Shown piece after piece: positions 1 to 64,000 of a stretch of DNA of 64,000 nucleotides; the stretch's first letter is position 1; each line of letters begins with the position of its first letter. The notes under the pieces are model-generated. The model had not been told where the DNA came from. It saw nothing but the letters and a program-made list of their open reading frames with translations, and made no database searches. This stretch comes from Escherichia coli (lineage in GTDB: Bacteria > Pseudomonadota > Gammaproteobacteria > Enterobacterales > Enterobacteriaceae). The translations under genes and the position numbers were made by a program. Where the stretch lies: NCBI RefSeq assembly GCF_003334255.1, contig NZ_QOWU01000024.1. One strand, given 5' to 3'.

Positions 1-2
1 GT

Positions 3-24
3 TATCAATAATATTATCAATATA
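3..24. promoter_or_regulatory. Fur-box-like AT-rich site in the fepA-fes divergent promoter region
   Basis: Sequence ttatcaataatattatcaatat resembles the Fur consensus GATAATGATAATCATTATC; lies directly upstream of fes. Exact site not verified. Confidence 0.45.
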
Positions 25-70
25 TTTCTGCAATCAATGAAAAATTGCACAGTAAACATGGGGTTATGGT

Positions 71-1273
71 GTGACGGCGTTAAAAGTAGGAAGTGAGAGC
101 TGGTGGCAGTCGAAACATGGCCCGGAATGGCAGCGTCTGAATGACGAAATGTTTGAGGTCACTTTCTGGTGGCGTGATCCCCAAGGTTCTGAAGAATACT
201 CGACGATAAAGCGCGTATGGGTCTACATCACTGGTGTGACCGATCACCATCAGAACAGCCAGCCCCAGTCGATGCAGCGAATTGCAGGCACTAACGTCTG
301 GCAGTGGACGACACAACTCAATGCCAACTGGCGCGGCAGCTACTGCTTTATTCCCACCGAACGCGATGACATTTTTTCTGTACCATCCCCCGATCGCCTC
401 GAATTGCGCGAAGGCTGGCGAAAACTATTACCCCAGGCGATAGCCGATCCGCTGAACCTACAAAGCTGGAAAGGCGGGCGAGGGCACGCTGTTTCTGCAC
501 TCGAAATGCCGCAAGCGCCTCTGCAACCGGGATGGGATTGTCCGCAAGCGCCAGAAATACCTGCCAAAGAAATTATCTGGAAAAGTGAACGGTTGAAAAA
601 GTCACGGCGTGTATGGATTTTTACCACCGGCGATGCAACAGCAGAAGAACGCCCGCTGGCAGTTTTGCTCGATGGCGAATTTTGGGCGCAAAGTATGCCC
701 GTCTGGCCAGTGCTGACTTCGCTGACCCATCGTCAGCAACTTCCTCCCGCCGTGTATGTGTTGATCGACGCTATCGACACCACGCACCGCGCCCACGAAC
801 TGCCGTGTAATGCGGATTTCTGGCTCGCAGTACAGCAAGAGTTATTACCCCTGGTGAAAGCTATTGCCCCTTTTAGCGATCGTGCCGATCGCACCGTGGT
901 TGCCGGGCAGAGTTTTGGTGGGTTTTCCGCGCTGTATGCCGGACTGCACTGGCCTGAACGCTTTGGCTGTGTATTAAGCCAGTCAGGATCGTACTGGTGG
1001 CCGCATCGGGGCGGGCAGCAAGAGGGCGTGTTACTTGAAAAGCTAAAAGCTGGTGAAGTTAGCGCCGAAGGTCTGCGCATTGTGCTGGAAGCGGGTATTC
1101 GCGAGCCGATGATCATGCGGGCCAATCAGGCGCTGTATGCGCAATTACACCCCATAAAAGAATCCATTTTCTGGCGTCAGGTTGACGGCGGACATGATGC
1201 GCTTTGTTGGCGCGGTGGCTTGATGCAGGGGCTAATCGACCTCTGGCAACCACTTTTCCATGACAGGAGTTGA
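71..1273 (+). CDS. fes: Enterochelin (ferric enterobactin) esterase Fes
   Basis: 400-aa ORF with GTG start at 71; translation recognised as Fes (esterase/lipase-type GQSFGG motif). The older shorter start annotation cannot be excluded. Confidence 0.9.
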   Translation: MTALKVGSESWWQSKHGPEWQRLNDEMFEVTFWWRDPQGSEEYSTIKRVWVYITGVTDHHQNSQPQSMQRIAGTNVWQWTTQLNANWRGSYCFIPTERDDIFSVPSPDRLELREGWRKLLPQAIADPLNLQSWKGGRGHAVSALEMPQAPLQPGWDCPQAPEIPAKEIIWKSERLKKSRRVWIFTTGDATAEERPLAVLLDGEFWAQSMPVWPVLTSLTHRQQLPPAVYVLIDAIDTTHRAHELPCNADFWLAVQQELLPLVKAIAPFSDRADRTVVAGQSFGGFSALYAGLHWPERFGCVLSQSGSYWWPHRGGQQEGVLLEKLKAGEVSAEGLRIVLEAGIREPMIMRANQALYAQLHPIKESIFWRQVDGGHDALCWRGGLMQGLIDLWQPLFHDRS

Positions 1274-1275
1274 AT

Positions 1276-1494
1276 ATGGCATTCAGTAATCCCTTCGATG
1301 ATCCGCAGGGAGCGTTTTACATATTGCGCAATGCGCAGGGGCAATTCAGTCTGTGGCCGCAACAATGCGTCTTACCGGCAGGCTGGGACATTGTGTGTCA
1401 GCCGCAGTCACAGGCGTCCTGCCAGCAGTGGCTGGAAGCCCACTGGCGTACTCTGACACCGACGAATTTTACCCAGTTGCAGGAGGCACAATGA
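1276..1494 (+). CDS. ybdZ: MbtH-like protein of the enterobactin synthetase
   Basis: 72-aa product starting MAFSNPFDD at ATG 1276; stop overlaps the entF start (ATGA at 1491-1494). Confidence 0.9.
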   Translation: MAFSNPFDDPQGAFYILRNAQGQFSLWPQQCVLPAGWDIVCQPQSQASCQQWLEAHWRTLTPTNFTQLQEAQ

Positions 1495-4400
1495 GCCAGC
1501 ATTTACCTTTGGTCGCCGCACAGCCCGGCATCTGGATGGCAGAAAAACTGTCAGAATTACCCTCCGCCTGGAGCGTGGCGCATTACGTTGAGTTAACCGG
1601 AGAGGTTGATTCGCCATTACTGGCCCGCGCGGTGGTTGCCGGACTAGCGCAAGCAGATACGCTGCGGATGCGTTTTACGGAAGATAACGGCGAAGTCTGG
1701 CAGTGGGTCGATGATGCGCTGACGTTCGAACTGCCAGAAATTATCGACCTACGAACCAACATTGATCCGCACGGTACTGCGCAGGCATTAATGCAGGCGG
1801 ATTTGCAACAAGATCTGCGCGTCGATAGCGGTAAACCACTGGTCTTTCATCAGCTGATACAGGTGGCGGATAACCGCTGGTACTGGTATCAGCGTTATCA
1901 CCATTTGCTGGTCGATGGCTTTAGTTTCCCGGCCATTACCCGCCAGATCGCCAATATTTACTGCACATGGCTGCGTGGCGAACCAACGCCTGCTTCGCCA
2001 TTTACGCCTTTCGCTGATGTAGTGGAAGAGTACCAGCAATACCGCGAAAGCGAAGCCTGGCAGCGTGATGCGGCATTCTGGGCAGAACAGCGTCGTCAAC
2101 TGCCGCCGCCCGCGTCACTTTCTCCGGCACCTTTACCGGGGCGCAGCGCCTCGGCAGATATTCTGCGCCTGAAACTGGAATTTACCGACGGGGAATTCCG
2201 CCAGCTGGCTACGCAACTTTCAGGTGTGCAGCGTACCGATTTAGCCCTTGCGCTGGCAGCCTTGTGGCTGGGGCGATTGTGCAATCGTATGGACTACGCC
2301 GCCGGATTTATCTTTATGCGTCGACTGGGCTCGGCGGCGCTGACGGCTACCGGACCCGTGCTCAACGTTTTGCCGTTGGGTATTCACATTGCGGCGCAAG
2401 AAACGCTGCCGGAACTGGCAACCCGACTGGCAGCACAACTGAAAAAAATGCGTCGTCATCAACGTTACGATGCCGAACAAATTGTCCGTGACAGCGGGCG
2501 AGCGGCAGGTGATGAACCGCTGTTTGGTCCGGTACTCAATATCAAGGTATTTGATTACCAACTGGATATTCCTGATGTTCAGGCGCAAACCCATACCCTG
2601 GCAACCGGTCCGGTTAATGACCTTGAACTGGCCCTGTTCCCGGATGTACACGGTGATTTGAGTATTGAGATCCTCGCCAATAAACAGCGTTACGATGAGC
2701 CAACGTTAATCCAGCATGCTGAACGCCTGAAAATGCTGATTGCCCAGTTCGCCGCGGATCCGGCGCTGTTGTGCGGCGATGTCGATATTATGCTGCCAGG
2801 TGAGTATGCGCAGCTGGCGCAGCTCAACGCCACTCAGGTTGAGATTCCAGAAACCACGCTTAGCGCGCTGGTGGCAGAACAAGCGGCAAAAACACCGGAT
2901 GCTCCGGCGCTGGCAGATGCGCGTTACCTGTTCAGCTATCGGGAAATGCGCGAGCAGGTGGTGGCGCTGGCGAATCTGCTGCGTGAGCGCGGCGTTAAAC
3001 CAGGGGACAGCGTGGCGGTGGCACTACCGCGCTCGGTCTTTTTGACCCTGGCACTCCATGCGATAGTTGAAGCTGGAGCGGCCTGGCTACCGCTGGATAC
3101 CGGCTATCCGGACGATCGCCTGAAAATGATGCTGGAAGATGCGCGTCCGTCGCTGTTAATTACCACCGACGATCAACTGCCGCGCTTTAGCGATGTTCCC
3201 AATTTAACAAGCCTTTGCTATAACGCCCCGCTTACACCGCAGGGCAGTGCGCCGCTGCAACTTTCACAACCGCATCACACGGCTTATATCATCTTTACCT
3301 CTGGCTCCACCGGCAGGCCGAAAGGGGTAATGGTCGGGCAGACGGCTATCGTCAACCGCCTGCTTTGGATGCAAAATCATTATCCGCTTACAGGCGAAGA
3401 TGTCGTTGCCCAAAAAACGCCGTGCAGTTTTGATGTCTCGGTGTGGGAGTTTTTCTGGCCGTTTATCGCAGGGGCAAAACTGGTGATGGCTGAACCGGAA
3501 GCGCACCGCGACCCGCTCGCTATGCAGCAATTCTTTGCCGAATATGGCGTAACGACCACGCACTTTGTGCCGTCGATGCTGGCGGCATTTGTTGCCTCGC
3601 TGACGCCGCAAACCGCTCGCCAGAGTTGCGCGACGTTGAAACAGGTTTTCTGTAGTGGTGAGGCCTTACCGGCTGATTTATGCCGCGAATGGCAACAGTT
3701 AACTGGCGCGCCGTTGCATAATCTATATGGCCCGACGGAAGCGGCGGTAGATGTCAGCTGGTATCCGGCTTTTGGCGAGGAACTGGCACAGGTGCGCGGC
3801 AGCAGTGTGCCGATTGGTTATCCGGTATGGAATACGGGTCTGCGTATTCTTGATGCGATGATGCATCCGGTGCCGCCGGGTGTGGCGGGTGATCTCTATC
3901 TCACTGGCATTCAACTGGCGCAGGGCTATCTCGGACGCCCCGATCTGACCGCCAGCCGCTTTATTGCCGATCCTTTTGCCCCAGGTGAACGGATGTACCG
4001 TACCGGAGACGTTGCCCGCTGGCTGGATAACGGCGCGGTGGAGTACCTCGGGCGCAGTGATGATCAGCTAAAAATTCGCGGGCAGCGTATCGAACTGGGC
4101 GAAATCGATCGCGTGATGCAGGCGCTGCCGGATGTCGAACAAGCCGTTACCCACGCCTGTGTGATTAACCAGGCGGCTGCCACCGGTGGTGATGCGCGTC
4201 AATTGGTGGGCTATCTGGTGTCGCAATCGGGCCTGCCGTTGGATACCAGCGCATTGCAGGCGCAGCTTCGTGAAACATTGCCACCACATATGGTACCGGT
4301 GGTTCTGCTGCAACTTCCACAGTTACCACTTAGCGCCAACGGCAAGCTGGATCGCAAAGCCTTACCGTTGCCTGAACTGAAGGCACAAGCGCCAGGGCGT

Positions 4401-5372
4401 GCGCCGAAAGCGGGCAGTGAAACGATTATCGCCGCGGCATTCTCGTCGTTGCTGGGGTGTGACGTGCAGGATGCCGATGCTGATTTCTTCGCGCTTGGCG
4501 GTCATTCGCTACTGGCAATGAAACTGGCAGCGCAGTTAAGTCGGCAGGTTGCCCGCCAGGTGACGCCGGGGCAAGTGATGGTCGCGTCAACTGTCGCCAA
4601 ACTGGCAACGATTATTGATGCTGAAGAAGACAGCACCCGGCGTATGGGATTCGAAACCATTCTGCCGTTGCGTGAAGGTAATGGCCCGACGCTGTTTTGT
4701 TTCCATCCTGCGTCCGGTTTTGCCTGGCAGTTCAGCGTGCTCTCGCGTTATCTCGATCCACAATGGTCGATTATCGGCATTCAGTCACCGCGCCCCAATG
4801 GCCCCATGCAGACGGCGGCAAACCTGGATGAAGTCTGCGAAGCGCATCTGGCAACGTTACTTGAACAACAACCGCATGGCCCTTATTACCTGCTGGGGTA
4901 TTCCCTTGGCGGTACGCTGGCGCAGGGTATTGCGGCGCGACTGCGTGCCCGTGGCGAACAGGTGGCATTTCTTGGCTTGCTGGATACCTGGCCGCCAGAA
5001 ACGCAAAACTGGCAGGAAAAAGAAGCTAATGGTCTGGACCCGGAAGTGCTGGCGGAGATTAACCGCGAACGCGAGGCCTTCCTGGCAGCACAGCAGGGAA
5101 GTACTTCAACGGAGTTGTTTACCACCATTGAAGGCAACTACGCTGATGCTGTGCGCCTGCTGACGACTGCTCATAGCGTACCGTTTGACGGTAAAGCGAC
5201 GCTGTTTGTTGCTGAACGCACACTTCAGGAAGGTATGAGTCCCGAACGCGCCTGGTCGCCGTGGATAGCGGAGCTGGATATCTATCGTCAGGATTGTGCG
5301 CATGTGGATATTATCTCTCCAGGGACGTTTGAAAAAATTGGGCCGATTATTCGCGCAACGCTAAACAGGTAA
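1491..5372 (+). CDS. entF: Enterobactin non-ribosomal peptide synthetase component F (C-A-PCP-TE, serine-activating)
   Basis: ATG at 1491 gives MSQHLPLVAAQPGIW, 1293 aa. Visible NRPS motifs: HHLLVDG (condensation), FTSGSTGRPKG (adenylation), GGHSL (PCP), GYSLGG (thioesterase). The ORF-track start at 1353 is an in-frame upstream extension. Confidence 0.95.
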   Translation: MSQHLPLVAAQPGIWMAEKLSELPSAWSVAHYVELTGEVDSPLLARAVVAGLAQADTLRMRFTEDNGEVWQWVDDALTFELPEIIDLRTNIDPHGTAQALMQADLQQDLRVDSGKPLVFHQLIQVADNRWYWYQRYHHLLVDGFSFPAITRQIANIYCTWLRGEPTPASPFTPFADVVEEYQQYRESEAWQRDAAFWAEQRRQLPPPASLSPAPLPGRSASADILRLKLEFTDGEFRQLATQLSGVQRTDLALALAALWLGRLCNRMDYAAGFIFMRRLGSAALTATGPVLNVLPLGIHIAAQETLPELATRLAAQLKKMRRHQRYDAEQIVRDSGRAAGDEPLFGPVLNIKVFDYQLDIPDVQAQTHTLATGPVNDLELALFPDVHGDLSIEILANKQRYDEPTLIQHAERLKMLIAQFAADPALLCGDVDIMLPGEYAQLAQLNATQVEIPETTLSALVAEQAAKTPDAPALADARYLFSYREMREQVVALANLLRERGVKPGDSVAVALPRSVFLTLALHAIVEAGAAWLPLDTGYPDDRLKMMLEDARPSLLITTDDQLPRFSDVPNLTSLCYNAPLTPQGSAPLQLSQPHHTAYIIFTSGSTGRPKGVMVGQTAIVNRLLWMQNHYPLTGEDVVAQKTPCSFDVSVWEFFWPFIAGAKLVMAEPEAHRDPLAMQQFFAEYGVTTTHFVPSMLAAFVASLTPQTARQSCATLKQVFCSGEALPADLCREWQQLTGAPLHNLYGPTEAAVDVSWYPAFGEELAQVRGSSVPIGYPVWNTGLRILDAMMHPVPPGVAGDLYLTGIQLAQGYLGRPDLTASRFIADPFAPGERMYRTGDVARWLDNGAVEYLGRSDDQLKIRGQRIELGEIDRVMQALPDVEQAVTHACVINQAAATGGDARQLVGYLVSQSGLPLDTSALQAQLRETLPPHMVPVVLLQLPQLPLSANGKLDRKALPLPELKAQAPGRAPKAGSETIIAAAFSSLLGCDVQDADADFFALGGHSLLAMKLAAQLSRQVARQVTPGQVMVASTVAKLATIIDAEEDSTRRMGFETILPLREGNGPTLFCFHPASGFAWQFSVLSRYLDPQWSIIGIQSPRPNGPMQTAANLDEVCEAHLATLLEQQPHGPYYLLGYSLGGTLAQGIAARLRARGEQVAFLGLLDTWPPETQNWQEKEANGLDPEVLAEINREREAFLAAQQGSTSTELFTTIEGNYADAVRLLTTAHSVPFDGKATLFVAERTLQEGMSPERAWSPWIAELDIYRQDCAHVDIISPGTFEKIGPIIRATLNR

Positions 5373-5387
5373 ATTAATATTATTTAT

Positions 5388-5426
5388 AAACCCATAATTA
5401 CAGAAAATAATTATGGGTTTTTTATT
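5388..5426 (+). terminator. Rho-independent terminator downstream of entF
   Basis: Perfect 10-bp stem cccataatta / taattatggg (5391-5400 and 5408-5417) with a 7-nt loop, followed by a T-run. Confidence 0.7.
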
Positions 5427-5587
5427 TGTTTGATTTATAGGTTTGATGAATATTTCTCTTAAATAGAGTGAATGTTGCATTCAGTGGAAGGAATTTACAA
5501 ACTTCAGCTTCGGATAATTATCACCAACTGGTAAAGTGAGCGCCGTGGAGATTTCCCCCTATTGGACTCATTTTCAGGTTATACCCC

Positions 5588-6721
5588 ATGTCATCACTGA
5601 ATATTAAACAGGGAAGTGACGCTCATTTTCCCGATTATCCTCTGGCGTCGCCCAGTAATAATGAAATTGATTTACTTAATCTAATCTCAGTTTTATGGCG
5701 GGCCAAAAAAACGGTCATGGCGGTCGTTTTTGCGTTTGCCTGCGCAGGCTTGCTGATCTCTTTCATCCTGCCGCAAAAATGGACCAGCGCGGCGGTTGTC
5801 ACGCCTCCAGAACCTGTTCAGTGGCAAGAGTTGGAGAAATCATTCACTAAGCTTCGTGTGCTGGATCTGGATATCAAAATTGATCGTACAGAAGCATTTA
5901 ACCTGTTTATCAAGAAGTTTCAGTCGGTTAGCTTGCTGGAAGAGTACCTGCGTTCATCACCTTATGTGATGGACCAATTAAAAGAGGCGAAAATCGACGA
6001 ACTGGATTTGCATCGCGCAATTGTCGCATTGAGCGAAAAAATGAAAGCGGTTGATGACAATGCCAGTAAGAAAAAAGATGAACCGTCACTGTATACCTCC
6101 TGGACGCTAAGTTTTACCGCGCCAACCAGTGAAGAGGCGCAGACCGTTTTGAGCGGGTATATCGATTATATCTCTACGTTGGTGGTGAAAGAGTCGCTAG
6201 AAAACGTCCGTAATAAACTGGAGATCAAAACCCAGTTTGAAAAAGAAAAACTGGCTCAGGATCGCATTAAAACGAAAAATCAACTTGATGCAAACATTCA
6301 GCGCCTCAATTATTCACTCGACATTGCCAACGCGGCAGGAATTAAAAAGCCCGTTTACAGTAATGGTCAGGCCGTTAAAGATGACCCCGATTTTTCTATT
6401 TCTCTCGGTGCAGACGGTATTGAACGCAAACTGGAAATAGAAAAAGCGGTCACTGACGTTGCGGAACTGAACGGTGAATTACGTAATCGGCAGTATCTTG
6501 TCGAGCAATTAACAAAAGCACATGTCAACGATGTGAATTTTACGCCGTTTAAATATCAGTTAAGCCCGTCATTGCCAGTGAAAAAAGACGGTCCGGGTAA
6601 GGCGATTATTGTGATCCTTTCCGCGTTGATCGGCGGGATGGTGGCTTGTGGTGGCGTGCTGTTGCGCTATGCGATGGCATCCAGAAAACAGGATGCCATG
6701 ATGGCAGACCACTTAGTTTAA
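5588..6721 (+). CDS. fepE: Polysaccharide co-polymerase (Wzz-like) FepE, regulator of very long O-antigen chain length
   Basis: 377-aa ORF with N- and C-terminal hydrophobic segments flanking a coiled-coil-like domain; recognised as FepE. Confidence 0.9.
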   Translation: MSSLNIKQGSDAHFPDYPLASPSNNEIDLLNLISVLWRAKKTVMAVVFAFACAGLLISFILPQKWTSAAVVTPPEPVQWQELEKSFTKLRVLDLDIKIDRTEAFNLFIKKFQSVSLLEEYLRSSPYVMDQLKEAKIDELDLHRAIVALSEKMKAVDDNASKKKDEPSLYTSWTLSFTAPTSEEAQTVLSGYIDYISTLVVKESLENVRNKLEIKTQFEKEKLAQDRIKTKNQLDANIQRLNYSLDIANAAGIKKPVYSNGQAVKDDPDFSISLGADGIERKLEIEKAVTDVAELNGELRNRQYLVEQLTKAHVNDVNFTPFKYQLSPSLPVKKDGPGKAIIVILSALIGGMVACGGVLLRYAMASRKQDAMMADHLV

Positions 6722-7533
6722 CTATTTGCGGTTGAAGGTGCCGTTCGTCCGAGCGGCACCACAAGCGGCGTTCCGGCAACTGGATCGTCAATGATCATGC
6801 AGCGCAGACCATAAATGCGCTCAATCAGTTCAGCAGTGACAATCTCCTTCGGCGCTCCCTGAGCAACAATTTTCCCTTCCCGCAATGCAATCAAATGGCT
6901 GGCGTAACGACAGGCCTGATTAAGATCGTGCAGCACCGCCGCCAGGGTATAGCCTTTTTCGCGGTTCAGTTCGCTTAACAACTCCAGCAAATCAATCTGA
7001 TGACTGATATCCAGCCAGGTCGTGGGTTCGTCGAGCAGCATAATTGCCGTTTCCTGGGCCAGCACCATCGCGATCCACGCTCGCTGGCGTTGTCCGCCAG
7101 AAAGGGTATCCACGCTTTGATCTGCCAGATGAGTTATTCCCGTGGCCTGCATTGCTTTCGTTACCGCTTCTTCATCCTCTTTGCGCCAGCGGGTAAACAG
7201 CGGTTGATGCGGATAACGTCCACGCGCCACCAGCTCCTGCACGGTGATATCGCCCGGCGTGGTAGCATTTTGCGCCAACAGACCAATCCGGCGTGCAACC
7301 TCTTTACTGGCGTAATGTTGAATGTGCTCGCCATCCAGCCAGACATGCCCATGAGCAGGCGTCATCAGGCGGCTTAAGGTACGCAGTAACGTGGATTTAC
7401 CGCAGCCATTTGGCCCGATAATTGCCGTGAAGTGACCATCAGGTATTTCTACAGTCAGATTTTCCGCAACGGTATATTTGCCATATCCCAGGGTTAACTG
7501 TTCGCCGCGCAAACGGGCTACTGATTCGGTCAT
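6718..7533 (-). CDS. fepC: Ferric enterobactin ABC transporter ATP-binding protein
   Basis: Start trimmed to MTESVARLRG (cat at 7531-7533); Walker A GPNGCGKST and ABC signature LSGGQRQR visible; 271 aa. Confidence 0.9.
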   Translation of the reverse strand: MTESVARLRGEQLTLGYGKYTVAENLTVEIPDGHFTAIIGPNGCGKSTLLRTLSRLMTPAHGHVWLDGEHIQHYASKEVARRIGLLAQNATTPGDITVQELVARGRYPHQPLFTRWRKEDEEAVTKAMQATGITHLADQSVDTLSGGQRQRAWIAMVLAQETAIMLLDEPTTWLDISHQIDLLELLSELNREKGYTLAAVLHDLNQACRYASHLIALREGKIVAQGAPKEIVTAELIERIYGLRCMIIDDPVAGTPLVVPLGRTAPSTANS

Positions 7534-8522
7534 TTTTTGCGAGACTCCTGAATTAACAAGACGATAAGGTAAATACCGCCGAGGCTGACGGTAACGACGC
7601 CAACCGGAAGTTGATACGGCATAAACAGTTGTTGGGCGCAGAGATCGGCCGCCAGCAGTAACAGCGCCCCGCATAGCGCCGCCTGGGTTAGCCCCCAGCG
7701 AGCGGTGCCGCTAATGCGTCGGGCAATGTGCGGTGCGACTAAAGCAATAAAGGAAATCGGCCCGGCAAGCGCTGTTGCCGCAGCGGTAAGCACCACTGCA
7801 ACCAGCATCATTAACAGACGCGAACGTTCGACGCTGACGCCCAGCGCACACGCGGTATCATCGCCCATTTCCAGCAAGCGCATCCGGCGTACCAGTAAGG
7901 CGGCGGCAATGAGCATCAATATAATGATGGGTGCGGAAGGCGAGGTTTTTGCCCACGTCAGGCCGTTGAGCGATCCGGCATTCCACAAACCTGCTGTTAG
8001 CGCCGTTTCTAAAGACGCTTTCAGCAACAGCCAGGTATTAAAGGCCACCAGCATGGCGCGAACGCCGATACCGATAATAATCAACCGAAAGGTGTCGATG
8101 CCGTTGCGCCAGGCGAGCAGCCAGACCAGCAGCGAAGTGACAATGCCGCCCACCATTGCTGACAGCGCGATAGCCGTCAGGTCCTGACCAAACAGCACCA
8201 TCGCCACCAGCACGCCGCTCCACGCCCCGGTGTTAAAGCCCATTACGTCAGGGCTGCCGAGCGGGTTACGCATCAGCGACTGAAAAATCGCGCCACTGAC
8301 GCCCAGTGCTGCGCCAATCAACAGCGCCATCAGCACGCGTGGTAAACGCCATTCGGTGACCACCATCGTCATACTGCGCGGCGCATCGCCCATCAGCGCG
8401 GCGAATACCTGCGAGGTTTCCAGCGTGACGGCACCGCTGCGTAATCCCCAGATACCTGCAACCACACAGGCGGAAACCAGCAGCAAACAGGTGATGAGTA
8501 ATCGGCGAGAGACGTAAATCAT
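7530..8522 (-). CDS. fepG: Ferric enterobactin ABC transporter permease
   Basis: 330-aa polytopic membrane ORF (FecCD family); overlaps fepC and fepD by 4 nt each. Confidence 0.9.
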   Translation of the reverse strand: MIYVSRRLLITCLLLVSACVVAGIWGLRSGAVTLETSQVFAALMGDAPRSMTMVVTEWRLPRVLMALLIGAALGVSGAIFQSLMRNPLGSPDVMGFNTGAWSGVLVAMVLFGQDLTAIALSAMVGGIVTSLLVWLLAWRNGIDTFRLIIIGIGVRAMLVAFNTWLLLKASLETALTAGLWNAGSLNGLTWAKTSPSAPIIILMLIAAALLVRRMRLLEMGDDTACALGVSVERSRLLMMLVAVVLTAAATALAGPISFIALVAPHIARRISGTARWGLTQAALCGALLLLAADLCAQQLFMPYQLPVGVVTVSLGGIYLIVLLIQESRKK

Positions 8523-9523
8523 GCACCACCTCGCGTTTTACGTCGCACGAGGAAGATCAGCACCGGTGCACCAATAAACGCACTGACCACAGAAACGCGC
8601 AGTTCGCCGGGCACAATCACCCGCCCGATGATATCGGCAAACAGCAGCAGGGCAGGGGTAGCAAGTAGCGTGACGGGCAGCGACCAGCGATGATCGGCAC
8701 CCACCAGCCAACGCGCCATATGCGGCATCATCAGGCCAATAAAGGCAATCGGGCCAACTATTGCCGTCGCACTACCACAAAGCACGGTAATCGCCAGCAG
8801 ACCAATCAACTGTGTGCGCGCCACGCGACTGCCCAGCGCCGTCGCGGTGTCGCTGCCGAGGCTCAAACTGTTCAGCGCGCGACTCAGTAATAGCGCAGTT
8901 GCTCCGGCGATCAGCACCGGGATCAGCACCACTTTTAAGGTATGTAGATTGCGAATATCCAGCGAACCGGCTTGCCAGAAACGCAACTGATCGTAGACGT
9001 CAGGATTAAGCAGGGCGATGCCGCTGGTCAGTCCTTCCAGCACCGCCGCCAGCGCCACGCCCGCCAGGGTTAAACGCACCGGACTTAACTGCCCGCCGCC
9101 CTGACTGCCGGTAAAGGCAACAATCAATGAGGCCACCAGCGCCCCGGCGAAGGCCATCGCCAGTTGTTCCTGCGCGGAAGAGTAACCAAACAGCGCCGCA
9201 CCCAGCACAATGGCAAAGCTGGCTCCGGCGTTCACGCCAAGCAAGCCGGGGTCGGCAAGTGGGTTTCGGGTGAGGGTTTGCATTAACGCCCCGGCAAGGC
9301 CAAGCGCGCCGCCTGCCAGTAAACCGGCAAGGGTACGCGGCAGCCGCGCGTCGAGCACGATGGTGCAGTCGGCGCTCTGGCAGGTGCCGGAGAAGGCCTC
9401 CAGCACTACGGAAGCGGGGAGTGATTTTGCCCCAATGAGCAGGCTTAATGCCGTCGCGATAATCAGTAATAACAGCAATCCGGGCACGGCAATGGCGCGT
9501 GTCACGGCAACAGAACCAGACAT
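8519..9523 (-). CDS. fepD: Ferric enterobactin ABC transporter permease
   Basis: FecCD-family permease; start placed at MSGSVAVTRA (334 aa) rather than the 4-codon-longer ORF start at 9535, which I recall as the annotated length. Confidence 0.85.
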   Translation of the reverse strand: MSGSVAVTRAIAVPGLLLLLIIATALSLLIGAKSLPASVVLEAFSGTCQSADCTIVLDARLPRTLAGLLAGGALGLAGALMQTLTRNPLADPGLLGVNAGASFAIVLGAALFGYSSAQEQLAMAFAGALVASLIVAFTGSQGGGQLSPVRLTLAGVALAAVLEGLTSGIALLNPDVYDQLRFWQAGSLDIRNLHTLKVVLIPVLIAGATALLLSRALNSLSLGSDTATALGSRVARTQLIGLLAITVLCGSATAIVGPIAFIGLMMPHMARWLVGADHRWSLPVTLLATPALLLFADIIGRVIVPGELRVSVVSAFIGAPVLIFLVRRKTRGGA

Positions 9524-9535
9524 ACGAACTTCCAT

Positions 9536-9564
9536 GATAATGAAATTAATTATCGTTATCGATC
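9536..9564. promoter_or_regulatory. Fur-box-like site in the fepD / entS divergent promoter
   Basis: gataatgaaattaattatcgttatcgatc, AT-rich with GATAAT / ATTATC repeats typical of Fur boxes; both flanking operons are iron-regulated. Confidence 0.5.
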
Positions 9565-9633
9565 TTATTTGGATATGTTAGCATGTGCAGCCTAAGAATA
9601 GGTATTTAAAATATTTGATGGCAAGGCATTGTA

Positions 9634-10884
9634 ATGAATAAACAATCCTGGCTGCTTAACCTCAGCCTGTTGAAAACGCACCCGGCGTTTCGCGCAGTAT
9701 TCCTCGCTCGTTTCATCTCAATTGTGTCTCTGGGTTTGCTCGGCGTCGCGGTGCCGGTGCAGATCCAGATGATGACACATTCCACCTGGCAGGTGGGGCT
9801 TTCGGTGACGCTGACCGGCGGCGCGATGTTTGTTGGCCTGATGGTCGGCGGTGTGCTGGCGGATCGCTATGAGCGCAAAAAAGTGATTTTGCTGGCGCGC
9901 GGCACCTGTGGCATTGGCTTCATTGGACTGTGCCTTAATGCACTGCTGCCGGAGCCGTCATTGCTGGCAATCTATTTACTTGGTTTATGGGATGGTTTTT
10001 TCGCATCGCTTGGCGTTACGGCGCTATTGGCGGCGACACCAGCACTGGTAGGGCGTGAAAACTTAATGCAGGCCGGGGCGATCACCATGTTGACCGTGCG
10101 TCTGGGGTCGGTGATTTCGCCCATGATTGGCGGTTTATTGCTGGCGACCGGTGGCGTAGCCTGGAACTACGGGCTGGCGGCGGCGGGCACGTTTATTACC
10201 TTGCTACCGTTGTTAAGCCTTCCGGCGTTGCCACCGCCACCGCAGCCGCGTGAGCATCCGTTGAAATCATTACTGGCAGGATTTCGTTTTCTGCTTGCCA
10301 GCCCGCTGGTGGGCGGGATTGCGCTGCTGGGTGGTTTATTGACGATGGCGAGCGCGGTGCGGGTACTGTATCCGGCGCTGGCTGACAACTGGCAGATGTC
10401 AGCGGCACAGATTGGTTTTCTCTACGCGGCGATCCCGCTCGGCGCGGCTATTGGTGCGTTAACCAGCGGGAAGCTGGCACATAGTGCGCGACCAGGGTTA
10501 TTGATGCTGCTCTCCACGCTGGGATCGTTCCTCGCCATTGGTCTGTTTGGCCTGATGCCGATGTGGATTTTAGGCGTGGTTTGTCTGGCGCTGTTCGGCT
10601 GGTTGAGTGCGGTCAGCTCGTTGCTGCAATACACAATGCTGCAAACGCAAACCCCGGAAGCGATGTTAGGGCGGATTAACGGTTTGTGGACGGCGCAGAA
10701 CGTGACGGGCGATGCCATAGGCGCGGCGCTGCTGGGTGGTTTGGGCGCGATGATGACACCGGTTGCTTCCGCAAGCGCGAGCGGTTTTGGTTTGTTGATT
10801 ATCGGCGTGTTGTTATTGCTGGTGCTGGTGGAGTTGCGACATTTTCGCCAGACGCCGCCGCAGGTGACAGCGTCCGACAGTTAA
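9634..10884 (+). CDS. entS: Enterobactin exporter (MFS)
   Basis: 416-aa ORF with about 12 hydrophobic segments; recognised as EntS (YbdA). Confidence 0.9.
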
Positions 10885-10887
10885 TGC

Positions 10888-11844
10888 TTAAAACAGCGCC
10901 TTAAGCCTATCCAGCACTTGCATGGCGCTGTAGTAATCCAGACGGAACGTCTCGGTTCCCAGCGCATAAACCTGCTTGTTTTGTACTGCAGGCAGGTGCG
11001 CGAGCAGCGGATTAGCATAAATAGCATCGGCATCTTTCTGATCACCGGCGAACAGGAATAGTGACTCGCCATTTAACCCTGCAGCCAGATTTTCCCCACC
11101 AAGCTGAATGATGTCATGGCGTTTACCCTGACTTTGGCTGGCATTTAACCCTGCGGGTAACTTCGCCAGCGTAAAGCCGAGTTGTTCCAGCATCTGCCCT
11201 TGTGCTGATTCTGGCGTCCAGAGATTGGCACTGTGTGCAGCGGCAGTATAGACAATGGCAGTGACCGGCTGCGGCGGTAATTTGATTTGCTCTTTCGCCG
11301 CCGCCAGTTGCTTATCAAACTGCGCAATCCGCTCTGCCGCTTGTTTCTCATGCCCGGTAATTTCGCCAAGTTGCGTTAACAGCGACTGCCAGCTTTTGTC
11401 GTCGTAATTGATGATTAATGTCGGGGCGATGGTGGAAAGCTGATCATACAGTGCCAGCGCCGAATCCCCGCCGGTTGCGCTAATTAAAATCAGATCCGGC
11501 ATTTGCGCGGCAACGGCTTCGGCGCTCGGTTCGCCGATATAGAGCCGTTGCAGTTTGCGTTCTTTCGCCACCTTGCTCCACTGGCGTAAAAAGCCCTGGT
11601 CATCCGCGACGCGGTTATTCGGCGTGGTCGCGCCGCTGGCGATCACCGGAGCATCAATCGCCAGCAGTGAGCCGGTCAGGGTGACGCTGGTGGAAACAAT
11701 ACGCTGCGGCTGGCTTTCCAGTGTATGTGTGCCACGGCTGTCAGTAATCTGACGCGGCCAGTCAGCGGCCTGAACTGCGGCTATTCCTGAAAGCAAAAGT
11801 CCTGTTAATAGAAGGGCGTTGCGGTAGAGCGGGGCGAGTCTCAC
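10888..11844 (-). CDS. fepB: Periplasmic ferric enterobactin-binding protein
   Basis: 318-aa ORF with signal peptide, GTG start (cac at 11842-11844). Confidence 0.9.
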
Positions 11845-11910
11845 AAATCAGCTTCCTGTTATTAATAAGGTTAAGGGCGTAATGACAAATTCGACAAAGC
11901 GCACAATCCG

Positions 11911-12013
11911 TCCCCTCGCCCCTTTGGGGAGAGGGTTAGGGTGAGGGGAACAGCCAGCACTGGTGCGAACATTAACCCTCACCCCAGCCCTCACCCTGGA
12001 AGGGAGAGGGGGC
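11911..12013. repeat. GC-rich interspersed intergenic repeat with inverted GGGAGAGGG / CCCTC motifs
   Basis: tcccctcgcccctttggggagagggttagggtgagggg with a second partial inverted copy (ccctcaccccagccctcaccctggaagggagaggggg); nearly identical to the reverse complement of the sequence at 19385-19424. Confidence 0.6.
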
Positions 12014-12171
12014 AGAACGGCGCAGGACATCACATTGCGCTTATGCGAATCCATCAATAATGCTTCTCATTTTCATTGTAACCACAACCAGATGCAACCC
12101 CGAGTTGCAGATTGCGTTACCTCAAGAGTTGACATAGTGCGCGTTTGCTTTTAGGTTAGCGACCGAAAATA

Positions 12172-12192
12172 TAAATGATAATCATTATTAAA
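12172..12192. promoter_or_regulatory. Fur box of the entCEBAH promoter (fepB-entC divergent region)
   Basis: aaatgataatcattattaaag contains a near-perfect GATAATCATTAT Fur-consensus core, about 30 bp upstream of the entC start. Confidence 0.65.
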
Positions 12193-12218
12193 GCCTTTAT
12201 CATTTTGTGGAGGATGAT

Positions 12219-13394
12219 ATGGATACGTCACTGGCTGAGGAAGTACAGCAGACCATGGCAACACTTGCGCCCAATCGCTTTTTCTTTATGTCGCCGTACC
12301 GCAGTTTTACGACGTCAGGATGTTTCGCCCGCTTCGATGAACCGGCTGTGAACGGGGATTCGCCCGACAGTCCCTTCCAGCAAAAACTCGCCGCGCTGTT
12401 TGCCGATGCCAAAGCGCAGGGCATCAAAAATCCGGTGATGGTCGGGGCGATTCCCTTCGATCCACGTCAGCCTTCGTCGCTGTATATTCCTGAATCCTGG
12501 CAGTCGTTCTCCCGTCAGGAAAAACAAGCTTCCGCACGCCGTTTCACCCGCAGCCAGTCGCTGAATGTGGTGGAACGCCAGGCAATTCCGGAGCAAACCA
12601 CGTTTGAACAGATGGTTGCCCGCGCCGCCGCACTTACCGCCACGCCGCAGGTCGACAAAGTGGTGTTGTCACGGTTGATTGATATCACCACTGACGCCGC
12701 CATTGATAGTGGCGTATTGCTGGAACGGTTGATTGCGCAAAACCCGGTTAGTTACAACTTCCATGTTCCGCTGGCTGATGGTGGCGTCCTGCTGGGGGCC
12801 AGCCCGGAACTGCTGCTACGTAAAGACGGCGAGCGTTTTAGCTCCATTCCGTTAGCCGGTTCCGCGCGTCGTCAGCCGGATGAAGTGCTCGATCGCGAAG
12901 CAGGTAATCGTCTGCTGGCGTCAGAAAAAGATCGCCATGAACATGAACTGGTGACTCAGGCGATGAAAGAGGTACTGCGCGAACGCAGTAGTGAGTTACA
13001 CGTTCCTTCTTCTCCACAGCTGATCACCACGCCGACGCTGTGGCATCTCGCAACTCCCTTTGAAGGTAAAGCGAATTCGCAAGAAAACGCACTGACTCTG
13101 GCCTGTCTGCTGCATCCGACCCCCGCGCTGAGCGGTTTCCCGCATCAGGCCGCGACCCAGGTTATTGCTGAACTGGAACCGTTCGACCGCGAACTGTTTG
13201 GCGGCATTGTGGGTTGGTGTGACAGCGAAGGTAACGGCGAATGGGTGGTGACCATCCGCTGCGCGAAGCTGCGGGAAAATCAGGTGCGTCTGTTTGCCGG
13301 AGCGGGGATTGTGCCTGCGTCGTCACCGTTGGGTGAGTGGCGCGAAACAGGCGTCAAACTTTCTACCATGTTGAACGTTTTTGGATTGCATTAA
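12219..13394 (+). CDS. entC: Isochorismate synthase
   Basis: Start trimmed to [11 protein letters not shown] (ATG 12219), 391 aa, chorismate-binding family. Confidence 0.9.
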
Positions 13395-13403
13395 GGAGCG
13401 AGG

Positions 13404-15014
13404 ATGAGCATTCCATTCACCCGCTGGCCGGAAGAGTTTGCCCGTCGCTATCGGGAAAAAGGCTACTGGCAGGATTTGCCGCTGACCGACATTCTGACGC
13501 GACATGCTGCGAGTGACAGCATCGCGGTTATCGACGGCGAGCGACAGTTGAGTTATCGGGAGCTGAATCAGGCGGCGGATAACCTCGCGTGTAGTTTACG
13601 CCGTCAGGGCATTAAACCTGGTGAAACCGCGCTGGTACAACTGGGTAACGTCGCTGAATTGTATATTACCTTTTTCGCGCTGCTGAAACTGGGCGTTGCG
13701 CCGGTGCTGGCGTTGTTCAGCCATCAGCGTAGTGAACTGAACGCCTATGCCAGCCAGATTGAACCCGCATTGCTGATTGCCGATCGCCAACATGCGCTGT
13801 TTAGCGGGGATGATTTCCTCAATACTTTCGTCACAGAACATTCCTCCATTCGCGTGGTGCAACTGCTCAACGACAGCGGTGAGCATAACTTGCAGGATGC
13901 GATTAACCATCCGGCTGAGGATTTTACTGCCACGCCATCACCTGCTGATGAAGTGGCCTATTTCCAGCTTTCCGGTGGCACCACCGGCACACCGAAACTG
14001 ATCCCGCGCACTCATAACGACTACTACTACAGCGTGCGTCGTAGCGTCGAGATTTGTCAGTTCACACAACAGACACGCTACCTGTGCGCGATCCCGGCGG
14101 CTCATAACTACGCCATGAGTTCGCCAGGATCGCTGGGCGTCTTTCTTGCCGGAGGAACGGTTGTTCTGGCGGCCGATCCCAGCGCCACGCTCTGTTTCCC
14201 ATTGATTGAAAAACATCAGGTTAACGTTACCGCGCTGGTGCCACCCGCAGTCAGCCTGTGGTTGCAGGCGCTGATCGAAGGCGAAAGCCGGGCGCAGCTT
14301 GCCTCGCTGAAACTGTTACAGGTCGGCGGCGCACGTCTTTCTGCCACCCTTGCGGCGCGTATTCCCGCTGAGATTGGCTGTCAGTTGCAGCAGGTGTTTG
14401 GCATGGCGGAAGGGCTGGTGAACTACACCCGACTTGATGATAGCGCGGAGAAAATTATCCATACCCAGGGTTACCCAATGTGTCCGGATGACGAAGTATG
14501 GGTTGCCGATGCCGAAGGAAATCCACTGCCGCAAGGGGAAGTCGGACGCCTGATGACGCGCGGGCCGTACACCTTCCGCGGCTATTACAAAAGTCCACAG
14601 CACAATGCCAGCGCCTTTGATGCCAACGGTTTTTACTGTTCCGGCGATCTGATCTCTATTGATCCAGAGGGTTACATCACCGTGCAGGGGCGCGAGAAAG
14701 ATCAGATTAACCGTGGCGGCGAGAAGATCGCTGCCGAAGAGATCGAAAACCTGCTGCTGCGCCACCCGGCGGTGATCTACGCCGCACTGGTGAGCATGGA
14801 AGATGAGCTGATGGGCGAAAAAAGCTGCGCTTATCTGGTGGTAAAAGAGCCGCTGCGCGCGGTGCAGGTGCGTCGTTTCCTGCGTGAACAGGGTATTGCC
14901 GAATTTAAATTACCGGATCGCGTGGAGTGTGTGGATTCACTTCCGCTGACGGCGGTCGGGAAAGTCGATAAAAAACAATTACGTCAGTGGCTGGCGTCAC
15001 GCGCATCAGCCTGA
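13404..15014 (+). CDS. entE: 2,3-dihydroxybenzoate-AMP ligase
   Basis: 536-aa adenylate-forming enzyme; recognised as EntE. Confidence 0.95.
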
Positions 15015-15027
15015 AGGAGAGAACACG

Positions 15028-15884
15028 ATGGCTATTCCAAAATTACAGGCTTACGCACTGCCGGAGTCTCACGATATTCCGCAGAATAAAGTTGACTGGG
15101 CCTTTGAACCGCAACGTGCCGCGTTGTTAATCCATGATATGCAGGACTATTTTGTCAGCTTCTGGGGCGAGAACTGCCCGATGATGGAGCAGGTGATCGC
15201 GAATATTGCTGCGCTGCGCGACTACTGCAAACAGCACAATATCCCGGTTTATTACACCGCCCAGCCGAAAGAGCAGAGCGATGAAGATCGGGCGCTGTTG
15301 AATGATATGTGGGGGCCGGGCCTGACCCGCTCGCCGGAACAGCAAAAGGTGGTGGATCGCCTGACGCCAGATGCCGACGACACGGTGCTGGTGAAGTGGC
15401 GCTACAGCGCGTTTCATCGTTCTCCGCTGGAGCAAATGCTGAAAGAGAGTGGACGTAACCAGCTGATTATTACCGGGGTATATGCCCACATTGGCTGTAT
15501 GACCACCGCAACCGACGCATTTATGCGCGATATTAAACCGTTTATGGTGGCGGATGCGCTGGCCGATTTCAGCCGTGACGAGCATTTGATGTCGCTGAAA
15601 TATGTGGCCGGACGTTCTGGCCGGGTGGTGATGACTGAAGAATTACTGCCAGCACCTATCCCCGCCAGCAAAGCGGCGCTGCGTGAGGTGATCCTGCCGT
15701 TGCTGGACGAGTCCGATGAACCGTTCGATGACGACAACCTGATCGACTACGGTCTGGATTCGGTGCGCATGATGGCGCTGGCGGCGCGCTGGCGCAAAGT
15801 GCATGGTGATATCGACTTTGTCATGCTGGCGAAAAACCCGACCATCGACGCCTGGTGGAAGCTACTCTCCCGCGAGGTGAAATA

Positions 15885-15885
<1 letters not shown>
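15028..15885 (+). CDS. entB: Isochorismatase / aryl carrier protein
   Basis: 285 aa with isochorismatase domain and C-terminal carrier motif DYGLDSVRMM; stop overlaps the entA start. Confidence 0.95.
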
Positions 15886-17047
<1,162 letters not shown>

Positions 17048-17227
17048 ACCCGACAGAATTAGATGAGATTGCAGGAAAACTCGGTTAACGGAGTGATCGA
17101 GTTAACATTGTTAAGTTAAATATTGGTTTCAACTCCGATTTACATGGTTGCTGTGTTGTTAAATTGTACAAAGATGTTATAGAAACAAAATGTAACATCT
17201 CTATGGACACGCACACGGATAACAACT

Positions 17228-19333
17228 ATGAACAAATCAGGGAAATACCTCGTCTGGACAGTGCTCTCTGTAATGGGAGCATTTGCTCTGGGATACATTG
17301 CTTTAAATCGTGGGGAACAGATCAACGCGCTGTGGATTGTGGTGGCGTCGGTCTGTATCTATCTGATCGCTTACCGTTTTTATGGGCTGTATATCGCCAA
17401 AAATGTGCTGGCGGTTGACCCGACGCGTATGACGCCAGCGGTGCGCCATAACGACGGGCTGGACTATGTGCCGACGGACAAGAAAGTGCTGTTCGGTCAC
17501 CATTTTGCGGCCATTGCCGGAGCAGGTCCGCTGGTGGGGCCGGTACTGGCGGCGCAAATGGGCTACCTGCCGGGGATGATCTGGCTGCTCGCTGGGGTGG
17601 TTCTCGCCGGTGCGGTGCAGGATTTCATGGTGCTGTTTGTTTCTACGCGCCGTGACGGTCGCTCGCTGGGTGAGCTGGTCAAAGAAGAGATGGGGCCAAC
17701 CGCCGGGGTGATTGCGCTGGTGGCCTGCTTTATGATCATGGTCATTATCCTTGCAGTGCTGGCGATGATCGTGGTGAAAGCCCTGACTCATAGCCCGTGG
17801 GGAACATATACCGTTGCGTTCACCATTCCGCTGGCGCTGTTTATGGGGATCTACCTGCGCTATCTGCGTCCGGGGCGTATTGGCGAAGTGTCGGTCATCG
17901 GTCTGGTATTCCTGATTTTCGCCATTATCTCTGGCGGCTGGGTGGCAGAAAGTCCGACCTGGGCACCGTACTTTGACTTTACCGGCGTGCAGTTGACCTG
18001 GATGCTGGTGGGTTACGGTTTTGTGGCGGCGGTGCTGCCGGTGTGGTTACTGCTGGCCCCGCGTGACTACCTCTCTACCTTCCTGAAAATCGGGACTATC
18101 GTCGGTCTGGCGGTAGGCATTTTGATTATGCGCCCGACGCTGACCATGCCTGCGCTGACCAAATTTGTCGATGGCACTGGCCCGGTATGGACCGGTAACC
18201 TGTTCCCGTTCCTGTTTATCACCATCGCCTGTGGCGCGGTGTCTGGCTTCCATGCGCTGATCTCTTCTGGGACCACGCCGAAGATGCTGGCGAACGAAGG
18301 GCAGGCGTGCTTTATCGGCTACGGTGGGATGTTAATGGAATCCTTCGTGGCGATTATGGCGCTGGTTTCCGCCTGTATCATCGATCCGGGCGTGTATTTT
18401 GCCATGAACAGCCCGATGGCGGTGCTGGCTCCGGCAGGGACGGCGGATGTGGTCGCTTCTGCCGCGCAGGTGGTGAGTAGCTGGGGCTTTAGCATTACAC
18501 CAGATACGCTAAACCAGATTGCCAGCGAAGTGGGTGAACAGTCGATCATTTCCCGTGCGGGCGGTGCGCCGACGCTGGCGGTGGGGATGGCCTACATTCT
18601 GCACGGCGCGCTGGGCGGCATGATGGATGTGGCGTTCTGGTATCACTTCGCCATTTTGTTTGAAGCACTGTTTATTCTGACGGCGGTGGATGCAGGTACG
18701 CGTGCTGCGCGCTTTATGTTGCAGGATCTGCTGGGCGTGGTGTCTCCTGGCCTGAAGCGGACCGATTCACTGCCTGCTAACCTGCTGGCAACAGCGCTGT
18801 GCGTACTGGCGTGGGGCTACTTCCTCCATCAGGGCGTGGTCGATCCGCTGGGCGGCATTAACACTCTGTGGCCGCTGTTTGGTATTGCCAACCAGATGCT
18901 GGCAGGGATGGCGCTGATGCTCTGTGCCGTGGTGTTGTTCAAGATGAAACGTCAACGTTACGCCTGGGTGGCGCTGGTACCAACGGCCTGGCTGCTGATT
19001 TGTACCCTGACCGCAGGCTGGCAGAAAGCGTTTAGCCCGGATGCGAAAGTCGGCTTCCTGGCCATTGCTAATAAGTTCCAGGCAATGATCGACAGCGGCA
19101 ATATTCCGTCGCAGTATACTGAGTCACAGCTGGCGCAACTGGTGTTCAACAACCGTCTGGATGCCGGGTTAACCATCTTCTTTATGGTGGTCGTGGTGGT
19201 TCTGGCACTGTTCTCGATTAAGACGGCACTTGCGGCATTGAAAGATCCGAAGCCAACGGCGAAAGAAACGCCGTATGAACCAATGCCGGAAAATGTCGAG
19301 GAGATCGTGGCGCAGGCAAAAGGCGCACACTAA
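17228..19333 (+). CDS. cstA: Carbon starvation protein A, peptide/pyruvate transporter
   Basis: 701-aa polytopic membrane ORF recognised as CstA. Confidence 0.9.
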   Translation: MNKSGKYLVWTVLSVMGAFALGYIALNRGEQINALWIVVASVCIYLIAYRFYGLYIAKNVLAVDPTRMTPAVRHNDGLDYVPTDKKVLFGHHFAAIAGAGPLVGPVLAAQMGYLPGMIWLLAGVVLAGAVQDFMVLFVSTRRDGRSLGELVKEEMGPTAGVIALVACFMIMVIILAVLAMIVVKALTHSPWGTYTVAFTIPLALFMGIYLRYLRPGRIGEVSVIGLVFLIFAIISGGWVAESPTWAPYFDFTGVQLTWMLVGYGFVAAVLPVWLLLAPRDYLSTFLKIGTIVGLAVGILIMRPTLTMPALTKFVDGTGPVWTGNLFPFLFITIACGAVSGFHALISSGTTPKMLANEGQACFIGYGGMLMESFVAIMALVSACIIDPGVYFAMNSPMAVLAPAGTADVVASAAQVVSSWGFSITPDTLNQIASEVGEQSIISRAGGAPTLAVGMAYILHGALGGMMDVAFWYHFAILFEALFILTAVDAGTRAARFMLQDLLGVVSPGLKRTDSLPANLLATALCVLAWGYFLHQGVVDPLGGINTLWPLFGIANQMLAGMALMLCAVVLFKMKRQRYAWVALVPTAWLLICTLTAGWQKAFSPDAKVGFLAIANKFQAMIDSGNIPSQYTESQLAQLVFNNRLDAGLTIFFMVVVVVLALFSIKTALAALKDPKPTAKETPYEPMPENVEEIVAQAKGAH

Positions 19334-19340
19334 AGTCAGA

Positions 19341-19424
19341 GTGAGGGGGGGATGTTGGCGAATGTTGGCTTAGTGCCCAGGGTTCCCTCTCACCCTAACC
19401 CTCTCCCCGGTGGGGCGAGGGGAC
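19341..19424. repeat. GC-rich interspersed repeat, second copy in inverted orientation
   Basis: ccctctcaccctaaccctctccccggtggggcgaggggac; its reverse complement closely matches 11911-11948. Confidence 0.6.
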
Positions 19425-19450
19425 TGACCGAGCGCGTTGATAGCATTTGT

Positions 19451-19483
19451 AGGCCGGATAAGGCGTTCACGCCGCATCCGGCA
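19451..19483. repeat. REP (repetitive extragenic palindrome) element
   Basis: aggccggataaggcgttcacgccgcatccggc matches the canonical REP/PU consensus. Confidence 0.8.
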
Positions 19484-19515
19484 CTCTTTCAGCAACATGG
19501 TTAGCGGAGGCCAAG

Positions 19516-19713
19516 ATGTTTGATTCACTGGCAAAAGCCGGAAAATATTTAGGTCAGGCGGCGAAGCTGATGATTGGTATGCCTGATTACGACAACTATG
19601 TCGAACATATGCGGGTTAACCATCCCGATCAAACGCCGATGACCTACGAAGAGTTTTTCCGTGAGCGGCAGGACGCGCGCTACGGTGGAAAAGGCGGCGC
19701 GCGCTGCTGCTAA
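19516..19713 (+). CDS. ybdD: Small DUF466-family protein encoded immediately downstream of cstA
   Basis: 65-aa [35 protein letters not shown]; recognised as YbdD. Confidence 0.85.
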
Positions 19714-19722
19714 ATTTGTACG

Positions 19723-20811
19723 TCAGGCTTTAAACGATTCCACTTTTTTGAACGCTGCACGCAACGTATCTGGTGTCAGCGTGACTGGCAGGTAATGAAT
19801 GGACTCCACCGGACGCAGGGTGTGGGCAATCACTTTGTCGATCTCCGCCTGATTATTGATATCCACTTCCAGCTCCGCCAGTGTAGTCGGCAGATGAAAA
19901 CGCTGATACGCTCCAGTTAATTGCGCCAGCACATCATCCTGACCCAGCAAGGCGCTTTGCACCAGAATTCCGTAGGCGACTTTGGTGCCGTGGAGAAACT
20001 TCTCGGTTTGCGGCAGCACGGTCAGACCGTTATGCACGGCATGAGCTGCCGCCACACGCGTAAAACGATCGCCCAGACCACCAACCATCCCACCACCAGC
20101 AATAATAGCATCCACCACATCGCAAAATGATTGCGTTAACTGTTGATTTTGCTGATCGCTCAGCGCCTGTTCGCTACTGTTTAACAAGACGTCGCGAATG
20201 GCTTGCGCATTATTGATCCCCAGTCGCACGGTTAGCGGCAACGTTTCTGGTTGCGGAGCCAGCACCACCGCTTCATACCATTTCGCCAGCGTGTCACCGA
20301 TCCCCGCCAGCAGATATTGTTGCGGTGCATTGAGGATAATCTCCGGTTCCACCAGCACCATAAAATTGGCGTCGTCGAAAATCTCATAATGCAGCGCCTG
20401 TCCGGCATCATTATACCAGACGGAGAGCGGTGTCCAGGCGGCGCAGGTGGCGGCGATCGTCGGAACGGCAACAAACGGCAGACCGAGACGGCGGGCGAGG
20501 GCTTTCGCGGTGTCGAGCAGTGCACCGCCACCGACGCCAATCACCACGCTGCGGTCGTCACCGGACTCAGCCGCCAGTTGTTGTACATCGCTTTCGCTGC
20601 AATGACCGCGAAACAAAATATGCTTTGCCCCTGGCAGTCCAAACGCTGGCGGAAGTTTGGTTTGCGCCGCAGCAATGGCGCGTTTGCCGTAGATCCACAC
20701 CGCGCGAGAAAGTTGTTCATCAGTGAAAAAATCGTGCAGGTGATTGAAACTTCCTGGATGTGAAAAGTAGTTAGCCGGGCCGACGACCACGCGGATAGGA
20801 TTGTGAGGCAT
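19723..20811 (-). CDS. ybdH: Iron-containing (group III) alcohol dehydrogenase-family hydroxycarboxylate dehydrogenase
   Basis: 362-aa ORF recognised as YbdH (HcxA); GGG-rich NAD(P)-binding region. Confidence 0.85.
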   Translation of the reverse strand: MPHNPIRVVVGPANYFSHPGSFNHLHDFFTDEQLSRAVWIYGKRAIAAAQTKLPPAFGLPGAKHILFRGHCSESDVQQLAAESGDDRSVVIGVGGGALLDTAKALARRLGLPFVAVPTIAATCAAWTPLSVWYNDAGQALHYEIFDDANFMVLVEPEIILNAPQQYLLAGIGDTLAKWYEAVVLAPQPETLPLTVRLGINNAQAIRDVLLNSSEQALSDQQNQQLTQSFCDVVDAIIAGGGMVGGLGDRFTRVAAAHAVHNGLTVLPQTEKFLHGTKVAYGILVQSALLGQDDVLAQLTGAYQRFHLPTTLAELEVDINNQAEIDKVIAHTLRPVESIHYLPVTLTPDTLRAAFKKVESFKA

Positions 20812-20919
20812 GTTGTGTTGTCCTTATTGTTTTATTTAGACATCTAAACGTCTTGATTGCCAAATACTAGCATCGTGTTATAGTGCCTTCAACACGCAAC
20901 TTCGTCAGGTACAATAAAA

Positions 20920-22080
20920 ATGACAAATAACCCTCTGATTCCACAAAGCAAACTTCCACAACTTGGCACCACTATTTTCACCCAGATGAGCGCGCTGGCG
21001 CAGCAACACCAGGCGATTAACCTGTCGCAAGGCTTTCCTGATTTTGATGGTCCGCGCTATTTACAGGAGCGGCTGGCGCACCACGTTGCACAGGGGGCAA
21101 ACCAATACGCGCCCATGACCGGCGTGCAGGCCTTGCGCGAGGCGATTGCTCAGAAAACGGAACGTTTGTATGGCTATCAACCAGATGCCGATAGCGATAT
21201 CACCGTAACGGCAGGGGCGACGGAAGCGTTATACGCGGCGATTACCGCACTGGTGCGCAATGGCGATGAAGTGATTTGTTTTGATCCCAGCTATGACAGT
21301 TACGCCCCCGCCATCGCGCTTTCTGGGGGAATAGTGAAGCGTATGGCACTGCAACCACCGCATTTTCGCGTTGACTGGCAGGAATTTGCCGCATTATTAA
21401 GCGAGCGCACCAGACTGGTGATCCTCAACACTCCGCATAACCCCAGTGCAACTGTCTGGCAGCAGGCTGATTTCGCCGCTTTGTGGCAGGCGATCGCCGG
21501 GCACGAGATTTTTGTCATTAGCGATGAAGTCTACGAGCACATCAACTTTTCACAACAGGGCCATGCCAGTGTGCTGGCGCATCCGCAGCTGCGTGAGCGG
21601 GCAGTGGCGGTTTCTTCATTTGGCAAGACCTATCATATGACCGGCTGGAAAGTGGGTTATTGTGTTGCGCCAGCGCCCATCAGCGCCGAAATTCGCAAGG
21701 TACATCAGTATCTGACCTTTTCGGTGAATACCCCGGCACAGCTGGCGCTTGCTGATATGCTACGTGCAGAACCTGAGCATTATCTTGCGTTACCGGACTT
21801 TTATCGCCAGAAGCGCGATATTCTGGTGAATGCTTTAAATGAAAGCCGGCTGGAGATTTTACCGTGTGAAGGTACATACTTTTTGCTGGTGGATTACAGC
21901 GCGGTTTCTACCCTGGATGATGTTGAGTTTTGCCAGTGGCTGACGCAGGAGCACGGCGTAGCGGCGATTCCGCTGTCGGTGTTTTGCGCCGATCCCTTCC
22001 CACATAAACTGATTCGTCTCTGTTTTGCCAAGAAGGAATCGACGTTGCTGGCAGCAGCTGAACGCCTGCGCCAGCTTTAG
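20920..22080 (+). CDS. ybdL: PLP-dependent aminotransferase (methionine-oxo-acid transaminase)
   Basis: 386-aa ORF of the class I aminotransferase family (SFGKTYHMTGWKVGY lysine region). Confidence 0.85.
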   Translation: MTNNPLIPQSKLPQLGTTIFTQMSALAQQHQAINLSQGFPDFDGPRYLQERLAHHVAQGANQYAPMTGVQALREAIAQKTERLYGYQPDADSDITVTAGATEALYAAITALVRNGDEVICFDPSYDSYAPAIALSGGIVKRMALQPPHFRVDWQEFAALLSERTRLVILNTPHNPSATVWQQADFAALWQAIAGHEIFVISDEVYEHINFSQQGHASVLAHPQLRERAVAVSSFGKTYHMTGWKVGYCVAPAPISAEIRKVHQYLTFSVNTPAQLALADMLRAEPEHYLALPDFYRQKRDILVNALNESRLEILPCEGTYFLLVDYSAVSTLDDVEFCQWLTQEHGVAAIPLSVFCADPFPHKLIRLCFAKKESTLLAAAERLRQL

Positions 22081-22710
22081 CTATTTAACCGTCCAGGCGC
22101 GGGAATATTGACGGTCGGCAAACAACTCTTGCAGGCCGTTAATTTGCTTCAGGCGCAGCACTTCGTCGCTGTCCATTCCCAGCTCTTTGCCAATTTTATT
22201 ATCGTCCCATCCCAACTGGCTAAGTTCACGGACGATTTCCGACATGGCGGTGATTTGATGGCGTCCACGAGCGCGATTATGACGAATAGTCGCGGCGATG
22301 CGTTGATTACGCGTACCTTCCAGACAGGTCACCGGCAAATAACCTTTTAAGCGTAATTTTAATGATGATGAGCCTTTACCAATTTCATGGCGGTGAAAAC
22401 CATCCACGATTTCCATGGCATTTTTATCCGTATGTGTGACCACAATGGGTTGGGTAAAACCATCTATTTCAATGGATTTTTGCAGCAGTTTTTTTTCGGG
22501 TGGTGCCACGTTGTTTGGGTTGTAATCATTAGGCATAAGTTGGCTGTTTTTAACCCACAGAACGCAATCCACTGGCTCTTCACGAAAGGGGCTAACCTGA
22601 TGGATCGCCATGCGGATTTCATTAATCGCTTTGATGCGATCATCTTCCGGCAAGCTGGCGAGAAATTGCGTTAAATCCTGCGTTAATCGTTGTTGCATAG
22701 TATCCCCCAT
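22081..22710 (-). CDS. ybdM: ParB/Srx-like domain protein, IbrB homolog, function unknown
   Basis: 209-aa ORF with IVDGFHRH motif typical of the ParB/sulfiredoxin fold; 28-nt overlap with ybdN. Confidence 0.8.
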   Translation of the reverse strand: MGDTMQQRLTQDLTQFLASLPEDDRIKAINEIRMAIHQVSPFREEPVDCVLWVKNSQLMPNDYNPNNVAPPEKKLLQKSIEIDGFTQPIVVTHTDKNAMEIVDGFHRHEIGKGSSSLKLRLKGYLPVTCLEGTRNQRIAATIRHNRARGRHQITAMSEIVRELSQLGWDDNKIGKELGMDSDEVLRLKQINGLQELFADRQYSRAWTVK

Positions 22711-32450: not shown

Positions 32451-33914
32451 TTAGTTCCACATGGCGAGAATCGGCCAGCCAACCAACAGCAACATAGAGA
32501 TGTAAATCACCCCGAAGATTGCGCCAAGACGCCAGTAATCTTTTGATTTCACATAGCCACAGCCGTAAATAATCACCCCAGGACCGGTTGCATACGGCGT
32601 CAGACAGCCCATGATACCGATAGACAGCACCAGCAGGATACACAGTTGTTCCATTGGTACGCCCGGAATACCTTTACCGACGGCCAGAATAACCGGCAGC
32701 ATGGTTGCGGTGTGCGCAGACAGGCTGGCAAACAGGTAGTGTGCAAAGTAGAACACCAGAACCAGTACAATCACCGTTGCGTTTGGTGAGAATCCTTCCA
32801 GGTGCGTACTCATGGTACCGGCGAACCAGTCAATAAAACCAGAACGAGTCAGGCCGTTAGCCATCACAACCAGAGTTGCCAGGTTGACCAGTGTGTTCCA
32901 TGCGCTGTTATAGCGGGTAATGTCTTTCCAAGGCACAACGTGCAGGGCCAGCATTAGCGAAACTGCCAGCAGACCAACCGCAGTAGCATTAATGACTTCA
33001 CTGCCAAATACCCACAAACCTAAGCTGAGCAATACAAGGCCAATCAGTGTCCACTCTCTGCGTGTCAGCGCACCCATGGTTTTCAGTTCATCACCCGCCC
33101 AGGTTGCCACTTCTTCACTGTGTGTGATTTCCGGTTTGTACAGCACGTAGGAAAGCCACGGCGCAATGATAAGCAAGATAACCCCAACCGGCAGGAAGCA
33201 GAGGAACCACTGCAACCAGCTAATCTGGATACCGGCAATTTTGCTGACGAACTCCAGACCCAGCACGTTTGGTGCCGCACCGGTGACAAACATGGACGAA
33301 CTCAGACTGGTACTAATGACCATCATCCACATCAAATAGCCGCCAATACGACGCGCGGACGGATCGTTCGGGAATGATTTAAACAACGGCGGCAGGTTTT
33401 TAATGACCGGAAAAACCGTACCCCCGGTACGCGCGGTGTTGGAAGGTGTAAACGGTGCCAGCAGAATGTCGATAATGACAATCGCATAACCCAACGTCAG
33501 CGTGCGTTTGCCCATGAATTTCACCAGGAAAAGGGCAATGCGACGACCTAACCCGGAAACTTCATACCCTAATGCAAAAATAAATGCGCCAAATACCAGC
33601 CATACCGTGGTGCTGGAAAAACCAGCCAGGCCCCATTTCAGCGCCTGTTTTTGCGCATTAAACGCTGGGTCAGCTAATTCTTTGGCATCAAAGAGCAGGT
33701 AATTACTGCCAATAACGCAAATAGTAACCGCAATAAAACTGATCGCTGTTGCCGGAATTGGCTCGAGGATCATGCCGACAATCATTGCCACAAACACAGC
33801 GAAGTAATGCCATGCCTGCGGCGGCATACCGTCGGGGACAGGGATAAGAAACATGACACCCATCACCACCAGTGGGGCCAATAGTTTCCATATATTATCT
33901 TTTGCTAAAGACAT
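32451..33914 (-). CDS. citT: Citrate:succinate antiporter
   Basis: 487-aa polytopic membrane ORF recognised as CitT. Confidence 0.9.
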   Translation of the reverse strand: MSLAKDNIWKLLAPLVVMGVMFLIPVPDGMPPQAWHYFAVFVAMIVGMILEPIPATAISFIAVTICVIGSNYLLFDAKELADPAFNAQKQALKWGLAGFSSTTVWLVFGAFIFALGYEVSGLGRRIALFLVKFMGKRTLTLGYAIVIIDILLAPFTPSNTARTGGTVFPVIKNLPPLFKSFPNDPSARRIGGYLMWMMVISTSLSSSMFVTGAAPNVLGLEFVSKIAGIQISWLQWFLCFLPVGVILLIIAPWLSYVLYKPEITHSEEVATWAGDELKTMGALTRREWTLIGLVLLSLGLWVFGSEVINATAVGLLAVSLMLALHVVPWKDITRYNSAWNTLVNLATLVVMANGLTRSGFIDWFAGTMSTHLEGFSPNATVIVLVLVFYFAHYLFASLSAHTATMLPVILAVGKGIPGVPMEQLCILLVLSIGIMGCLTPYATGPGVIIYGCGYVKSKDYWRLGAIFGVIYISMLLLVGWPILAMWN

Positions 33915-33964
33915 ACGGGTTCTCCGAAAATTAATATTTCCAAATTTATCAAGTGCTTAAATAA

Positions 33965-35369
<1,405 letters not shown>

Positions 35370-35372
35370 GGC

Positions 35373-36905
35373 TTATTCCTTCACCTGATGCACAACATCG
35401 ATCACCGAGCCATCGCGGTAACGCACAACGGCAACGACGCGGTCTGTGAATTCAATCGGCTGTGGTTCACCGGTCAGCAGACGCGCACGTTCGCGCAGCC
35501 ACTCAATGGAAACCACTTTAATGCCCGCTTCCTGCAGACGTTCTGCCAGTTCCGGACGTGCCGGGTTAACTGCGATACCGTGGTCTGTGACCAGAATATC
35601 GACACTGGAGCCTGGGGTGATGCAGGTCAGTACGTTATCCACCAGAGTCGGAATACGACCGCGTACCAGCGGCGCGACGATGATGGAAAGCGCAGAGGCA
35701 ATCGCGGTATCGCAGTGACCACCGGAAGCACCACGCAGTACGCCGTCAGAGCCGGTCAGCACGTTAACGTTGAACTGGGTGTCAATTTCCAGCGCGCTCA
35801 GTACCACCACGTCGAGACGATCAACCGATGCGCCTTTCGAACCCCAGTTAGCGTACTGGTTGGCGCTGATTTCGATGTGATTGGGGTTACGGGCCAGCGA
35901 TTGCGCAGCATGGCTGTCAAAGCTCTGCACATCCAGCAGTTTGCGGATCAGACCTTTTTCGTGCAGGTCAACCATCGTCGCGGTAATACCGCCAAGGGCG
36001 AAGTCGGCGCGAATATCGCGGCTACGCATTTTGTCTTCCAGGAAACGGGTTACCGCCAGCGATGCGCCGCCGGTGCCGGTTTGCATGGAGAAACCTTCTT
36101 TGAAGTAGCCAGAGTTGACAATCACATCCGCAGCGCTACGGGCAATAAGCAGTTCGCGCGGGTTAGTGGTCATACGGGTCGCGCCAGCGCCGATTTTTGC
36201 AGCATCGCCAACGCGGTCAACTTTGACGATCAAATCAACCTGATCTTGCTCAATGCTTGCCGGATTATGCGGATAAGGCAGCAGTTCTTCGGTAAGCATC
36301 ACGACCTGTTTTGCGTTGTCGGCATCAACCATTGCATAGCCGAGGGAGCCGCAGCAGGCTTTACCGGTGTAGCCGTTGGCATTACCGAATTCATCACAGG
36401 ACGGGACGCCGAGGAAAGCCACGTCGATATTCAGTTCGCCGCTCTGTACCAGATGCACACGACCGCCGTGAGAGTGGATCTGCACCGGTTCTGCCAGCAG
36501 ACCACGGGAGATCTCTTCCGCCAGTGGACCACGCAGGCCGGAGGTATAAATGCGGGTAACCACGCCCTGGCGAATGTGTTCTACCAGCGGCGCATGGCAA
36601 TCACTCAGGGAGCTGGACGCCAGGGTCAGGTTTTTAAAGCCCATCTTCGCGATGACGTCCATCACCATATTGACGGTCAGGTCACCGCCACGGAAAGCGT
36701 GATGGAAGGAAACCGTCATGCCGTCCTGTAAACCAGAGCGACGAATCGCTTCTTCCAGGTTGGCGCACAGTTTGCGATCGCGCGCTTTTTCAGCCTGGTA
36801 GGTTTGCTTTGGCGAGTTCTGGAAAGCGGCAAGATCGCATTCAGCGCGACGATTCCAGGCCGCTACCCGTTCTTGTCGTTGAGATTGTTCAATTTTCTGC
36901 GTCAT
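35373..36905 (-). CDS. citF: Citrate lyase alpha subunit (citrate CoA-transferase)
   Basis: Start trimmed to MTQKIEQSQRQ (cat at 36903-36905), 510 aa. Confidence 0.9.
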   Translation of the reverse strand: MTQKIEQSQRQERVAAWNRRAECDLAAFQNSPKQTYQAEKARDRKLCANLEEAIRRSGLQDGMTVSFHHAFRGGDLTVNMVMDVIAKMGFKNLTLASSSLSDCHAPLVEHIRQGVVTRIYTSGLRGPLAEEISRGLLAEPVQIHSHGGRVHLVQSGELNIDVAFLGVPSCDEFGNANGYTGKACCGSLGYAMVDADNAKQVVMLTEELLPYPHNPASIEQDQVDLIVKVDRVGDAAKIGAGATRMTTNPRELLIARSAADVIVNSGYFKEGFSMQTGTGGASLAVTRFLEDKMRSRDIRADFALGGITATMVDLHEKGLIRKLLDVQSFDSHAAQSLARNPNHIEISANQYANWGSKGASVDRLDVVVLSALEIDTQFNVNVLTGSDGVLRGASGGHCDTAIASALSIIVAPLVRGRIPTLVDNVLTCITPGSSVDILVTDHGIAVNPARPELAERLQEAGIKVVSIEWLRERARLLTGEPQPIEFTDRVVAVVRYRDGSVIDVVHQVKE

Positions 36906-36915
36906 TTTGATTGCC

Positions 36916-37824
36916 TTATTCTTCGCGGATGCCGGAAAGTTCTGCACGGGAGAGCACCAGACGGGCGCGATCGATAACCGGACCGTCCACCATCTTGCCG
37001 TTCAGGGAAACCACGCCGAGGCCTTCGCGAGCGGCGGCTTCAGCGGCTTCTACGACGCGGCGGGCGTGATCCACTTCTTTCTGGGTCGGTGCGTAGAGGT
37101 TGTGCAGCAGATCAATCTGACGCGGGTTGATCAGCGATTTGCCGTCAAAGCCCAGCTGTTTGATGTGGGCGGCTTCTTGCAGAAATCCGGCTTCGTTGTT
37201 AGCGTCGGAATAGACGGTATCGAACGCCTGAATACCCGCAGAGCGCGCGGCCTGCAAAATGGAACAGCGTGCGAACAGCAGTTCAGTTCCTTCCGGGGAG
37301 CGTTCTGTACGCAGGTTGCGCACATAGTCTTCTGCACCGAGGGCGATACCGATCAAACGCTCGGAAGCGTGAGCGATTTCCACTGCGCGGGTAATCCCCA
37401 GCGGAGATTCAATCGCCGCCAGCAGGCCGGTGCTGCCGGGTTCACGACCACAGGCTTTTTCGATACGCAGGATCTCTTTTTCAATATCCAGAACATCCTG
37501 AGCGGTATCGGTTTTCGGCAGACGCACAACGTCCGCACCACCGCGAACGACGGCTTCCAGGTCGTTAACACCCCATTCGGAATCCAGCGCGTTGACACGC
37601 ACAATGGTTTCAATATCGCGATACAGCGGATGTTGCAGCGCGTGGTAAACCATGCGGCGGGCGGTGTCTTTTTCACGCAATGCTACGGAGTCTTCGAGGT
37701 CAAACATCAGGGCATCAGCCGGGTAGATGAAGGAGTTGCTGACCATCGCGGCATTGGCACCAGGCACAAACAACATGCTGCGGCGGGTGCGAGTTTTACG
37801 TTGTTGCAGCGAAGCGGAAATCAT
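36916..37824 (-). CDS. citE: Citrate lyase beta subunit (citryl-CoA lyase)
   Basis: Start trimmed to [22 protein letters not shown], 302 aa; start overlaps the citD stop. Confidence 0.9.
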
Positions 37825-38117
37825 TGGCAATCCTCCCATGGCAGAGCCGGGATACCGCTGGCGCGTGCCAGCAGGGCTTCCAGTCGTGCACGTAAAATGC
37901 AGTCCAGTGCGCCTTTGTCATCGACATTCAGCTGTACGCCGCGCACGTTGTAGCGGGCGAGAACGTCCAGAATGGTGGTGCGAATTGCATCGCCAAACTG
38001 TTTCTCAACGCTGCTATTGATTTGCAGGTCGATATCCTGCGTATCGAGTGGGGCGATGCGTATCATCACATCCCCAGACTCAAGGGTGCCTGCAACGGCG
38101 GGCTGGTTTATTTTCAT
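37821..38117 (-). CDS. citD: Citrate lyase gamma subunit (acyl carrier protein)
   Basis: 98-aa ORF recognised as CitD. Confidence 0.9.
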
Positions 38118-38131
38118 TTTTCACCTGTTTC

Positions 38132-39190
38132 TCATGCGGGGGTCTTTTGACGAGCTGCCGCGTCCTGGCGGGAGTGCTCAAGCAGGTTCTGCAAATAATG
38201 CAGCGTGACTGCAGGGACCAGCGGCGCGATAGCCGTGAGATCGTTTTTCGCCAGCAGTTGACGTACCCGGGAAGCGGATATCGGCATCTCCTGGTAACGC
38301 AGCCGCTCAATTTCAACCAGTTCGATGGGCGGTGCGGAGATAGTCGGCGTTTCCAGCCAGTAGCGCATATCCTGGTTGTACTGGGCGGTAACGCGACAAA
38401 AGGGTTCAGTACCGACAAAGCGGTGAGTTACACCCAGCGCGGGAGCGAGGTACTGACGGAAAATCTTCAGATCAATTTCGGTGTAACAATGGTTAATGAC
38501 GCTCTGTTCTTTAATGAAGTAGCAAGGGAACGTAGCGCGGGAGATGATGTATTCGGAGCCACGATGCACAGTCAGGCGTGGAATATCGGCGGTGCCTTTT
38601 AACACCAAATCCAGCCGGTCTTCATAGGGGAAGCGTGAAGAATCTTCTTTGACTAAAAACAGATGCAACCAGTCGCACTGTGCCGCAGCCTGTTGAATCA
38701 GATAACGGTGACCATTCGTAAAGGGATTGGCGTTCATCACAATGCAGCCAATCTTGTTCCCTGGATGACGAAATTTTTTCAGCGATTCGGCATAGCGTTT
38801 CAGTCGCGTGGCGCTGTTTTCCATCAGCACCATCACGCCGGGTACGCTGGTCAGCGTGGAAAAACCGCACTGGCGGAACAGCGCCTCGTATTCGGTTTTG
38901 GTATAAATAAACAGATGCGTGCTGTGCCGCTCATAGGCGAGGTTTATCAATTCAGTGGCTAATGTCAGCGCCAGTCCTTCACCGCGGACGGATTCACTGA
39001 TAGCAACGCATTTAATAATATTTCCGGCAATTCCACCGCACGCGATAAGCTTTTCATCGCGGGTTACGGTAATAAATACTTCGACTGTGGTGTCAACGCT
39101 CAAATCATTTTCATGCAGGAATTGGGCGATTTCCGCCATTTTTTTATTTTCTGAACGTTTTACGCGGGTGAAAATATCATTGCCGAACAT
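38132..39190 (-). CDS. citC: [Citrate (pro-3S)-lyase] ligase
   Basis: Start trimmed to MFGNDIFTRVKRSENKKMAEIAQF (cat at 39188-39190), 352 aa. Confidence 0.85.
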   Translation of the reverse strand: MFGNDIFTRVKRSENKKMAEIAQFLHENDLSVDTTVEVFITVTRDEKLIACGGIAGNIIKCVAISESVRGEGLALTLATELINLAYERHSTHLFIYTKTEYEALFRQCGFSTLTSVPGVMVLMENSATRLKRYAESLKKFRHPGNKIGCIVMNANPFTNGHRYLIQQAAAQCDWLHLFLVKEDSSRFPYEDRLDLVLKGTADIPRLTVHRGSEYIISRATFPCYFIKEQSVINHCYTEIDLKIFRQYLAPALGVTHRFVGTEPFCRVTAQYNQDMRYWLETPTISAPPIELVEIERLRYQEMPISASRVRQLLAKNDLTAIAPLVPAVTLHYLQNLLEHSRQDAAARQKTPA

Positions 39191-39568
39191 AATAAATAGT
39201 ATCCTGAAGGTGCATGTTGTTATCGATTTGCAACGAATGTTGTTCAATGTTGCAAACTGATAACCTTTTATTTTCACTTGGGAGAAAGGGGGTGATCGAG
39301 GTATATCTTTTTCTCCTTTCGCTATACATCCTAAGGAGTATTTCGGCGTGAAATTTTGATTTATTTCACATAGAGTTAGTGGTTTTTTATTTATTTAATG
39401 ATTTTAAGTTTTTTAATTAATGTAATTACGAAATGACTCGCAGGTTTAAGTGATTTAATTGATTTAATGAATAAAATTTGCCACGATCATAATTAATATC
39501 TATGTATTTTGATTCAACATTTTAATTACATCCGTCAAAGAGGCTCGGGACAACCCGCAAGGAAAACA
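39191..39568. promoter_or_regulatory. AT-rich divergent control region between the citC operon and dpiBA
   Basis: 378-bp strongly AT-rich intergenic region between divergent operons; specific sites not resolved from sequence. Confidence 0.4.
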
Positions 39569-41227
39569 ATGTTGCAGCTTAACGAGAATAAACAGTTTGC
39601 ATTTTTCCAAAGACTGGCATTTCCGCTGCGTATCTTTTTGCTGATTCTGGTGTTCTCAATATTTGTCATTGCAGCCCTGGCGCAATATTTTACGGCCAGT
39701 TTTGAGGACTATTTAACGCTTCATGTACGCGACATGGCAATGAATCAGGCGAAAATTATTGCCTCCAATGACAGTGTCATCTCTGCGGTGAAAACGCGTG
39801 ACTACAAACGGCTGGCGACCATCGCTAACAAATTACAAAGAGATACCGATTTTGATTATGTGGTGATTGGGGACCGGCACTCGATCCGCCTTTACCATCC
39901 TAATCCGGAGAAAATTGGTTATCCTATGCAGTTCACCAAACAGGGCGCGCTGGAGAAAGGGGAGAGCTACTTCATTACCGGGAAAGGGTCAATGGGGATG
40001 GCGATGCGCGCCAAAACGCCAATCTTTGATGACGATGGAAAAGTCATCGGCGTGGTGTCGATTGGCTACCTGGTGAGTAAAATCGATAGCTGGCGGGCTG
40101 AGTTTTTATTACCGATGGCAGGTGTGTTTGTCGTGCTGTTAGGGATTCTGATGTTGCTGTCGTGGTTCCTGGCCGCGCATATCCGTCGGCAGATGATGGG
40201 CATGGAGCCAAAGCAAATCGCACGCGTGGTCCGTCAGCAAGAGGCGCTGTTTAGTTCGGTTTATGAAGGGCTGATTGCGGTGGATCCGCATGGTTACATT
40301 ACCGCCATCAATCGTAACGCAAGAAAGATGCTGGGGCTGAGTTCCCCCGGACGGCAATGGTTGGGTAAACCCATTGTTGAAGTGGTCAGGCCCGCCGATT
40401 TCTTTACCGAACAGATTGATGAAAAACGTCAGGATGTGGTGGCGAACTTTAACGGTCTGAGCGTTATTGCCAACCGGGAAGCTATTCGTTCAGGTGATGA
40501 TTTGCTGGGGGCCATTATCAGCTTTCGTAGTAAAGACGAAATTTCCACCCTCAATGCGCAACTGACGCAAATAAAACAATACGTTGAGAGCCTTCGTACA
40601 TTGCGACACGAGCATCTCAATTGGATGTCGACGCTCAATGGTCTGTTGCAGATGAAAGAGTATGATCGCGTGCTGGCGATGGTGCAGGGGGAGTCTCAGG
40701 CCCAGCAACAGCTTATTGACAGCCTGCGCGAGGCGTTTGCCGATCGCCAGGTGGCGGGGCTGCTTTTTGGTAAAGTGCAGCGCGCCCGGGAACTGGGGCT
40801 AAAAATGATCATTGTCCCCGGTAGCCAGCTTTCGCAACTGCCGCCAGGACTGGATAGCACCGAGTTTGCAGCCATTGTGGGCAATTTACTTGATAACGCC
40901 TTCGAAGCCAGCCTGCGTAGCGATGAAGGAAACAAGATCGTTGAATTATTCCTCAGCGATGAAGGCGATGATGTGGTGATTGAAGTCGCCGATCAGGGCT
41001 GCGGCGTTCCAGAGTCTCTACGAGACAAAATATTTGAGCAGGGGGTCAGTACGCGTGCTGACGAGCCCGGTGAACATGGCATTGGGTTGTACTTGATTGC
41101 CAGCTACGTAACGCGCTGCGGTGGTGTTATCACTCTCGAAGATAATGATCCCTGCGGTACCTTATTTTCAATCTATATTCCGAAAGTGAAACCTAATGAC
41201 AGCTCCATTAACCCTATTGATCGTTGA
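39569..41227 (+). CDS. dpiB: Citrate-sensing histidine kinase
   Basis: Start trimmed to MLQLNENKQFAFF, 552 aa; two transmembrane segments flanking a periplasmic domain, then a kinase core. Confidence 0.9.
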   Translation: MLQLNENKQFAFFQRLAFPLRIFLLILVFSIFVIAALAQYFTASFEDYLTLHVRDMAMNQAKIIASNDSVISAVKTRDYKRLATIANKLQRDTDFDYVVIGDRHSIRLYHPNPEKIGYPMQFTKQGALEKGESYFITGKGSMGMAMRAKTPIFDDDGKVIGVVSIGYLVSKIDSWRAEFLLPMAGVFVVLLGILMLLSWFLAAHIRRQMMGMEPKQIARVVRQQEALFSSVYEGLIAVDPHGYITAINRNARKMLGLSSPGRQWLGKPIVEVVRPADFFTEQIDEKRQDVVANFNGLSVIANREAIRSGDDLLGAIISFRSKDEISTLNAQLTQIKQYVESLRTLRHEHLNWMSTLNGLLQMKEYDRVLAMVQGESQAQQQLIDSLREAFADRQVAGLLFGKVQRARELGLKMIIVPGSQLSQLPPGLDSTEFAAIVGNLLDNAFEASLRSDEGNKIVELFLSDEGDDVVIEVADQGCGVPESLRDKIFEQGVSTRADEPGEHGIGLYLIASYVTRCGGVITLEDNDPCGTLFSIYIPKVKPNDSSINPIDR

Positions 41228-41876
41228 GGACGAAACGCCGCTGGCAGAGATGCATGCGGAATATATTCGTCACATTCCCGGATTCAGTCAGATATTACTG
41301 GCGGGAAATCTGGCGCAGGCCCGAATGATGATCGAGCGTTTTAAGCCGGGGCTAATCTTGCTCGATAACTATCTTCCTGACGGTAGAGGGATTAATTTAC
41401 TGCATGAACTGGTGCAGGCGCATTATCCCGGCGACGTGGTGTTTACCACTGCAGCCAGCGATATGGAAACGGTGTCTGAAGCCGTACGTTGTGGTGTATT
41501 TGATTATCTCATTAAGCCCATTGCCTATGAACGGCTGGGGCAAACGCTAACCCGTTTCCGCCAGCGTAAACATATGCTGGAAAGTATTGATAGCGCCAGC
41601 CAGAAGCAAATTGATGAGATGTTTAATGCTTATGCTCGCGGTGAACCTAAGGACGAGCTACCGACCGGCATTGACCCCTTGACGCTAAACGCGGTGCGAA
41701 AACTGTTTAAAGAGCCTGGTGTGCAACATACGGCAGAAACGGTGGCGCAGGCACTGACCATCAGCCGCACCACTGCCAGGCGTTATCTTGAATATTGCGC
41801 CAGCCGCCATCTGATTATTGCTGAAATTGTTCACGGCAAAGTTGGCAGACCACAACGCATATACCACAGTGGGTGA
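41196..41876 (+). CDS. dpiA: Response regulator of the DpiBA (CitAB) two-component system
   Basis: 226-aa ORF with receiver domain (LIVEDE, LLDNYLPDG); 32-nt overlap with dpiB. Confidence 0.9.
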   Translation: MTAPLTLLIVEDETPLAEMHAEYIRHIPGFSQILLAGNLAQARMMIERFKPGLILLDNYLPDGRGINLLHELVQAHYPGDVVFTTAASDMETVSEAVRCGVFDYLIKPIAYERLGQTLTRFRQRKHMLESIDSASQKQIDEMFNAYARGEPKDELPTGIDPLTLNAVRKLFKEPGVQHTAETVAQALTISRTTARRYLEYCASRHLIIAEIVHGKVGRPQRIYHSG

Positions 41877-41916
41877 CATGATAAAGCCGGAGGAAACTTG
41901 CCTCCGGCATTACTAT

Positions 41917-43302
41917 TTACTTGCCTGTGACCGCTGCTGCCGTTCCTGGCACCATCAGCTCTGTAGCAACGATAACAATCACCAAACCAACAAGCACCGG
42001 TACCGAGGTGCGTTTTACGACTTCAAACGGCGAGATCTTCGCCATCCCGGCAACCGCAACGACTACGCCAGAAACGGGCGAAAGGGTACGGCCAAGGTTT
42101 GACGCCTGCAGCATCGGGATAGTCAAATACGCCGGGTTAATGCCGGAAGAGTGCGCCAGTTTCGGGATCATCTCAACAAACGCATAAAACGGCGCATTGC
42201 CTGAACCGGTCGTGACTGCCGCCAGCATTGTCAGAATCACCAATACCAGCATCAGGATGATACTCGCCGAACCAAACGAGGTAGCGATAGAAATCAGACT
42301 TTGAATAAAGCCGATGGTGCTAAGCCCCTGAGCGAATACCCCAGCGGCAACCAGCAGCATCACCACGTTAGCAAACGCATCTGCCATCCCGCGATAAGCC
42401 ACTTCCAGACCAGAGAAAACTTTCTGGGTATTAAAGCTGCGGAGGAACTCCAGAATGGAGGCAATCAGCATACAAATCACCAGAATAGTGATGATGTGTA
42501 ATTGCGGACCCCATTTACCGTCAAAAATCAGTACACCGATGATCGGCGTGAACGGCAAAATGGCATAAAACGCAGGAGCAGTGGTGGTGATTTCACTGAC
42601 ATCTAACATTTCATGAGAGATGTGCTCTTTTTTATCCAGATAACGTTGCCAGAAGAAGTGGGCGATCGCCATGCCGATAATTGCAGCAATTGAGATAGGC
42701 AGCGTCGTTTTGAAGGCGAAGTCAATCAGCGACATTTCGGAAGCTTGCGCCGCCAGCACCACATCCCCTGAAGTCGGTGCGAGAATAATCGCCGCCGGGG
42801 AGGCACAAATGGCAGCAGCTGCGCCACGACTGATACCAACGTTTACCATCACCGGAAATAGGGTTGCCATCAGCAAAACACCCAGACCGGTTGCGGAAGA
42901 GACGGCCAGAGACATCAGACAGGCGACAAAATAGGCGGCAATCATCAGCAGGTAAGGGGAGTTAATATACTGCAATGGTTTTGACGCCAGCTTGACCACC
43001 ATATCATTCGCGCCGATATGGGTCATGTAAGCGGCAAATCCACACAGCATCATAATCATCATGCCGAGGTCGCCGCCGCGGCTCATTAGTAATATTTTAA
43101 CGTATTCAACGATATCCGTGGCGCTGTAGCCTGTTGAAGCCTGGCTGGACGGTAACACTTTGTGCCCCATAATGGCACTGATAATCAGCAATAACAGGCC
43201 ACCGATAAATAACACACCAGTGGCGGAATACCCTTTAATGATGTAGCGAGCTACACCCACAATAACCACAACCCCAATAAGGAGCTCAATGAATGTCAGC
43301 AT
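41917..43302 (-). CDS. dcuC: Anaerobic C4-dicarboxylate transporter
   Basis: 461-aa polytopic membrane ORF recognised as DcuC; intact, with no insertion. Confidence 0.9.
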   Translation of the reverse strand: MLTFIELLIGVVVIVGVARYIIKGYSATGVLFIGGLLLLIISAIMGHKVLPSSQASTGYSATDIVEYVKILLMSRGGDLGMMIMMLCGFAAYMTHIGANDMVVKLASKPLQYINSPYLLMIAAYFVACLMSLAVSSATGLGVLLMATLFPVMVNVGISRGAAAAICASPAAIILAPTSGDVVLAAQASEMSLIDFAFKTTLPISIAAIIGMAIAHFFWQRYLDKKEHISHEMLDVSEITTTAPAFYAILPFTPIIGVLIFDGKWGPQLHIITILVICMLIASILEFLRSFNTQKVFSGLEVAYRGMADAFANVVMLLVAAGVFAQGLSTIGFIQSLISIATSFGSASIILMLVLVILTMLAAVTTGSGNAPFYAFVEMIPKLAHSSGINPAYLTIPMLQASNLGRTLSPVSGVVVAVAGMAKISPFEVVKRTSVPVLVGLVIVIVATELMVPGTAAAVTGK

Positions 43303-43391
43303 AATTTTTCCTGTCTCCAGGCCCCAAAGTAAATAATAAAAAATTCCTAAAGCTTAAGGAAAAAATATGCCCAATAAATTGGCGATGAATG

Positions 43392-43405
43392 CTGATTAAA
43401 ATCAA
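43392..43405 (-). promoter_or_regulatory. Candidate FNR-type site upstream of dcuC
   Basis: Minus-strand TTGATtttaATCAg matches 9 of 10 positions of the FNR consensus TTGAT-N4-ATCAA, about 90 bp upstream of the dcuC start codon. Confidence 0.35.
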
Positions 43406-43890
43406 GAAAAACTGCCATTAAGACATTGAAGTTGCTGTTTTTATACATAGATAACAAAACGCATATTTAGCGGTTGGCAATTATCACATAATAATGTGTG
43501 CAAATTGATGGTGGATTGATGCAAATTTGTTAATTGCAATGGTGTTAGCTGCGGCTGTGCGCTCAAAAAATAATCTAATATGAGCATAGGTTGACGATAT
43601 ATATTATATACTTCGTTAAGATGATTGTTGTATCTCGTTAAAAAATAAAATAATTTTTCCTTGATTGCATTTTGTCATCAAAAAAGACTTGGTTTTTCTT
43701 TTTTGACTATTCCCATCGCAGAAAACGACGCATCATCTTTAATCGATGCGCGGAAATATTTAACTTGAACAAGCGGAAATAAATAGAGCAGCTATTCAGA
43801 TTATTCTTTATGTTGGGTCTATTAAGGTTATGTTAATTGTAGCTTTGCTATGCTAGTAGTAGATTTTTGATAAATGTTTTATGGTCACAA

Positions 43891-44451
43891 ATGAACGTGA
43901 GTAAATATGTCGCTATCTTTTCCTTTGTTTTTATTCAGTTAATCAGCGTTGGTAAAGTTTTTGCTAACGCAGATGAGTGGATGACAACGTTTAGAGAAAA
44001 TATTGCACAAACCTGGCAACAGCCTGAACATTATGATTTATATATTCCTGCCATCACCTGGCATGCACGTTTCGCTTACGACAAAGAAAAAACCGATCGC
44101 TATAACGAGCGACCGTGGGGTGGCGGTTTTGGCCTGTCGCGTTGGGATGAAAAAGGAAACTGGCATGGCCTGTATGCCATGGCATTTAAGGACTCGTGGA
44201 ACAAATGGGAACCGATTGCCGGATACGGATGGGAAAGTACCTGGCGACCGCTGGCGGATGAAAATTTTCATTTAGGTCTGGGATTCACCGCTGGCGTAAC
44301 GGCACGCGATAACTGGAATTACATCCCTCTCCCGGTTCTACTGCCATTGGCCTCCGTGGGTTATGGCCCAGTGACTTTTCAGATGACCTACATTCCGGGT
44401 ACCTACAACAATGGCAATGTGTACTTTGCCTGGATGCGCTTTCAGTTTTGA
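43891..44451 (+). CDS. pagP: Outer-membrane lipid A palmitoyltransferase
   Basis: Start trimmed to [17 protein letters not shown] (signal peptide), 186 aa; recognised as PagP (CrcA). Confidence 0.9.
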
Positions 44452-44625
44452 GACAAATGAAGTTTTAGTAACTTCTTTAAAATCAATAGCTAAAATAAGT
44501 AACATCAAAAATAACGCGACTTTTATCACTTTTTAGTAAAGTTACACTGGACAAAGCGTACCACAATTGGTGTACTGGTAACCGACACAGCATTTGTGTC
44601 TATTTTTCATGTAAAGGTAATTTTG

Positions 44626-44835
44626 ATGTCTAAGATTAAAGGTAACGTTAAGTGGTTTAATGAGTCCAAAGGATTCGGTTTCATTACTCCGGAAGACGGC
44701 AGCAAAGACGTGTTCGTACACTTCTCTGCAATCCAGACTAATGGTTTTAAAACTCTTGCTGAAGGTCAGCGCGTAGAGTTCGAAATCACTAACGGTGCCA
44801 AAGGCCCTTCTGCTGCAAACGTAATCGCTCTGTAA
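44626..44835 (+). CDS. cspE: Cold-shock-domain protein E
   Basis: Start trimmed to [20 protein letters not shown] (RNP1 motif), 69 aa. Confidence 0.95.
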
Positions 44836-44854
44836 GATACGTCAGCAAGAATTC

Positions 44855-44884
44855 AAAACCCGCTTAATCAGCGGGTTTTTTTTG
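44855..44884. terminator. Bidirectional rho-independent terminator between cspE and crcB
   Basis: aaaacccgc ttaatca gcgggttttttttgg: 6-bp GC stem flanked by an A-run and a T-run, between convergent genes. Confidence 0.75.
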
Positions 44885-44888
44885 GTCT

Positions 44889-45272
44889 TTAGTGTGCGGT
44901 TGAGGCCGAAAACAGCCAGAATGCCAGTGCGGTCATGGCAAAAGACCCCAGAAGGTTGACGAAAACGTTCAGTAATGCCCAGCCAAAGCGGCCCTCTTGT
45001 AACAAAAACACCACTTCTGCCGAAAATGTTGAGAAGGTTGTTAGACCGCCACAAAATCCGGTGGTGATTAATACTTTCCACACTGGATCAATGTTCGTCA
45101 TCCTGCTGAACCATGCGAATCCTATTCCTATGATGAATGCCCCAATCAGGTTTGCTGTCAGCGTCCCCAACGGAATCGCCTGATGCAGTGGGTTAAATCG
45201 CATACTTAACAGCCATCTCGCCACGCTTCCCGTACCACCGCCAATAAAAACTGCTAAAAGAAGTTGTAACAC
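44889..45272 (-). CDS. crcB: Fluoride ion channel (Fluc)
   Basis: 127-aa membrane ORF recognised as CrcB. Confidence 0.9.
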
Positions 45273-45358
45273 TGCAAAATCCTGCTATTTGATTTGTATG
45301 AGTGATAAGTGTAACGCCGAATAATCGTCGTTGGCGAATTTTACGACTCTGACAGGAG

Positions 45359-46152
45359 GTGGCAATGCTGGTTGCCGCAGGACAGTTTGCTGTTACATCT
45401 GTGTGGGAAAAGAACGCTGAGATTTGTGCCTCGTTGATGGCGCAGGCGGCGGAAAACGACGTATCGCTGTTTGTCCTGCCGGAAGCATTGCTGGCGCGCG
45501 ATGATCATGATGCAGATCTATCGGTTAAATCAGCACAGCTGCTGGAAGGCGAATTCCTCGGACTTTACGGCGAGAAAGTAAACGTAACATGATGACGACA
45601 ATTCTGACGATTCATGTTCCTTCAACGCCGGGGCGCGCATGGAATATGCTGGTGGCACTTCAGGCAGGAAACATCGTCGCCCGTTATGCCAAACTGCATC
45701 TCTATGATGCATTTGCCATTCAGGAATCACGCCGTGTTGATGCTGGTAATGAAATCGCTCCGTTACTGGAGGTGGAAGGGATGAAGGTCGGTCTGATGAC
45801 CTGTTATGACTTACGCTTTCCAGAGCTGGCGCTGGCACAGGCATTACAGGGAGCTGAAATCCTGGTACTTCCTGCCGCCTGGGTTCGCGGGCCGCTCAAA
45901 GAGCATCACTGGTCAACGTTGCTTGCCGCTCGTGCGCTGGATACCACCTGTTATATGGTGGCGGCGGGGGAGTGCGGGAACAAAAATATCGGTCAAAGCC
46001 GGATTATAGATCCCTTTGGCGTCACCATTGCGGCAGCGTCAGAAATGCCTGCACTCATTATGGCGGAAGTGACGCCCGAACGTGTGCGTCAGGTGCGCGC
46101 GCAACTGCCCGTCTTAAACAACCGTCGCTTTGCGCCGCCGCAATTATTATGA
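45359..46152 (+). pseudogene. ybeM: Frameshifted C-N hydrolase (nitrilase-superfamily) gene
   Basis: Two co-directional ORFs (45359-45592 and 45589-46152) in different frames meet at an ATGA overlap and together resemble one nitrilase-family protein. Confidence 0.8.
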
Positions 46153-46280
46153 TGTTTTTTTACTCGGCGCTTGATTCACCTTGTTACAGATTGCTATTGT
46201 GTGCGCGCGTCGAATGACCGTTAATATTCTCTGGTTTTTAAGGCGCGTTCTGTTGCCGGTTATATGTCAAGAAGGTATCT

Positions 46281-46484
46281 ATGGGTGAGATTAGTATTAC
46301 CAAACTGCTGGTAGTTGCGGCGCTGGTCGTTCTGCTGTTTGGGACTAAGAAGTTACGTACGCTGGGCGGAGACCTTGGAGCGGCCATTAAAGGGTTCAAG
46401 AAGGCGATGAATGATGACGATGCTGCGGCGAAAAAAGGCGCAGACGTTGATCTTCAGGCTGAAAAGCTCTCTCATAAAGAGTGA
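46281..46484 (+). CDS. tatE: Twin-arginine translocase subunit TatE
   Basis: 67-aa ORF with N-terminal transmembrane helix and amphipathic helix (TatA paralog). Confidence 0.9.
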
Positions 46485-46523
46485 CGTGGCGAGCAGGACG
46501 CTCCCTCAATATCTTGTTCGATA

Positions 46524-46556
46524 CAAAAAACCCGCTTCAAAAAGCGGGTTTTTTAT
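46524..46556. terminator. Bidirectional rho-independent terminator between tatE and lipA
   Basis: aaaaaacccgctt caaaa agcgggttttttat between convergent genes. Confidence 0.75.
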
Positions 46557-46584
46557 CAGACAGATGTAAGTAATTATTACAGGA

Positions 46585-47550
46585 TTACTTAACTTCCATC
46601 CCTTTCGCCTGCAAATCGGCGTGGTAAGAAGAGCGGACAAACGGACCGCATGCAGCATGGGTAAAGCCCATCGCCAGCGCTTCGGCTTTCATTTCGTCGA
46701 ACTCATCCGGGCTAACGTAACGTTGAACCGGCAGGTGATGGCGGCTTGGCTGCAAATATTGCCCCAGCGTTAACATCGTCACACCATGACGGCGCAGGTC
46801 GCGCATTACCTCAATAATTTCTTCATTGGTTTCACCCAGTCCCACCATCAGACCAGACTTGGTCGGGATTTCCGGATGCGCTTCTTTAAAGCGTTCCAGC
46901 AGCTTCAGCGACCAGTTGTAATCTGCACCAGGCCGTACCTGACGGTAAATACGCGGTACGTTTTCCAGGTTATGGTTGAACACATCTGGTGGCGTTGCAG
47001 TCAGAATATCCAGAGCACGATCCATACGACCGCGGAAATCCGGCACCAGAGTTTCAATTTTGATTTGCGGGCTTTTTTCCCGAATGGCAGTAATGCAATC
47101 CGCAAAGTGCTGGGCACCGCCATCGCGCAGGTCATCACGGTCAACGGAGGTGATAACCACATAACGCAGCGCCATATCGGCAATGGTCTGCGCCAGTTTC
47201 ACTGGTTCATTGGCATCAGGAGCTACCGGGCGACCGTGGGCAACATCACAGAACGGACAACGGCGGGTACAAATAGCGCCGAGGATCATAAACGTTGCTG
47301 TGCCGTGGTTGAAGCATTCCGCCAGGTTAGGGCAGGAGGCTTCCTCGCAGACAGAATGCAGGCCATTTTTGCGCATTGCGGCTTTGATGCCCTGGATACG
47401 TGTAGAGTCCGCTGGAAGCTTGATTTTCATCCATTCCGGCTTGCGCAGCAGGGCTTCGCGCTCTGTTGCCACGTTTTTAACCGGGATAAGGGCCATCTTA
47501 TCGGCATCGCGGTATTTAACACCGCGTTCCATCACAATGGGTTTACTCAT
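46585..47550 (-). CDS. lipA: Lipoyl synthase (radical SAM)
   Basis: 321-aa ORF with the CxxxCxxC radical-SAM motif (CTRRCPFC) and the N-terminal cysteine cluster. Confidence 0.95.
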
Positions 47551-47758
47551 AGCGTGCGTGTTCCAGTTGCGAATTACGAAGGAAAGCGTTTCAATTCAAT
47601 AGATTGTTGTAATTATCAACTATTTTTGAATTAACGACTGGCAGTATATCATTGAAACGGACCTGAAAGCAGCCAAAGCGGTCGCGAAAATGTAAAATTG
47701 TTGTTGGATTGTGCCATTTTATCGTTCTGCGCTGTGATCTGGCTGTAACAATACTTTT

Positions 47759-48712
47759 TCAAAATGCATTACGGATAACATCTATTACTCCGTGCAGGAT
47801 GGGATCACGCAGGCTGAATTTGTTGTAGTGGATAGAGAAATCTATTTGCTCCTCATTTAAGGACGGAAAAGGCAGTTTTTCCAGCGGCCAGCAGCGGCTA
47901 AACAGGTTATAAAAACGGCTGGGAATAATCGCTAACATGTCACTGTTGGCAACCAGTGCAGCGATTGTCAAAATGTTGTAGCTGGTGAAATTGATTTGCC
48001 GGTCCGGAAACATTTCTTGAACTCTCTGCCGCAGACCGCTGAAATTTTGCTCTTCCGGTAACAGAAGTACATGCGCAGCGTTGTCGATAGTCTCTCTGTC
48101 ATCTTCTAAAGAGAGTAGTGGATTTCCCTCGCGGCAAATTAACACCATATTGTCGGTGAACAGAACATGATGTTGCACCGTACGATTGGTGCAAAACATG
48201 TTATCGATGATGAGATCGGTTTGAAACTGACTGAGTTGGTTTTCCGCGTCGCTGATGGGCGGGTTGCGCAGTAAAAGCTGCGGATAGTGAGTTTTAATCG
48301 CCCGATAGATGACAGGAAGGACCAGTGCTCCGACCGAGGGAGTGGTCGCAATAGTTATCGTTCGTTGCTTATCATAGCTTCCTTCGATATCCAGCGCGCC
48401 AAGAATGGACTCAAGGCCCTGACTGATATACTCATGTAGATGCATCGCAAATGCGGTAGGAGTGACACCCTGGCCTTTGCGAATAAACAATGGGTCAGGG
48501 AATATAACGCGCAGTTTCTGAATAGACTGACTGATTGCCGAGGGGGTCAGATTAAGCACTTTCGCTGCATTAACGATCCCTTTATGTACATATACAGCTT
48601 CAAAAATAGTCAGAAGGTTAAGATCAATATTTCGTAAGGTTGTAAATATTTGTGGTTTACCTTCTGACGACTTTCTGCTTAAACAGGGTTCAATTTGATT
48701 ATTACTATCCAC
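47759..48712 (-). CDS. ybeF: LysR-type transcriptional regulator
   Basis: 317-aa ORF with LysR-type helix-turn-helix (NAAKVLNLTPSAISQSIQKLR); AT-rich. Confidence 0.8.
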   Translation of the reverse strand: MDSNNQIEPCLSRKSSEGKPQIFTTLRNIDLNLLTIFEAVYVHKGIVNAAKVLNLTPSAISQSIQKLRVIFPDPLFIRKGQGVTPTAFAMHLHEYISQGLESILGALDIEGSYDKQRTITIATTPSVGALVLPVIYRAIKTHYPQLLLRNPPISDAENQLSQFQTDLIIDNMFCTNRTVQHHVLFTDNMVLICREGNPLLSLEDDRETIDNAAHVLLLPEEQNFSGLRQRVQEMFPDRQINFTSYNILTIAALVANSDMLAIIPSRFYNLFSRCWPLEKLPFPSLNEEQIDFSIHYNKFSLRDPILHGVIDVIRNAF

Positions 48713-48970
48713 GCACTTACTCCAATTTTATTCATGGAAAAATAATATTTAAAAAATTACAATAATCTTATGTCTAATTGGAACGGAACGCTTTTGCTCA
48801 CCATAATCAACTATTTCAATAGGTTAATCAATGGGGTGAGTTACGGAGCAAGGCGTGGCACCGCATTTCTGCAAGTGATAAAGAAAATATACAAACGCGA
48901 AGGAGATGTAAAGCATTAGCAGATATTATGAGTAATGACCCAGTGTAAATTGGGCCATTGATGTATGGAA

Positions 48971-49612
48971 TTAAGCGGTAATATATTCGAAGTCCGGATT
49001 GTTTAGTAGCGCTAAAATATTTTCCAGTAAACGTGGAGCAATATTATTAGTCGTCGCTTCGGGTTTCCATTGTGATATTTTAGCCATTTCCATTCCGGCA
49101 TACCCACAAGGATTAATACGTAAAAATGGTGAAAGATCCATATTGACGTTTAATGCCAGACCGTGGAATGAACAACCGCGTCGAATACGTAAACCCAGTG
49201 AGCAAATTTTCTTTTCCCCAACATAGACACCTGGCGCGTCAGCCCGAGGATGCGCTTCTATACCCAGTTCAGCCAGGGTATTCACCACTGTTTGCTCAAG
49301 CAAGGTCACCAGTTCACGCACACCGAGTTTACGGCGTTTCAGGTTAAGCAACACATACATCACCTGTTGCCCCGGCCCGTGATAAGTCACCTGCCCACCG
49401 CGATCGCTCTGGATCACCGGAATATCACCCGGCATTAAAATGTGCTCCGCTTTTCCTGCCTGACCTTGGGTGAATACCGGATAGTGCTCGACCAGCCAGA
49501 TTTCATCAAGGGTACTATCATCGCGGGTATCGGTGAATTCATGCATAGCCTGGGAGATTGGCTCGTAAGGCTGAAGACCGAGCTGGCGGACAAGAATTTT
49601 ATCCTGATACAA
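48971..49612 (-). CDS. lipB: Octanoyltransferase (lipoyl(octanoyl) transferase)
   Basis: 213-aa ORF with TTG start (caa at 49610-49612); recognised as LipB. Confidence 0.9.
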
Positions 49613-49712
49613 AACGGCATCTCCGTGGAGAATGAGTAAAAGTGGGGGAAAAGTATATCACAGCGAGGAGAGGGGAGTTACCCGACCAGGAGCCGGGTAA
49701 CGGAGAAGCGAG

Positions 49713-49976
49713 TTACAGAACCATGCGGACAATATCGATTTTGCCCAGTTCTTCATACAGTGTTTCAACCTGCTCGATATGAGTGGCGTTGATAGTGATA
49801 GATACCGAGTGGTAGTTGCCTTTGCTGCTTGGTTTTACCGTTGGGGTGTAGTCACCTGGCGCATGGCGCTGTACCACTTCAACCACCTGATCAACCAGCT
49901 CAGGTAACGCCTGCCCCATAACTTTGTAAGTAAAAGGAGTAGGGAATTCAAGCAGTTCGTTAAGTTTGGTTTTCAT
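49713..49976 (-). CDS. ybeD: UPF0250-family small protein
   Basis: 87-aa ORF recognised as YbeD. Confidence 0.9.
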
Positions 49977-50007
49977 GTCAGCTCCGGCGTAACGTAATTA
50001 AATAGCA

Positions 50008-50036
50008 ACTCCCGCCAGAAGGCGGGAGTTTTTTAC
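50008..50036. terminator. Hairpin between dacA and ybeD (probable dacA terminator or attenuator)
   Basis: ctcccgcc agaa ggcgggag: perfect 8-bp stem with an A-run upstream and ttttttact downstream on the plus strand. Confidence 0.5.
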
Positions 50037-50085
50037 TGATGCTTAGTATATGGGGACGGAAATTACACTTTCAAGTGTTTAATTT

Positions 50086-51297
50086 TTAACCAAACCAGTG
50101 ATGGAACATTAATTTAATGTAATCAATGATTTTGCCGAAGAAGTTACCTTCCGGGATTTCTTGCAACACAACCAGCGGGCGTTGCTCGATCGTTTTGCCA
50201 TCAAGCTGGAAGTTGATAGTTCCGACGACCTGATTCTTTTGCAGCGGCGCATGCAATTCACTGCTGTTCAGCACATAGCTGGCTTTCAGATCTTTCATGC
50301 GACCACGCGGAATGGTCAGGTACACGTCTTTATCAACCCCTAACGAAGCGCGATCAGAATCACCAAACCAAACCGGTTCAGAGGCGAACTCTTTACCTAC
50401 TTTCAGTGGGTTAACGGTTTCAAAGAAACGGAAGCCCCAGGTTAGCAGTTTTTTACTTTCGGCTTCACGGCCTTTAAAAGTACGTCCGCCCATTACCGCA
50501 GAAATCAAGCGCATCTGGCCTTCAGTCGCAGAAGCAACAAGGTTGTAACCTGCTTTGTCAGTGTGTCCGGTTTTGATGCCGTCGACATTCAGGCTGTTAT
50601 CCCATAACAGGCCGTTACGGTTCAGCTGGCGAATACCGTTAAACGTAAATTCTTTTTCTTTATAGATCGAGTATTCATTCGGTACGTCACGGATCAATGC
50701 CTGGCCGATCAGCGCCATATCTCGCGCGGAGCTGTACTGACCATCAGCATCCAGACCATGTACCGTCTGGAAGTGGGTATTTTTCAGGCCCAGTGCGTTA
50801 ACGTAGCTGTTCATCAAGCCAACAAAAGCGTCCTGGCTACCAGCGGCAAAATCGGCCATGGCGACACAAGCATCGTTACCCGATTGCAGGTTAATACCGC
50901 GGATCAGCTGAGAAACCGGAACCTGCATGCCCGGTTTGAGGAACATCAGCGAAGAACCTTTAAACACCGGGTTACCGGTGGCCCATGCGTCGTTGCCGAT
51001 AGTGACTAAATCAGTTTCTTTAAATTTACCGGCTTTCATTGCCTGGCCGATAACGTAACTGGTCATCATTTTGGTCAGGCTGGCAGGATCGCGGCGGACA
51101 TCTGCGTTCTGTTCGGCGAGCACTTTGCCGGAGTTATAGTCAATCAGGATGTAGGACTCCGCATCGATCTGCGGTACACCCGGGATCATAGTTTTGATAT
51201 TCAGGTCATCGGCATGTGCAGCAGAGATAAAGGCTGTGCAAAGAGCCGTGGTGAGCGCCAGGCGCTTCATGATACGAGCGGAAAAAATGGTATTCAT
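50086..51297 (-). CDS. dacA: D-alanyl-D-alanine carboxypeptidase PBP5
   Basis: Start trimmed to [18 protein letters not shown] (cat at 51295-51297), 403 aa; SxxK motif (SLTK) present. Confidence 0.9.
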
Positions 51298-51435
51298 GGT
51301 CTGAACTACGACATCCGTGATGGAATTAAAAAAGTGCCCTACTATAGCAAATGCACTACCGGCAGGCATCTGACTTTCCGCGTGACTTTGTTAACGTCAT
51401 TTACAGAAATTGACACATCAGATGCCTGCTTTACG

Positions 51436-52524
51436 CTACTGCGCGGTAGTAATAAATGACTGTAATTGGGCTTCGGTTTGCAAACGTTGCTGCAAGGTAC
51501 TGGCTTCGGCTTTGCTGGCGAATGGGCCAAGCTGGATCCGCCAGACCGCGCCATTTTGAGTTACGCGACCGGGGACGCCGAACTTCTGTCCCAGTTGCTG
51601 TTGGTACTGTTGCGCACGAGCCTGATCGCTTACGGCCCCGACTTGCACCATAAAGTTGCCGCTGGCGCTTTGCGAGACGGCTTGCGGTGTCACCATTGCA
51701 GGCGAGGTTGCAGGCGTTGTCGACGGAGCTGTAACAACGGGCTGTGGCGCAGGCGTCGGTTCGCTGCCTTCCAGTACACCAGGCGCTAAGGTCGTTGGTG
51801 CGCCGAGGAAACCGCTACTGGTTACCGGCGCGCCGGTCGGATCTTCGCTTTTTAGCGTCGAATTACTGACCGGAAGAATGTCACCCTGCGGGCCAGACAC
51901 TGAACTTGTTCCCGCGCCACCGCTTAAATCGGGAGGTGCAGGCAGGGCGTAAGTCTGTTTGGCGACTGTGGTACAAGCCATACCAGGACCAGAAAGCGAA
52001 CCATCCTGGGCAACAATAATCGGATCGATACGAACTTTGGTGTTGTTTGACGTGTTAAGACGGTCAGCTGCCGCGCGAGAAAGTGAAATAACGCGGTCGT
52101 TGCCGTAAGGGCCGCGATCATTAATGCGCACCACGATCATTCGCCCGTTAGCCAGGTTAGTGATTCTGGCGTAGCTGGGGATCGGAAGCGTTGGATGGGC
52201 TGCCGTCAGCTGTGTCGGATCGAATGCTTCGCCAGAGGCCGTCAGGTTACTGCCGGGTTCGGCATCATAGATTGCCGCCAGTCCCGCCTGGCTAAATCGA
52301 GACGGATCCTGCACGATTTTGTAGCTTTTACCGTCGCGCTGGTAATCCTGATTTGCCGTCGCGTTCAGTGGTTCGAAACGCGGGTCCGCCCCGCTAATTT
52401 CAACTATAGGGCCGTTACATACCGCAGGCTGCGGTACACTTACCGTCTGTTGCTGACCATCATCGCTTGTACATGCCGCGAGCATTCCTGCCGCGATGCA
52501 GATCCCGAGCCACTGCTTACGCAT
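51436..52524 (-). CDS. rlpA: Rare lipoprotein A (septal lytic transglycosylase with SPOR domain)
   Basis: 362-aa ORF with lipoprotein signal (LAAC), Pro/Thr-rich linker and C-terminal SPOR-like region. Confidence 0.9.
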   Translation of the reverse strand: MRKQWLGICIAAGMLAACTSDDGQQQTVSVPQPAVCNGPIVEISGADPRFEPLNATANQDYQRDGKSYKIVQDPSRFSQAGLAAIYDAEPGSNLTASGEAFDPTQLTAAHPTLPIPSYARITNLANGRMIVVRINDRGPYGNDRVISLSRAAADRLNTSNNTKVRIDPIIVAQDGSLSGPGMACTTVAKQTYALPAPPDLSGGAGTSSVSGPQGDILPVSNSTLKSEDPTGAPVTSSGFLGAPTTLAPGVLEGSEPTPAPQPVVTAPSTTPATSPAMVTPQAVSQSASGNFMVQVGAVSDQARAQQYQQQLGQKFGVPGRVTQNGAVWRIQLGPFASKAEASTLQQRLQTEAQLQSFITTAQ

Positions 52525-52534
52525 TGCGCACCTC

Positions 52535-53647
52535 TTACACGCTTTTCGACAACATTTTCCTGTGGGTGTGGATTGACATTACAATCCCGAACCCAGCCAT
52601 CAGCACAATTAGCGCCGATCCTCCATAACTGACCAGTGGGAGCGGAACCCCTACAACCGGCAGAATACCGCTTACCATACCAATATTTACGAAGACATAA
52701 ACGAATAATATCAGCATTAAGCCGCCAGCCATGACGCGACCAAAGGTGGTTTGCGCTCTGGCGGCTATCCACAGCCCGCGCATGATCAGCAGAATGTAGA
52801 GAGCGAGCAGAATCAGAATGCCCACTAATCCCAGCTCTTCCGCCAGTACCGCGAAGATAAAGTCAGTATGGCGTTCGGGGAGAAATTCAAGCTGTGACTG
52901 AGTGCCGTGCAGCCAGCCTTTGCCGCGTAATCCGCCGGAGCCAATAGCAATTTTAGACTGAATAATGTGATAGCCCGCGCCGAGTGGGTCTGATTCCGGG
53001 TCCAGGAGCATCATTACGCGCTGGCGCTGGTAATCATGCATCAGGAAGAACCACAGAATCGGAATGAACGCCGCTACCAGCACTACTGCGACGCCAATCA
53101 GACGCCAGCTAAGGCCAGAGAGGAACAGTACAAACAGACCGGAAAGCGCAACGAGGATTGATGTTCCCAGGTCAGGCTGTGCAGCCACCAGCAGCGTGGG
53201 CATAAATATCAGCACCAGCGCGATGCCAGTGTTCTTCAACGATGGCGGGCAAACGTCGCGGTTGATAAAGCGCGCAACCATCAGTGGTACGGCTATTTTG
53301 GCAATTTCCGACGGCTGAAAACGAACAATACCGAGGTCCAGCCAGCGTTGAGCACCTTTAGAGATGGCACCGAAAGCATCTACCGCCACCAGCAAAATAA
53401 TACAGATGATATAGAGATAGGGGGCCCAGCCTTCATAAACGCGTGGAGGAATTTGCGCCATCACCACCATGATGACCAGACCCATCGCGATTTGGCCGAT
53501 TTTACGCTCCATCATGCCAATATCCTGACCGCTGGCGCTCCAGATAACCAGGGCGCTGTAAACCAGCAATGCCAGTAAGATCAGCAGCATTGTGGGATCG
53601 AGATGGACTTTATCCCAGAATGTTTTTTTATTCGGATTATCCGTCAT
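52535..53647 (-). CDS. mrdB: Peptidoglycan glycosyltransferase RodA (SEDS family)
   Basis: 370-aa polytopic membrane ORF recognised as RodA. Confidence 0.95.
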
Positions 53648-53649
53648 GA

Positions 53650-55551
53650 TTAATGGTCCTCCGCTGCGGCAACCGCTGGATTTTCCGCAGGCAGATCGGT
53701 GTTGTTATCACCCAGCATAATGTGGTCGAGGATCTGGCGCATCAGTGTACCAACCGCCGGACCCGCACCACCGTTCTCCAGAATCATGGCGACAGCCACT
53801 TGCGGATTGTTGTATGGCGCAAAGGCGGTCATCAGTTTGTGGTCACGTAAACGCTCGGCAATTTTGTGCGCATTATAGGTTTCGTTCGCTTTCAGACCGA
53901 AGACCTGAGCGGTACCGGATTTCGCCGCAATTTTGTACGGTGCGCTAGCAAAGTATTTATGCGCCGTACCGTTAGGGCGGTTAGCAACACCGTACATACC
54001 GTCTTTCGCCAGCTCCCAGTAACCGGAATGAATATCGCCGACGGGCGGTTCATGCGGCTGTACCCATGGCACCTGTTTGCCGTCTTCGGCGGTGCTCATC
54101 AGCAAATGAGGAACCTTCACGATACCGTCATTAATCAGGATCATCAGTGCCTTACTCATCTGGATTGGGGTCGCTGTCCAGTAACCCTGACCGATACCAA
54201 CCGGAATGGTGTCACCCTGATACCACGGTTTTTTAAAGCGTTTCTGTTTCCATTCGCGGGTAGGCATGTTGCCGGAACGTTCTTCCGCCAGGTCGATACC
54301 GGTGTAATGACCATAACCGAATTTACCCATCCATTCGGAGAGGCGATCGATCCCCATATCGTAGGCCACCTGATAGAAGAAGGTATCCGCAGATTCTTCC
54401 AGCGATCTTGTGACATTCAGACGCCCGTGGCCCCATTTTTTCCAGTCACGATAACGTTTTTCCGAACCTGGCAGTTGCCACCAGCCTGGGTCAAACAGCG
54501 TCGTATTGCGCGTGATCACCCCGGCGCTCAATGCCGAAACCGCCACATAGGGTTTAACTGTAGACGCGGGAGGATAAACCCCCTGTGTGGCGCGGTTCAC
54601 CAGCGGTGTATTCGGATCGTTCAACAAGGCGGAATAATCTTTGCTGGAGATACCGTCAACAAACAAGTTTGGGTCATAACTAGGCGTGGAAACCAGCGCC
54701 AGCACCCCACCTGTACGCGGATCGGTGACTACCACAGCTGCGCGGCTACCCGCCAGCAGCGTTTCAATATATTGCTGGAGTTTGAGATCCAGCGTCAGGT
54801 AAATATCGTGTCCGGCTTGCGGTGGTACTTCTTTTAACTGGCGAATAACACGCCCACGGTTGTTAACTTCAACCTCTTCATAACCGGTCTGACCGTGCAG
54901 CACATCTTCATAGTAACGCTCAATGCCCAGCTTACCGATATCATGCGTTGCCGCATAGTTGGCCAGTTTGCCGTCATTATTCAGGCGTTCGACGTCTTTA
55001 TCGTTGATTTTCGACACATAGCCGATGACGTGGGTCAACGCCGAACCGTAAGGATAGTAACGACGTTTATAGCCTTTAACTTCGACACCCGGAAAACGGT
55101 ACTGATTGACGGCAAAGCGAGCTACTTGTACTTCGGTCAGGTTAGTTTTCACCGGAATAGAGGTGAAACGGTGTGAACGTGCGCGCTCTTTTCGGAATGC
55201 AGCAATATCGTCATCGGTCAGATCTACCACGCTGCGCAAAGCGTCCAGCGTTTGCTGCACGTTATCGACTTTCTCCGGCATCATTTCTATCTGGTAGATA
55301 GTGCGGTTGAGGGCCAGAGGGATACCGTTACGATCGTAGATAATGCCGCGGCTGGGCGCGATAGGCACCAGCTTAATGCGGTTTTCATTAGAGCGGGTCT
55401 GGTAGTCGGTAAAGCGAACAATTTGCAGATTATACAGGTTGGCGATAAGCACGCCGGTCAGCAGCAAAATCCCCAAAAAGGCGACCAGCGCCCGGCGCAC
55501 AAACAGCGCGGACTCTGCCGTATAGTCGCGAAAAGAGTTCTGTAGTTTCAT
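53650..55551 (-). CDS. mrdA: Penicillin-binding protein 2 (elongasome transpeptidase)
   Basis: 633-aa ORF with transpeptidase motifs (STVK, KSGTAQ). Confidence 0.95.
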
Positions 55552-55581
55552 CCGCTGCGTTTTCTACTCAAAGCTCCCTTA

Positions 55582-56049
55582 TCACTCACGGTGATAAGGA
55601 TGGTTGGTGGTGATGCTCCACGCCCGGTACAGACTCTCTGCGACCAGCACGCGAACCAGCGGATGGGGGAGGGTAAGCGCCGACAGCGACCAGCTCTGCT
55701 CAGCCGCCGCTTTACAGGCAGGCGACAACCCTTCAGGCCCGCCAATCAGTAGACTGACGTCGCGACCATCCAGCTTCCAGCGTTCCAGCTCAGCGGCTAA
55801 CTGCGGCGTATCCCAGGGCTTGCCTGGAATATCGAGGGTGACAATGCGGTTTTTGCCTGCGGCCGCCAACATCTGCTCACCCTCTTTGTCGAGTATGCGC
55901 TTGATGTCCGCATTCTTGCCGCGTTTTCCGGCCGGAATTTCAATCAGCTCGAAGGGCATATCTTTCGGAAAACGACGCAGGTACTCGGTAAAACCGGTTT
56001 GTACCCAGTCCGGCATTTTCGTTCCCACGGCGACAAGTTGCAGCTTCAC
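55582..56049 (-). CDS. rlmH: 23S rRNA (pseudouridine1915-N3)-methyltransferase
   Basis: 155-aa SPOUT-family ORF recognised as RlmH (YbeA). Confidence 0.9.
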
Positions 56050-56052
56050 GCA

Positions 56053-56388
<336 letters not shown>

Positions 56389-56629
56389 TCAAATAGATAA
56401 AAATGGTCTGTCAGTATACCTGAACCAGAGGCGATTTCGGGACAATTGTCGCCGAATCGGCTTTCGAAAGTGGGCTATCATCCCACCCCGCGCCGCAGAT
56501 TGCATCGCCATTTTTGTAAAACAATTTCTACAAAGTCGTGTCTGGCGGAAAAAGTCTGGCTGCGGAGAATATCAGCCTGCCCGGGTCTGTCAATGGTCGT
56601 TGCGGCTTACCCGTAAAAAAACAGAAAAG

Positions 56630-57241
56630 TCATGCATTCTCGACCCCGATGGCACGGCTATTGAGGACGCGTAGCGTCGCGAATTTTTGGTTGATATCAA
56701 TGGCGCTCCAACACCCCTGGTCAACGCGAAAATGCCACATAGCCTCGGCAGGCATGCCAATTAAACGGGCGATTAACAGACTCAGTACACCCTGATGGCT
56801 GACGACTAAAATATTCTGATAGTGCTGAAATTCACTAAGCCTTGCGATAAAGCGTTCCACACGTTGCGAAAATGCCTGAAATCCTTCACCGTTCGTGGGG
56901 ATTGCATGCTGCCAGTCATTGCACCACGCGCTATAGTTTTCGGCATCTTCTTGCATGAGGTCGCGATGATGTCGCATCTCCCAGTCGCCAAAAAACATTT
57001 CGTTGAGTTCAGGTATGATTTGCACGGGGAGCTGGCGGTCACTGAGAACCAGTCGCGCGGTATGCTGTGCCCGTTCCAGTTCACTGCATAAAACCAGATC
57101 AAAGGAAACACCATGTAGCAGCGTATGCAGATTTTGCGCTTGCTCAATACCGCGCGCGGTCAGGGGGGTGGGCGCATGACCGCTGTAAAGACCATCGATA
57201 TTCGCTTGCGTTTCACCATGACGAATTAACCACAGTCGCAT
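56630..57241 (-). CDS. cobC: Phosphoglycerate-mutase-family phosphatase (adenosylcobalamin / alpha-ribazole phosphatase)
   Basis: Start placed at MRLWLIRHGETQ (RHGE histidine-phosphatase motif), 203 aa. Confidence 0.85.
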   Translation of the reverse strand: MRLWLIRHGETQANIDGLYSGHAPTPLTARGIEQAQNLHTLLHGVSFDLVLCSELERAQHTARLVLSDRQLPVQIIPELNEMFFGDWEMRHHRDLMQEDAENYSAWCNDWQHAIPTNGEGFQAFSQRVERFIARLSEFQHYQNILVVSHQGVLSLLIARLIGMPAEAMWHFRVDQGCWSAIDINQKFATLRVLNSRAIGVENA

Positions 57242-57264
57242 CATGCCCTCCGTAACGACAGGTA

Positions 57265-57906
57265 TCAGCGATACAAGCCTTGTTGGTTAATGTAAGTCAG
57301 TACCGGTTCCGGCAATAAATCCTCACATGATTCACCGTTTTGCAAACGTTCGCGGATGATGGTCGCCGAGATGTTAAACCACGGCGTTTCAGCCAGATAA
57401 ATTTTACCGGCAGGCTGAAGGTGAAGATCTTCCGGGTTATGTGTCAAATGATCTTCCAGCCATTGCTGGTATTGCGGTTGCGCCATTTCAAGTGGGTAAC
57501 CTGGACGCCGACAGACGATCAAATGTGCATTGTCGAGTATCGTTTCGTATTCGTACCAGGTCGGAAAGGTCAGCAGTGAATCCTGACCAATAATAAACGC
57601 CAGCGGCACGTCCGGTCCTTGTTCCTGCCGCCACTCTTTCAGTGTTTGCGCAGTGTAAGAGGGGGCATTGCGCTTTAGCTCGCGTTCATCAAGAGTAAAT
57701 AATGGCTTGTCGGCAATCGCCAGTTCAAGCATGTGTTTACGCTGCACGCTGTTCGCTTCCGGCTGGGGACGATGCGGAGGAACATTATTAGGGATGATTG
57801 TGACCCGCGTCAGACCAATCAAATTCGCCAGCGTTTCCACGGGTTTTAGATGACCATAGTGCACCGGATCAAAGGTGCCGCCAAACAGAGCCTGTAAAGA
57901 TTTCAT
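57265..57906 (-). CDS. nadD: Nicotinate-nucleotide adenylyltransferase
   Basis: 213-aa ORF with [11 protein letters not shown] nucleotidyltransferase motif. Confidence 0.9.
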
Positions 57907-57907
57907 A

Positions 57908-64000: not shown

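Follow-up and report, generated by a model that had tools for sequence, protein, structure and literature searches.

The GC-rich palindrome in the fepB-entC intergenic region of Escherichia coli K-12 is an inverted pair of BoxC repeats, and a third, solo member of the same family lies downstream of cstA. All three are very probably tolerated, structure-prone passengers and not dedicated regulators of the ent/fep genes. The pair forms the centre of a 186-bp palindromic block which, as judged from filled and empty alleles, is a derived insertion into an ancestral fepB-entC region of ~188 bp, and which would be transcribed as most of the fepB 5' leader. As the family, copies 1 and 2 and their strain variability are already in print, the finding itself is already known and matters little as a discovery; our additions to the catalogue, the polarity of the insertion and its placement in the leader, are modest. 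They give an unnamed repeat its correct name and remove its readings as a BIME, a terminator or an insulator.

BoxC repeats between fepB and entC

We analysed a stretch of 64,000 nucleotides of E. coli DNA (hereafter the window, whose positions are used throughout). The 2 kb around the repeat are 100% identical to MG1655-type genomes, and the window is E. coli K-12; an NC_000913.3 coordinate equals the window position plus 612,666, as checked against gene coordinates. The genes fepB (minus strand, start codon at 11844) and entC (plus strand, start at 12219) are divergent, and the BoxC pair lies inside the 374-bp intergenic region upstream of both. An earlier note on this DNA, written from the sequence alone, had located the repeat between fepB and entC. 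This holds for the two start codons, but the repeat does not lie after fepB, as the genes diverge. The repeat features are as follows.

11875-12060, no strand: palindromic block of 186 bp, made of outer arms, BoxC A, spacer and BoxC B
11880-11903, no strand: left outer arm TAATGACAAATTCGACAAAGCGCA, 71% complementary to 12036-12059
11913-11948, plus strand: BoxC copy 1, TMECO no. 7, type A with one stem mismatch, by consensus match and catalogue entry; blocks CCCTCGCCCC-TTT-GGGGAGAGGG-TTA-GGGTGAGGGG
11949-11974, no strand: spacer between copies 1 and 2, AACAGCCAGCACTGGTGCGAACATTA, kept in two other K-12 A+B pairs
11975-12010, minus strand: BoxC copy 2, TMECO no. 8, type B, by consensus match and catalogue entry; blocks CCCTCTCCC-TTCCA-GGGTGAGGG-CTG-GGGTGAGGGT
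12036-12059, no strand: right outer arm TGCGCTTATGCGAATCCATCAATA, inverted repeat I2, retained in the E. whittamii remnant
19385-19441, minus strand: solo BoxC (copy 3), core 19385-19424 plus ~17-20 nt of 5' flank, boundaries approximate
19452-19493, plus strand: REP (PU) element of another repeat family, GCCGGATAAGGCG...CGCCGCATCCGGC, by a sub-threshold naRNA4 match

The BoxC consensus, CCCTCNCCC-N3-6-GGGNGAGGG-N3-GGGNGAGGG, has two exact matches in the window, at 11913-11947 on the plus strand and 11976-12010 on the minus strand, and none in 100 shuffled sequences. Holder et al. 2015 list TMECO no. 7 at MG1655 624,579-624,614 (type A, one mismatch) and no. 8 at 624,676-624,641 (type B) in their Table 1, and give fepB and entC as the flanking genes of both in Table S2 (PMC4666352). 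These published coordinates equal window positions 11913-11948 and 11975-12010. The comparison with published consensus sequences that the earlier note had proposed thus returned an exact BoxC match for copies 1 and 2, and its guess at a Box-C-type element was borne out by both the consensus and the catalogue coordinates. Because the motif maps within a known repeat class, what the note had described is explained as BoxC.

Copies 1 and 2 face each other in convergent inverted orientation and are identical at 28 of 36 positions (copy 2 taken as 11976-12010 on the minus strand). The loop of copy 1 is TTA, as in type A; copy 2 is catalogued as type B, and its loop here is CTG. Around them lie an inner inverted repeat with 76% complementary arms (11907-11947 and 11976-12016) and the outer inverted repeat I2 with 71% complementary arms (11880-11903 and 12036-12059). 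The second copy had been described as a degenerate inverted copy at 11976-12012: it is indeed inverted and completes a composite palindrome, but it is not degenerate, as it fits the consensus perfectly as type B. The near identity of 11911-11948 to the inverted 19385-19424, also remarked on earlier, amounts to 34 of 38 core bases, with the differences in the 3-nt loop and at one position of the last G block; with the 5' flank included, 49 of 58 positions agree. A 22-mer, GGGGAGAGGGTTAGGGTGAGGG, occurs at 11926-11947 on the plus strand and, with one mismatch, at 19387-19408 on the minus strand, and had zero matches in 100 dinucleotide-preserving shuffles. Searched against Rfam at permissive thresholds, the palindrome gave only chance, sub-threshold matches to microRNA hairpins and no real family, and a tandem repeat finder reported a trivial ACCCTC periodicity and nothing else.

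BoxC was described by Bergler et al. 1992 and Bachellier et al. 1999, and PIT elements by Hoyne et al. 2000 and Hoyne & Maher 2002; Holder et al. 2015 equate TMECO, BoxC and PIT (PMC4666352). BoxC is also among the known E. coli families listed by Petrillo et al. 2008, who give a length of 56 bp and 32 copies. MG1655 carries 23 TMECO copies with five A+B inverted pairs, one of which is nos. 7/8, and in every tandem inverted pair a type A unit, with its TTA loop, is joined to a type B unit (PMC4666352). We also recovered the four other K-12 A+B pairs. Copies 1 and 2 are like the published family in every respect compared, namely sequence, consensus, coordinates, A+B pairing, intergenic place and presence or absence among strains. 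Copy 3 lies outside the strict TMECO pattern and inside the looser 56-bp BoxC unit.

To count copies genome-wide, as the earlier note had advised, we used a 51-nt query around copy 1 on 5426 complete E. coli genomes. All 5426 had matches, at 1-31 places per genome (median 17; 18-20 in K-12 derivatives), and of 86,255 places 86,203 were on chromosomes and 52 on plasmids. Among the matches listed, no annotated feature lay under a BoxC place. The repeat is thus multi-copy and almost entirely chromosomal and intergenic. Some B2 strains (ST131, BEN2908) are nearly free of BoxC, which agrees with the published contrast between 29 copies in strain 55989 and one in IHE3034 (PMC4666352). In the ent/fep clusters of Enterobacter, Lelliottia, Leclercia and Silvania, strict TMECO matches recur at about -5400 (often paired), -1192, +4850 and +7240 relative to the entC start, and none were found in the ent/fep loci of Citrobacter, Salmonella, Klebsiella or Kosakonia.

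Insertion of the 186-bp block

The full 374-bp fepB-entC region is present in 2755 of 5426 E. coli genomes. In E. coli without the block, sampled from the remainder, the match begins at window position 12058, and in ST131 and O145:H28 the region is 188 bp long. A scan with EntC, using one genome per species, returned 80 loci, 78 of them scorable for spacer length. The fepB-entC spacer measured 166-189 bp in 63 of these 78 relatives' loci, among them E. albertii, Citrobacter, S. enterica diarizonae, Enterobacter, Klebsiella, Kosakonia and others. The other 15 spacers were 111 bp (one short MAG contig) or 232-453 bp (14 loci), and from these 15 we read the sequences of E. whittamii and S. enterica arizonae. 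Among the other Escherichia, Citrobacter, Salmonella, Enterobacter and Klebsiella loci examined, the block was not found, with the exception of a 100-nt remnant in E. whittamii that kept the arms and lost the centre. As the outgroups and half of E. coli do without the block, this comparison of alleles identifies it as a derived insertion into an ancestral region of ~188 bp. At site 7/8, Holder et al. found 26 of 56 strains unchanged, 17 missing and 13 mutated (Table S3), classed the site as an "intergenic deletion" and left inserted versus deleted undecided (PMC4666352); the distribution described here settles that question for this site.

We read the junctions by eye from the raw sequences, since MAFFT, given filled and empty alleles together, put the left flank in the wrong place. 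At the junction the empty site has ...GAAGTTAA|TGCTTCTCATTTTC..., and the filled site of K-12 reads ...AAGGTTAA|GGGCGTAATGACAAA...CCATCAATAA|TGCTTCTC..., with 186 extra bases at 11875-12060. Because TAA stands at both junctions, the boundary of the block is ambiguous by 3 nt. Immediately left of the insertion (11865-11874), filled K-12 and E. whittamii read AAGGTTAA, and empty E. coli and E. albertii read GAAGTTAA.

Comparison with other K-12 pairs suggests what was copied. Against the ygfF-gcvP and alx-sstT pairs, fepB-entC is identical at 22-23 of 28 positions in the spacer and at 22-23 of 38 in the left arm. Between pairs, the BoxC cores agree at 31-36 of 35-37 positions and the right arm diverges after ~12 nt; the cores (36/36 and 31-32/35) are far better conserved than the right arm (17-23/57). 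Part of the left outer arm, the motif ATGACAA...AAAG.GC, is partly common to other pairs as well. Since the spacer and some of the arm sequence recur in three K-12 pairs, it was the whole composite that was copied.

A second pair could be compared in filled and empty form at hrpB-mrcB, where the alleles differ by ~106 nt, 11 nt are replaced and no clean target duplication was seen. A transposon-like mechanism is therefore not established. At this junction the filled allele reads T|AAGGTT and the empty allele T|GAAG; AAGGTT may be part of the inserted unit or a coincidence. At the third pair, alx-sstT, a 76-nt deletion in strain S14, bounded precisely by two CCCTCTCCC direct repeats, has left a simple hairpin; this corresponds to the published "palindrome effect". 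A third class of alx-sstT allele measures 778 bp against 561 bp, with ~217 bp of other sequence inserted.

These comparisons bear on whether the 186-bp block could be a MITE-type non-autonomous element with terminal inverted repeats, moved by a transposase acting in trans and leaving a short target duplication. Filled and empty alleles are clean, with orthologous empty sites at fepB-entC, cstA-ybdD and hrpB-mrcB; the ends of the block are inverted repeats with TAA at both junctions, the composite was copied as a unit in the three K-12 pairs, and copy number varies widely between lineages. Yet 11 nt are replaced at hrpB-mrcB, where a clean duplication is missing, the cstA-ybdD junctions are blurred, the arms are just ~30-70% alike between copies, and in AT-rich DNA a repeat of just 3 nt, TAA, carries little weight. 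We know of no transposase that matches BoxC. Nor is the family associated with transposons, phages or plasmids, according to Holder et al. (PMC4666352), and 52 of our 86,255 places were plasmid-borne. On balance we regard a MITE-type element as unlikely.

Other enlarged spacers were seen in the same region of outgroup genomes. The spacer of S. enterica arizonae is 308 bp, against 183 bp, and contains an unrelated extra block of ~125 bp adjoining the entC Fur box; further outgroup spacers measure 453, 344, 311 and 255 bp, and Kluyvera loci ~232 bp. Different inserts seem to have landed repeatedly in the fepB-entC region.

The BoxC pair in the putative fepB leader

The position of the pair relative to the promoters is defined by the following two features.

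12056-12073, minus strand: Fur box 1, the fepB operator AAAATGAGAAGCATTATT, sequence taken from PMC5020551
11845-12061, minus strand: fepB 5' leader of ~217 nt, 186 nt of which are the block; start codon located, 5' end inferred

Fur box 1 overlaps the fepB -10/-35 region, and Fur box 2 lies downstream of the entC promoter (PMC5020551). We located Fur box 2 at 12170-12187 and the entC TTGACA at 12129-12134. Published Fur footprints, after correction for the shift between genome versions, fall at ~12050-12080 and ~12165-12213 (PMC2189734). The last 5 bases of Fur box 1 (12056-12060) come from the end of the insertion, and in the empty allele the box reads AAAATGAGAAGCATTAAC. On the minus strand, the sequence reads TTGCAT-17 nt-GAAAAT (12097-12069), which would place the fepB +1 near 12061. 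This agrees with a leader of 217 nt, the length that Hook-Barnard et al. are said to have reported in 2007. Both promoters thus lie to the right of the BoxC pair. As the pair is downstream of the fepB promoter and of Fur box 1, it should be transcribed within the fepB 5' leader. The insertion lies within 1-2 bases of the inferred +1, and the leader minus the block would be ~31 nt long.

The 186-bp A+B palindromic block was inserted into a short divergent promoter region, a few nucleotides from the putative fepB start, and we propose that it now makes up most of the ~217-nt leader in K-12-like strains and would fold as one long hairpin in the mRNA. As RNA, the block is predicted to form a single end-to-end hairpin of -91.3 kcal/mol (z = -6.5), and a modelled leader of 224 nt, beginning at 12068, reached -94.7 kcal/mol (z = -4.85). 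Folded as DNA, single BoxC units did not surpass shuffled sequence in stability (z = -0.15 to -1.7), and hairpin energy by itself therefore does not mark the BoxC unit. Its signature is the three-block C/G/G design, which allows a triplex; in ViennaRNA, which models hairpins only, the C block pairs with either G block. As published, a BoxC core has a C-rich 9-mer followed by two G-rich 9-mers, and a single strand can form a hairpin plus a third strand in a purine-motif intrastrand triplex (PMC4666352). This was observed in vitro by CD and NMR for an oligonucleotide of the type A mm consensus class, the class of copy 1, and was detected neither in duplex DNA nor by DMS probing in vivo (PMC4666352).

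Like ERIC/IRU and other MITE-like palindromes of bacteria, such as Correia/NEMIS and RUP, the 186-bp block is an imperfect palindrome in the 100-200 bp range that occupies an orthologous intergenic site in some genomes and not in others; such elements are often co-transcribed with their neighbours as long hairpins. Unlike them, the BoxC core can stand alone as a unit of ~56 bp, and sequence similarity between the families is zero.

Given this position, the pair might have been co-opted as an RNA element, a 5' hairpin that stabilises fepB mRNA or tunes its translation, in which case strains with filled and empty sites would differ. The block starts ~1-2 nt from the inferred +1 and folds end to end, its allele is at intermediate frequency, the fepB leader matters for expression, and RyhB pairs with the 5' UTR at the Shine-Dalgarno sequence. 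However, the leader effect reported by Hook-Barnard et al. in 2007 reportedly comes mainly from an AU-rich enhancer beside the Shine-Dalgarno sequence, which is ancestral sequence outside the block. Moreover, about half of E. coli and all outgroups examined do without the block, and other BoxC members lie after genes and not in leaders. We consider such a co-option rather unlikely. The more specific proposal that the 186-bp pair is a mobile unit which landed at about +2 of the fepB transcript and alters mRNA stability or translation through its 5' hairpin appears improbable. If it were true, carriers of the block would tune ferric-enterobactin uptake unlike the sampled B2 and O145/O157-type strains and other enterobacteria.

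That the element might terminate or insulate transcription, or bind a nucleoid protein, had been raised in the earlier note, and a strong GC-rich palindrome in a regulatory intergenic region would suit such roles. An insulator would be expected between the two promoters, and the pair lies outside that interval, as both promoters are to its right. Scanning 11700-12300 on both strands for terminators revealed no stem-loop with a T-tract, and there is no intrinsic-terminator motif in the element; a terminator here would abolish fepB expression from the leader, yet K-12 expresses fepB. A promoter scan found none inside the element and three promoter-like hits, all in the entC Fur-box region. Published assays were negative as well: in the summary of Hoyne & Maher 2002 given by Holder et al., the element had no promoter or terminator activity and left RNA polymerase unaffected (PMC4666352). 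With the element also missing in half of the strains, all three roles are highly improbable. We searched the literature for more recent functional studies of BoxC/TMECO, and for Rho data or mapped 3' ends in the fepB leader, and found none.

We therefore favour the reading of the three BoxC members as passengers, in which the pair would be without a local function. It is hard to prove, since the filled allele stands at ~50% and the cores are better conserved than their flanks; core conservation could reflect selection, gene conversion or recent spread. The much-studied K-12 fepB leader appears to be largely a lineage-specific insertion, which matters wherever K-12 fepB regulation, or a vector derived from this region, is extended to further strains.

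A TTG-initiated ORF of 69 codons (11848-12057, minus strand) spans the fepB leader and stops 4 nt ahead of the fepB GTG. It is probably a by-product of a stop-free GC-rich palindrome; nothing supports it, and with the block missing in half of the strains it cannot be conserved. The ORF listing for the element contained mechanical ORFs only, none of them credible.

The cstA-ybdD copy and its REP neighbour

At cstA-ybdD, both the core and a 5' flank of ~20 nt of the BoxC family are present. The copy fails the strict consensus by one position, with its third and last block reading GGGTGAGAGGG, and is not among the 23 listed TMECO because this block breaks the strict pattern. Of the 5426 genomes, 4097 have the filled form. 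The cstA-ybdD spacer is ~57 nt shorter in E. albertii and some E. coli (CFSAN061768), as expected if a BoxC unit of the classical 56 bp had entered the 3' arm of the hairpin after the cstA stop codon. By this allelic evidence, the copy is an insertion polymorphism. In one B2 strain just 18 nt of the BoxC flank are left, which indicates a later loss of the core.

Together with the lost centre in E. whittamii and the 76-nt loss at alx-sstT in S14, this flank-only remnant argues that BoxC elements decay. We propose that they spread by insertion, as a ~57-nt solo unit into the hairpin after cstA and as the composite block at fepB-entC, and would decay through deletions that arise inside them, between short repeats of their own. 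The question left by Holder et al. in 2015 is thus answered for two sites: insertion of the elements came first, and erosion followed.

In Lelliottia, Leclercia, Phytobacter and Pseudocitrobacter, the cstA-ybdD spacer holds BoxC singles or pairs in a different layout, and in Citrobacter, Salmonella and Klebsiella it is short and empty. The occurrence of BoxC at this site in several genera suggests a target preference or some benefit there, one more reason why the passenger reading is hard to prove.

The REP that the earlier note had recognised at 19451-19483, next to the cstA copy, was recovered as a match to Rfam naRNA4 at 19452-19493, below the gathering score (38.2 bits against 59.5; E = 4.7e-4). 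A partial match is expected, since naRNA4 derives from a REP cluster, and the same model had no match on the BoxC copies. A REP is a simple stem-loop of 35-40 nt that occurs in hundreds of copies; its known partners are the TnpA-REP transposase, gyrase, IHF and Pol I. REP/BIME (PU) elements and BoxC are both short, GC-rich, palindromic intergenic repeats, often found after genes. However, their consensus sequences are unrelated, and BoxC has its three-block C/G/G design and ~20-30 copies; we know of no partner for it. The note's alternative guess, a BIME, has in its favour a REP 30 nt from the cstA copy, but the sole REP-like signal is this separate element at 19452-19493, and the repeats match another consensus that never occurred in shuffles, which refutes both REP/BIME membership and a chance similarity.

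In APEC O1:K1:H7 (B2), a different small hairpin, TAAGCCCTCTTAATTCAGGAGGGCATT, stands in place of the cstA-ybdD REP, so both repeat elements of this spacer are lineage-variable. The empty cstA-ybdD spacer of Salmonella enterica diarizonae contains a hairpin, GCCCTCTCC-AGGACAA-GGGGAGGGC, whose stems resemble the first two BoxC blocks and which could be a preferred target or a proto-BoxC.

Follow-up and report, generated by a model that had tools for sequence, protein, structure and literature searches.

The window analysed here is a stretch of 64,000 nucleotides (64 kb) of E. coli K-12 DNA in which cstA, encoding a pyruvate/peptide transporter, is followed by ybdD, encoding a small protein of the PF04328/DUF466 family (Table 1). 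Positions are those of the window, and MG1655 coordinates are obtained by adding 612,666. Both genes are required for the same pyruvate uptake, and cstA is induced in late exponential and stationary phase. The gap between them (19334-19515) is exactly 182 nt in both the open reading frame (ORF) list and the RefSeq annotation, as the first-pass annotation had stated. The GGAGG sequence in front of ybdD lies outside every repeat and is unchanged in all aligned E. coli alleles. On its other side ybdD converges with hcxA (ybdH). The two stop codons are separated by 9 nt (19714-19722) without a terminator, so that the hcxA transcript must cross ybdD and the repeat block in the antisense direction. 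A ybdD-hcxA gap of 8-9 nt is specific to Escherichia; in Citrobacter and Salmonella 48-191 nt separate the two genes. A small ORF of 50 aa (19352-19504) was considered as a gene and rejected, being composed of repeat sequence and having its frame broken by strain indels (10-nt, 6-nt, 29-nt and larger). Elsewhere in the window two palindromes of the form AAAACCCGC-loop-GCGGGTTTTTTT are found 1.6 kb apart (44855-44882 and 46525-46552) and resemble bidirectional intrinsic terminators, and a direct repeat of 62 nt (73% identical, 63373-63434 and 63583-63644, 210-nt spacing) may be gene-internal.

Table 1. Features of the cstA-ybdD region and of the fepB-entC reference copy, in window coordinates.
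Feature	Position	Strand	Sequence and remarks
BoxC inverted pair at fepB-entC, type A unit	11913-11948	+	reference copy of the first-pass annotation
BoxC inverted pair at fepB-entC, type B unit	11975-12010	-	reference copy of the first-pass annotation
cstA CDS, pyruvate/peptide transporter	17228-19333	+	upstream gene; ORF list; RefSeq b0598
Left (type-B-like) BoxC unit remnant, last G-tract	19340-19352	+	GAGTGAGGGGGGG; from comparison with intact K-12 BoxC pairs
Stem-loop H1 (predicted)	19340-19396	+	
10-bp tandem duplication	19352-19371	+	ATGTTGGCGA / ATGTTGGC(TT); within central spacer of BoxC-pair module; from strain alignment
BoxC/PIT/TMECO type-A unit	19386-19421	- (G-rich strand)	CCCTCGCCCC-ACC-GGGGAGAGGG-TTA-GGGTGAGAGG
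BoxC core hairpin in cstA-ybdD mRNA (predicted)	19399-19421	+	CCCUCUCCCC-GGU-GGGGCGAGGG
Conserved 3' flank of BoxC module	19422-19440	+	GACTGACCGAGCGCGTTGA; fepB-entC inverted repeat runs through it
Single Y-type REP palindrome, GTAG at 5' end	19449-19483	+	GTAGGCCGGATAAGGCGTTCACGCCGCATCCGGCA; RNA hairpin about 19451-19485
ybdD Shine-Dalgarno sequence	19506-19510	+	GGAGG, ends 5 nt before ATG; read from sequence
ybdD CDS, 65 aa, PF04328/DUF466	19516-19713	+	downstream gene; ORF list; RefSeq
hcxA (ybdH), convergent with ybdD	19723-20811	-	ORF list; RefSeq

By its sequence the GC-rich element in the spacer is a copy of BoxC (Bergler, 1992; Bachellier, 1999), also known as PIT (Hoyne/Maher, 2000), TMECO (Holder, 2015, PMC4666352) and HPGQ or HPG1 (Kaplan, 2016, PMC5100583). 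A repeat finder paired 19386-19439 with 11895-11948 in the fepB-entC region as an inverted repeat of 54 nt with 83% complementarity, and the minus strand of 19386-19421 fits the 36-nt TMECO/BoxC type-A consensus, with the first loop left free, at a single mismatch (scored against CCCTCGCCCCNNNGGGGAGAGGGTTAGGGTGAGGGG), a match not found once in 100 shuffles of the 64-kb window. The earlier reading of the element as an inverted copy of the one at fepB-entC is thus borne out. As the G-rich strand is the minus strand it serves as template for cstA-ybdD transcription, and the mRNA has the C-rich version. BoxC is a dispersed, multi-copy family: three units, all intergenic, lie in the window, and in 5,411 E. 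coli genomes a 61-nt query found between 1 and 23 places each, with a median of 14. The two fepB-entC units are TMECO nos 7 and 8 of Holder (2015, PMC4666352). The cstA-ybdD copy is absent from the 23 TMECOs in Table 1 of that study, probably because its third tract carries an additional G-to-A change, and is tabulated by Kaplan (2016, PMC5100583) as HPGQ no. 19 at 632058(-), 51 nt from cstA and 108 nt from ybdD. In agreement with this the minus strand carries four runs of at least three G with short loops (GGGG-AGA-GGG-TTA-GGG-TGAGA-GGG), i.e., a putative quadruplex.

Comparison with intact BoxC pairs indicates that 19340-19440 as a whole is a BoxC inverted-pair module, made up of a central spacer, the right unit and its flank, with the left unit cut to GAGTGAGGGG. 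The segment 19340-19385 represents what remains of the left half, and the share of the module that is kept is the right two-thirds of an inverted pair. The BoxC pairs at ygfF-gcvP, alx-sstT and fepB-entC can be aligned with both the central spacer and the GGGGACTGNCNGAG flank, and flanks like 19422-19440 are also found at alx-sstT, at ygfF-gcvP and in Pseudocitrobacter, and are kept in the B2/ST131 allele. The G-tract that remains of the left unit is conserved across all Escherichia alleles compared; as the 5' arm of stem-loop H1 it begins 6 nt past the cstA stop codon and pairs with 19386-19396 in the predicted fold.

The fepB leader at the reference copy has a strong Term-seq 3' end of its own at 12014 (MG1655 624,680, minus strand), classified as 'orphan', with 103,563 reads in LB at OD 0.4; it borders the type-B BoxC unit on the upstream side (Adams et al., 2021, PMC7815308). 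This points to early termination or processing of the iron-regulated fepB transcript at BoxC.

The second repeat in the spacer is a REP palindrome, located after BoxC as previously described. It matches the REP pattern exactly, with no match in shuffled sequence, and is a palindrome that folds at -21.1 kcal/mol (z = -4.8), none of 200 shuffles being as stable. It is also multi-copy: the REP-bearing part of the query (positions 103-154) matches other unannotated E. coli loci at 92-100% identity, and REP places number at least 8-53 per genome in E. coli genomes. A BIME cluster requires at least two REPs, and only one is found in the spacer, as in the whole 64-kb window. In a permissive Rfam search of 17000-21000 nothing matched BoxC, and the lone match was naRNA4 on the REP, at 38 bits under a threshold of 59.5; naRNA4 is presumably a REP-derived family. 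The REP starts 116 nt past the cstA stop codon, and about 30 nt separate it from the ybdD ATG. REP-dependent stalling of translation is reported to need a REP no more than about 15 nt from the stop codon (Liang, Rudd and Deutscher, 2015), and the distance at cstA is far greater; H1, 6 nt past the stop, is not a REP.

The K-12 spacer is a mosaic of two known dispersed families, a partial BoxC pair module and one Y-type REP, which together account for about 135 of its 182 nt. The limits given earlier for this block, 19341-19483, are accurate, and the description of the spacer as almost entirely repeat is roughly right, a conclusion reached only after comparison with the other K-12 BoxC pairs.

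The cstA-ybdD locus is present in all 5,426 complete E. coli genomes, with four forms of the spacer. BoxC and REP are found together in about 68% (172-182 nt; K-12, O157), BoxC without REP in about 8% (133-153 nt; VCSW7 type), REP without BoxC in about 2% (127 nt; KOr021 type) and neither repeat in about 22% (112 nt; ST131 and other ExPEC-like strains); these percentages are rough, being derived from coverage counts and evenly spaced sampling, and the forms were defined on fetched and aligned examples. One or both repeats are therefore missing from about 32% of the genomes, and the REP from about 30%. The YbdD protein is identical (WP_000460431.1) in nine fetched alleles covering all four forms. 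With YbdD unchanged and the repeats missing so often, BoxC and REP are each dispensable. The alignment also revealed indels within the repeat block, i.e., a 6-bp deletion and the 10-bp duplication, which is found in K-12, O157, CX05 and VCSW7 and not in 2020N21-246, NRG857C or GPEC856. The neither-repeat allele still has two hairpins (z -3.4), and it retains the BoxC flank, which suggests that the core was deleted. Its B2/ST131 version carries a hairpin, AAGCCCTC-N9-GAGGGCATTTG, like the one in Citrobacter and Salmonella; a REP occupies that place in other Escherichia, E. albertii among them.

Other Escherichia species have H1 and the REP and lack the BoxC core, from which it was at first inferred that BoxC had inserted in E. 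coli. This proposal is weakened by the finding that H1, present in all Escherichia, matches the centre of a BoxC pair, and an ancestral BoxC pair followed by lineage-specific decay seems at least as likely as an insertion. The history of the spacer alleles bears no simple relation to the species tree.

The cstA-ybdD pair is conserved in 77 Enterobacteriaceae species with a median spacer of 63 nt (range 14-195). A stable stem-loop (MFE <= -18.6 kcal/mol) was found in 74 of the 77 spacers, 64 of these 74 having z < -2 against dinucleotide shuffles, and the remaining three spacers leave no room for a hairpin. In most cases 16-25 nt separate the end of the main stem from the ybdD ATG, and a T-run follows the stem in only 10 of 74. 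What fills the position differs between lineages: simple hairpins resembling the BoxC core are found in 20 spacers, full BoxC units or pairs in 12, REP-like elements in 16 and other hairpins in 26. When 21 short spacers were aligned with MAFFT/RNAalifold the hairpins were out of register or non-homologous, and the cross-species conservation rests on folds of individual sequences rather than on covariation. The spacer of the paralogous btsT-yjiX pair (49 nt) likewise has one GC hairpin, with a T-rich tail. The position of an intercistronic stem-loop is thus kept across Enterobacteriaceae and in btsT-yjiX, filled by different families. These hairpins could reflect repeats preferentially landing in, or growing from, pre-existing hairpins rather than selection. 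Full BoxC inverted pairs occupy the same spacer in Enterobacter, Pseudocitrobacter, Leclercia, Phytobacter and Pluralibacter (loci L020, L023, L037, L069, L070 and L076); their G/C tails point outward, opposite to the 'tail-in' arrangement in E. coli, and the folds reach -64 to -90 kcal/mol. Four loci whose taxon labels are unrelated or vague, a 465-bp contig labelled Streptomyces sp. DH24 (L014), a Bacillota MAG (L040) and two Proteobacteria MAGs (L054 and L072), carry an Enterobacteriaceae-type ybdD or cstA-ybdD with 88-98% protein identity, and the labels likely reflect contamination or mis-binning in public assemblies.

Folding predicts a row of three GC-rich stem-loops in the mRNA of the spacer, formed in turn by H1, the BoxC core and the REP; the BoxC region (19383-19428) folds at -20.6 kcal/mol. 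None of the three is followed by a U-run, the tails being ACUGACCG after BoxC and CUCUUUCAG after the REP. The z-scores of H1 plus BoxC (+0.28) and of the whole spacer (-1.75) are no better than those of shuffles because the composition is so GC-rich; shuffles of such composition fold equally well, so that fold energy by itself is no evidence. Scans of 19000-20000 revealed no intrinsic terminator and no sigma-70 promoter. In a relaxed sigma-70 scan of 19200-19440 the best candidates had only 7 of 12 matches, e.g., TAAAGT over the cstA stop codon, and for this reason no ybdD promoter is claimed in the spacer.

In published Term-seq data a single RNA 3' end falls within the block. It lies at 632,098(+), i.e., 19432, and was observed only in LB at OD 2.0, where its average count is 1686 (Adams et al., 2021, PMC7815308). 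This position lies 11 nt past the BoxC core hairpin, upstream of the REP and 84 nt before the ybdD ATG. It is the sole curated Term-seq 3' end on either strand between 631,900 and 632,699, and the 3' base of the REP lies about 50 nt further on; across the three conditions of that study and above its read-count cut-off, no curated end falls at the REP on either strand in this interval. The count is low and the end is seen in one condition, which fits the induction of cstA in stationary phase. The first-pass annotation had pointed out that REP elements can stabilise upstream mRNA, suggested that the block may set the cstA to ybdD expression ratio, and proposed a search for processed cstA 3' ends at the REP. 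The principle that stem-loops in an operon spacer can protect upstream mRNA is established and a 3' end does lie within the block, but the end is at BoxC and not at the REP. The suggestion is partly supported, in a weaker form that concerns stem-loops generally. Given the filter applied by Adams et al. (2021, PMC7815308), a mapped transcription start should lie 21-200 nt ahead of the 3' end, i.e., within 19232-19412; it could stem from a promoter close to ybdD or be the 5' end of a processed RNA. If this start is real, the end at 19432 might belong to a short separate transcript.

Inhibition of Rho revealed two Rho termination regions, one at 632,836(+) that lies antisense to hcxA and one at 631,994(-) that lies antisense to the end of cstA (Adams et al., 2021, PMC7815308). 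They correspond to 20170 (+) and 19328 (-) at a resolution of only about 800 nt; the minus-strand region (Rho score 4.5) lies just past H1. Plus-strand transcription passes through ybdD and stops Rho-dependently around 632,836. As both regions lie inside the opposite gene, the convergent cstA-ybdD and hcxA transcripts overlap, and neither has a terminator of its own. Curated Term-seq ends are also found 3-5 nt past the core hairpin of at least four other BoxC copies, at 3,781,065(+), 4,231,270(-), 847,200(-) and 3,959,467(-), in either orientation of the element, one of them being the 'primary' end of lldD. This supports a role for BoxC in general as a barrier at the RNA level.

We lean towards the view that the stem-loops of the spacer act as generic exonuclease-barrier hairpins which are interchangeable between families, and we infer this to be the most likely role of the block. 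The stem-loops would be passive barriers against 3'-to-5' exonucleases, such that transcripts cleaved or terminated further downstream would be trimmed back to a hairpin, leaving a stable cstA-only RNA that ends at 19432. The read-through RNA would carry ybdD with its own GGAGG ribosome-binding site. In this way the block may affect the stoichiometry of CstA and YbdD, a ratio that could matter given that the same pyruvate uptake depends on both. A precedent is found in stem-loops without a U-tail that define and protect the 3' ends of Rho-terminated mRNAs (Dar and Sorek, 2018). It is tempting to extend the argument to BoxC at large, as a general RNA 3'-end-defining and protective stem-loop that is interchangeable with REPs or plain hairpins at a conserved place between the two cistrons, from which the amount of the DUF466 partner (YbdD or YjiX) would be tuned relative to the CstA-family transporter. 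Hints in this direction are the at least five copies with curated 3' ends 3-11 nt past the hairpin and the hairpin in 74 of 77 species. This wider proposal is speculative and on balance rather unlikely. We know of no accepted function of BoxC since 1992, and earlier work on BoxC/PIT found neither an effect on expression in vivo nor a positional bias relative to genes.

It is possible, though we consider it doubtful, that BoxC and REP are neutral passengers which accumulate and decay in a permissive gap without any selected role, and that the end at 19432 arises incidentally in the course of decay. The four presence/absence alleles with identical YbdD in those examined, the small indels inside the block, and a K-12 spacer that is far longer than the family median all point this way, as do the unusual degree of rearrangement of BoxC loci between strains (Holder, 2015, PMC4666352) and the lack of an expression effect of BoxC elsewhere. 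On the other hand 74 of the 77 species have a stable stem-loop, no E. coli allele lacks one, not even that with neither repeat, and the paralogous btsT-yjiX operon has a hairpin as well, which is hard to explain in an unconstrained spacer. The REP might alternatively be the effective element, stabilising a cstA mRNA that ends at the REP and lowering ybdD expression in the manner of malE-malF. It is the most clearly structured element of the spacer, at 30 nt from the ybdD ATG it occupies the place of the hairpin in most species, and REP stabilisers are well documented. That the observed 3' end is at BoxC with none at the REP in three growth conditions, that about 30% of E. coli genomes lack the REP, and that it lies 116 nt past the stop, reportedly too far for translation stalling, make this the least likely of the readings considered.

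Two further explanations place the effect outside the cstA-ybdD transcript. The G-rich minus strand of BoxC may form a triplex or a G-quadruplex that stalls polymerases and destabilises the locus (Holder, 2015; Kaplan, 2016). Stable triplex formation in vitro, demonstrated with consensus BoxC oligonucleotides only, and the more frequent rearrangement of BoxC loci than of controls (Holder, 2015, PMC4666352) are in line with this, as are the four G-tracts for which the present copy was listed as a putative quadruplex (Kaplan, 2016, PMC5100583) and the high polymorphism of the locus, including the deletion of the BoxC core with retention of the flank in B2 strains. However, in vivo footprinting detected no triplex at a tested BoxC copy (Holder, 2015, PMC4666352), and the copy at cstA-ybdD, whose third tract bears the additional G-to-A change, was missed by the triplex finder. 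The end at 19432 comes after the motif and not at its entry, and so lacks the signature of a template block, and instability would in any case be a side effect rather than a function; an explanation at the DNA level is therefore unlikely. Still less likely is that the REP, BoxC and H1 palindromes serve the opposite strand by stabilising the antisense 3'-UTR of hcxA ahead of Rho termination. The hairpins of REP and BoxC fold on both strands, the minus-strand Rho region maps just past H1, and the 8-9 nt ybdD-hcxA gap is restricted to Escherichia, the lineage that also expanded the cstA-ybdD spacer. But the 631,900-632,699 interval contains no curated minus-strand 3' end, the Rho region is resolved only to about 800 nt, and the stem-loop position is kept where hcxA is distant or absent as well as in the co-oriented btsT-yjiX-yjiA.

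Compared with other members of its family, the cstA-ybdD copy of BoxC shares the three-tract sequence, the intergenic location, and the flank and inverted-pair architecture of fepB-entC, ygfF-gcvP and alx-sstT. It differs in that its left unit is reduced to the last tract directly past the cstA stop codon, in having a second imperfect triplet, created by the G-to-A change of the third tract, and in its location inside a probable two-gene transcription unit with an RNA 3' end just downstream. The REP is a typical Y-type REP/PU element (Stern, 1984; Gilson), i.e., an extragenic, 35-nt imperfect palindrome with a 5' GTAG and many near-identical copies, and like the malE-malF stabiliser (Newbury, 1987) it lies between co-oriented, functionally linked genes. 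Unlike the REP stabilisers it is single rather than part of a BIME, has no public 3' end and is missing in many strains. With the stem-loops of Dar and Sorek (2018) it is the BoxC hairpin that shares a GC-rich stem, no U-tail, a precise 3' end a few nt downstream and Rho termination further on, at about 632,836, although the present stem-loop is located between the genes of one functional unit and not at the end of the unit. The btsT-yjiX spacer similarly has a GC-rich stem-loop in the gap between a CstA-family transporter gene and its DUF466 partner; there, however, the gap is 49 nt and contains a single unique hairpin with a T-rich, terminator-like run and no dispersed repeats.

Both repeat families as well as the BoxC copy between cstA and ybdD are already known, and as it stands the finding is of little consequence for the biology of K-12. 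The natural allele series with both repeats, BoxC only, REP only or neither is ready material for the study of intercistronic repeats in a two-component transporter, and a stem-loop of one family or another is kept between the genes of CstA-family transporters and those of their small partners. If BoxC hairpins do mark RNA 3' ends genome-wide, this would give BoxC a role at the RNA level.

Follow-up and report, generated by a model that had tools for sequence, protein, structure and literature searches.

What occupies the long stretch of AT-rich DNA between the divergent genes dcuC and pagP, and how much of it does anything specific? We addressed this question in the window, by which we mean the whole 64,000-nt stretch of DNA that was analysed. 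The window is collinear, without gaps, with E. coli K-12 MG1655 (NC_000913.3, approximately 612667-676590) at 99.98% identity, and the MG1655 annotation is therefore transferable to it. With that annotation in place, the locus is laid out as follows:

41917-43302, minus strand: dcuC (transferred MG1655 annotation)
43891 onward, plus strand: pagP (transferred MG1655 annotation)
43303-43890, no strand assigned: the divergent dcuC-pagP intergenic region, 588 bp, 31.5% GC

The initial annotation had described this region as the longest non-coding stretch in the window and as strongly AT-rich with homopolymeric A/T tracts, and both descriptions are borne out. No other annotated intergenic gap in the 64,000 nt is as long as these 588 bp, the runners-up being citC-dpiB (378 bp), fepB-entC (374 bp) and dsbG-ahpC (371 bp). 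Its GC content of 31.5%, as compared with 51.7% for the whole window (the upstream region is about 69% AT), is matched or undercut by just 0.06% of the stretches of 588 bp in the window, the minimum itself being at 43323, so that the gap is displaced by no more than 20 bp from the stretch of lowest GC; there are twelve A/T runs of at least five bases. No native annotated feature was present inside the gap in the RefSeq records that we sampled from the 5382 E. coli genomes that carry it, and in one sampled record an IS1 element was inserted there.

We consider it very probable that the gap is a shared back-to-back control region, consisting of an FNR-activated dcuC promoter, a PhoP-activated, H-NS-silenced pagP promoter, and an AT-rich spacer between them. 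As a divergent regulatory region it is already known: the FNR site, the PhoP promoter and the control of pagP by H-NS, SlyA and RcsB have all been published, and FNR occupancy, sigma-70 occupancy, H-NS repression and the position of the PhoP box are established by that work. To locate these elements against the background of sequence change, we relied on two alignments of dcuC-pagP loci, one of 11 genomes and one of 45 genomes from Escherichia, Citrobacter, Salmonella, Enterobacter, Klebsiella and Raoultella. The order dcuC (leftward)-pagP (rightward)-cspE is kept in Escherichia, Citrobacter, Salmonella, many Enterobacter, Klebsiella and Raoultella. The gap itself ranges in size from approximately 281 bp in Klebsiella through 403 bp in Salmonella and approximately 460 bp in Citrobacter to 558-588 bp in Escherichia. 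The leader of cspE carries a cspA thermoregulator, the sole real Rfam match between 42800 and 44900.

The gap falls into three parts: a conserved dcuC side (43303-43551), a hypervariable core (approximately 43552-43745) and a pagP side (43746-43890). Beyond the FNR site, some 450 bp had been set aside in the initial annotation as DNA to which no function could be assigned. That is true of about 190 bp, which behaves as freely evolving spacer, but it overstates the case for the other 250 bp or so, which is conserved regulatory DNA.

On the dcuC side, the features that matter most are these:

43392-43405, minus strand: FNR binding site, reading CTGATTAAAATCAA on the plus strand and TTGATtttaATCAg (that is, TTGATTTTAATCAG) on the dcuC strand, supported by conservation and published ChIP-seq
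43364-43369, minus strand: predicted dcuC -10 hexamer, CATATT in E. coli and CACATT elsewhere, lying inside AATGTGCCGAATAAA at a spacing that fits FNR at -41.5
43303-43357, minus strand: predicted dcuC 5' UTR of about 55 nt, placed by subtracting 41.5 bp from the FNR centre at 43398.5, with the Shine-Dalgarno sequence GGAGACAGGA close to the ATG at 43302
43344-43361, no strand assigned: 18-bp near-palindrome TTCCTAAAGCTTAAGGAA, overlapping the predicted dcuC start

The FNR site agrees with TTGAT-N4-ATCAA at 9 of 10 positions, the single mismatch being a G for the final A. Seven such one-mismatch sites occur in the window, where 2.4 would be expected by chance. This one (TGAT..AAATCA) does not vary among the 11 genomes and is conserved to at least 90% across the 45, which span several genera. 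Two blocks on the dcuC side reach that level of at least 90% conservation, namely the FNR site with its flanks (43389-43410) and AATGTGCCGAATAAA (43364-43380). The published FNR analysis agrees closely: the identical 14-mer, CTGATTAAAATCAA, is listed as an FNR position-weight-matrix site scoring 12.38 bits, at a position (655281 in old coordinates) that corresponds to window 43391/2, and FNR ChIP-seq peaks at 655298 and 655340, equivalent to window 43408 and 43450, fall 10-50 bp from it (PMC3688515). In the same study dcuC belongs to the directly FNR-activated class, with FNR-dependent expression that rises anaerobically (PMC3688515). The proposal that a near-consensus FNR site at 43392-43405 on the minus strand is suited to anaerobic activation of dcuC is thus upheld by the matrix hit, the ChIP-seq peak and the invariance across genera.

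The predicted -10 hexamer (CATATT/CACATT) falls exactly where it would be expected if the FNR site were centred at -41.5, and from the same spacing we infer a dcuC transcription start near 43357. The published table entry for dcuC reads "TSS not in peak region" (PMC3688515), and the database start may therefore lie elsewhere. Under anaerobiosis, FNR binds its site and activates what is probably a class II-type promoter, with CATATT as the predicted -10 and transcription running leftward into dcuC from approximately 43357. Nearer the gene, the hexamer CCTGTC beside the dcuC start codon is conserved across genera.

The near-palindrome is a more local feature. It resembles an EvgA-type inverted repeat, with which TTCCTAAAGCTTAAGGAA agrees at 13 of the 16 specified positions, a score reached by 0.3% of shuffles; it is changed in B2 and AHM21 strains and missing outside E. 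coli. AA/TT dinucleotides on the dcuC side recur with a period of 11-11.5 bp, which is weak evidence for curvature.

At the other end of the gap, the pagP promoter is compact:

43794-43812, plus strand: block ATTCAGATTATTCTTTAT with a TTCnGATT core (43795-43803), upstream of the PhoP box and conserved across genera
43820-43836, plus strand: PhoP box TATTAAggttaTGTTAA, a direct repeat of TATTAA and TGTTAA separated by ggtta, 12 bp upstream of the -10 and at a position that matches the published E. coli site
43849-43854, plus strand: pagP -10 hexamer TATGCT, with TAnnnT invariant in the 11 genomes and a sigma-70 ChIP-seq peak
43860-43890, plus strand: predicted pagP 5' UTR of about 30 nt, placed 6-7 nt past the -10, the Salmonella start mapped with S1 nuclease being 6 nt past its own -10

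A PhoP-dependent architecture had been offered in the initial annotation as one possibility for the DNA upstream of pagP; such a promoter was already documented, within the last 75 bp or so of the gap (PMC2908699, PMC3335776), and E. coli pagP is stated to be PhoPQ-dependent (PMC6106083). By consensus alone the box would be unremarkable. TATTAAggttaTGTTAA agrees with (T/G)GTTTA-5 nt-(T/G)GTTTA at 9 of 12 positions, and two more matches with three mismatches lie within 75 bp; matches of this type are common in AT-rich DNA, and the case for TATTAAggttaTGTTAA depends mainly on where it lies and on its conservation. On the pagP side, the positions that are invariant across genera are those of the TAnnnT -10 together with the upstream, phased TGTTAA-type half-sites 11 bp apart. 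The likeness of ATTCAGATTATTCTTTAT to an RcsAB box is at chance level.

The published sigma-70 ChIP-seq peak at 655742 corresponds to window 43852, directly on the pagP -10 (PMC3688515 supplement), and the placing of that hexamer suggests a pagP start near 43860. The centre of the PhoP box, at 43828, is then 32 bp from the predicted start, in line with the reported distance from PhoP site to start of 32 bp in E. coli crcA/pagP, as against 44 bp in Salmonella (PMC2908699). Salmonella pagP has been described as having one S1-mapped start, which depends on PhoP, a TATTAT -10 and two footprinted PhoP boxes, the second of them 126 bp upstream of the start (PMC3335776). The E. coli box aligns with the footprinted Salmonella box but is displaced by one half-site. 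In the model we favor, PhoP would bind at 43820-43836 and activate pagP from approximately 43860.

That the AT-rich DNA might be bound and silenced by a nucleoid protein had also been suggested, and this too was already on record: pagP is repressed 18-fold by H-NS, as judged by an 18-fold de-repression in an hns mutant (PMC4147861), and the spacer was flagged HNS in a genomic SELEX study of RpoD (PMC3946193). SlyA de-represses pagP, for which three putative SlyA sites have been reported (PMC4147861), and the gene is induced through RcsB/GadE in biofilms (PMC4147861, PMC6106083). H-NS ChIP-chip gave no signal over the FNR motif (PMC3688515), so that coverage by H-NS may be confined to the portion nearer pagP; FNR occupancy at the dcuC site was unchanged in an hns/stpA mutant (PMC3688515). 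Most probably, H-NS coats the AT-rich stretch that precedes the pagP promoter and lowers expression approximately 18-fold, and SlyA and RcsB/GadE relieve this repression.

Consensus searches of the gap add little to this picture. The best match to the H-NS nucleation motif (TCGATAAATT-like) is TTGATAAATG at 43867-43876, with 8 of 10 positions, a score that 80% of shuffles equal or exceed. When the gap was scanned for SlyA, the GAD box (RcsB-GadE), the RcsAB box, the ArcA direct repeat and the H-NS motif, nothing rose above shuffled AT-rich DNA, and for SlyA there was no close consensus match in the gap (at most 8 of 12). We therefore claim no direct SlyA, GAD, RcsAB, ArcA or H-NS sites.

Between the two promoters lies the part of the gap that distinguishes Escherichia:

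43552-43745, no strand assigned: Escherichia-specific, hypervariable AT-rich core, read as spacer from its diversity and its absence in other genera

In the 11-genome alignment the core is missing in Citrobacter, Salmonella, Enterobacter and Klebsiella. Among E. coli strains the gap is 92-96% identical, as compared with 98-99.6% for the flanking coding sequences, and the differences cluster in the core. In a set of 11 haplotypes, nucleotide diversity (pi) is 0.126 in the core (with a peak of 0.19 at 43633-43662), whereas the parts of the gap on either side of it have values of 0.025-0.033 and 72 four-fold degenerate sites nearby have a value of 0.048; pi is inflated by the choice of haplotypes to span identity to the K-12 core, although the pairwise contrast between core and synonymous sites is unaffected. 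The clearest such pair is K-12 and O157, which differ at 17.8% of positions in the core and at 0 of the 72 nearby four-fold sites. Divergent alleles are common: of 5377 complete genomes, 1840 have a core that shares just 80-90% identity with that of K-12. The 11 haplotypes include several multi-allelic sites and mosaic arrangements. Natural isolates have also suffered gross changes: in one, an IS1 with a 9-bp target duplication sits at 43406-43414, another carries an IS1-bounded deletion of 39524-43740, and a third has an IS3 plus an IS1 inserted in the gap. No ORF, hairpin or promoter in the core is preserved across the E. coli lineages.

Given this variability, the absence of the core outside Escherichia and the tolerated insertions and deletion, we conclude that the core is free of sequence-specific constraint. 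Its divergence is nonetheless well above the local neutral benchmark, and simple relaxed constraint does not account for the excess. Several origins for the core were considered and rejected. A mobile source is not indicated, since there was no phage match and the "plasmid" matches proved to be megabase-sized or otherwise chromosomal E. coli records. Introgression fares no better: all E. coli alleles are equally far (approximately 63-65% identity) from E. whittamii and Escherichia sp. E1V33, and they are equidistant from E. albertii too. No donor was identified in any of these comparisons with phage, plasmids and related Escherichia. Internal repeats in the gap are limited to short pairs at chance level. 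The multi-allelic sites suggest an accumulation of numerous local changes, as opposed to one replacement event.

The same variability bears on the idea that the gap conceals an RNA gene. The initial annotation had allowed for an unannotated small RNA, and there is a published candidate, the 295-nt Ssr31 of Shigella flexneri 301, to which an independent small RNA upstream of pagP and on its strand could be homologous. Ssr31, one of 57 computationally predicted S. flexneri small RNAs, was called from the presence of a promoter and a terminator; it is placed between pagP and dcuC, in the orientation of pagP, and has as its sole support an RT-PCR result given as "Yes" (PMC4782007). RT-PCR that is not strand-specific is weak evidence when the gene immediately downstream is expressed. 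RpoD holoenzyme does bind the spacer in vitro (PMC3946193), and the core contains hexamers that can be read as promoter-like, but these are lost in O157 and B2 strains, and the candidate stretch is the most variable DNA of the locus and missing outside Escherichia.

Searches for RNA features point the same way. An Rfam scan of 42800-44900 at permissive thresholds (E-values up to 10, loose filters) left the gap empty of credible families, with chance-level matches only. A consensus scan for promoters and terminators returned one promoter-like site in the gap (minus strand, 43678-43650), where 4.3 would be expected by chance, and one terminator-like hairpin, likewise on the minus strand; there is no canonical intrinsic terminator on the plus strand.

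43728-43751, minus strand: terminator-like hairpin ACGCATC...GATGCGC with a weak T tail, judged non-functional

This hairpin (43751-43728) lies upstream of the promoter-like site, which is the wrong order for a small-RNA gene, and neither element is kept in O157 or B2. Fold z-scores for 100-nt windows are unremarkable: those of the plus strand stay between -1.1 and +1.2, and the best value overall, -2.5 on the minus strand, becomes -1.75 in a 126-nt fold. None is significant. We considered whether the hairpin might be a conserved structure, because the O157 allele first seemed compatible with G-U pairing on the plus strand, but the idea was rejected once all 11 haplotypes were compared. Across them the left arm (5' on the plus strand) varies (ATGTGTC, ACGAATC, ATACATC), with A-C and A-G mismatches among the results, and the right arm is invariant; there are therefore no compensatory changes, and the structure is not conserved. 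The sole hairpin thus loses pairing in several lineages, and the search for covariation that had been suggested as a check on conserved RNA structure comes out negative. With Rfam, terminator, fold and covariation all against it, and in hypervariable sequence, a small RNA finds no support here, and we regard an independent Ssr31-like gene as very improbable.

A hidden small protein fares worse still. The K-12-like sequence does contain candidate ORFs, of 35 and 36 aa at 43661-43782 on the plus strand and of 48 aa at 43441-43587 on the minus strand, but among the 11 E. coli haplotypes they lose their start codons or acquire in-frame stops or frameshifts, no such ORF is annotated in the sampled RefSeq genomes, and the region is missing in other genera. 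We judge this reading to be close to refuted, with next to no chance of being correct.

A sigma-54 promoter in the gap was also considered and rejected. The element TGGCAC-N5-TTGCA has no match with three or fewer mismatches within 43303-43890, and a published RpoN/NtrC SELEX peak (PMC8743547) is accounted for by a site inside pagP, TTGGTAAAGTTTTTGCT, that is bound in sigma-54 ChIP-seq (PMC4591121):

43949-43965, inside pagP: intragenic sigma-54 site TTGGTAAAGTTTTTGCT, from ChIP-seq (PMC4591121)

Another alternative concerns regulation rather than gene content. The middle of the gap could hold distal operators (for ArcA, for a second, repressing PhoP box, for SlyA or for RcsB-GadE), in which case the hypervariability would represent lineage-specific retuning under diversifying selection or regulatory switching. 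One conserved block, between the FNR site and the core, is relevant here:

43517-43536, no strand assigned: distal block TGATGCAAATTTGTTAATTG with a TTGTTAAT core, a candidate OmpR-family half-site

The TTGTTAAT core (43527-43534) is approximately 90% conserved in the 45 genomes, and the 9-mer TGTTAATTG of this block recurs at the PhoP box. From its sequence, TGATGCAAATTTGTTAATTG may be a half-site of an OmpR-family regulator of the ArcA or PhoP type; as a match to the ArcA consensus it is no better than chance. This block counts in favor of distal control, as do the second footprinted PhoP box of Salmonella pagP at 126 bp upstream of the start, the three reported SlyA sites, and the behavior of an arcA mutant, in which both dcuC and pagP are down and for which an ArcA site in the gap was predicted in silico (PMC3798270). 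The core itself contributes divergence far above that of nearby synonymous sites, together with its multi-allelic sites and mosaic haplotypes. Against this, the conserved candidate site at 43527-43534 falls outside the hypervariable core, no motif in the core rises above chance, the predicted ArcA site had no ChIP binding (PMC3798270), the selection of strains to span core diversity inflates pi, and natural isolates tolerate insertions and deletions in this DNA. On balance we think mid-gap operators unlikely, if the most credible of the alternatives to a plain spacer.

A bolder version of this idea is that the core is itself a target of diversifying selection or of local hypermutation, with the K-12, O157 and B2 alleles setting different levels, or different triggers, of H-NS silencing at pagP, and perhaps at dcuC, or else that it encodes a fast-evolving, lineage-specific transcript such as Ssr31; we would give this no more than a slim chance. 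It draws its interest from the rate of change, since between some lineages the core has diverged more than 10 times faster than the adjacent synonymous sites, and from the function of PagP in lipid A palmitoylation: if core variation did alter pagP silencing, it would link a regulatory polymorphism to outer-membrane remodelling and to differences in immune evasion among E. coli lineages.

We therefore return to the two-promoter control region as the preferred account of the gap. The core at 43552-43745 would, at most, provide AT-rich length for an H-NS filament and distance between the two promoters. That the gap is so long needs no more explanation than a pair of promoters and AT-rich silencing DNA. 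To what was published, our analysis adds exact window coordinates for the known elements and separates the constrained from the unconstrained parts: the promoter elements are conserved across genera, the core is hypervariable, and there is no RNA or ORF signal. It also disposes of the gap as a home for a small RNA, a small protein or a sigma-54 promoter. What is left as the sole modest curiosity is the hypervariable core peculiar to Escherichia.

Each component of this locus has counterparts among known systems. Oren et al. 2014 reportedly described horizontal regulatory switching, and Thorpe et al. 2018 are said to have catalogued "switched IGRs" with Piggy. Like switched or hypervariable E. 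coli intergenic regions, the dcuC-pagP gap contains a short segment that is 15-18% divergent between strains in which the flanking genes are 99.6% identical, and it has mosaic haplotypes; it differs from them in that its core has multi-allelic sites and no identified donor.

The dcuC promoter resembles the class II FNR promoters of dmsA, focA and yfiD in its TTGAT-N4-ATCAA-type site, in FNR occupancy in vivo and in the spacing to the -10, and differs from them in one non-consensus base (G for the final A) and in having a start that we place by spacing. On the other side, pagP has in common with the promoters silenced by H-NS and counter-silenced by SlyA (hlyE, the K5 capsule genes and Salmonella pagC) a long stretch of AT-rich upstream DNA, 18-fold de-repression in an hns mutant and SlyA-dependent induction. 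Unlike those genes, pagP belongs to the vertically inherited core genome and not to a horizontally acquired island, and the extent of its H-NS coverage is presumed.

The closest relative is the orthologous Salmonella pagP promoter, assigned to architecture IV (Zwir et al. 2012, PMC3335776), which shares the dcuC-pagP-cspE synteny, the TGTTAA-type half-sites 11 bp apart and the TAnnnT -10. The best half-site pair in E. coli is one half-site nearer to the -10 (12 vs. 23 bp, or 32 vs. 44 bp to the start), a difference in spacing that had already been described (PMC2908699). E. coli also carries approximately 190 bp of additional, Escherichia-specific DNA at the place where the second PhoP box of Salmonella sits.

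The middle of the AT-rich region between dcuC and pagP (43303-43890), at 43552-43745, is Escherichia-specific and hypervariable among E. coli. Across 11 E. coli haplotypes, nucleotide diversity is 0.126 in this core versus 0.048 at nearby four-fold sites, although the first value is inflated by the choice of haplotypes to span core diversity. K-12 and O157 differ by 17.8% in the core and are identical at all 72 four-fold sites. The core haplotypes are mosaics with multi-allelic sites, and 34% of complete genomes carry a core allele that is just 80-90% identical to that of K-12. No donor for this segment was found among the phages, plasmids and other Escherichia species compared.

Outside the core lie three further sequence features, two within the intergenic region and one in pagP itself:

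43344-43361: 18-bp near-palindrome TTCCTAAAGCTTAAGGAA, overlapping the predicted dcuC start
43517-43536: distal block TGATGCAAATTTGTTAATTG with core TTGTTAAT, the latter showing about 90% conservation across 45 genomes from several genera
43949-43965, sense strand: sigma-54 site TTGGTAAAGTTTTTGCT inside pagP, about 60 bp from its start

The near-palindrome resembles an EvgA-type inverted repeat: 13 of 16 positions match, a score equaled by only 0.3% of shuffles. It is changed in B2 and AHM21 strains and missing outside E. coli. Some 130 bp separate the conserved block from the FNR site (43392-43405, minus strand), and a 9-mer within the block, TGTTAATTG, is found again at 43831-43839, in the PhoP box of pagP. 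PMC3798270 mentions an in-silico ArcA site, to which this block may correspond; alternatively, the block may be a distal PhoP half-site. The intragenic sigma-54 site is IS06, which is occupied in published sigma-54 ChIP-seq data (PMC4591121), and it probably explains the RpoN/NtrC SELEX peak that has been attributed to the dcuC/pagP spacer.

The intergenic region is also a recurrent target of insertion sequences in natural isolates, as seen in three records (NZ_CP084055.1, NZ_LR890606.1 and NZ_CP061754.1). One strain carries an IS1 flanked by a 9-bp duplication of 43406-43414, directly adjoining the FNR site; in a second, IS1 has replaced 39524-43740, with loss of dpiB, dpiA, dcuC and most of the intergenic region; and a third carries both an IS3 and an IS1 upstream of pagP. 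Such insertions could rewire the expression of dcuC or pagP.

At the end of the window (63920-64000), divergence from MG1655 begins at about 63923 and the sequence then runs into the end of an IS1; the last 78-81 bases are a 98.7-98.8% match to the IS1 copies of NZ_LR890606.1 and NZ_CP084055.1. It follows that the source strain carries an IS1, missing from MG1655, within or close to ybeQ. Elsewhere, the cspE leader and gene (44441-44883) match the full-length Rfam model of the cspA thermoregulator (RF01766; 124 bits, E = 7.5e-33).

Upstream of pagP, comparison of E. coli with an S. enterica subsp. arizonae locus revealed three phased half-sites (43809-43836). E. coli has its best PhoP pair at the proximal position, 12 bp from the -10 element, whereas in Salmonella the distal pair, 23 bp from the -10 element, is the best. 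This one-turn shift is consistent with the published distances of 32 bp for E. coli and 44 bp for Salmonella.

Follow-up and report, generated by a model that had tools for sequence, protein, structure and literature searches.

A single-base deletion divides ybeM of Escherichia coli between two reading frames and probably leaves a young pseudogene

The window analysed here is a stretch of 64,000 nucleotides from an Escherichia coli contig (NZ_QOWU01000024.1), in which ybeM is found within the gene order pagP, cspE, crcB (minus strand), ybeM, tatE and lipA (minus strand). At the position of ybeM the list of open reading frames contains two plus-strand ORFs in different frames, 45359..45592 and 45589..46152 (187 aa), which share the four bases ATGA at 45589-45592, as described in an earlier sequence-only reading. 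The same reading had given the first ORF a length of 77 aa. This is the ORF as listed, counted from a GTG at 45359, but the real start is the ATG at 45365, which yields 75 aa: the GTG directly adjoins the Shine-Dalgarno sequence AGGAGG and is therefore too close to it to be usable as a start, and the RefSeq gene models of identical sequence start at the ATG as well. Within this 75-aa ORF (ORF1) residues 1-66 are authentic, whereas residues 67-75 are read from the wrong frame as LYGEKVNVT, the stop codon being the TGA at 45590-45592. The ATG that starts the second ORF (ORF2) codes for an internal residue, Met76, when the gene is intact. ORF2 includes the conserved segment that the sequence-only reading had pointed out. 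All features are collected in Table 1.

The surroundings of the gene were also scanned for regulatory elements. Between 45150 and 46350 promoter and terminator sites were no more common than in shuffled sequence. In an Rfam scan of 44400-46700 at the gathering threshold, neither a fluoride riboswitch nor any other RNA element was detected in the crcB-ybeM intergenic region; the sole family matched was the cspA thermoregulator (44400-44883, plus strand, 125.6 bits), which covers the cspE leader and gene.

Table 1. Features of the ybeM locus, in coordinates of the window.
Feature	Position	Strand	Basis
Whole ybeM, predicted pseudogene (deaminated glutathione amidase, frameshifted)	45365..46152	+	Full-length identity to a 'frameshifted' RefSeq feature, strain 300709
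Shine-Dalgarno sequence AGGAGG of ybeM	45353..45358	+	Read from the sequence; 6 nt upstream of ATG 45365
N-terminal fragment (ORF1), 75 aa from ATG	45365..45592	+	NF033621 match, residues 3-66
C-terminal fragment (ORF2), 187 aa, residues 76-262 of the intact protein	45589..46152	+	NF033621 match
Deletion junction, one G gone	45563..45564	+	Alignments; GGAC/TTTACGG, intact alleles GGACGTTTACGG
Presumed catalytic Glu40 codon, VLPE motif, fragment 1	45482..45484	+	Aligned with Glu54 of 1EMS
Presumed catalytic Lys110 codon, YAKLHL, fragment 2	45691..45693	+	Aligned with Lys127 of 1EMS
Presumed catalytic nucleophile Cys147 codon, MTCYD, fragment 2	45802..45804	+	Aligned with the CYD motif (Cys169) of 1EMS

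Both ORFs match the NCBIfam profile NF033621, though in different parts of it. Residues 3-66 of ORF1 align to profile positions 2-65 (85.3 bits) and residues 2-186 of ORF2 to positions 76-260 of 260 (344.6 bits). The two ORFs are therefore consecutive parts of a single gene rather than a chance pair, as proposed for the C-N hydrolase ybeM. Each fragment alone scores below the curated cut-off of 355 bits. When a single G is restored (see below), a protein of 262 aa is obtained that equals WP_000959109.1 exactly. With 452 bits over profile positions 2-260 of 260 it exceeds the cut-off of 355, which places it among the deaminated glutathione amidases, and it belongs to the Pfam family CN_hydrolase (PF00795) with a match from residue 3 to 245 (model positions 2-255 of 256, E = 9.4e-41). 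In the window this full-length PF00795 match is divided between two frames.

Among the sequences in the PDB, YbeM is matched best by the Nit domain of C. elegans NitFhit (1EMS, E = 3e-29) and by that of yeast Nit2 (4H5U, E = 1e-26), both distant homologues over about 250 residues. Eukaryotic Nit1, yeast Nit2 and the Nit domain of NitFhit, the latter joined to an additional Fhit domain, have the C-N hydrolase fold and a Glu-Lys-Cys triad as in repaired YbeM, whereas the window copy would be inactivated. In 1EMS, Glu54, Lys127 and Cys169 form what we take to be the catalytic triad of the nitrilase superfamily. The residues of the E. coli protein aligned to them are Glu40, Lys110 and Cys147. No single polypeptide encoded by the window holds all three, given that Glu40 is found in ORF1 and both Lys110 and Cys147 in ORF2. 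Since Glu40 is parted from the other two residues, neither fragment would be expected to be an active enzyme. Judged from its sequence, the locus is to be classed as a pseudogene of the nitrilase / C-N hydrolase superfamily and not as a functional member. The intact E. coli protein was reportedly assayed by Peracchi et al. in 2017. For mammalian Nit1 and yeast Nit2, two reports that cite Peracchi et al. 2017 (PMC5714238, PMC7041631) give the conversion of deaminated glutathione into 2-oxoglutarate and Cys-Gly as an established activity, and a metabolite-repair role has been described for Nit1 as a deaminated glutathione amidase (PMC7041631).

The lesion was determined by aligning the window allele with three others: the intact one of strain YPE10 and those of strain 300709 and K-12 GM4792, both of which carry a frameshift flag. 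This alignment against intact ybeM of other E. coli strains, which the sequence-only reading had suggested as a check, located the indel as a 1-bp deletion of a G between 45563 and 45564 (GGAC(G)TTTACGG). In the coding sequence the G is missing after position 199, i.e. between 199 and 200, in codon 67. It is the sole difference between the window and the intact 789-bp allele encoding WP_000959109.1, and it lies outside any homopolymer run. A frameshift near 45589, as previously assumed, is not correct: the indel is found 26 nt upstream of the ATGA junction.

The distribution of the lesion was followed among complete E. coli genomes. In a megablast search with 45300-46200, the ybeM locus was present in 5,425 of 5,426 genomes and was always annotated as 'deaminated glutathione amidase'. 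The two states of the gene were counted with short junction-centred queries, for which only an exact match reaches at least 99%. The deleted junction (exact 70-mer) occurred in at least 860 of the 5,425 genomes, about one in six, a lower bound since deletion carriers with a SNP inside the 70-mer escape the count. The intact junction (exact 71-mer) was found in 3,553 of the 5,425 genomes, and the remaining genomes, as sampled, all had the intact length together with nearby SNPs. A K-12-specific 70-mer containing both K-12 SNPs (see below) matched exactly in 365 genomes, the sampled ones all being K-12 derivatives. Carriers other than K-12 number roughly 495, which corresponds to roughly 10% of the non-K-12 complete genomes; they come from humans, livestock, river water, farm environments and soil. 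In RefSeq the exact allele of the window, like that of K-12, is entered as a 'frameshifted' pseudogene, and the intact WP_000959109.1 is encoded in BL21(DE3), ETEC H10407, O111:H8 and most other E. coli. The frameshift had been put forward as a convenient strain marker. The 1-bp deletion is indeed a handy marker, however of a sublineage that includes K-12 rather than of a strain, as its presence in at least 860 of 5,425 genomes illustrates.

Some further variants of the region were noted in these genomes. Two hits to the ybeM region fall on sequences catalogued as plasmids, and in some genomes the region occurs twice; these could be misassemblies or duplications. In strain O166:H15 JNE21-003 (L018:3069-5986) ybeM is independently disrupted near its 3' end by the IS21-like element ISEc62 (istA/istB), such that a truncated ybeM CDS and a small remnant are left. 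UTME-9, considered as a second frameshift allele, was dropped, because it is a low-quality assembly in which all genes of the region are frameshifted.

The ybeM pseudogene of K-12 corresponds to the window in its locus, the G deletion between 199 and 200, the two-ORF appearance and the 'frameshifted' flag in RefSeq. K-12 alone has in addition the private nonsynonymous changes T98C (V33A) and T110C (V37A). The window is without both and is thus a non-K-12 carrier; its 22 kb around ybeM match strains G1/2, G6/7 and G8 at 100% identity. In K-12 GM4792 (L008) the two T>C changes correspond to window positions 45462 and 45474, 12 bp apart, and just one other K-12-private SNP (36330) was seen in 20 kb. 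Relaxed constraint or a clustered mutation event could account for the pair. Intact YbeM (WP_000959109.1) of other E. coli has an identical gene context, the window allele being one G short and unable to encode this protein.

Comparison with relatives bears on the age and origin of the deletion. In four strains whose ybeM is intact, 22 kb of sequence departs from the window by just 2-3 SNPs and the G. A 20-kb alignment combined three divergent strains with six close relatives in which the gene is intact and six carriers drawn from three haplotype sub-groups. Between the carriers and these close relatives there are 2-10 SNPs per 20 kb, and the deletion is the sole site dividing the two groups, with zero conflicting sites. 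The outgroup strains O111:H8, ST131 and FHI_NMBU_03 all have the G and a single intact ORF, which indicates that the intact state is ancestral. Based on this alignment, the deletion appears as a young allele of one closely related haplotype group including K-12, compatible with a single origin. Among intact alleles across lineages dN/dS is 0-0.11, indicative of purifying selection, i.e. ybeM is maintained and functional elsewhere in the species. Except for K-12, the carriers are too closely related (at most 10 SNPs per 20 kb) for the expected decay of a pseudogene to show. The earlier view of a recent inactivating frameshift, by which a conserved amidase would have been lost in this lineage, agrees with these data: no change other than the 1-bp deletion separates the window from the intact 789-bp allele, and most strains as well as the outgroups have the gene intact.

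Two other sites around ybeM vary among the compared strains. At window position 43206 (dcuC, minus strand) the window has a T against a C in each of the 14 strains compared, outgroups included; the T is a derived SNP private to the sub-lineage of the window. In ST131 and FHI_NMBU_03 (L014:12262-12582 and L017:12263-12787) the neighbouring regulator gene ybeF (window ~47760-48713) is a pseudogene, truncated and frameshifted, whereas the window and its close relatives have it intact.

We are highly confident that the locus represents one ybeM gene for a Nit1-type deaminated glutathione amidase, which became a pseudogene through the G deletion at codon 67, provides no active amidase and is a young allele. 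Translation from the ATG at 45365 would produce 66 authentic residues and nine wrong ones before it terminates at the TGA, such that the remaining 187 codons would persist solely as an out-of-frame ORF starting at Met76. With Glu40 split from Lys110 and Cys147, an active amidase would not be expected. Re-initiation at ATG 45589 through the ATGA overlap may occur, in which case the 187-aa fragment may be produced. The allele probably persists because the loss of a metabolite-repair enzyme is cheap. PMC7041631 and PMC5714238, citing Peracchi et al. 2017, describe Nit1 loss in mouse, yeast, cell lines and Arabidopsis as being without detrimental consequences, which fits a loss-of-function allele that drifts to appreciable frequency. 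The ybeM frameshift is an already documented pseudogene and its mechanism is ordinary.

Instead of drifting, the loss allele could have been favoured by selection or its fragments could have gained a function. Either would explain the occurrence of one deletion in roughly 10% of the non-K-12 genomes; we nonetheless consider this improbable. We also give very little credence to the reading that the fragments retain a residual function or have a new one: the 187-aa ORF would be coupled at the ATGA, and its product would reassemble with the 75-aa fragment or act non-catalytically and thereby drive the spread of the allele to its present share of non-K-12 genomes. Translational coupling is classically associated with ATGA stop-start overlaps, and over-expressed small ybeM-derived fragments can affect cells (PMC6206680). 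However, the ATG at 45589 is simply that of Met76 within the intact gene, so that the overlap arose by chance, where the shifted frame meets its first stop, and inspection of the sequence revealed no recognisable Shine-Dalgarno sequence before this ATG. Moreover, residues 67-75 are missing and the catalytic Glu belongs to the other chain. The routine use of a deletion-insertion at ybeM in MG1655 also points against a function of the fragments.

Similarly, it is very unlikely that the layout is under selection as a case of programmed -1 ribosomal frameshifting or as a true two-gene arrangement. The sequence-only reading had stated that the same two-ORF organisation in other strains would imply one of these. 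The layout is indeed common to at least 860 genomes, the ORFs share the ATGA, and both frames are open across 64 nt (45529-45592). A scan of this overlap, however, yielded no slippery heptamer of the form X XXY YYZ, and the single intact ORF is the state of the majority and of the outgroups. Conservation of the frameshifted layout across divergent lineages is not seen either, the sampled carriers all belonging to one near-identical haplotype group. Since no more than 2-10 SNPs per 20 kb lie between them and relatives with the intact gene, the common layout reflects recent descent rather than conservation. Together with the fit to a single origin and the lack of a frameshift signal, this removes the implication drawn from the shared layout, even though the layout itself does recur in other strains. 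For genes with programmed -1 frameshifting (dnaX, IS3-transposase type) both a slippery heptamer in the zero frame and a conserved layout would be expected, neither of which is found at ybeM. Furthermore, the split parts Glu40 from Lys110 and Cys147, and RefSeq annotates the locus as a pseudogene. A sequencing or assembly error in an organism whose gene is in reality intact is hardly conceivable: single-base indels are the commonest assembly error and the low-quality assembly UTME-9 has frameshifts in every gene of the ybeM region, but the G is missing outside a homopolymer, the junction is identical in 860 independent complete assemblies, many of them K-12, and the neighbouring genes are intact in the inspected carrier records.

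Inactivation of a single ybeM gene thus remains our preferred reading, and the annotation should be one frameshifted pseudogene instead of two genes. Beyond correct annotation the frameshift matters little. BL21 and most wild E. coli have an enzyme for the repair of deaminated glutathione that K-12 and its relatives would lack. This difference bears on studies that take K-12 as a model of how glutathione is damaged and repaired, as well as on ybeM as a 'neutral' insertion site: in MG1655 ybeM has been called a pseudogene and serves as a neutral site for the insertion of tetA (PMC7242477). Other reports concern the region in different contexts. NsrR ChIP peaks were found within ybeM in CFT073 and K-12 at about +345 from the start, roughly at window position 45710, and ybeM was down-regulated in CFT073 under NO stress (PMC5320621). 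Expression of a 29-bp ybeM fragment from pBAD24 was reported to cause filamentation (PMC6206680). The window contains an out-of-frame 56-aa ORF within ybeM (45614-45784, plus strand) that begins with MFLQRRGAH, which is exactly the filamentation peptide of that report.

Follow-up and report, generated by a model that had tools for sequence, protein, structure and literature searches.

The LysR-type regulator gene ybeF between lipB and lipA: a probable old insertion in the Enterobacteriaceae and its decay in Escherichia

Relatives of YbeF and identity of the gene

LeuO belongs to the same subgroup of LysR-type transcription factors (LTTRs) as YbeF; leuO is silenced by H-NS, and LeuO has no classical small-molecule effector. 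The closest described relative of YbeF is CitR (ybdO), a repressor of citR-ybdNM. ChIP-exo places a CitR peak on the citR promoter itself, CitR represses ybdNM, and its gene is reported to be H-NS regulated. In two further systems, IlvY-ilvC and CynR-cynTSX, the regulator has a divergent target and a T-N11-A dyad near its own start. For YbeF itself, published work already covers the family, ChIP-exo sites, knockout RNA-seq and the place of the gene in four enteric genera, and the location of ybeF between lipB and lipA is an ordinary feature that has been described before.

The window, that is, the whole stretch of DNA analysed here, comprises 64,000 nucleotides of contig NZ_QOWU01000024.1 from Escherichia coli (RefSeq assembly GCF_003334255.1). 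Its ORF at 47759-48712 codes for a full-length LysR-type transcription factor belonging to the narrow YbeF family, and the identity and coordinates given in the first-pass annotation agree with the RefSeq gene ybeF, the 317-aa ORF and the family model. The genes and domains concerned are as follows.

24050..24952, minus strand: citR (ybdO), closest paralogue of ybeF; no other gene of the window is as AT-rich (GC 0.386)
46585..47550, minus strand: lipA, downstream neighbour (ORF list, RefSeq)
47759..48712, minus strand: ybeF coding sequence, 317 aa (ORF list and RefSeq at identical coordinates)
47765..48367, minus strand: LysR effector (substrate-binding) domain of ybeF, residues 116-316, fast-evolving (Pfam scan)
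48446..48622, minus strand: winged helix-turn-helix DNA-binding domain of ybeF, Pfam HTH_1, residues 31-89
48712-48710, minus strand: ybeF GTG start codon (sequence reading)
48723-48720, minus strand: ybeF Shine-Dalgarno sequence GGAG (sequence reading)
48971..49612, minus strand: lipB, upstream neighbour, TTG start (ORF list, RefSeq)

The protein matches the NCBIfam equivalog model NF008554 of the YbeF family over model positions 1-317 of 317 with 609.8 bits (cutoff 277), and the Pfam scan found both LTTR domains, HTH_1 (PF00126, E = 2.5e-14) at the N-terminus and LysR_substrate (PF03466, E = 1.9e-16) at the C-terminus. It shows no difference from the type member (NF008554/PRK11482; E. coli b0629) in length, position or score. 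Other copies score lower, with 484 bits for the Cedecea-like Ag1, 404 for Mangrovibacter and a marginal 285 for Rahnella. The two domains have evolved at very different rates: among 23 Enterobacteriaceae orthologues, 71% of the positions in residues 25-90 are invariant vs 10% in the effector domain. In comparisons with Salmonella, Enterobacter and Rahnella the DNA-binding domain is 77-95% identical, and the effector domain 61%, 52% and 26%, respectively.

CitR, encoded 24 kb from ybeF in the same window, forms the sister clade of YbeF in the tree and shares 55% identity with it in the DNA-binding domain. Each of the two genes is AT-rich and points the same way as the genes that follow it, and the two have similar dyads before the start codon. 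However, the effector domains are only 23% identical, YbeF has no reported local ChIP-exo peak, and YbeF scores 182.6 bits against the CitR model NF047710, below its cutoff of 400 bits, which the window citR passes with 467.5. The LeuO model NF007063 is likewise not reached (112.5 bits, cutoff 262). LeuO resembles YbeF as its third or fourth best family match and in being poorly expressed, but LeuO is an H-NS antagonist and nothing indicates that YbeF acts in this way. IlvY and CynR have the same domain architecture, and their dyad has a counterpart before ybeF in most genera; in contrast to their divergent targets, ybeF is flanked by housekeeping genes that run in its own direction and whose own regulatory regions appear to be older.

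Position, base composition and descent

Synteny was compared in 80 LipB-anchored genomes. Without ybeF, lipB and lipA lie 14-64 bp apart in Vibrionaceae and Alteromonadales, 16-43 bp apart in Hafniaceae, Budviciaceae and Serratia, and 110-363 bp apart in Erwiniaceae, Pectobacteriaceae, Yersinia, Rouxiella and Morganellaceae. The gap measures 1.3-1.5 kb and holds ybeF in Escherichia, Citrobacter R56, Pseudocitrobacter, Kluyvera, Enterobacter, Pluralibacter, Superficieibacter, Pseudescherichia, Phytobacter, Kosakonia, Siccibacter, Cedecea and Mangrovibacter; the order lipB-ybeF-lipA is also found in Salmonella. Almost all Enterobacteriaceae sampled thus carry ybeF in this gap, and the position between lipB and lipA, used here as the operational criterion, applies to 29 of the 29 ybeF-positive species plus Salmonella. 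The sole sampled exception outside the family is Rahnella, with a sister copy in the same gap. It was reported earlier that Klebsiella, Salmonella and Enterobacter 638 have ybeF at this locus and that Yersinia and Shewanella do not (PMC4398509). The comparison supports ybeF being an insertion into the lipB-lipA spacer. It bears out the earlier suggestion of an insertion into an ancestral lipoate locus, lipB and lipA being adjacent outside the Enterobacteriaceae, Rahnella excepted. Insertion scars were also looked for; around ybeF there were only short two-copy matches, as expected by chance, and no integrase, tRNA or meaningful flanking repeat was found at the locus.

The base composition gives a different picture from the one first drawn. 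The GC and GC3 values are 0.449 and 0.472 for ybeF, 0.534 and 0.556 for lipA, and 0.477 and 0.453 for lipB. The description of ybeF as visibly more AT-rich than its flanks therefore holds clearly against lipA, which is 8.5 points higher in GC, but barely against lipB, which is only 2.8 points higher and has the lower GC3. Of 59 annotated genes in the window, ybeF has the third lowest GC (z = -1.7) and the sixth lowest GC3 (z = -1.4), and its codon-usage distance to the window pool (0.34) is the 12th highest of the 42 genes of at least 600 nt. The gene is thus only moderately AT-rich; the most AT-rich stretches are the two spacers that flank it, with GC of 0.39 and 0.35. In 29 species the GC3 of ybeF follows that of its flanks (r = 0.88, slope 0.91), and in Salmonella it is practically that of lipA (0.597 and 0.593). 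AT-richness consequently fails as a clue to insertion, and the AT bias of ybeF seen here is a trait of the Escherichia lineage that touches lipB too. As to the three findings that the first-pass annotation had named as counting against its proposal, ybeF is not present in all relatives, its codon usage is roughly typical of the host, and targets have been reported.

The neighbour-joining tree of YbeF has the same branching as a species tree of four proteins; Rahnella is the sister lineage, and CitR-like proteins form the outgroup. The trees are built from few proteins and carry no support values. Given this congruence and a GC3 that tracks the host, the insertion appears to be ancient and to have been inherited vertically thereafter. 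The Rahnella copy would mean either that the insertion came before the split of Enterobacteriaceae and Yersiniaceae, with extra losses, or that there was an early lateral transfer via the conserved flanks. Between E. coli and E. albertii the dS of ybeF is about 2.65 vs 0.36-0.83 for its neighbours, a divergence that would fit simple vertical descent only with an unusually high local substitution rate. A search for the donor lineage gave relatives outside the YbeF clade of about 30% identity, as near to CitR as to YbeF, and their genomic contexts contained no pointer to a donor. In the plasmid collection YbeF occurred only on large, non-mobilizable, chromosomal-looking records, and in the phage collection there was no close match, all being at most 28% identical.

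Spacers, promoters and the dyad before ybeF

The elements read or predicted in the two spacers are listed below.

47551..47642, minus strand: lipA leader, conserved with or without ybeF (Enterobacteriaceae alignment)
47643..47651, minus strand: extended -10 element TGATATACT of the predicted lipA promoter, about 100 nt 5' of the lipA ATG
47689..47717, minus strand: alternative lipA promoter ATGGCA-17-TACATT (genomic SELEX prediction, PMC3946193)
48729..48748, minus strand: degenerate dyad remnant upstream of the ybeF Shine-Dalgarno sequence (spacer alignment)
48886..48912, minus strand: ybeF promoter TTTACA-15-TATATT in the lipB-ybeF spacer (sequence reading; TTTACA at 48912 from the promoter scan)
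48935..48958, minus strand: hairpin ATGGCCCA-N8-TGGGTCAT directly 3' of the lipB stop codon, without a clear T-run in the window

The TTTACA and TATATT hexamers have been listed as a constitutive sigma-70 promoter of ybeF (PMC3946193), and the alignment showed both to be kept in most Enterobacteriaceae spacers. The lipB 3' hairpin has 5 pairs in RNAalifold over 20 species, and compensatory double changes occur in 4 of these. On the other side of ybeF, the TGATATACT element is invariant in 21 Enterobacteriaceae, and TGnTATAnT recurs at -90 to -122 in Pectobacteriaceae, Erwiniaceae, Yersiniaceae and Morganellaceae, all without ybeF. We take this motif at about -100 to be the putative lipA promoter. 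As families without ybeF share this motif, promoter and leader of lipA are probably older than the inserted gene. A TTTACA/TACA block at the alternative lipA promoter is conserved in the Enterobacteriaceae alignment as well. The leader alignment, which includes the ybeF-less Citrobacter youngae, Shimwellia and BIGb0407, has a mean column identity of 77%, and no conserved RNA fold was found in the leader (-0.92 kcal/mol, zero covariation). In the Rfam scan of 46400-50100 all matches were sub-threshold and lay on the lipA/tatE terminator (about 46520-46600); the spacers around ybeF gave none. The leaders of lipA and ybeF share a 14-nt motif, AAATAGTTGATAAT, in Escherichia only.

The exact dyad CATTCA-N5-TGAATG, which contains TTCA-N5-TGAA and so a T-N11-A box, was found at 12 loci, with a single copy in each and in every case immediately 5' of the ybeF Shine-Dalgarno sequence. 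It is degenerate in E. coli and E. albertii. The right arm survives in Escherichia as TGAATA, while the left arm is damaged and so is the spacing, and in this window no copy with up to 2 mismatches precedes ybeF. Since the dyad is invariant wherever it is present, its conservation does not tell a protein site from an RNA hairpin. Similar dyads lie at citR/ybdN, namely CATTGA-N5-TGAATA at 24986-25002 and another at 23995-24011. In the mechanism favoured here, the dyad would be an operator that YbeF binds before its own ribosome-binding site, with autoregulation as the result. The further reading that YbeF is an autoregulated orphan LTTR sharing its type of dyad operator with CitR, that this circuit is intact in most Enterobacteriaceae (Enterobacter, Kluyvera, Kosakonia, Pluralibacter, Pseudescherichia and Phytobacter, in part also Salmonella) and has been dismantled specifically in Escherichia, where the gene is turning into a pseudogene, and that K-12 is the wrong organism for its regulon can be put forward only tentatively. 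Within the three K-12 YbeF ChIP-exo peaks no match to the dyad was found at up to 3 mismatches.

Loss, reported targets and competing explanations

Within the Enterobacteriaceae ybeF has been lost at least 5 times with lipA and lipB intact. Nested absences were found in the Citrobacter freundii complex, Shimwellia, BIGb0407 and the genome L026, where treZ-treY-glgX stand in its place, and Escherichia sp. L001 retains only a C-terminal remnant. Among 5426 complete E. coli genomes, 4368 cover at least 80% of ybeF and about 19.5% have a truncated copy, consisting of the N-terminal part alone and annotated as a pseudogene; this allele has a 396-bp deletion, and the carriers include ST131 strains and EPEC E2348/69. 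One strain has an IS1 insertion in the gene. The omega of ybeF ranges from 0.03 to 0.17 vs 0.005-0.02 for lipA, and within E. coli it is about 0.10 (6 non-synonymous and 17 synonymous changes), suggesting that ybeF is under purifying but relaxed selection. The degenerate dyad, the AT-ward synonymous drift and the truncation of about one copy in five show that ybeF is dispensable and decaying in Escherichia.

It could be argued that ybeF of Escherichia, the K-12-type copy in this window included, is an inert relic turning into a pseudogene, and that its transcriptome effects are indirect or strain artefacts. The degenerate dyad of E. coli and E. albertii, the truncated copies, the remnant in another Escherichia species, the IS1 insertion, the exceptional divergence between E. 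coli and E. albertii, and a ChIP-exo yield of just three weak, apparently intragenic sites are all in keeping with this. Nevertheless, we think it improbable: K-12 has an intact ORF, whose DNA-binding domain matches the versions of Salmonella, Enterobacter and E. albertii at 92-95% identity, the omega within E. coli indicates constraint, and the knockout alters 67 genes including lrhA.

The statement that YbeF has no characterised target is outdated, as the literature contains ChIP-exo data and RNA-seq of a knockout. In the knockout 67 genes changed, with lrhA lower and the FlhDC (flagellar) regulon higher. In K-12 three weak, non-local ChIP-exo sites were reported, with signal-to-noise ratios of 1.1-4.3; their coordinates on NC_000913.3 fall inside fsaA, yihP and lepA, and they are apparently intragenic. 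The second peak, in yihP by its coordinates, disagrees with the gene named in the published table. No peak was reported at ybeF itself or in the lipB-lipA region. The differential-expression entries for the knockout, available as incomplete tables, do not mention lipA or lipB. An H-NS genomic SELEX site, detected in vitro, lies in the lipB-ybeF spacer (PMC3946193).

A local role, which had also been considered at first, finds little room in these data. LTTRs usually control their neighbours, and YbeF might be a metabolite-sensing local regulator of lipA, lipB or both: ybeF is embedded between lipB and lipA, all three co-oriented on the minus strand, the absence of a convincing terminator after it would permit read-through into lipA, ybeD-lipB-ybeF-lipA has been called an operon (PMC4398509), and AAATAGTTGATAAT is common to the lipA and ybeF leaders in Escherichia. 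We regard such a role as distinctly unlikely. The reported binding sites are elsewhere, lipA and lipB do not figure among the knockout effects in the portion of the tables at hand, and no divergently transcribed neighbour, the typical arrangement of an LTTR target, adjoins ybeF. Moreover, the lipA promoter and leader appear to predate ybeF and are equally conserved without it, repeated loss or truncation of the gene has left lipA and lipB intact, and the shared 14-mer is not kept outside Escherichia.

That ybeF is a recent AT-rich foreign islet under xenogeneic silencing by H-NS is very improbable indeed, for its low GC rank, the AT-rich spacers (GC 0.35-0.39), the H-NS SELEX site (PMC3946193) and the likewise AT-rich, reportedly H-NS-regulated paralogue citR are outweighed by its identical position in nearly every Enterobacteriaceae genus, the congruent gene and species trees, a GC3 that tracks the host, equals that of lipA in Salmonella and exceeds that of lipB in the window, and the failure to find an integrase, tRNA, meaningful repeats or genuine plasmid or phage copies. 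A recent genomic islet was rejected also as a class, the composition being not host-unlike (z of -1.7 for GC and -1.4 for GC3) and the distribution contradicting it.

Taken as a whole, the locus is probably best explained by a single old insertion followed by vertical descent, with YbeF as an orphan LTTR that has distant targets and with decay in Escherichia. One copy of ybeF, apparently as a single gene, would have entered the spacer between lipB and lipA close to the root of the Enterobacteriaceae, landing 3' of the lipB hairpin and 5' of the existing lipA promoter and leader. Because it landed upstream of a pre-existing lipA promoter and leader, expression of the lipoate genes need not have been disturbed. 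Its own sigma-70 promoter, within the AT-rich spacer that binds H-NS in vitro according to the literature, would drive ybeF. The regulator may then act on distant targets, the sole reported effect being that on lrhA and FlhDC in the knockout; lipA and lipB are probably not among its targets.

What this analysis adds to the earlier descriptions is the phylogenetic limits of the YbeF family, its repeated loss, the truncated allele of about one fifth of E. coli, and a candidate operator lost in Escherichia. The analysis disposes of a plausible lead, ybeF being no recent AT-rich island and giving no hint of a role as lipoate regulator, and it accounts for how an extra gene could be tolerated between lipB and lipA, as the putative lipA promoter already lay downstream. 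The practical value is small; since the candidate operator is degenerate in Escherichia, Salmonella or Enterobacter may be better suited to work on the YbeF regulon.

Identity and base composition of ybeF

The LysR-type regulator gene ybeF is real and correctly named, and its position between lipA and lipB in only some enteric genera is already in the literature. The coordinates given in the first-pass annotation are exactly those of the CDS, and its product is a full-length match to the NCBIfam equivalog 'YbeF family transcriptional regulator' (609.8 bits; cutoff 277). The runner-up families are CitR, at 182.6 bits against a cutoff of 400, then BsrA, then LeuO, at 112.5 bits against 262.

Features of ybeF and its product
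47759-48712, minus strand: ybeF CDS, GTG start, 317 amino acids
48723-48720, minus strand: Shine-Dalgarno GGAG of ybeF, read from the sequence
YbeF residues 31-89: LysR wHTH (Pfam)
YbeF residues 116-316: LysR_substrate (Pfam)

The gene content of the window is K-12-type (fes/ent, cit, pagP, cspE, crcB, tatE, lipA, ybeF, lipB, ybeD, dacA, mrdAB, leuS). The MC4100 RefSeq record differs from it at 10 positions in the first 50 kb, and its annotation coordinates map one-to-one. In the K-12-type record annotation, ybeM (deaminated-glutathione amidase; 45365-46152) is frameshifted, and the window shows it as two ORFs (45359-45592 and 45589-46152). Other E. coli strains (L089, L090 and L083) have an intact copy.

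Base composition
ybeF: GC 0.449, GC3 0.472
lipA: GC 0.534, GC3 0.556
lipB: GC 0.477, GC3 0.453
lipA-ybeF spacer, 208 bp: GC 0.389
ybeF-lipB spacer, 258 bp: GC 0.353
whole window: GC 0.517

The gene had been described as more AT-rich than its flanks, which holds clearly against lipA but hardly against lipB, the latter being poorer in GC at third positions. Among the 59 annotated window genes, ybeF has the third lowest GC (z = -1.7), above only cspE and its paralogue citR, and the sixth lowest GC3 (z = -1.4), and in codon usage it stands at an unremarkable distance from the pool of window genes, ranking 12th highest among the 42 that reach 600 nt; it is therefore moderately AT-rich. The most AT-rich gene of the window is citR (ybdO; 24050-24952; GC 0.386). 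Across 29 ybeF-positive species, the GC3 of ybeF tracks the combined GC3 of lipA, lipB and dacA (r = 0.88, slope 0.91, mean offset -0.04), and its GC deficit against the flanks affects all three codon positions (-0.055, -0.037 and -0.040). The GC3 values in Salmonella are 0.597 for ybeF, 0.593 for lipA and 0.509 for lipB, and that of lipB is 0.42-0.45 in Escherichia versus 0.55-0.60 in Citrobacter. The AT bias of ybeF is an Escherichia-lineage effect common to lipB; as a clue it is weak, and it is no sign of foreign origin.

Phylogenetic limits and age of the insertion

DacA, YbeD, LipB, YbeF, LipA and TatE were located by tblastn in 80 LipB-anchored loci, each from a different species, in a sample reaching from Escherichia to Alteromonadales. 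The order dacA-ybeD-lipB-lipA was universal.

The lipB-lipA gap in the sampled groups
Vibrionaceae: 14 bp, ybeF absent
Alteromonadales: 20-64 bp, ybeF absent
Hafniaceae, Budviciaceae, Serratia: 16-43 bp, ybeF absent
Morganellaceae: 127-146 bp, ybeF absent
Erwiniaceae, Pectobacteriaceae, Yersinia, Rouxiella: 110-363 bp, ybeF absent
Escherichia, Citrobacter R56, Pseudocitrobacter, Kluyvera, Enterobacter, Pluralibacter, Superficieibacter, Pseudescherichia, Phytobacter, Kosakonia, Siccibacter, Cedecea, Mangrovibacter: 1.3-1.5 kb, ybeF present in the same orientation

Salmonella likewise has lipB-ybeF-lipA, the Klebsiella copy is 54% identical to the E. coli protein, and further YbeF homologues are listed from C. 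koseri, C. amalonaticus, C. farmeri, C. rodentium, Leclercia, Lelliottia, Yokenella and others. Our survey agrees with a published comparison (PMC4398509, Figure 2), where E. coli, Enterobacter 638, Klebsiella and Salmonella have ybeF in the lipA-lipB interval and Yersinia and Shewanella do not; YbeF also belongs to the core LTTR set of the entire genus Salmonella (PMC12994799). The earlier suggestion of an insertion into an ancestral lipoate locus is supported: a neighbour-joining tree of DacA, YbeD, LipB and LipA unites the genera with ybeF as the Enterobacteriaceae clade, and outside this family the gap holds no ybeF in the sampled loci, save for the slot of Rahnella.

The YbeF tree mirrors the species tree, with Mangrovibacter and Cedecea basal, Escherichia, Salmonella and Citrobacter together, and CitR-like proteins as the sister clade. 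Plasmid and phage searches found no genuine carrier of a close YbeF homologue, and a flanking-repeat search revealed no recognisable insertion scar. In addition, GC3 follows the host; the insertion is thus ancient and compositionally equilibrated.

In Rahnella (Yersiniaceae), a LysR gene occupies the same slot and has the same orientation. With 285 bits its product narrowly passes the cutoff of the YbeF model, and on CitR it reaches 209; its identity to YbeF is 77% over the DNA-binding domain but 26% over the effector domain, and it branches sister to all enterobacterial YbeFs. This copy may be the sign of an older insertion followed by extra losses, its relatives Rouxiella, Yersinia and Serratia being without ybeF, or it may reflect an early transfer via the conserved flanks.

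The landing site and the ybeF upstream region

Conservation is strong over about 100-180 nt upstream of lipA in every member of the Enterobacteriaceae compared, including those that lack ybeF (the Citrobacter youngae group, Shimwellia, 'Klebsiella sp.' BIGb0407 and L026, 'Enterobacter sp. R1(2018)').

Features upstream of lipA and ybeF
47651-47643, minus strand: extended -10 element TGATATACT, invariant core, about 100 nt before the lipA ATG; putative promoter
48912-48886, minus strand: conserved promoter TTTACA-15/16-TATATT of ybeF

The element TGnTATAnT was also found at -90 to -122 in Brenneria, Pectobacterium, Dickeya, Pantoea, Erwinia, Mixta, Rouxiella, Rahnella, Yersinia, Photorhabdus and Providencia, followed in many of these genera by a TTCAAA.AAAGTTGA-like leader block and, in nearly all of the non-Enterobacteriaceae genera, by a AACTGGAAC...ATG block ahead of the lipA start. 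Because the -10 element and leader occur across families without ybeF, the lipA promoter and leader appear to be older than ybeF, which would have entered upstream of them. No conserved RNA fold was found in the lipA leader, and thus its conservation suggests a protein-binding or promoter function. A predicted lipA promoter, ATGGCA-17-TACATT, lies slightly upstream of the extended -10 (PMC3946193).

A comparison of the lipA promoter and leader region (window 47551-47651) in loci L003, L030, L032-L055, L066 and L071 showed a leader conserved in sequence (TTCAAAAATAGTTGATAA..., AACTGGAAC...), with the -10 and leader common to Enterobacteriaceae and recognisable in Erwiniaceae, Pectobacteriaceae, Yersiniaceae and Morganellaceae. 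A 14-nt direct repeat, AAATAGTTGAT[A/T]AT (minus strand; 47612-47625 and 48803-48816), ties the most conserved lipA-leader block to the ybeF leader. It occurs only in Escherichia, with 1 mismatch in K-12 and 3 in E. albertii, and may be due to chance or to lineage-specific remodelling of the ybeF leader.

In L026, a 7.1-kb block (L026:10643-17759) replaces ybeF; its products of 595, 839 and 691 aa, judged by eye, resemble TreZ, TreY and a debranching enzyme of the GlgX type, making treZ-treY-glgX a second, unrelated cargo in this spacer. The lipB-lipA spacer appears to be permissive for insertion, and the arrival of ybeF need not have changed lipoate gene expression. Another single-gene LTTR in a spacer of housekeeping genes is P0152, a CitR/YbeF-like protein about 30-35% identical to CitR and YbeF (L086:4001-4939 and L087:4001-4939), whose gene stands alone between rmf and fabA in an enterobacterial-type context (pqiABC-rmf-[LysR]-fabA-lon-like-matP-ompA).

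Alignment of 21 lipB-ybeF spacers revealed four parts: a hairpin immediately 3' of the lipB stop codon, conserved through covariation (5 pairs, 4 of them with compensatory double changes), the ybeF promoter, about 170 unalignable nt, and a sharply conserved TCAACTATCATTCATATTGTGAATGAAT abutting the Shine-Dalgarno. The promoter hexamers are those listed for a constitutive sigma-70 promoter of ybeF, and the spacer was H-NS-bound in genomic SELEX (PMC3946193). The fourth part contains the dyad CATTCA-N5-TGAATG, including a T-N11-A box. In 12 of the 20-kb loci a single exact copy of the dyad is present, invariably right before the ybeF Shine-Dalgarno, and the Salmonella copy differs from it by two mismatches. 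Both the left arm and the spacing are damaged in E. coli and E. albertii, where no dyad with up to two mismatches was found at the ybeF position. Two-mismatch dyads do occur in the window near the paralogue:

24986-25002: two-mismatch dyad, 35 nt upstream of citR
23995-24011: two-mismatch dyad, between citR and ybdN

A CitR ChIP-exo peak has been reported upstream of citR-ybdNM (PMC9068703). The dyad is probably a YbeF operator serving autoregulation, as in most LTTRs; its arms never vary, which leaves room for its being an RNA hairpin instead of a protein site.

Constraint, loss and function of ybeF

The omega values between close species pairs were 0.03-0.17 for ybeF, 0.005-0.02 for lipA, 0.003-0.04 for dacA and 0.02-0.12 for lipB, and about 0.10 for ybeF within E. 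coli; ybeF is constrained, if loosely. Among 23 Enterobacteriaceae, 71% of residues 25-90 (the DNA-binding half) are invariant, compared with 10% of the effector domain, and the 24-residue N-terminal extension is barely conserved; the constraint is concentrated in the DNA-binding half. The E. coli and E. albertii proteins are 82% identical, and Nei-Gojobori dS between these species is about 2.65 for ybeF (near saturation), 0.36 for lipA, 0.70 for dacA and 0.83 for lipB. Nucleotide identity falls abruptly at the ybeF borders and is back to 98-100% at the lipA leader. The divergence of ybeF is very high, far above that of its neighbours. For ybeD, dS is only 0.05, and 47759-48712 is 64-82% identical per 100 nt to the E. 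albertii locus L002 (L002:10896-11846) versus 85-100% in the flanks.

Losses of ybeF are frequent. The gene is lost in the Citrobacter freundii complex (212-bp gap, lipA leader retained), Shimwellia, BIGb0407 and L026; only a diverged C-terminal remnant is left in L001, an Escherichia labelled E. coli whose distance to K-12 is about that of E. albertii. The lipA-lipB block is present in 5422 of 5426 complete E. coli genomes, and only 4368 have at least 80% ybeF coverage; the remaining genomes, about 1056 (19.5%), align over the N-terminal part only. This truncated allele has a 396-bp deletion of the 3' half and is annotated as a pseudogene, in some cases with further damage. Its carriers include ST131 strains JJ2434 and SaT040 and EPEC E2348/69, which belong to phylogroup B2. 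One E. coli strain has an IS1 element inside ybeF. In the complete genome L084 (E. coli 52F4, NZ_CM147848.1), a deletion takes ybeF together with the bulk of lipA, of which a 156-nt pseudogene is left beside intact lipB; unless the deletion is an assembly artefact, lipoate auxotrophy would be expected of this strain.

The view that YbeF has no characterised target is outdated, because weak ChIP-exo sites and knockout RNA changes have been published. When myc-tagged YbeF was assayed by ChIP-exo in M9 glucose, three weak sites were obtained, with signal/noise ratios of 1.8, 1.1 and 4.3; they are labelled near moeB, yfiD and yihQ, none of them in the lip region (PMC8464067), and the dyad is absent from these three K-12 peaks. 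Site 2 (2706922-2706960; label yfiD, b2579) lies inside lepA (b2569) when placed on NC_000913.3 (L094, 2706640-2707240), a mismatch of label and coordinate; the other two lie inside fsaA and yihP. In a published ybeF knockout 67 genes changed, with lrhA down 3.5-fold and the FlhDC regulon up; YbeF binding at lrhA was neither detected nor predicted by the authors. YbeF fusions were translocated via the F-plasmid type IV secretion system in a published Cre-reporter screen. A local regulatory role, the other earlier proposal, finds no support.

What is added here refines a known, ordinary feature: the phylogenetic limits of the ybeF insertion and its landing site upstream of an apparently older lipA promoter; its repeated loss, including a truncated allele in about one-fifth of complete E. 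coli genomes; and a candidate operator that is kept outside Escherichia and degenerate within it.
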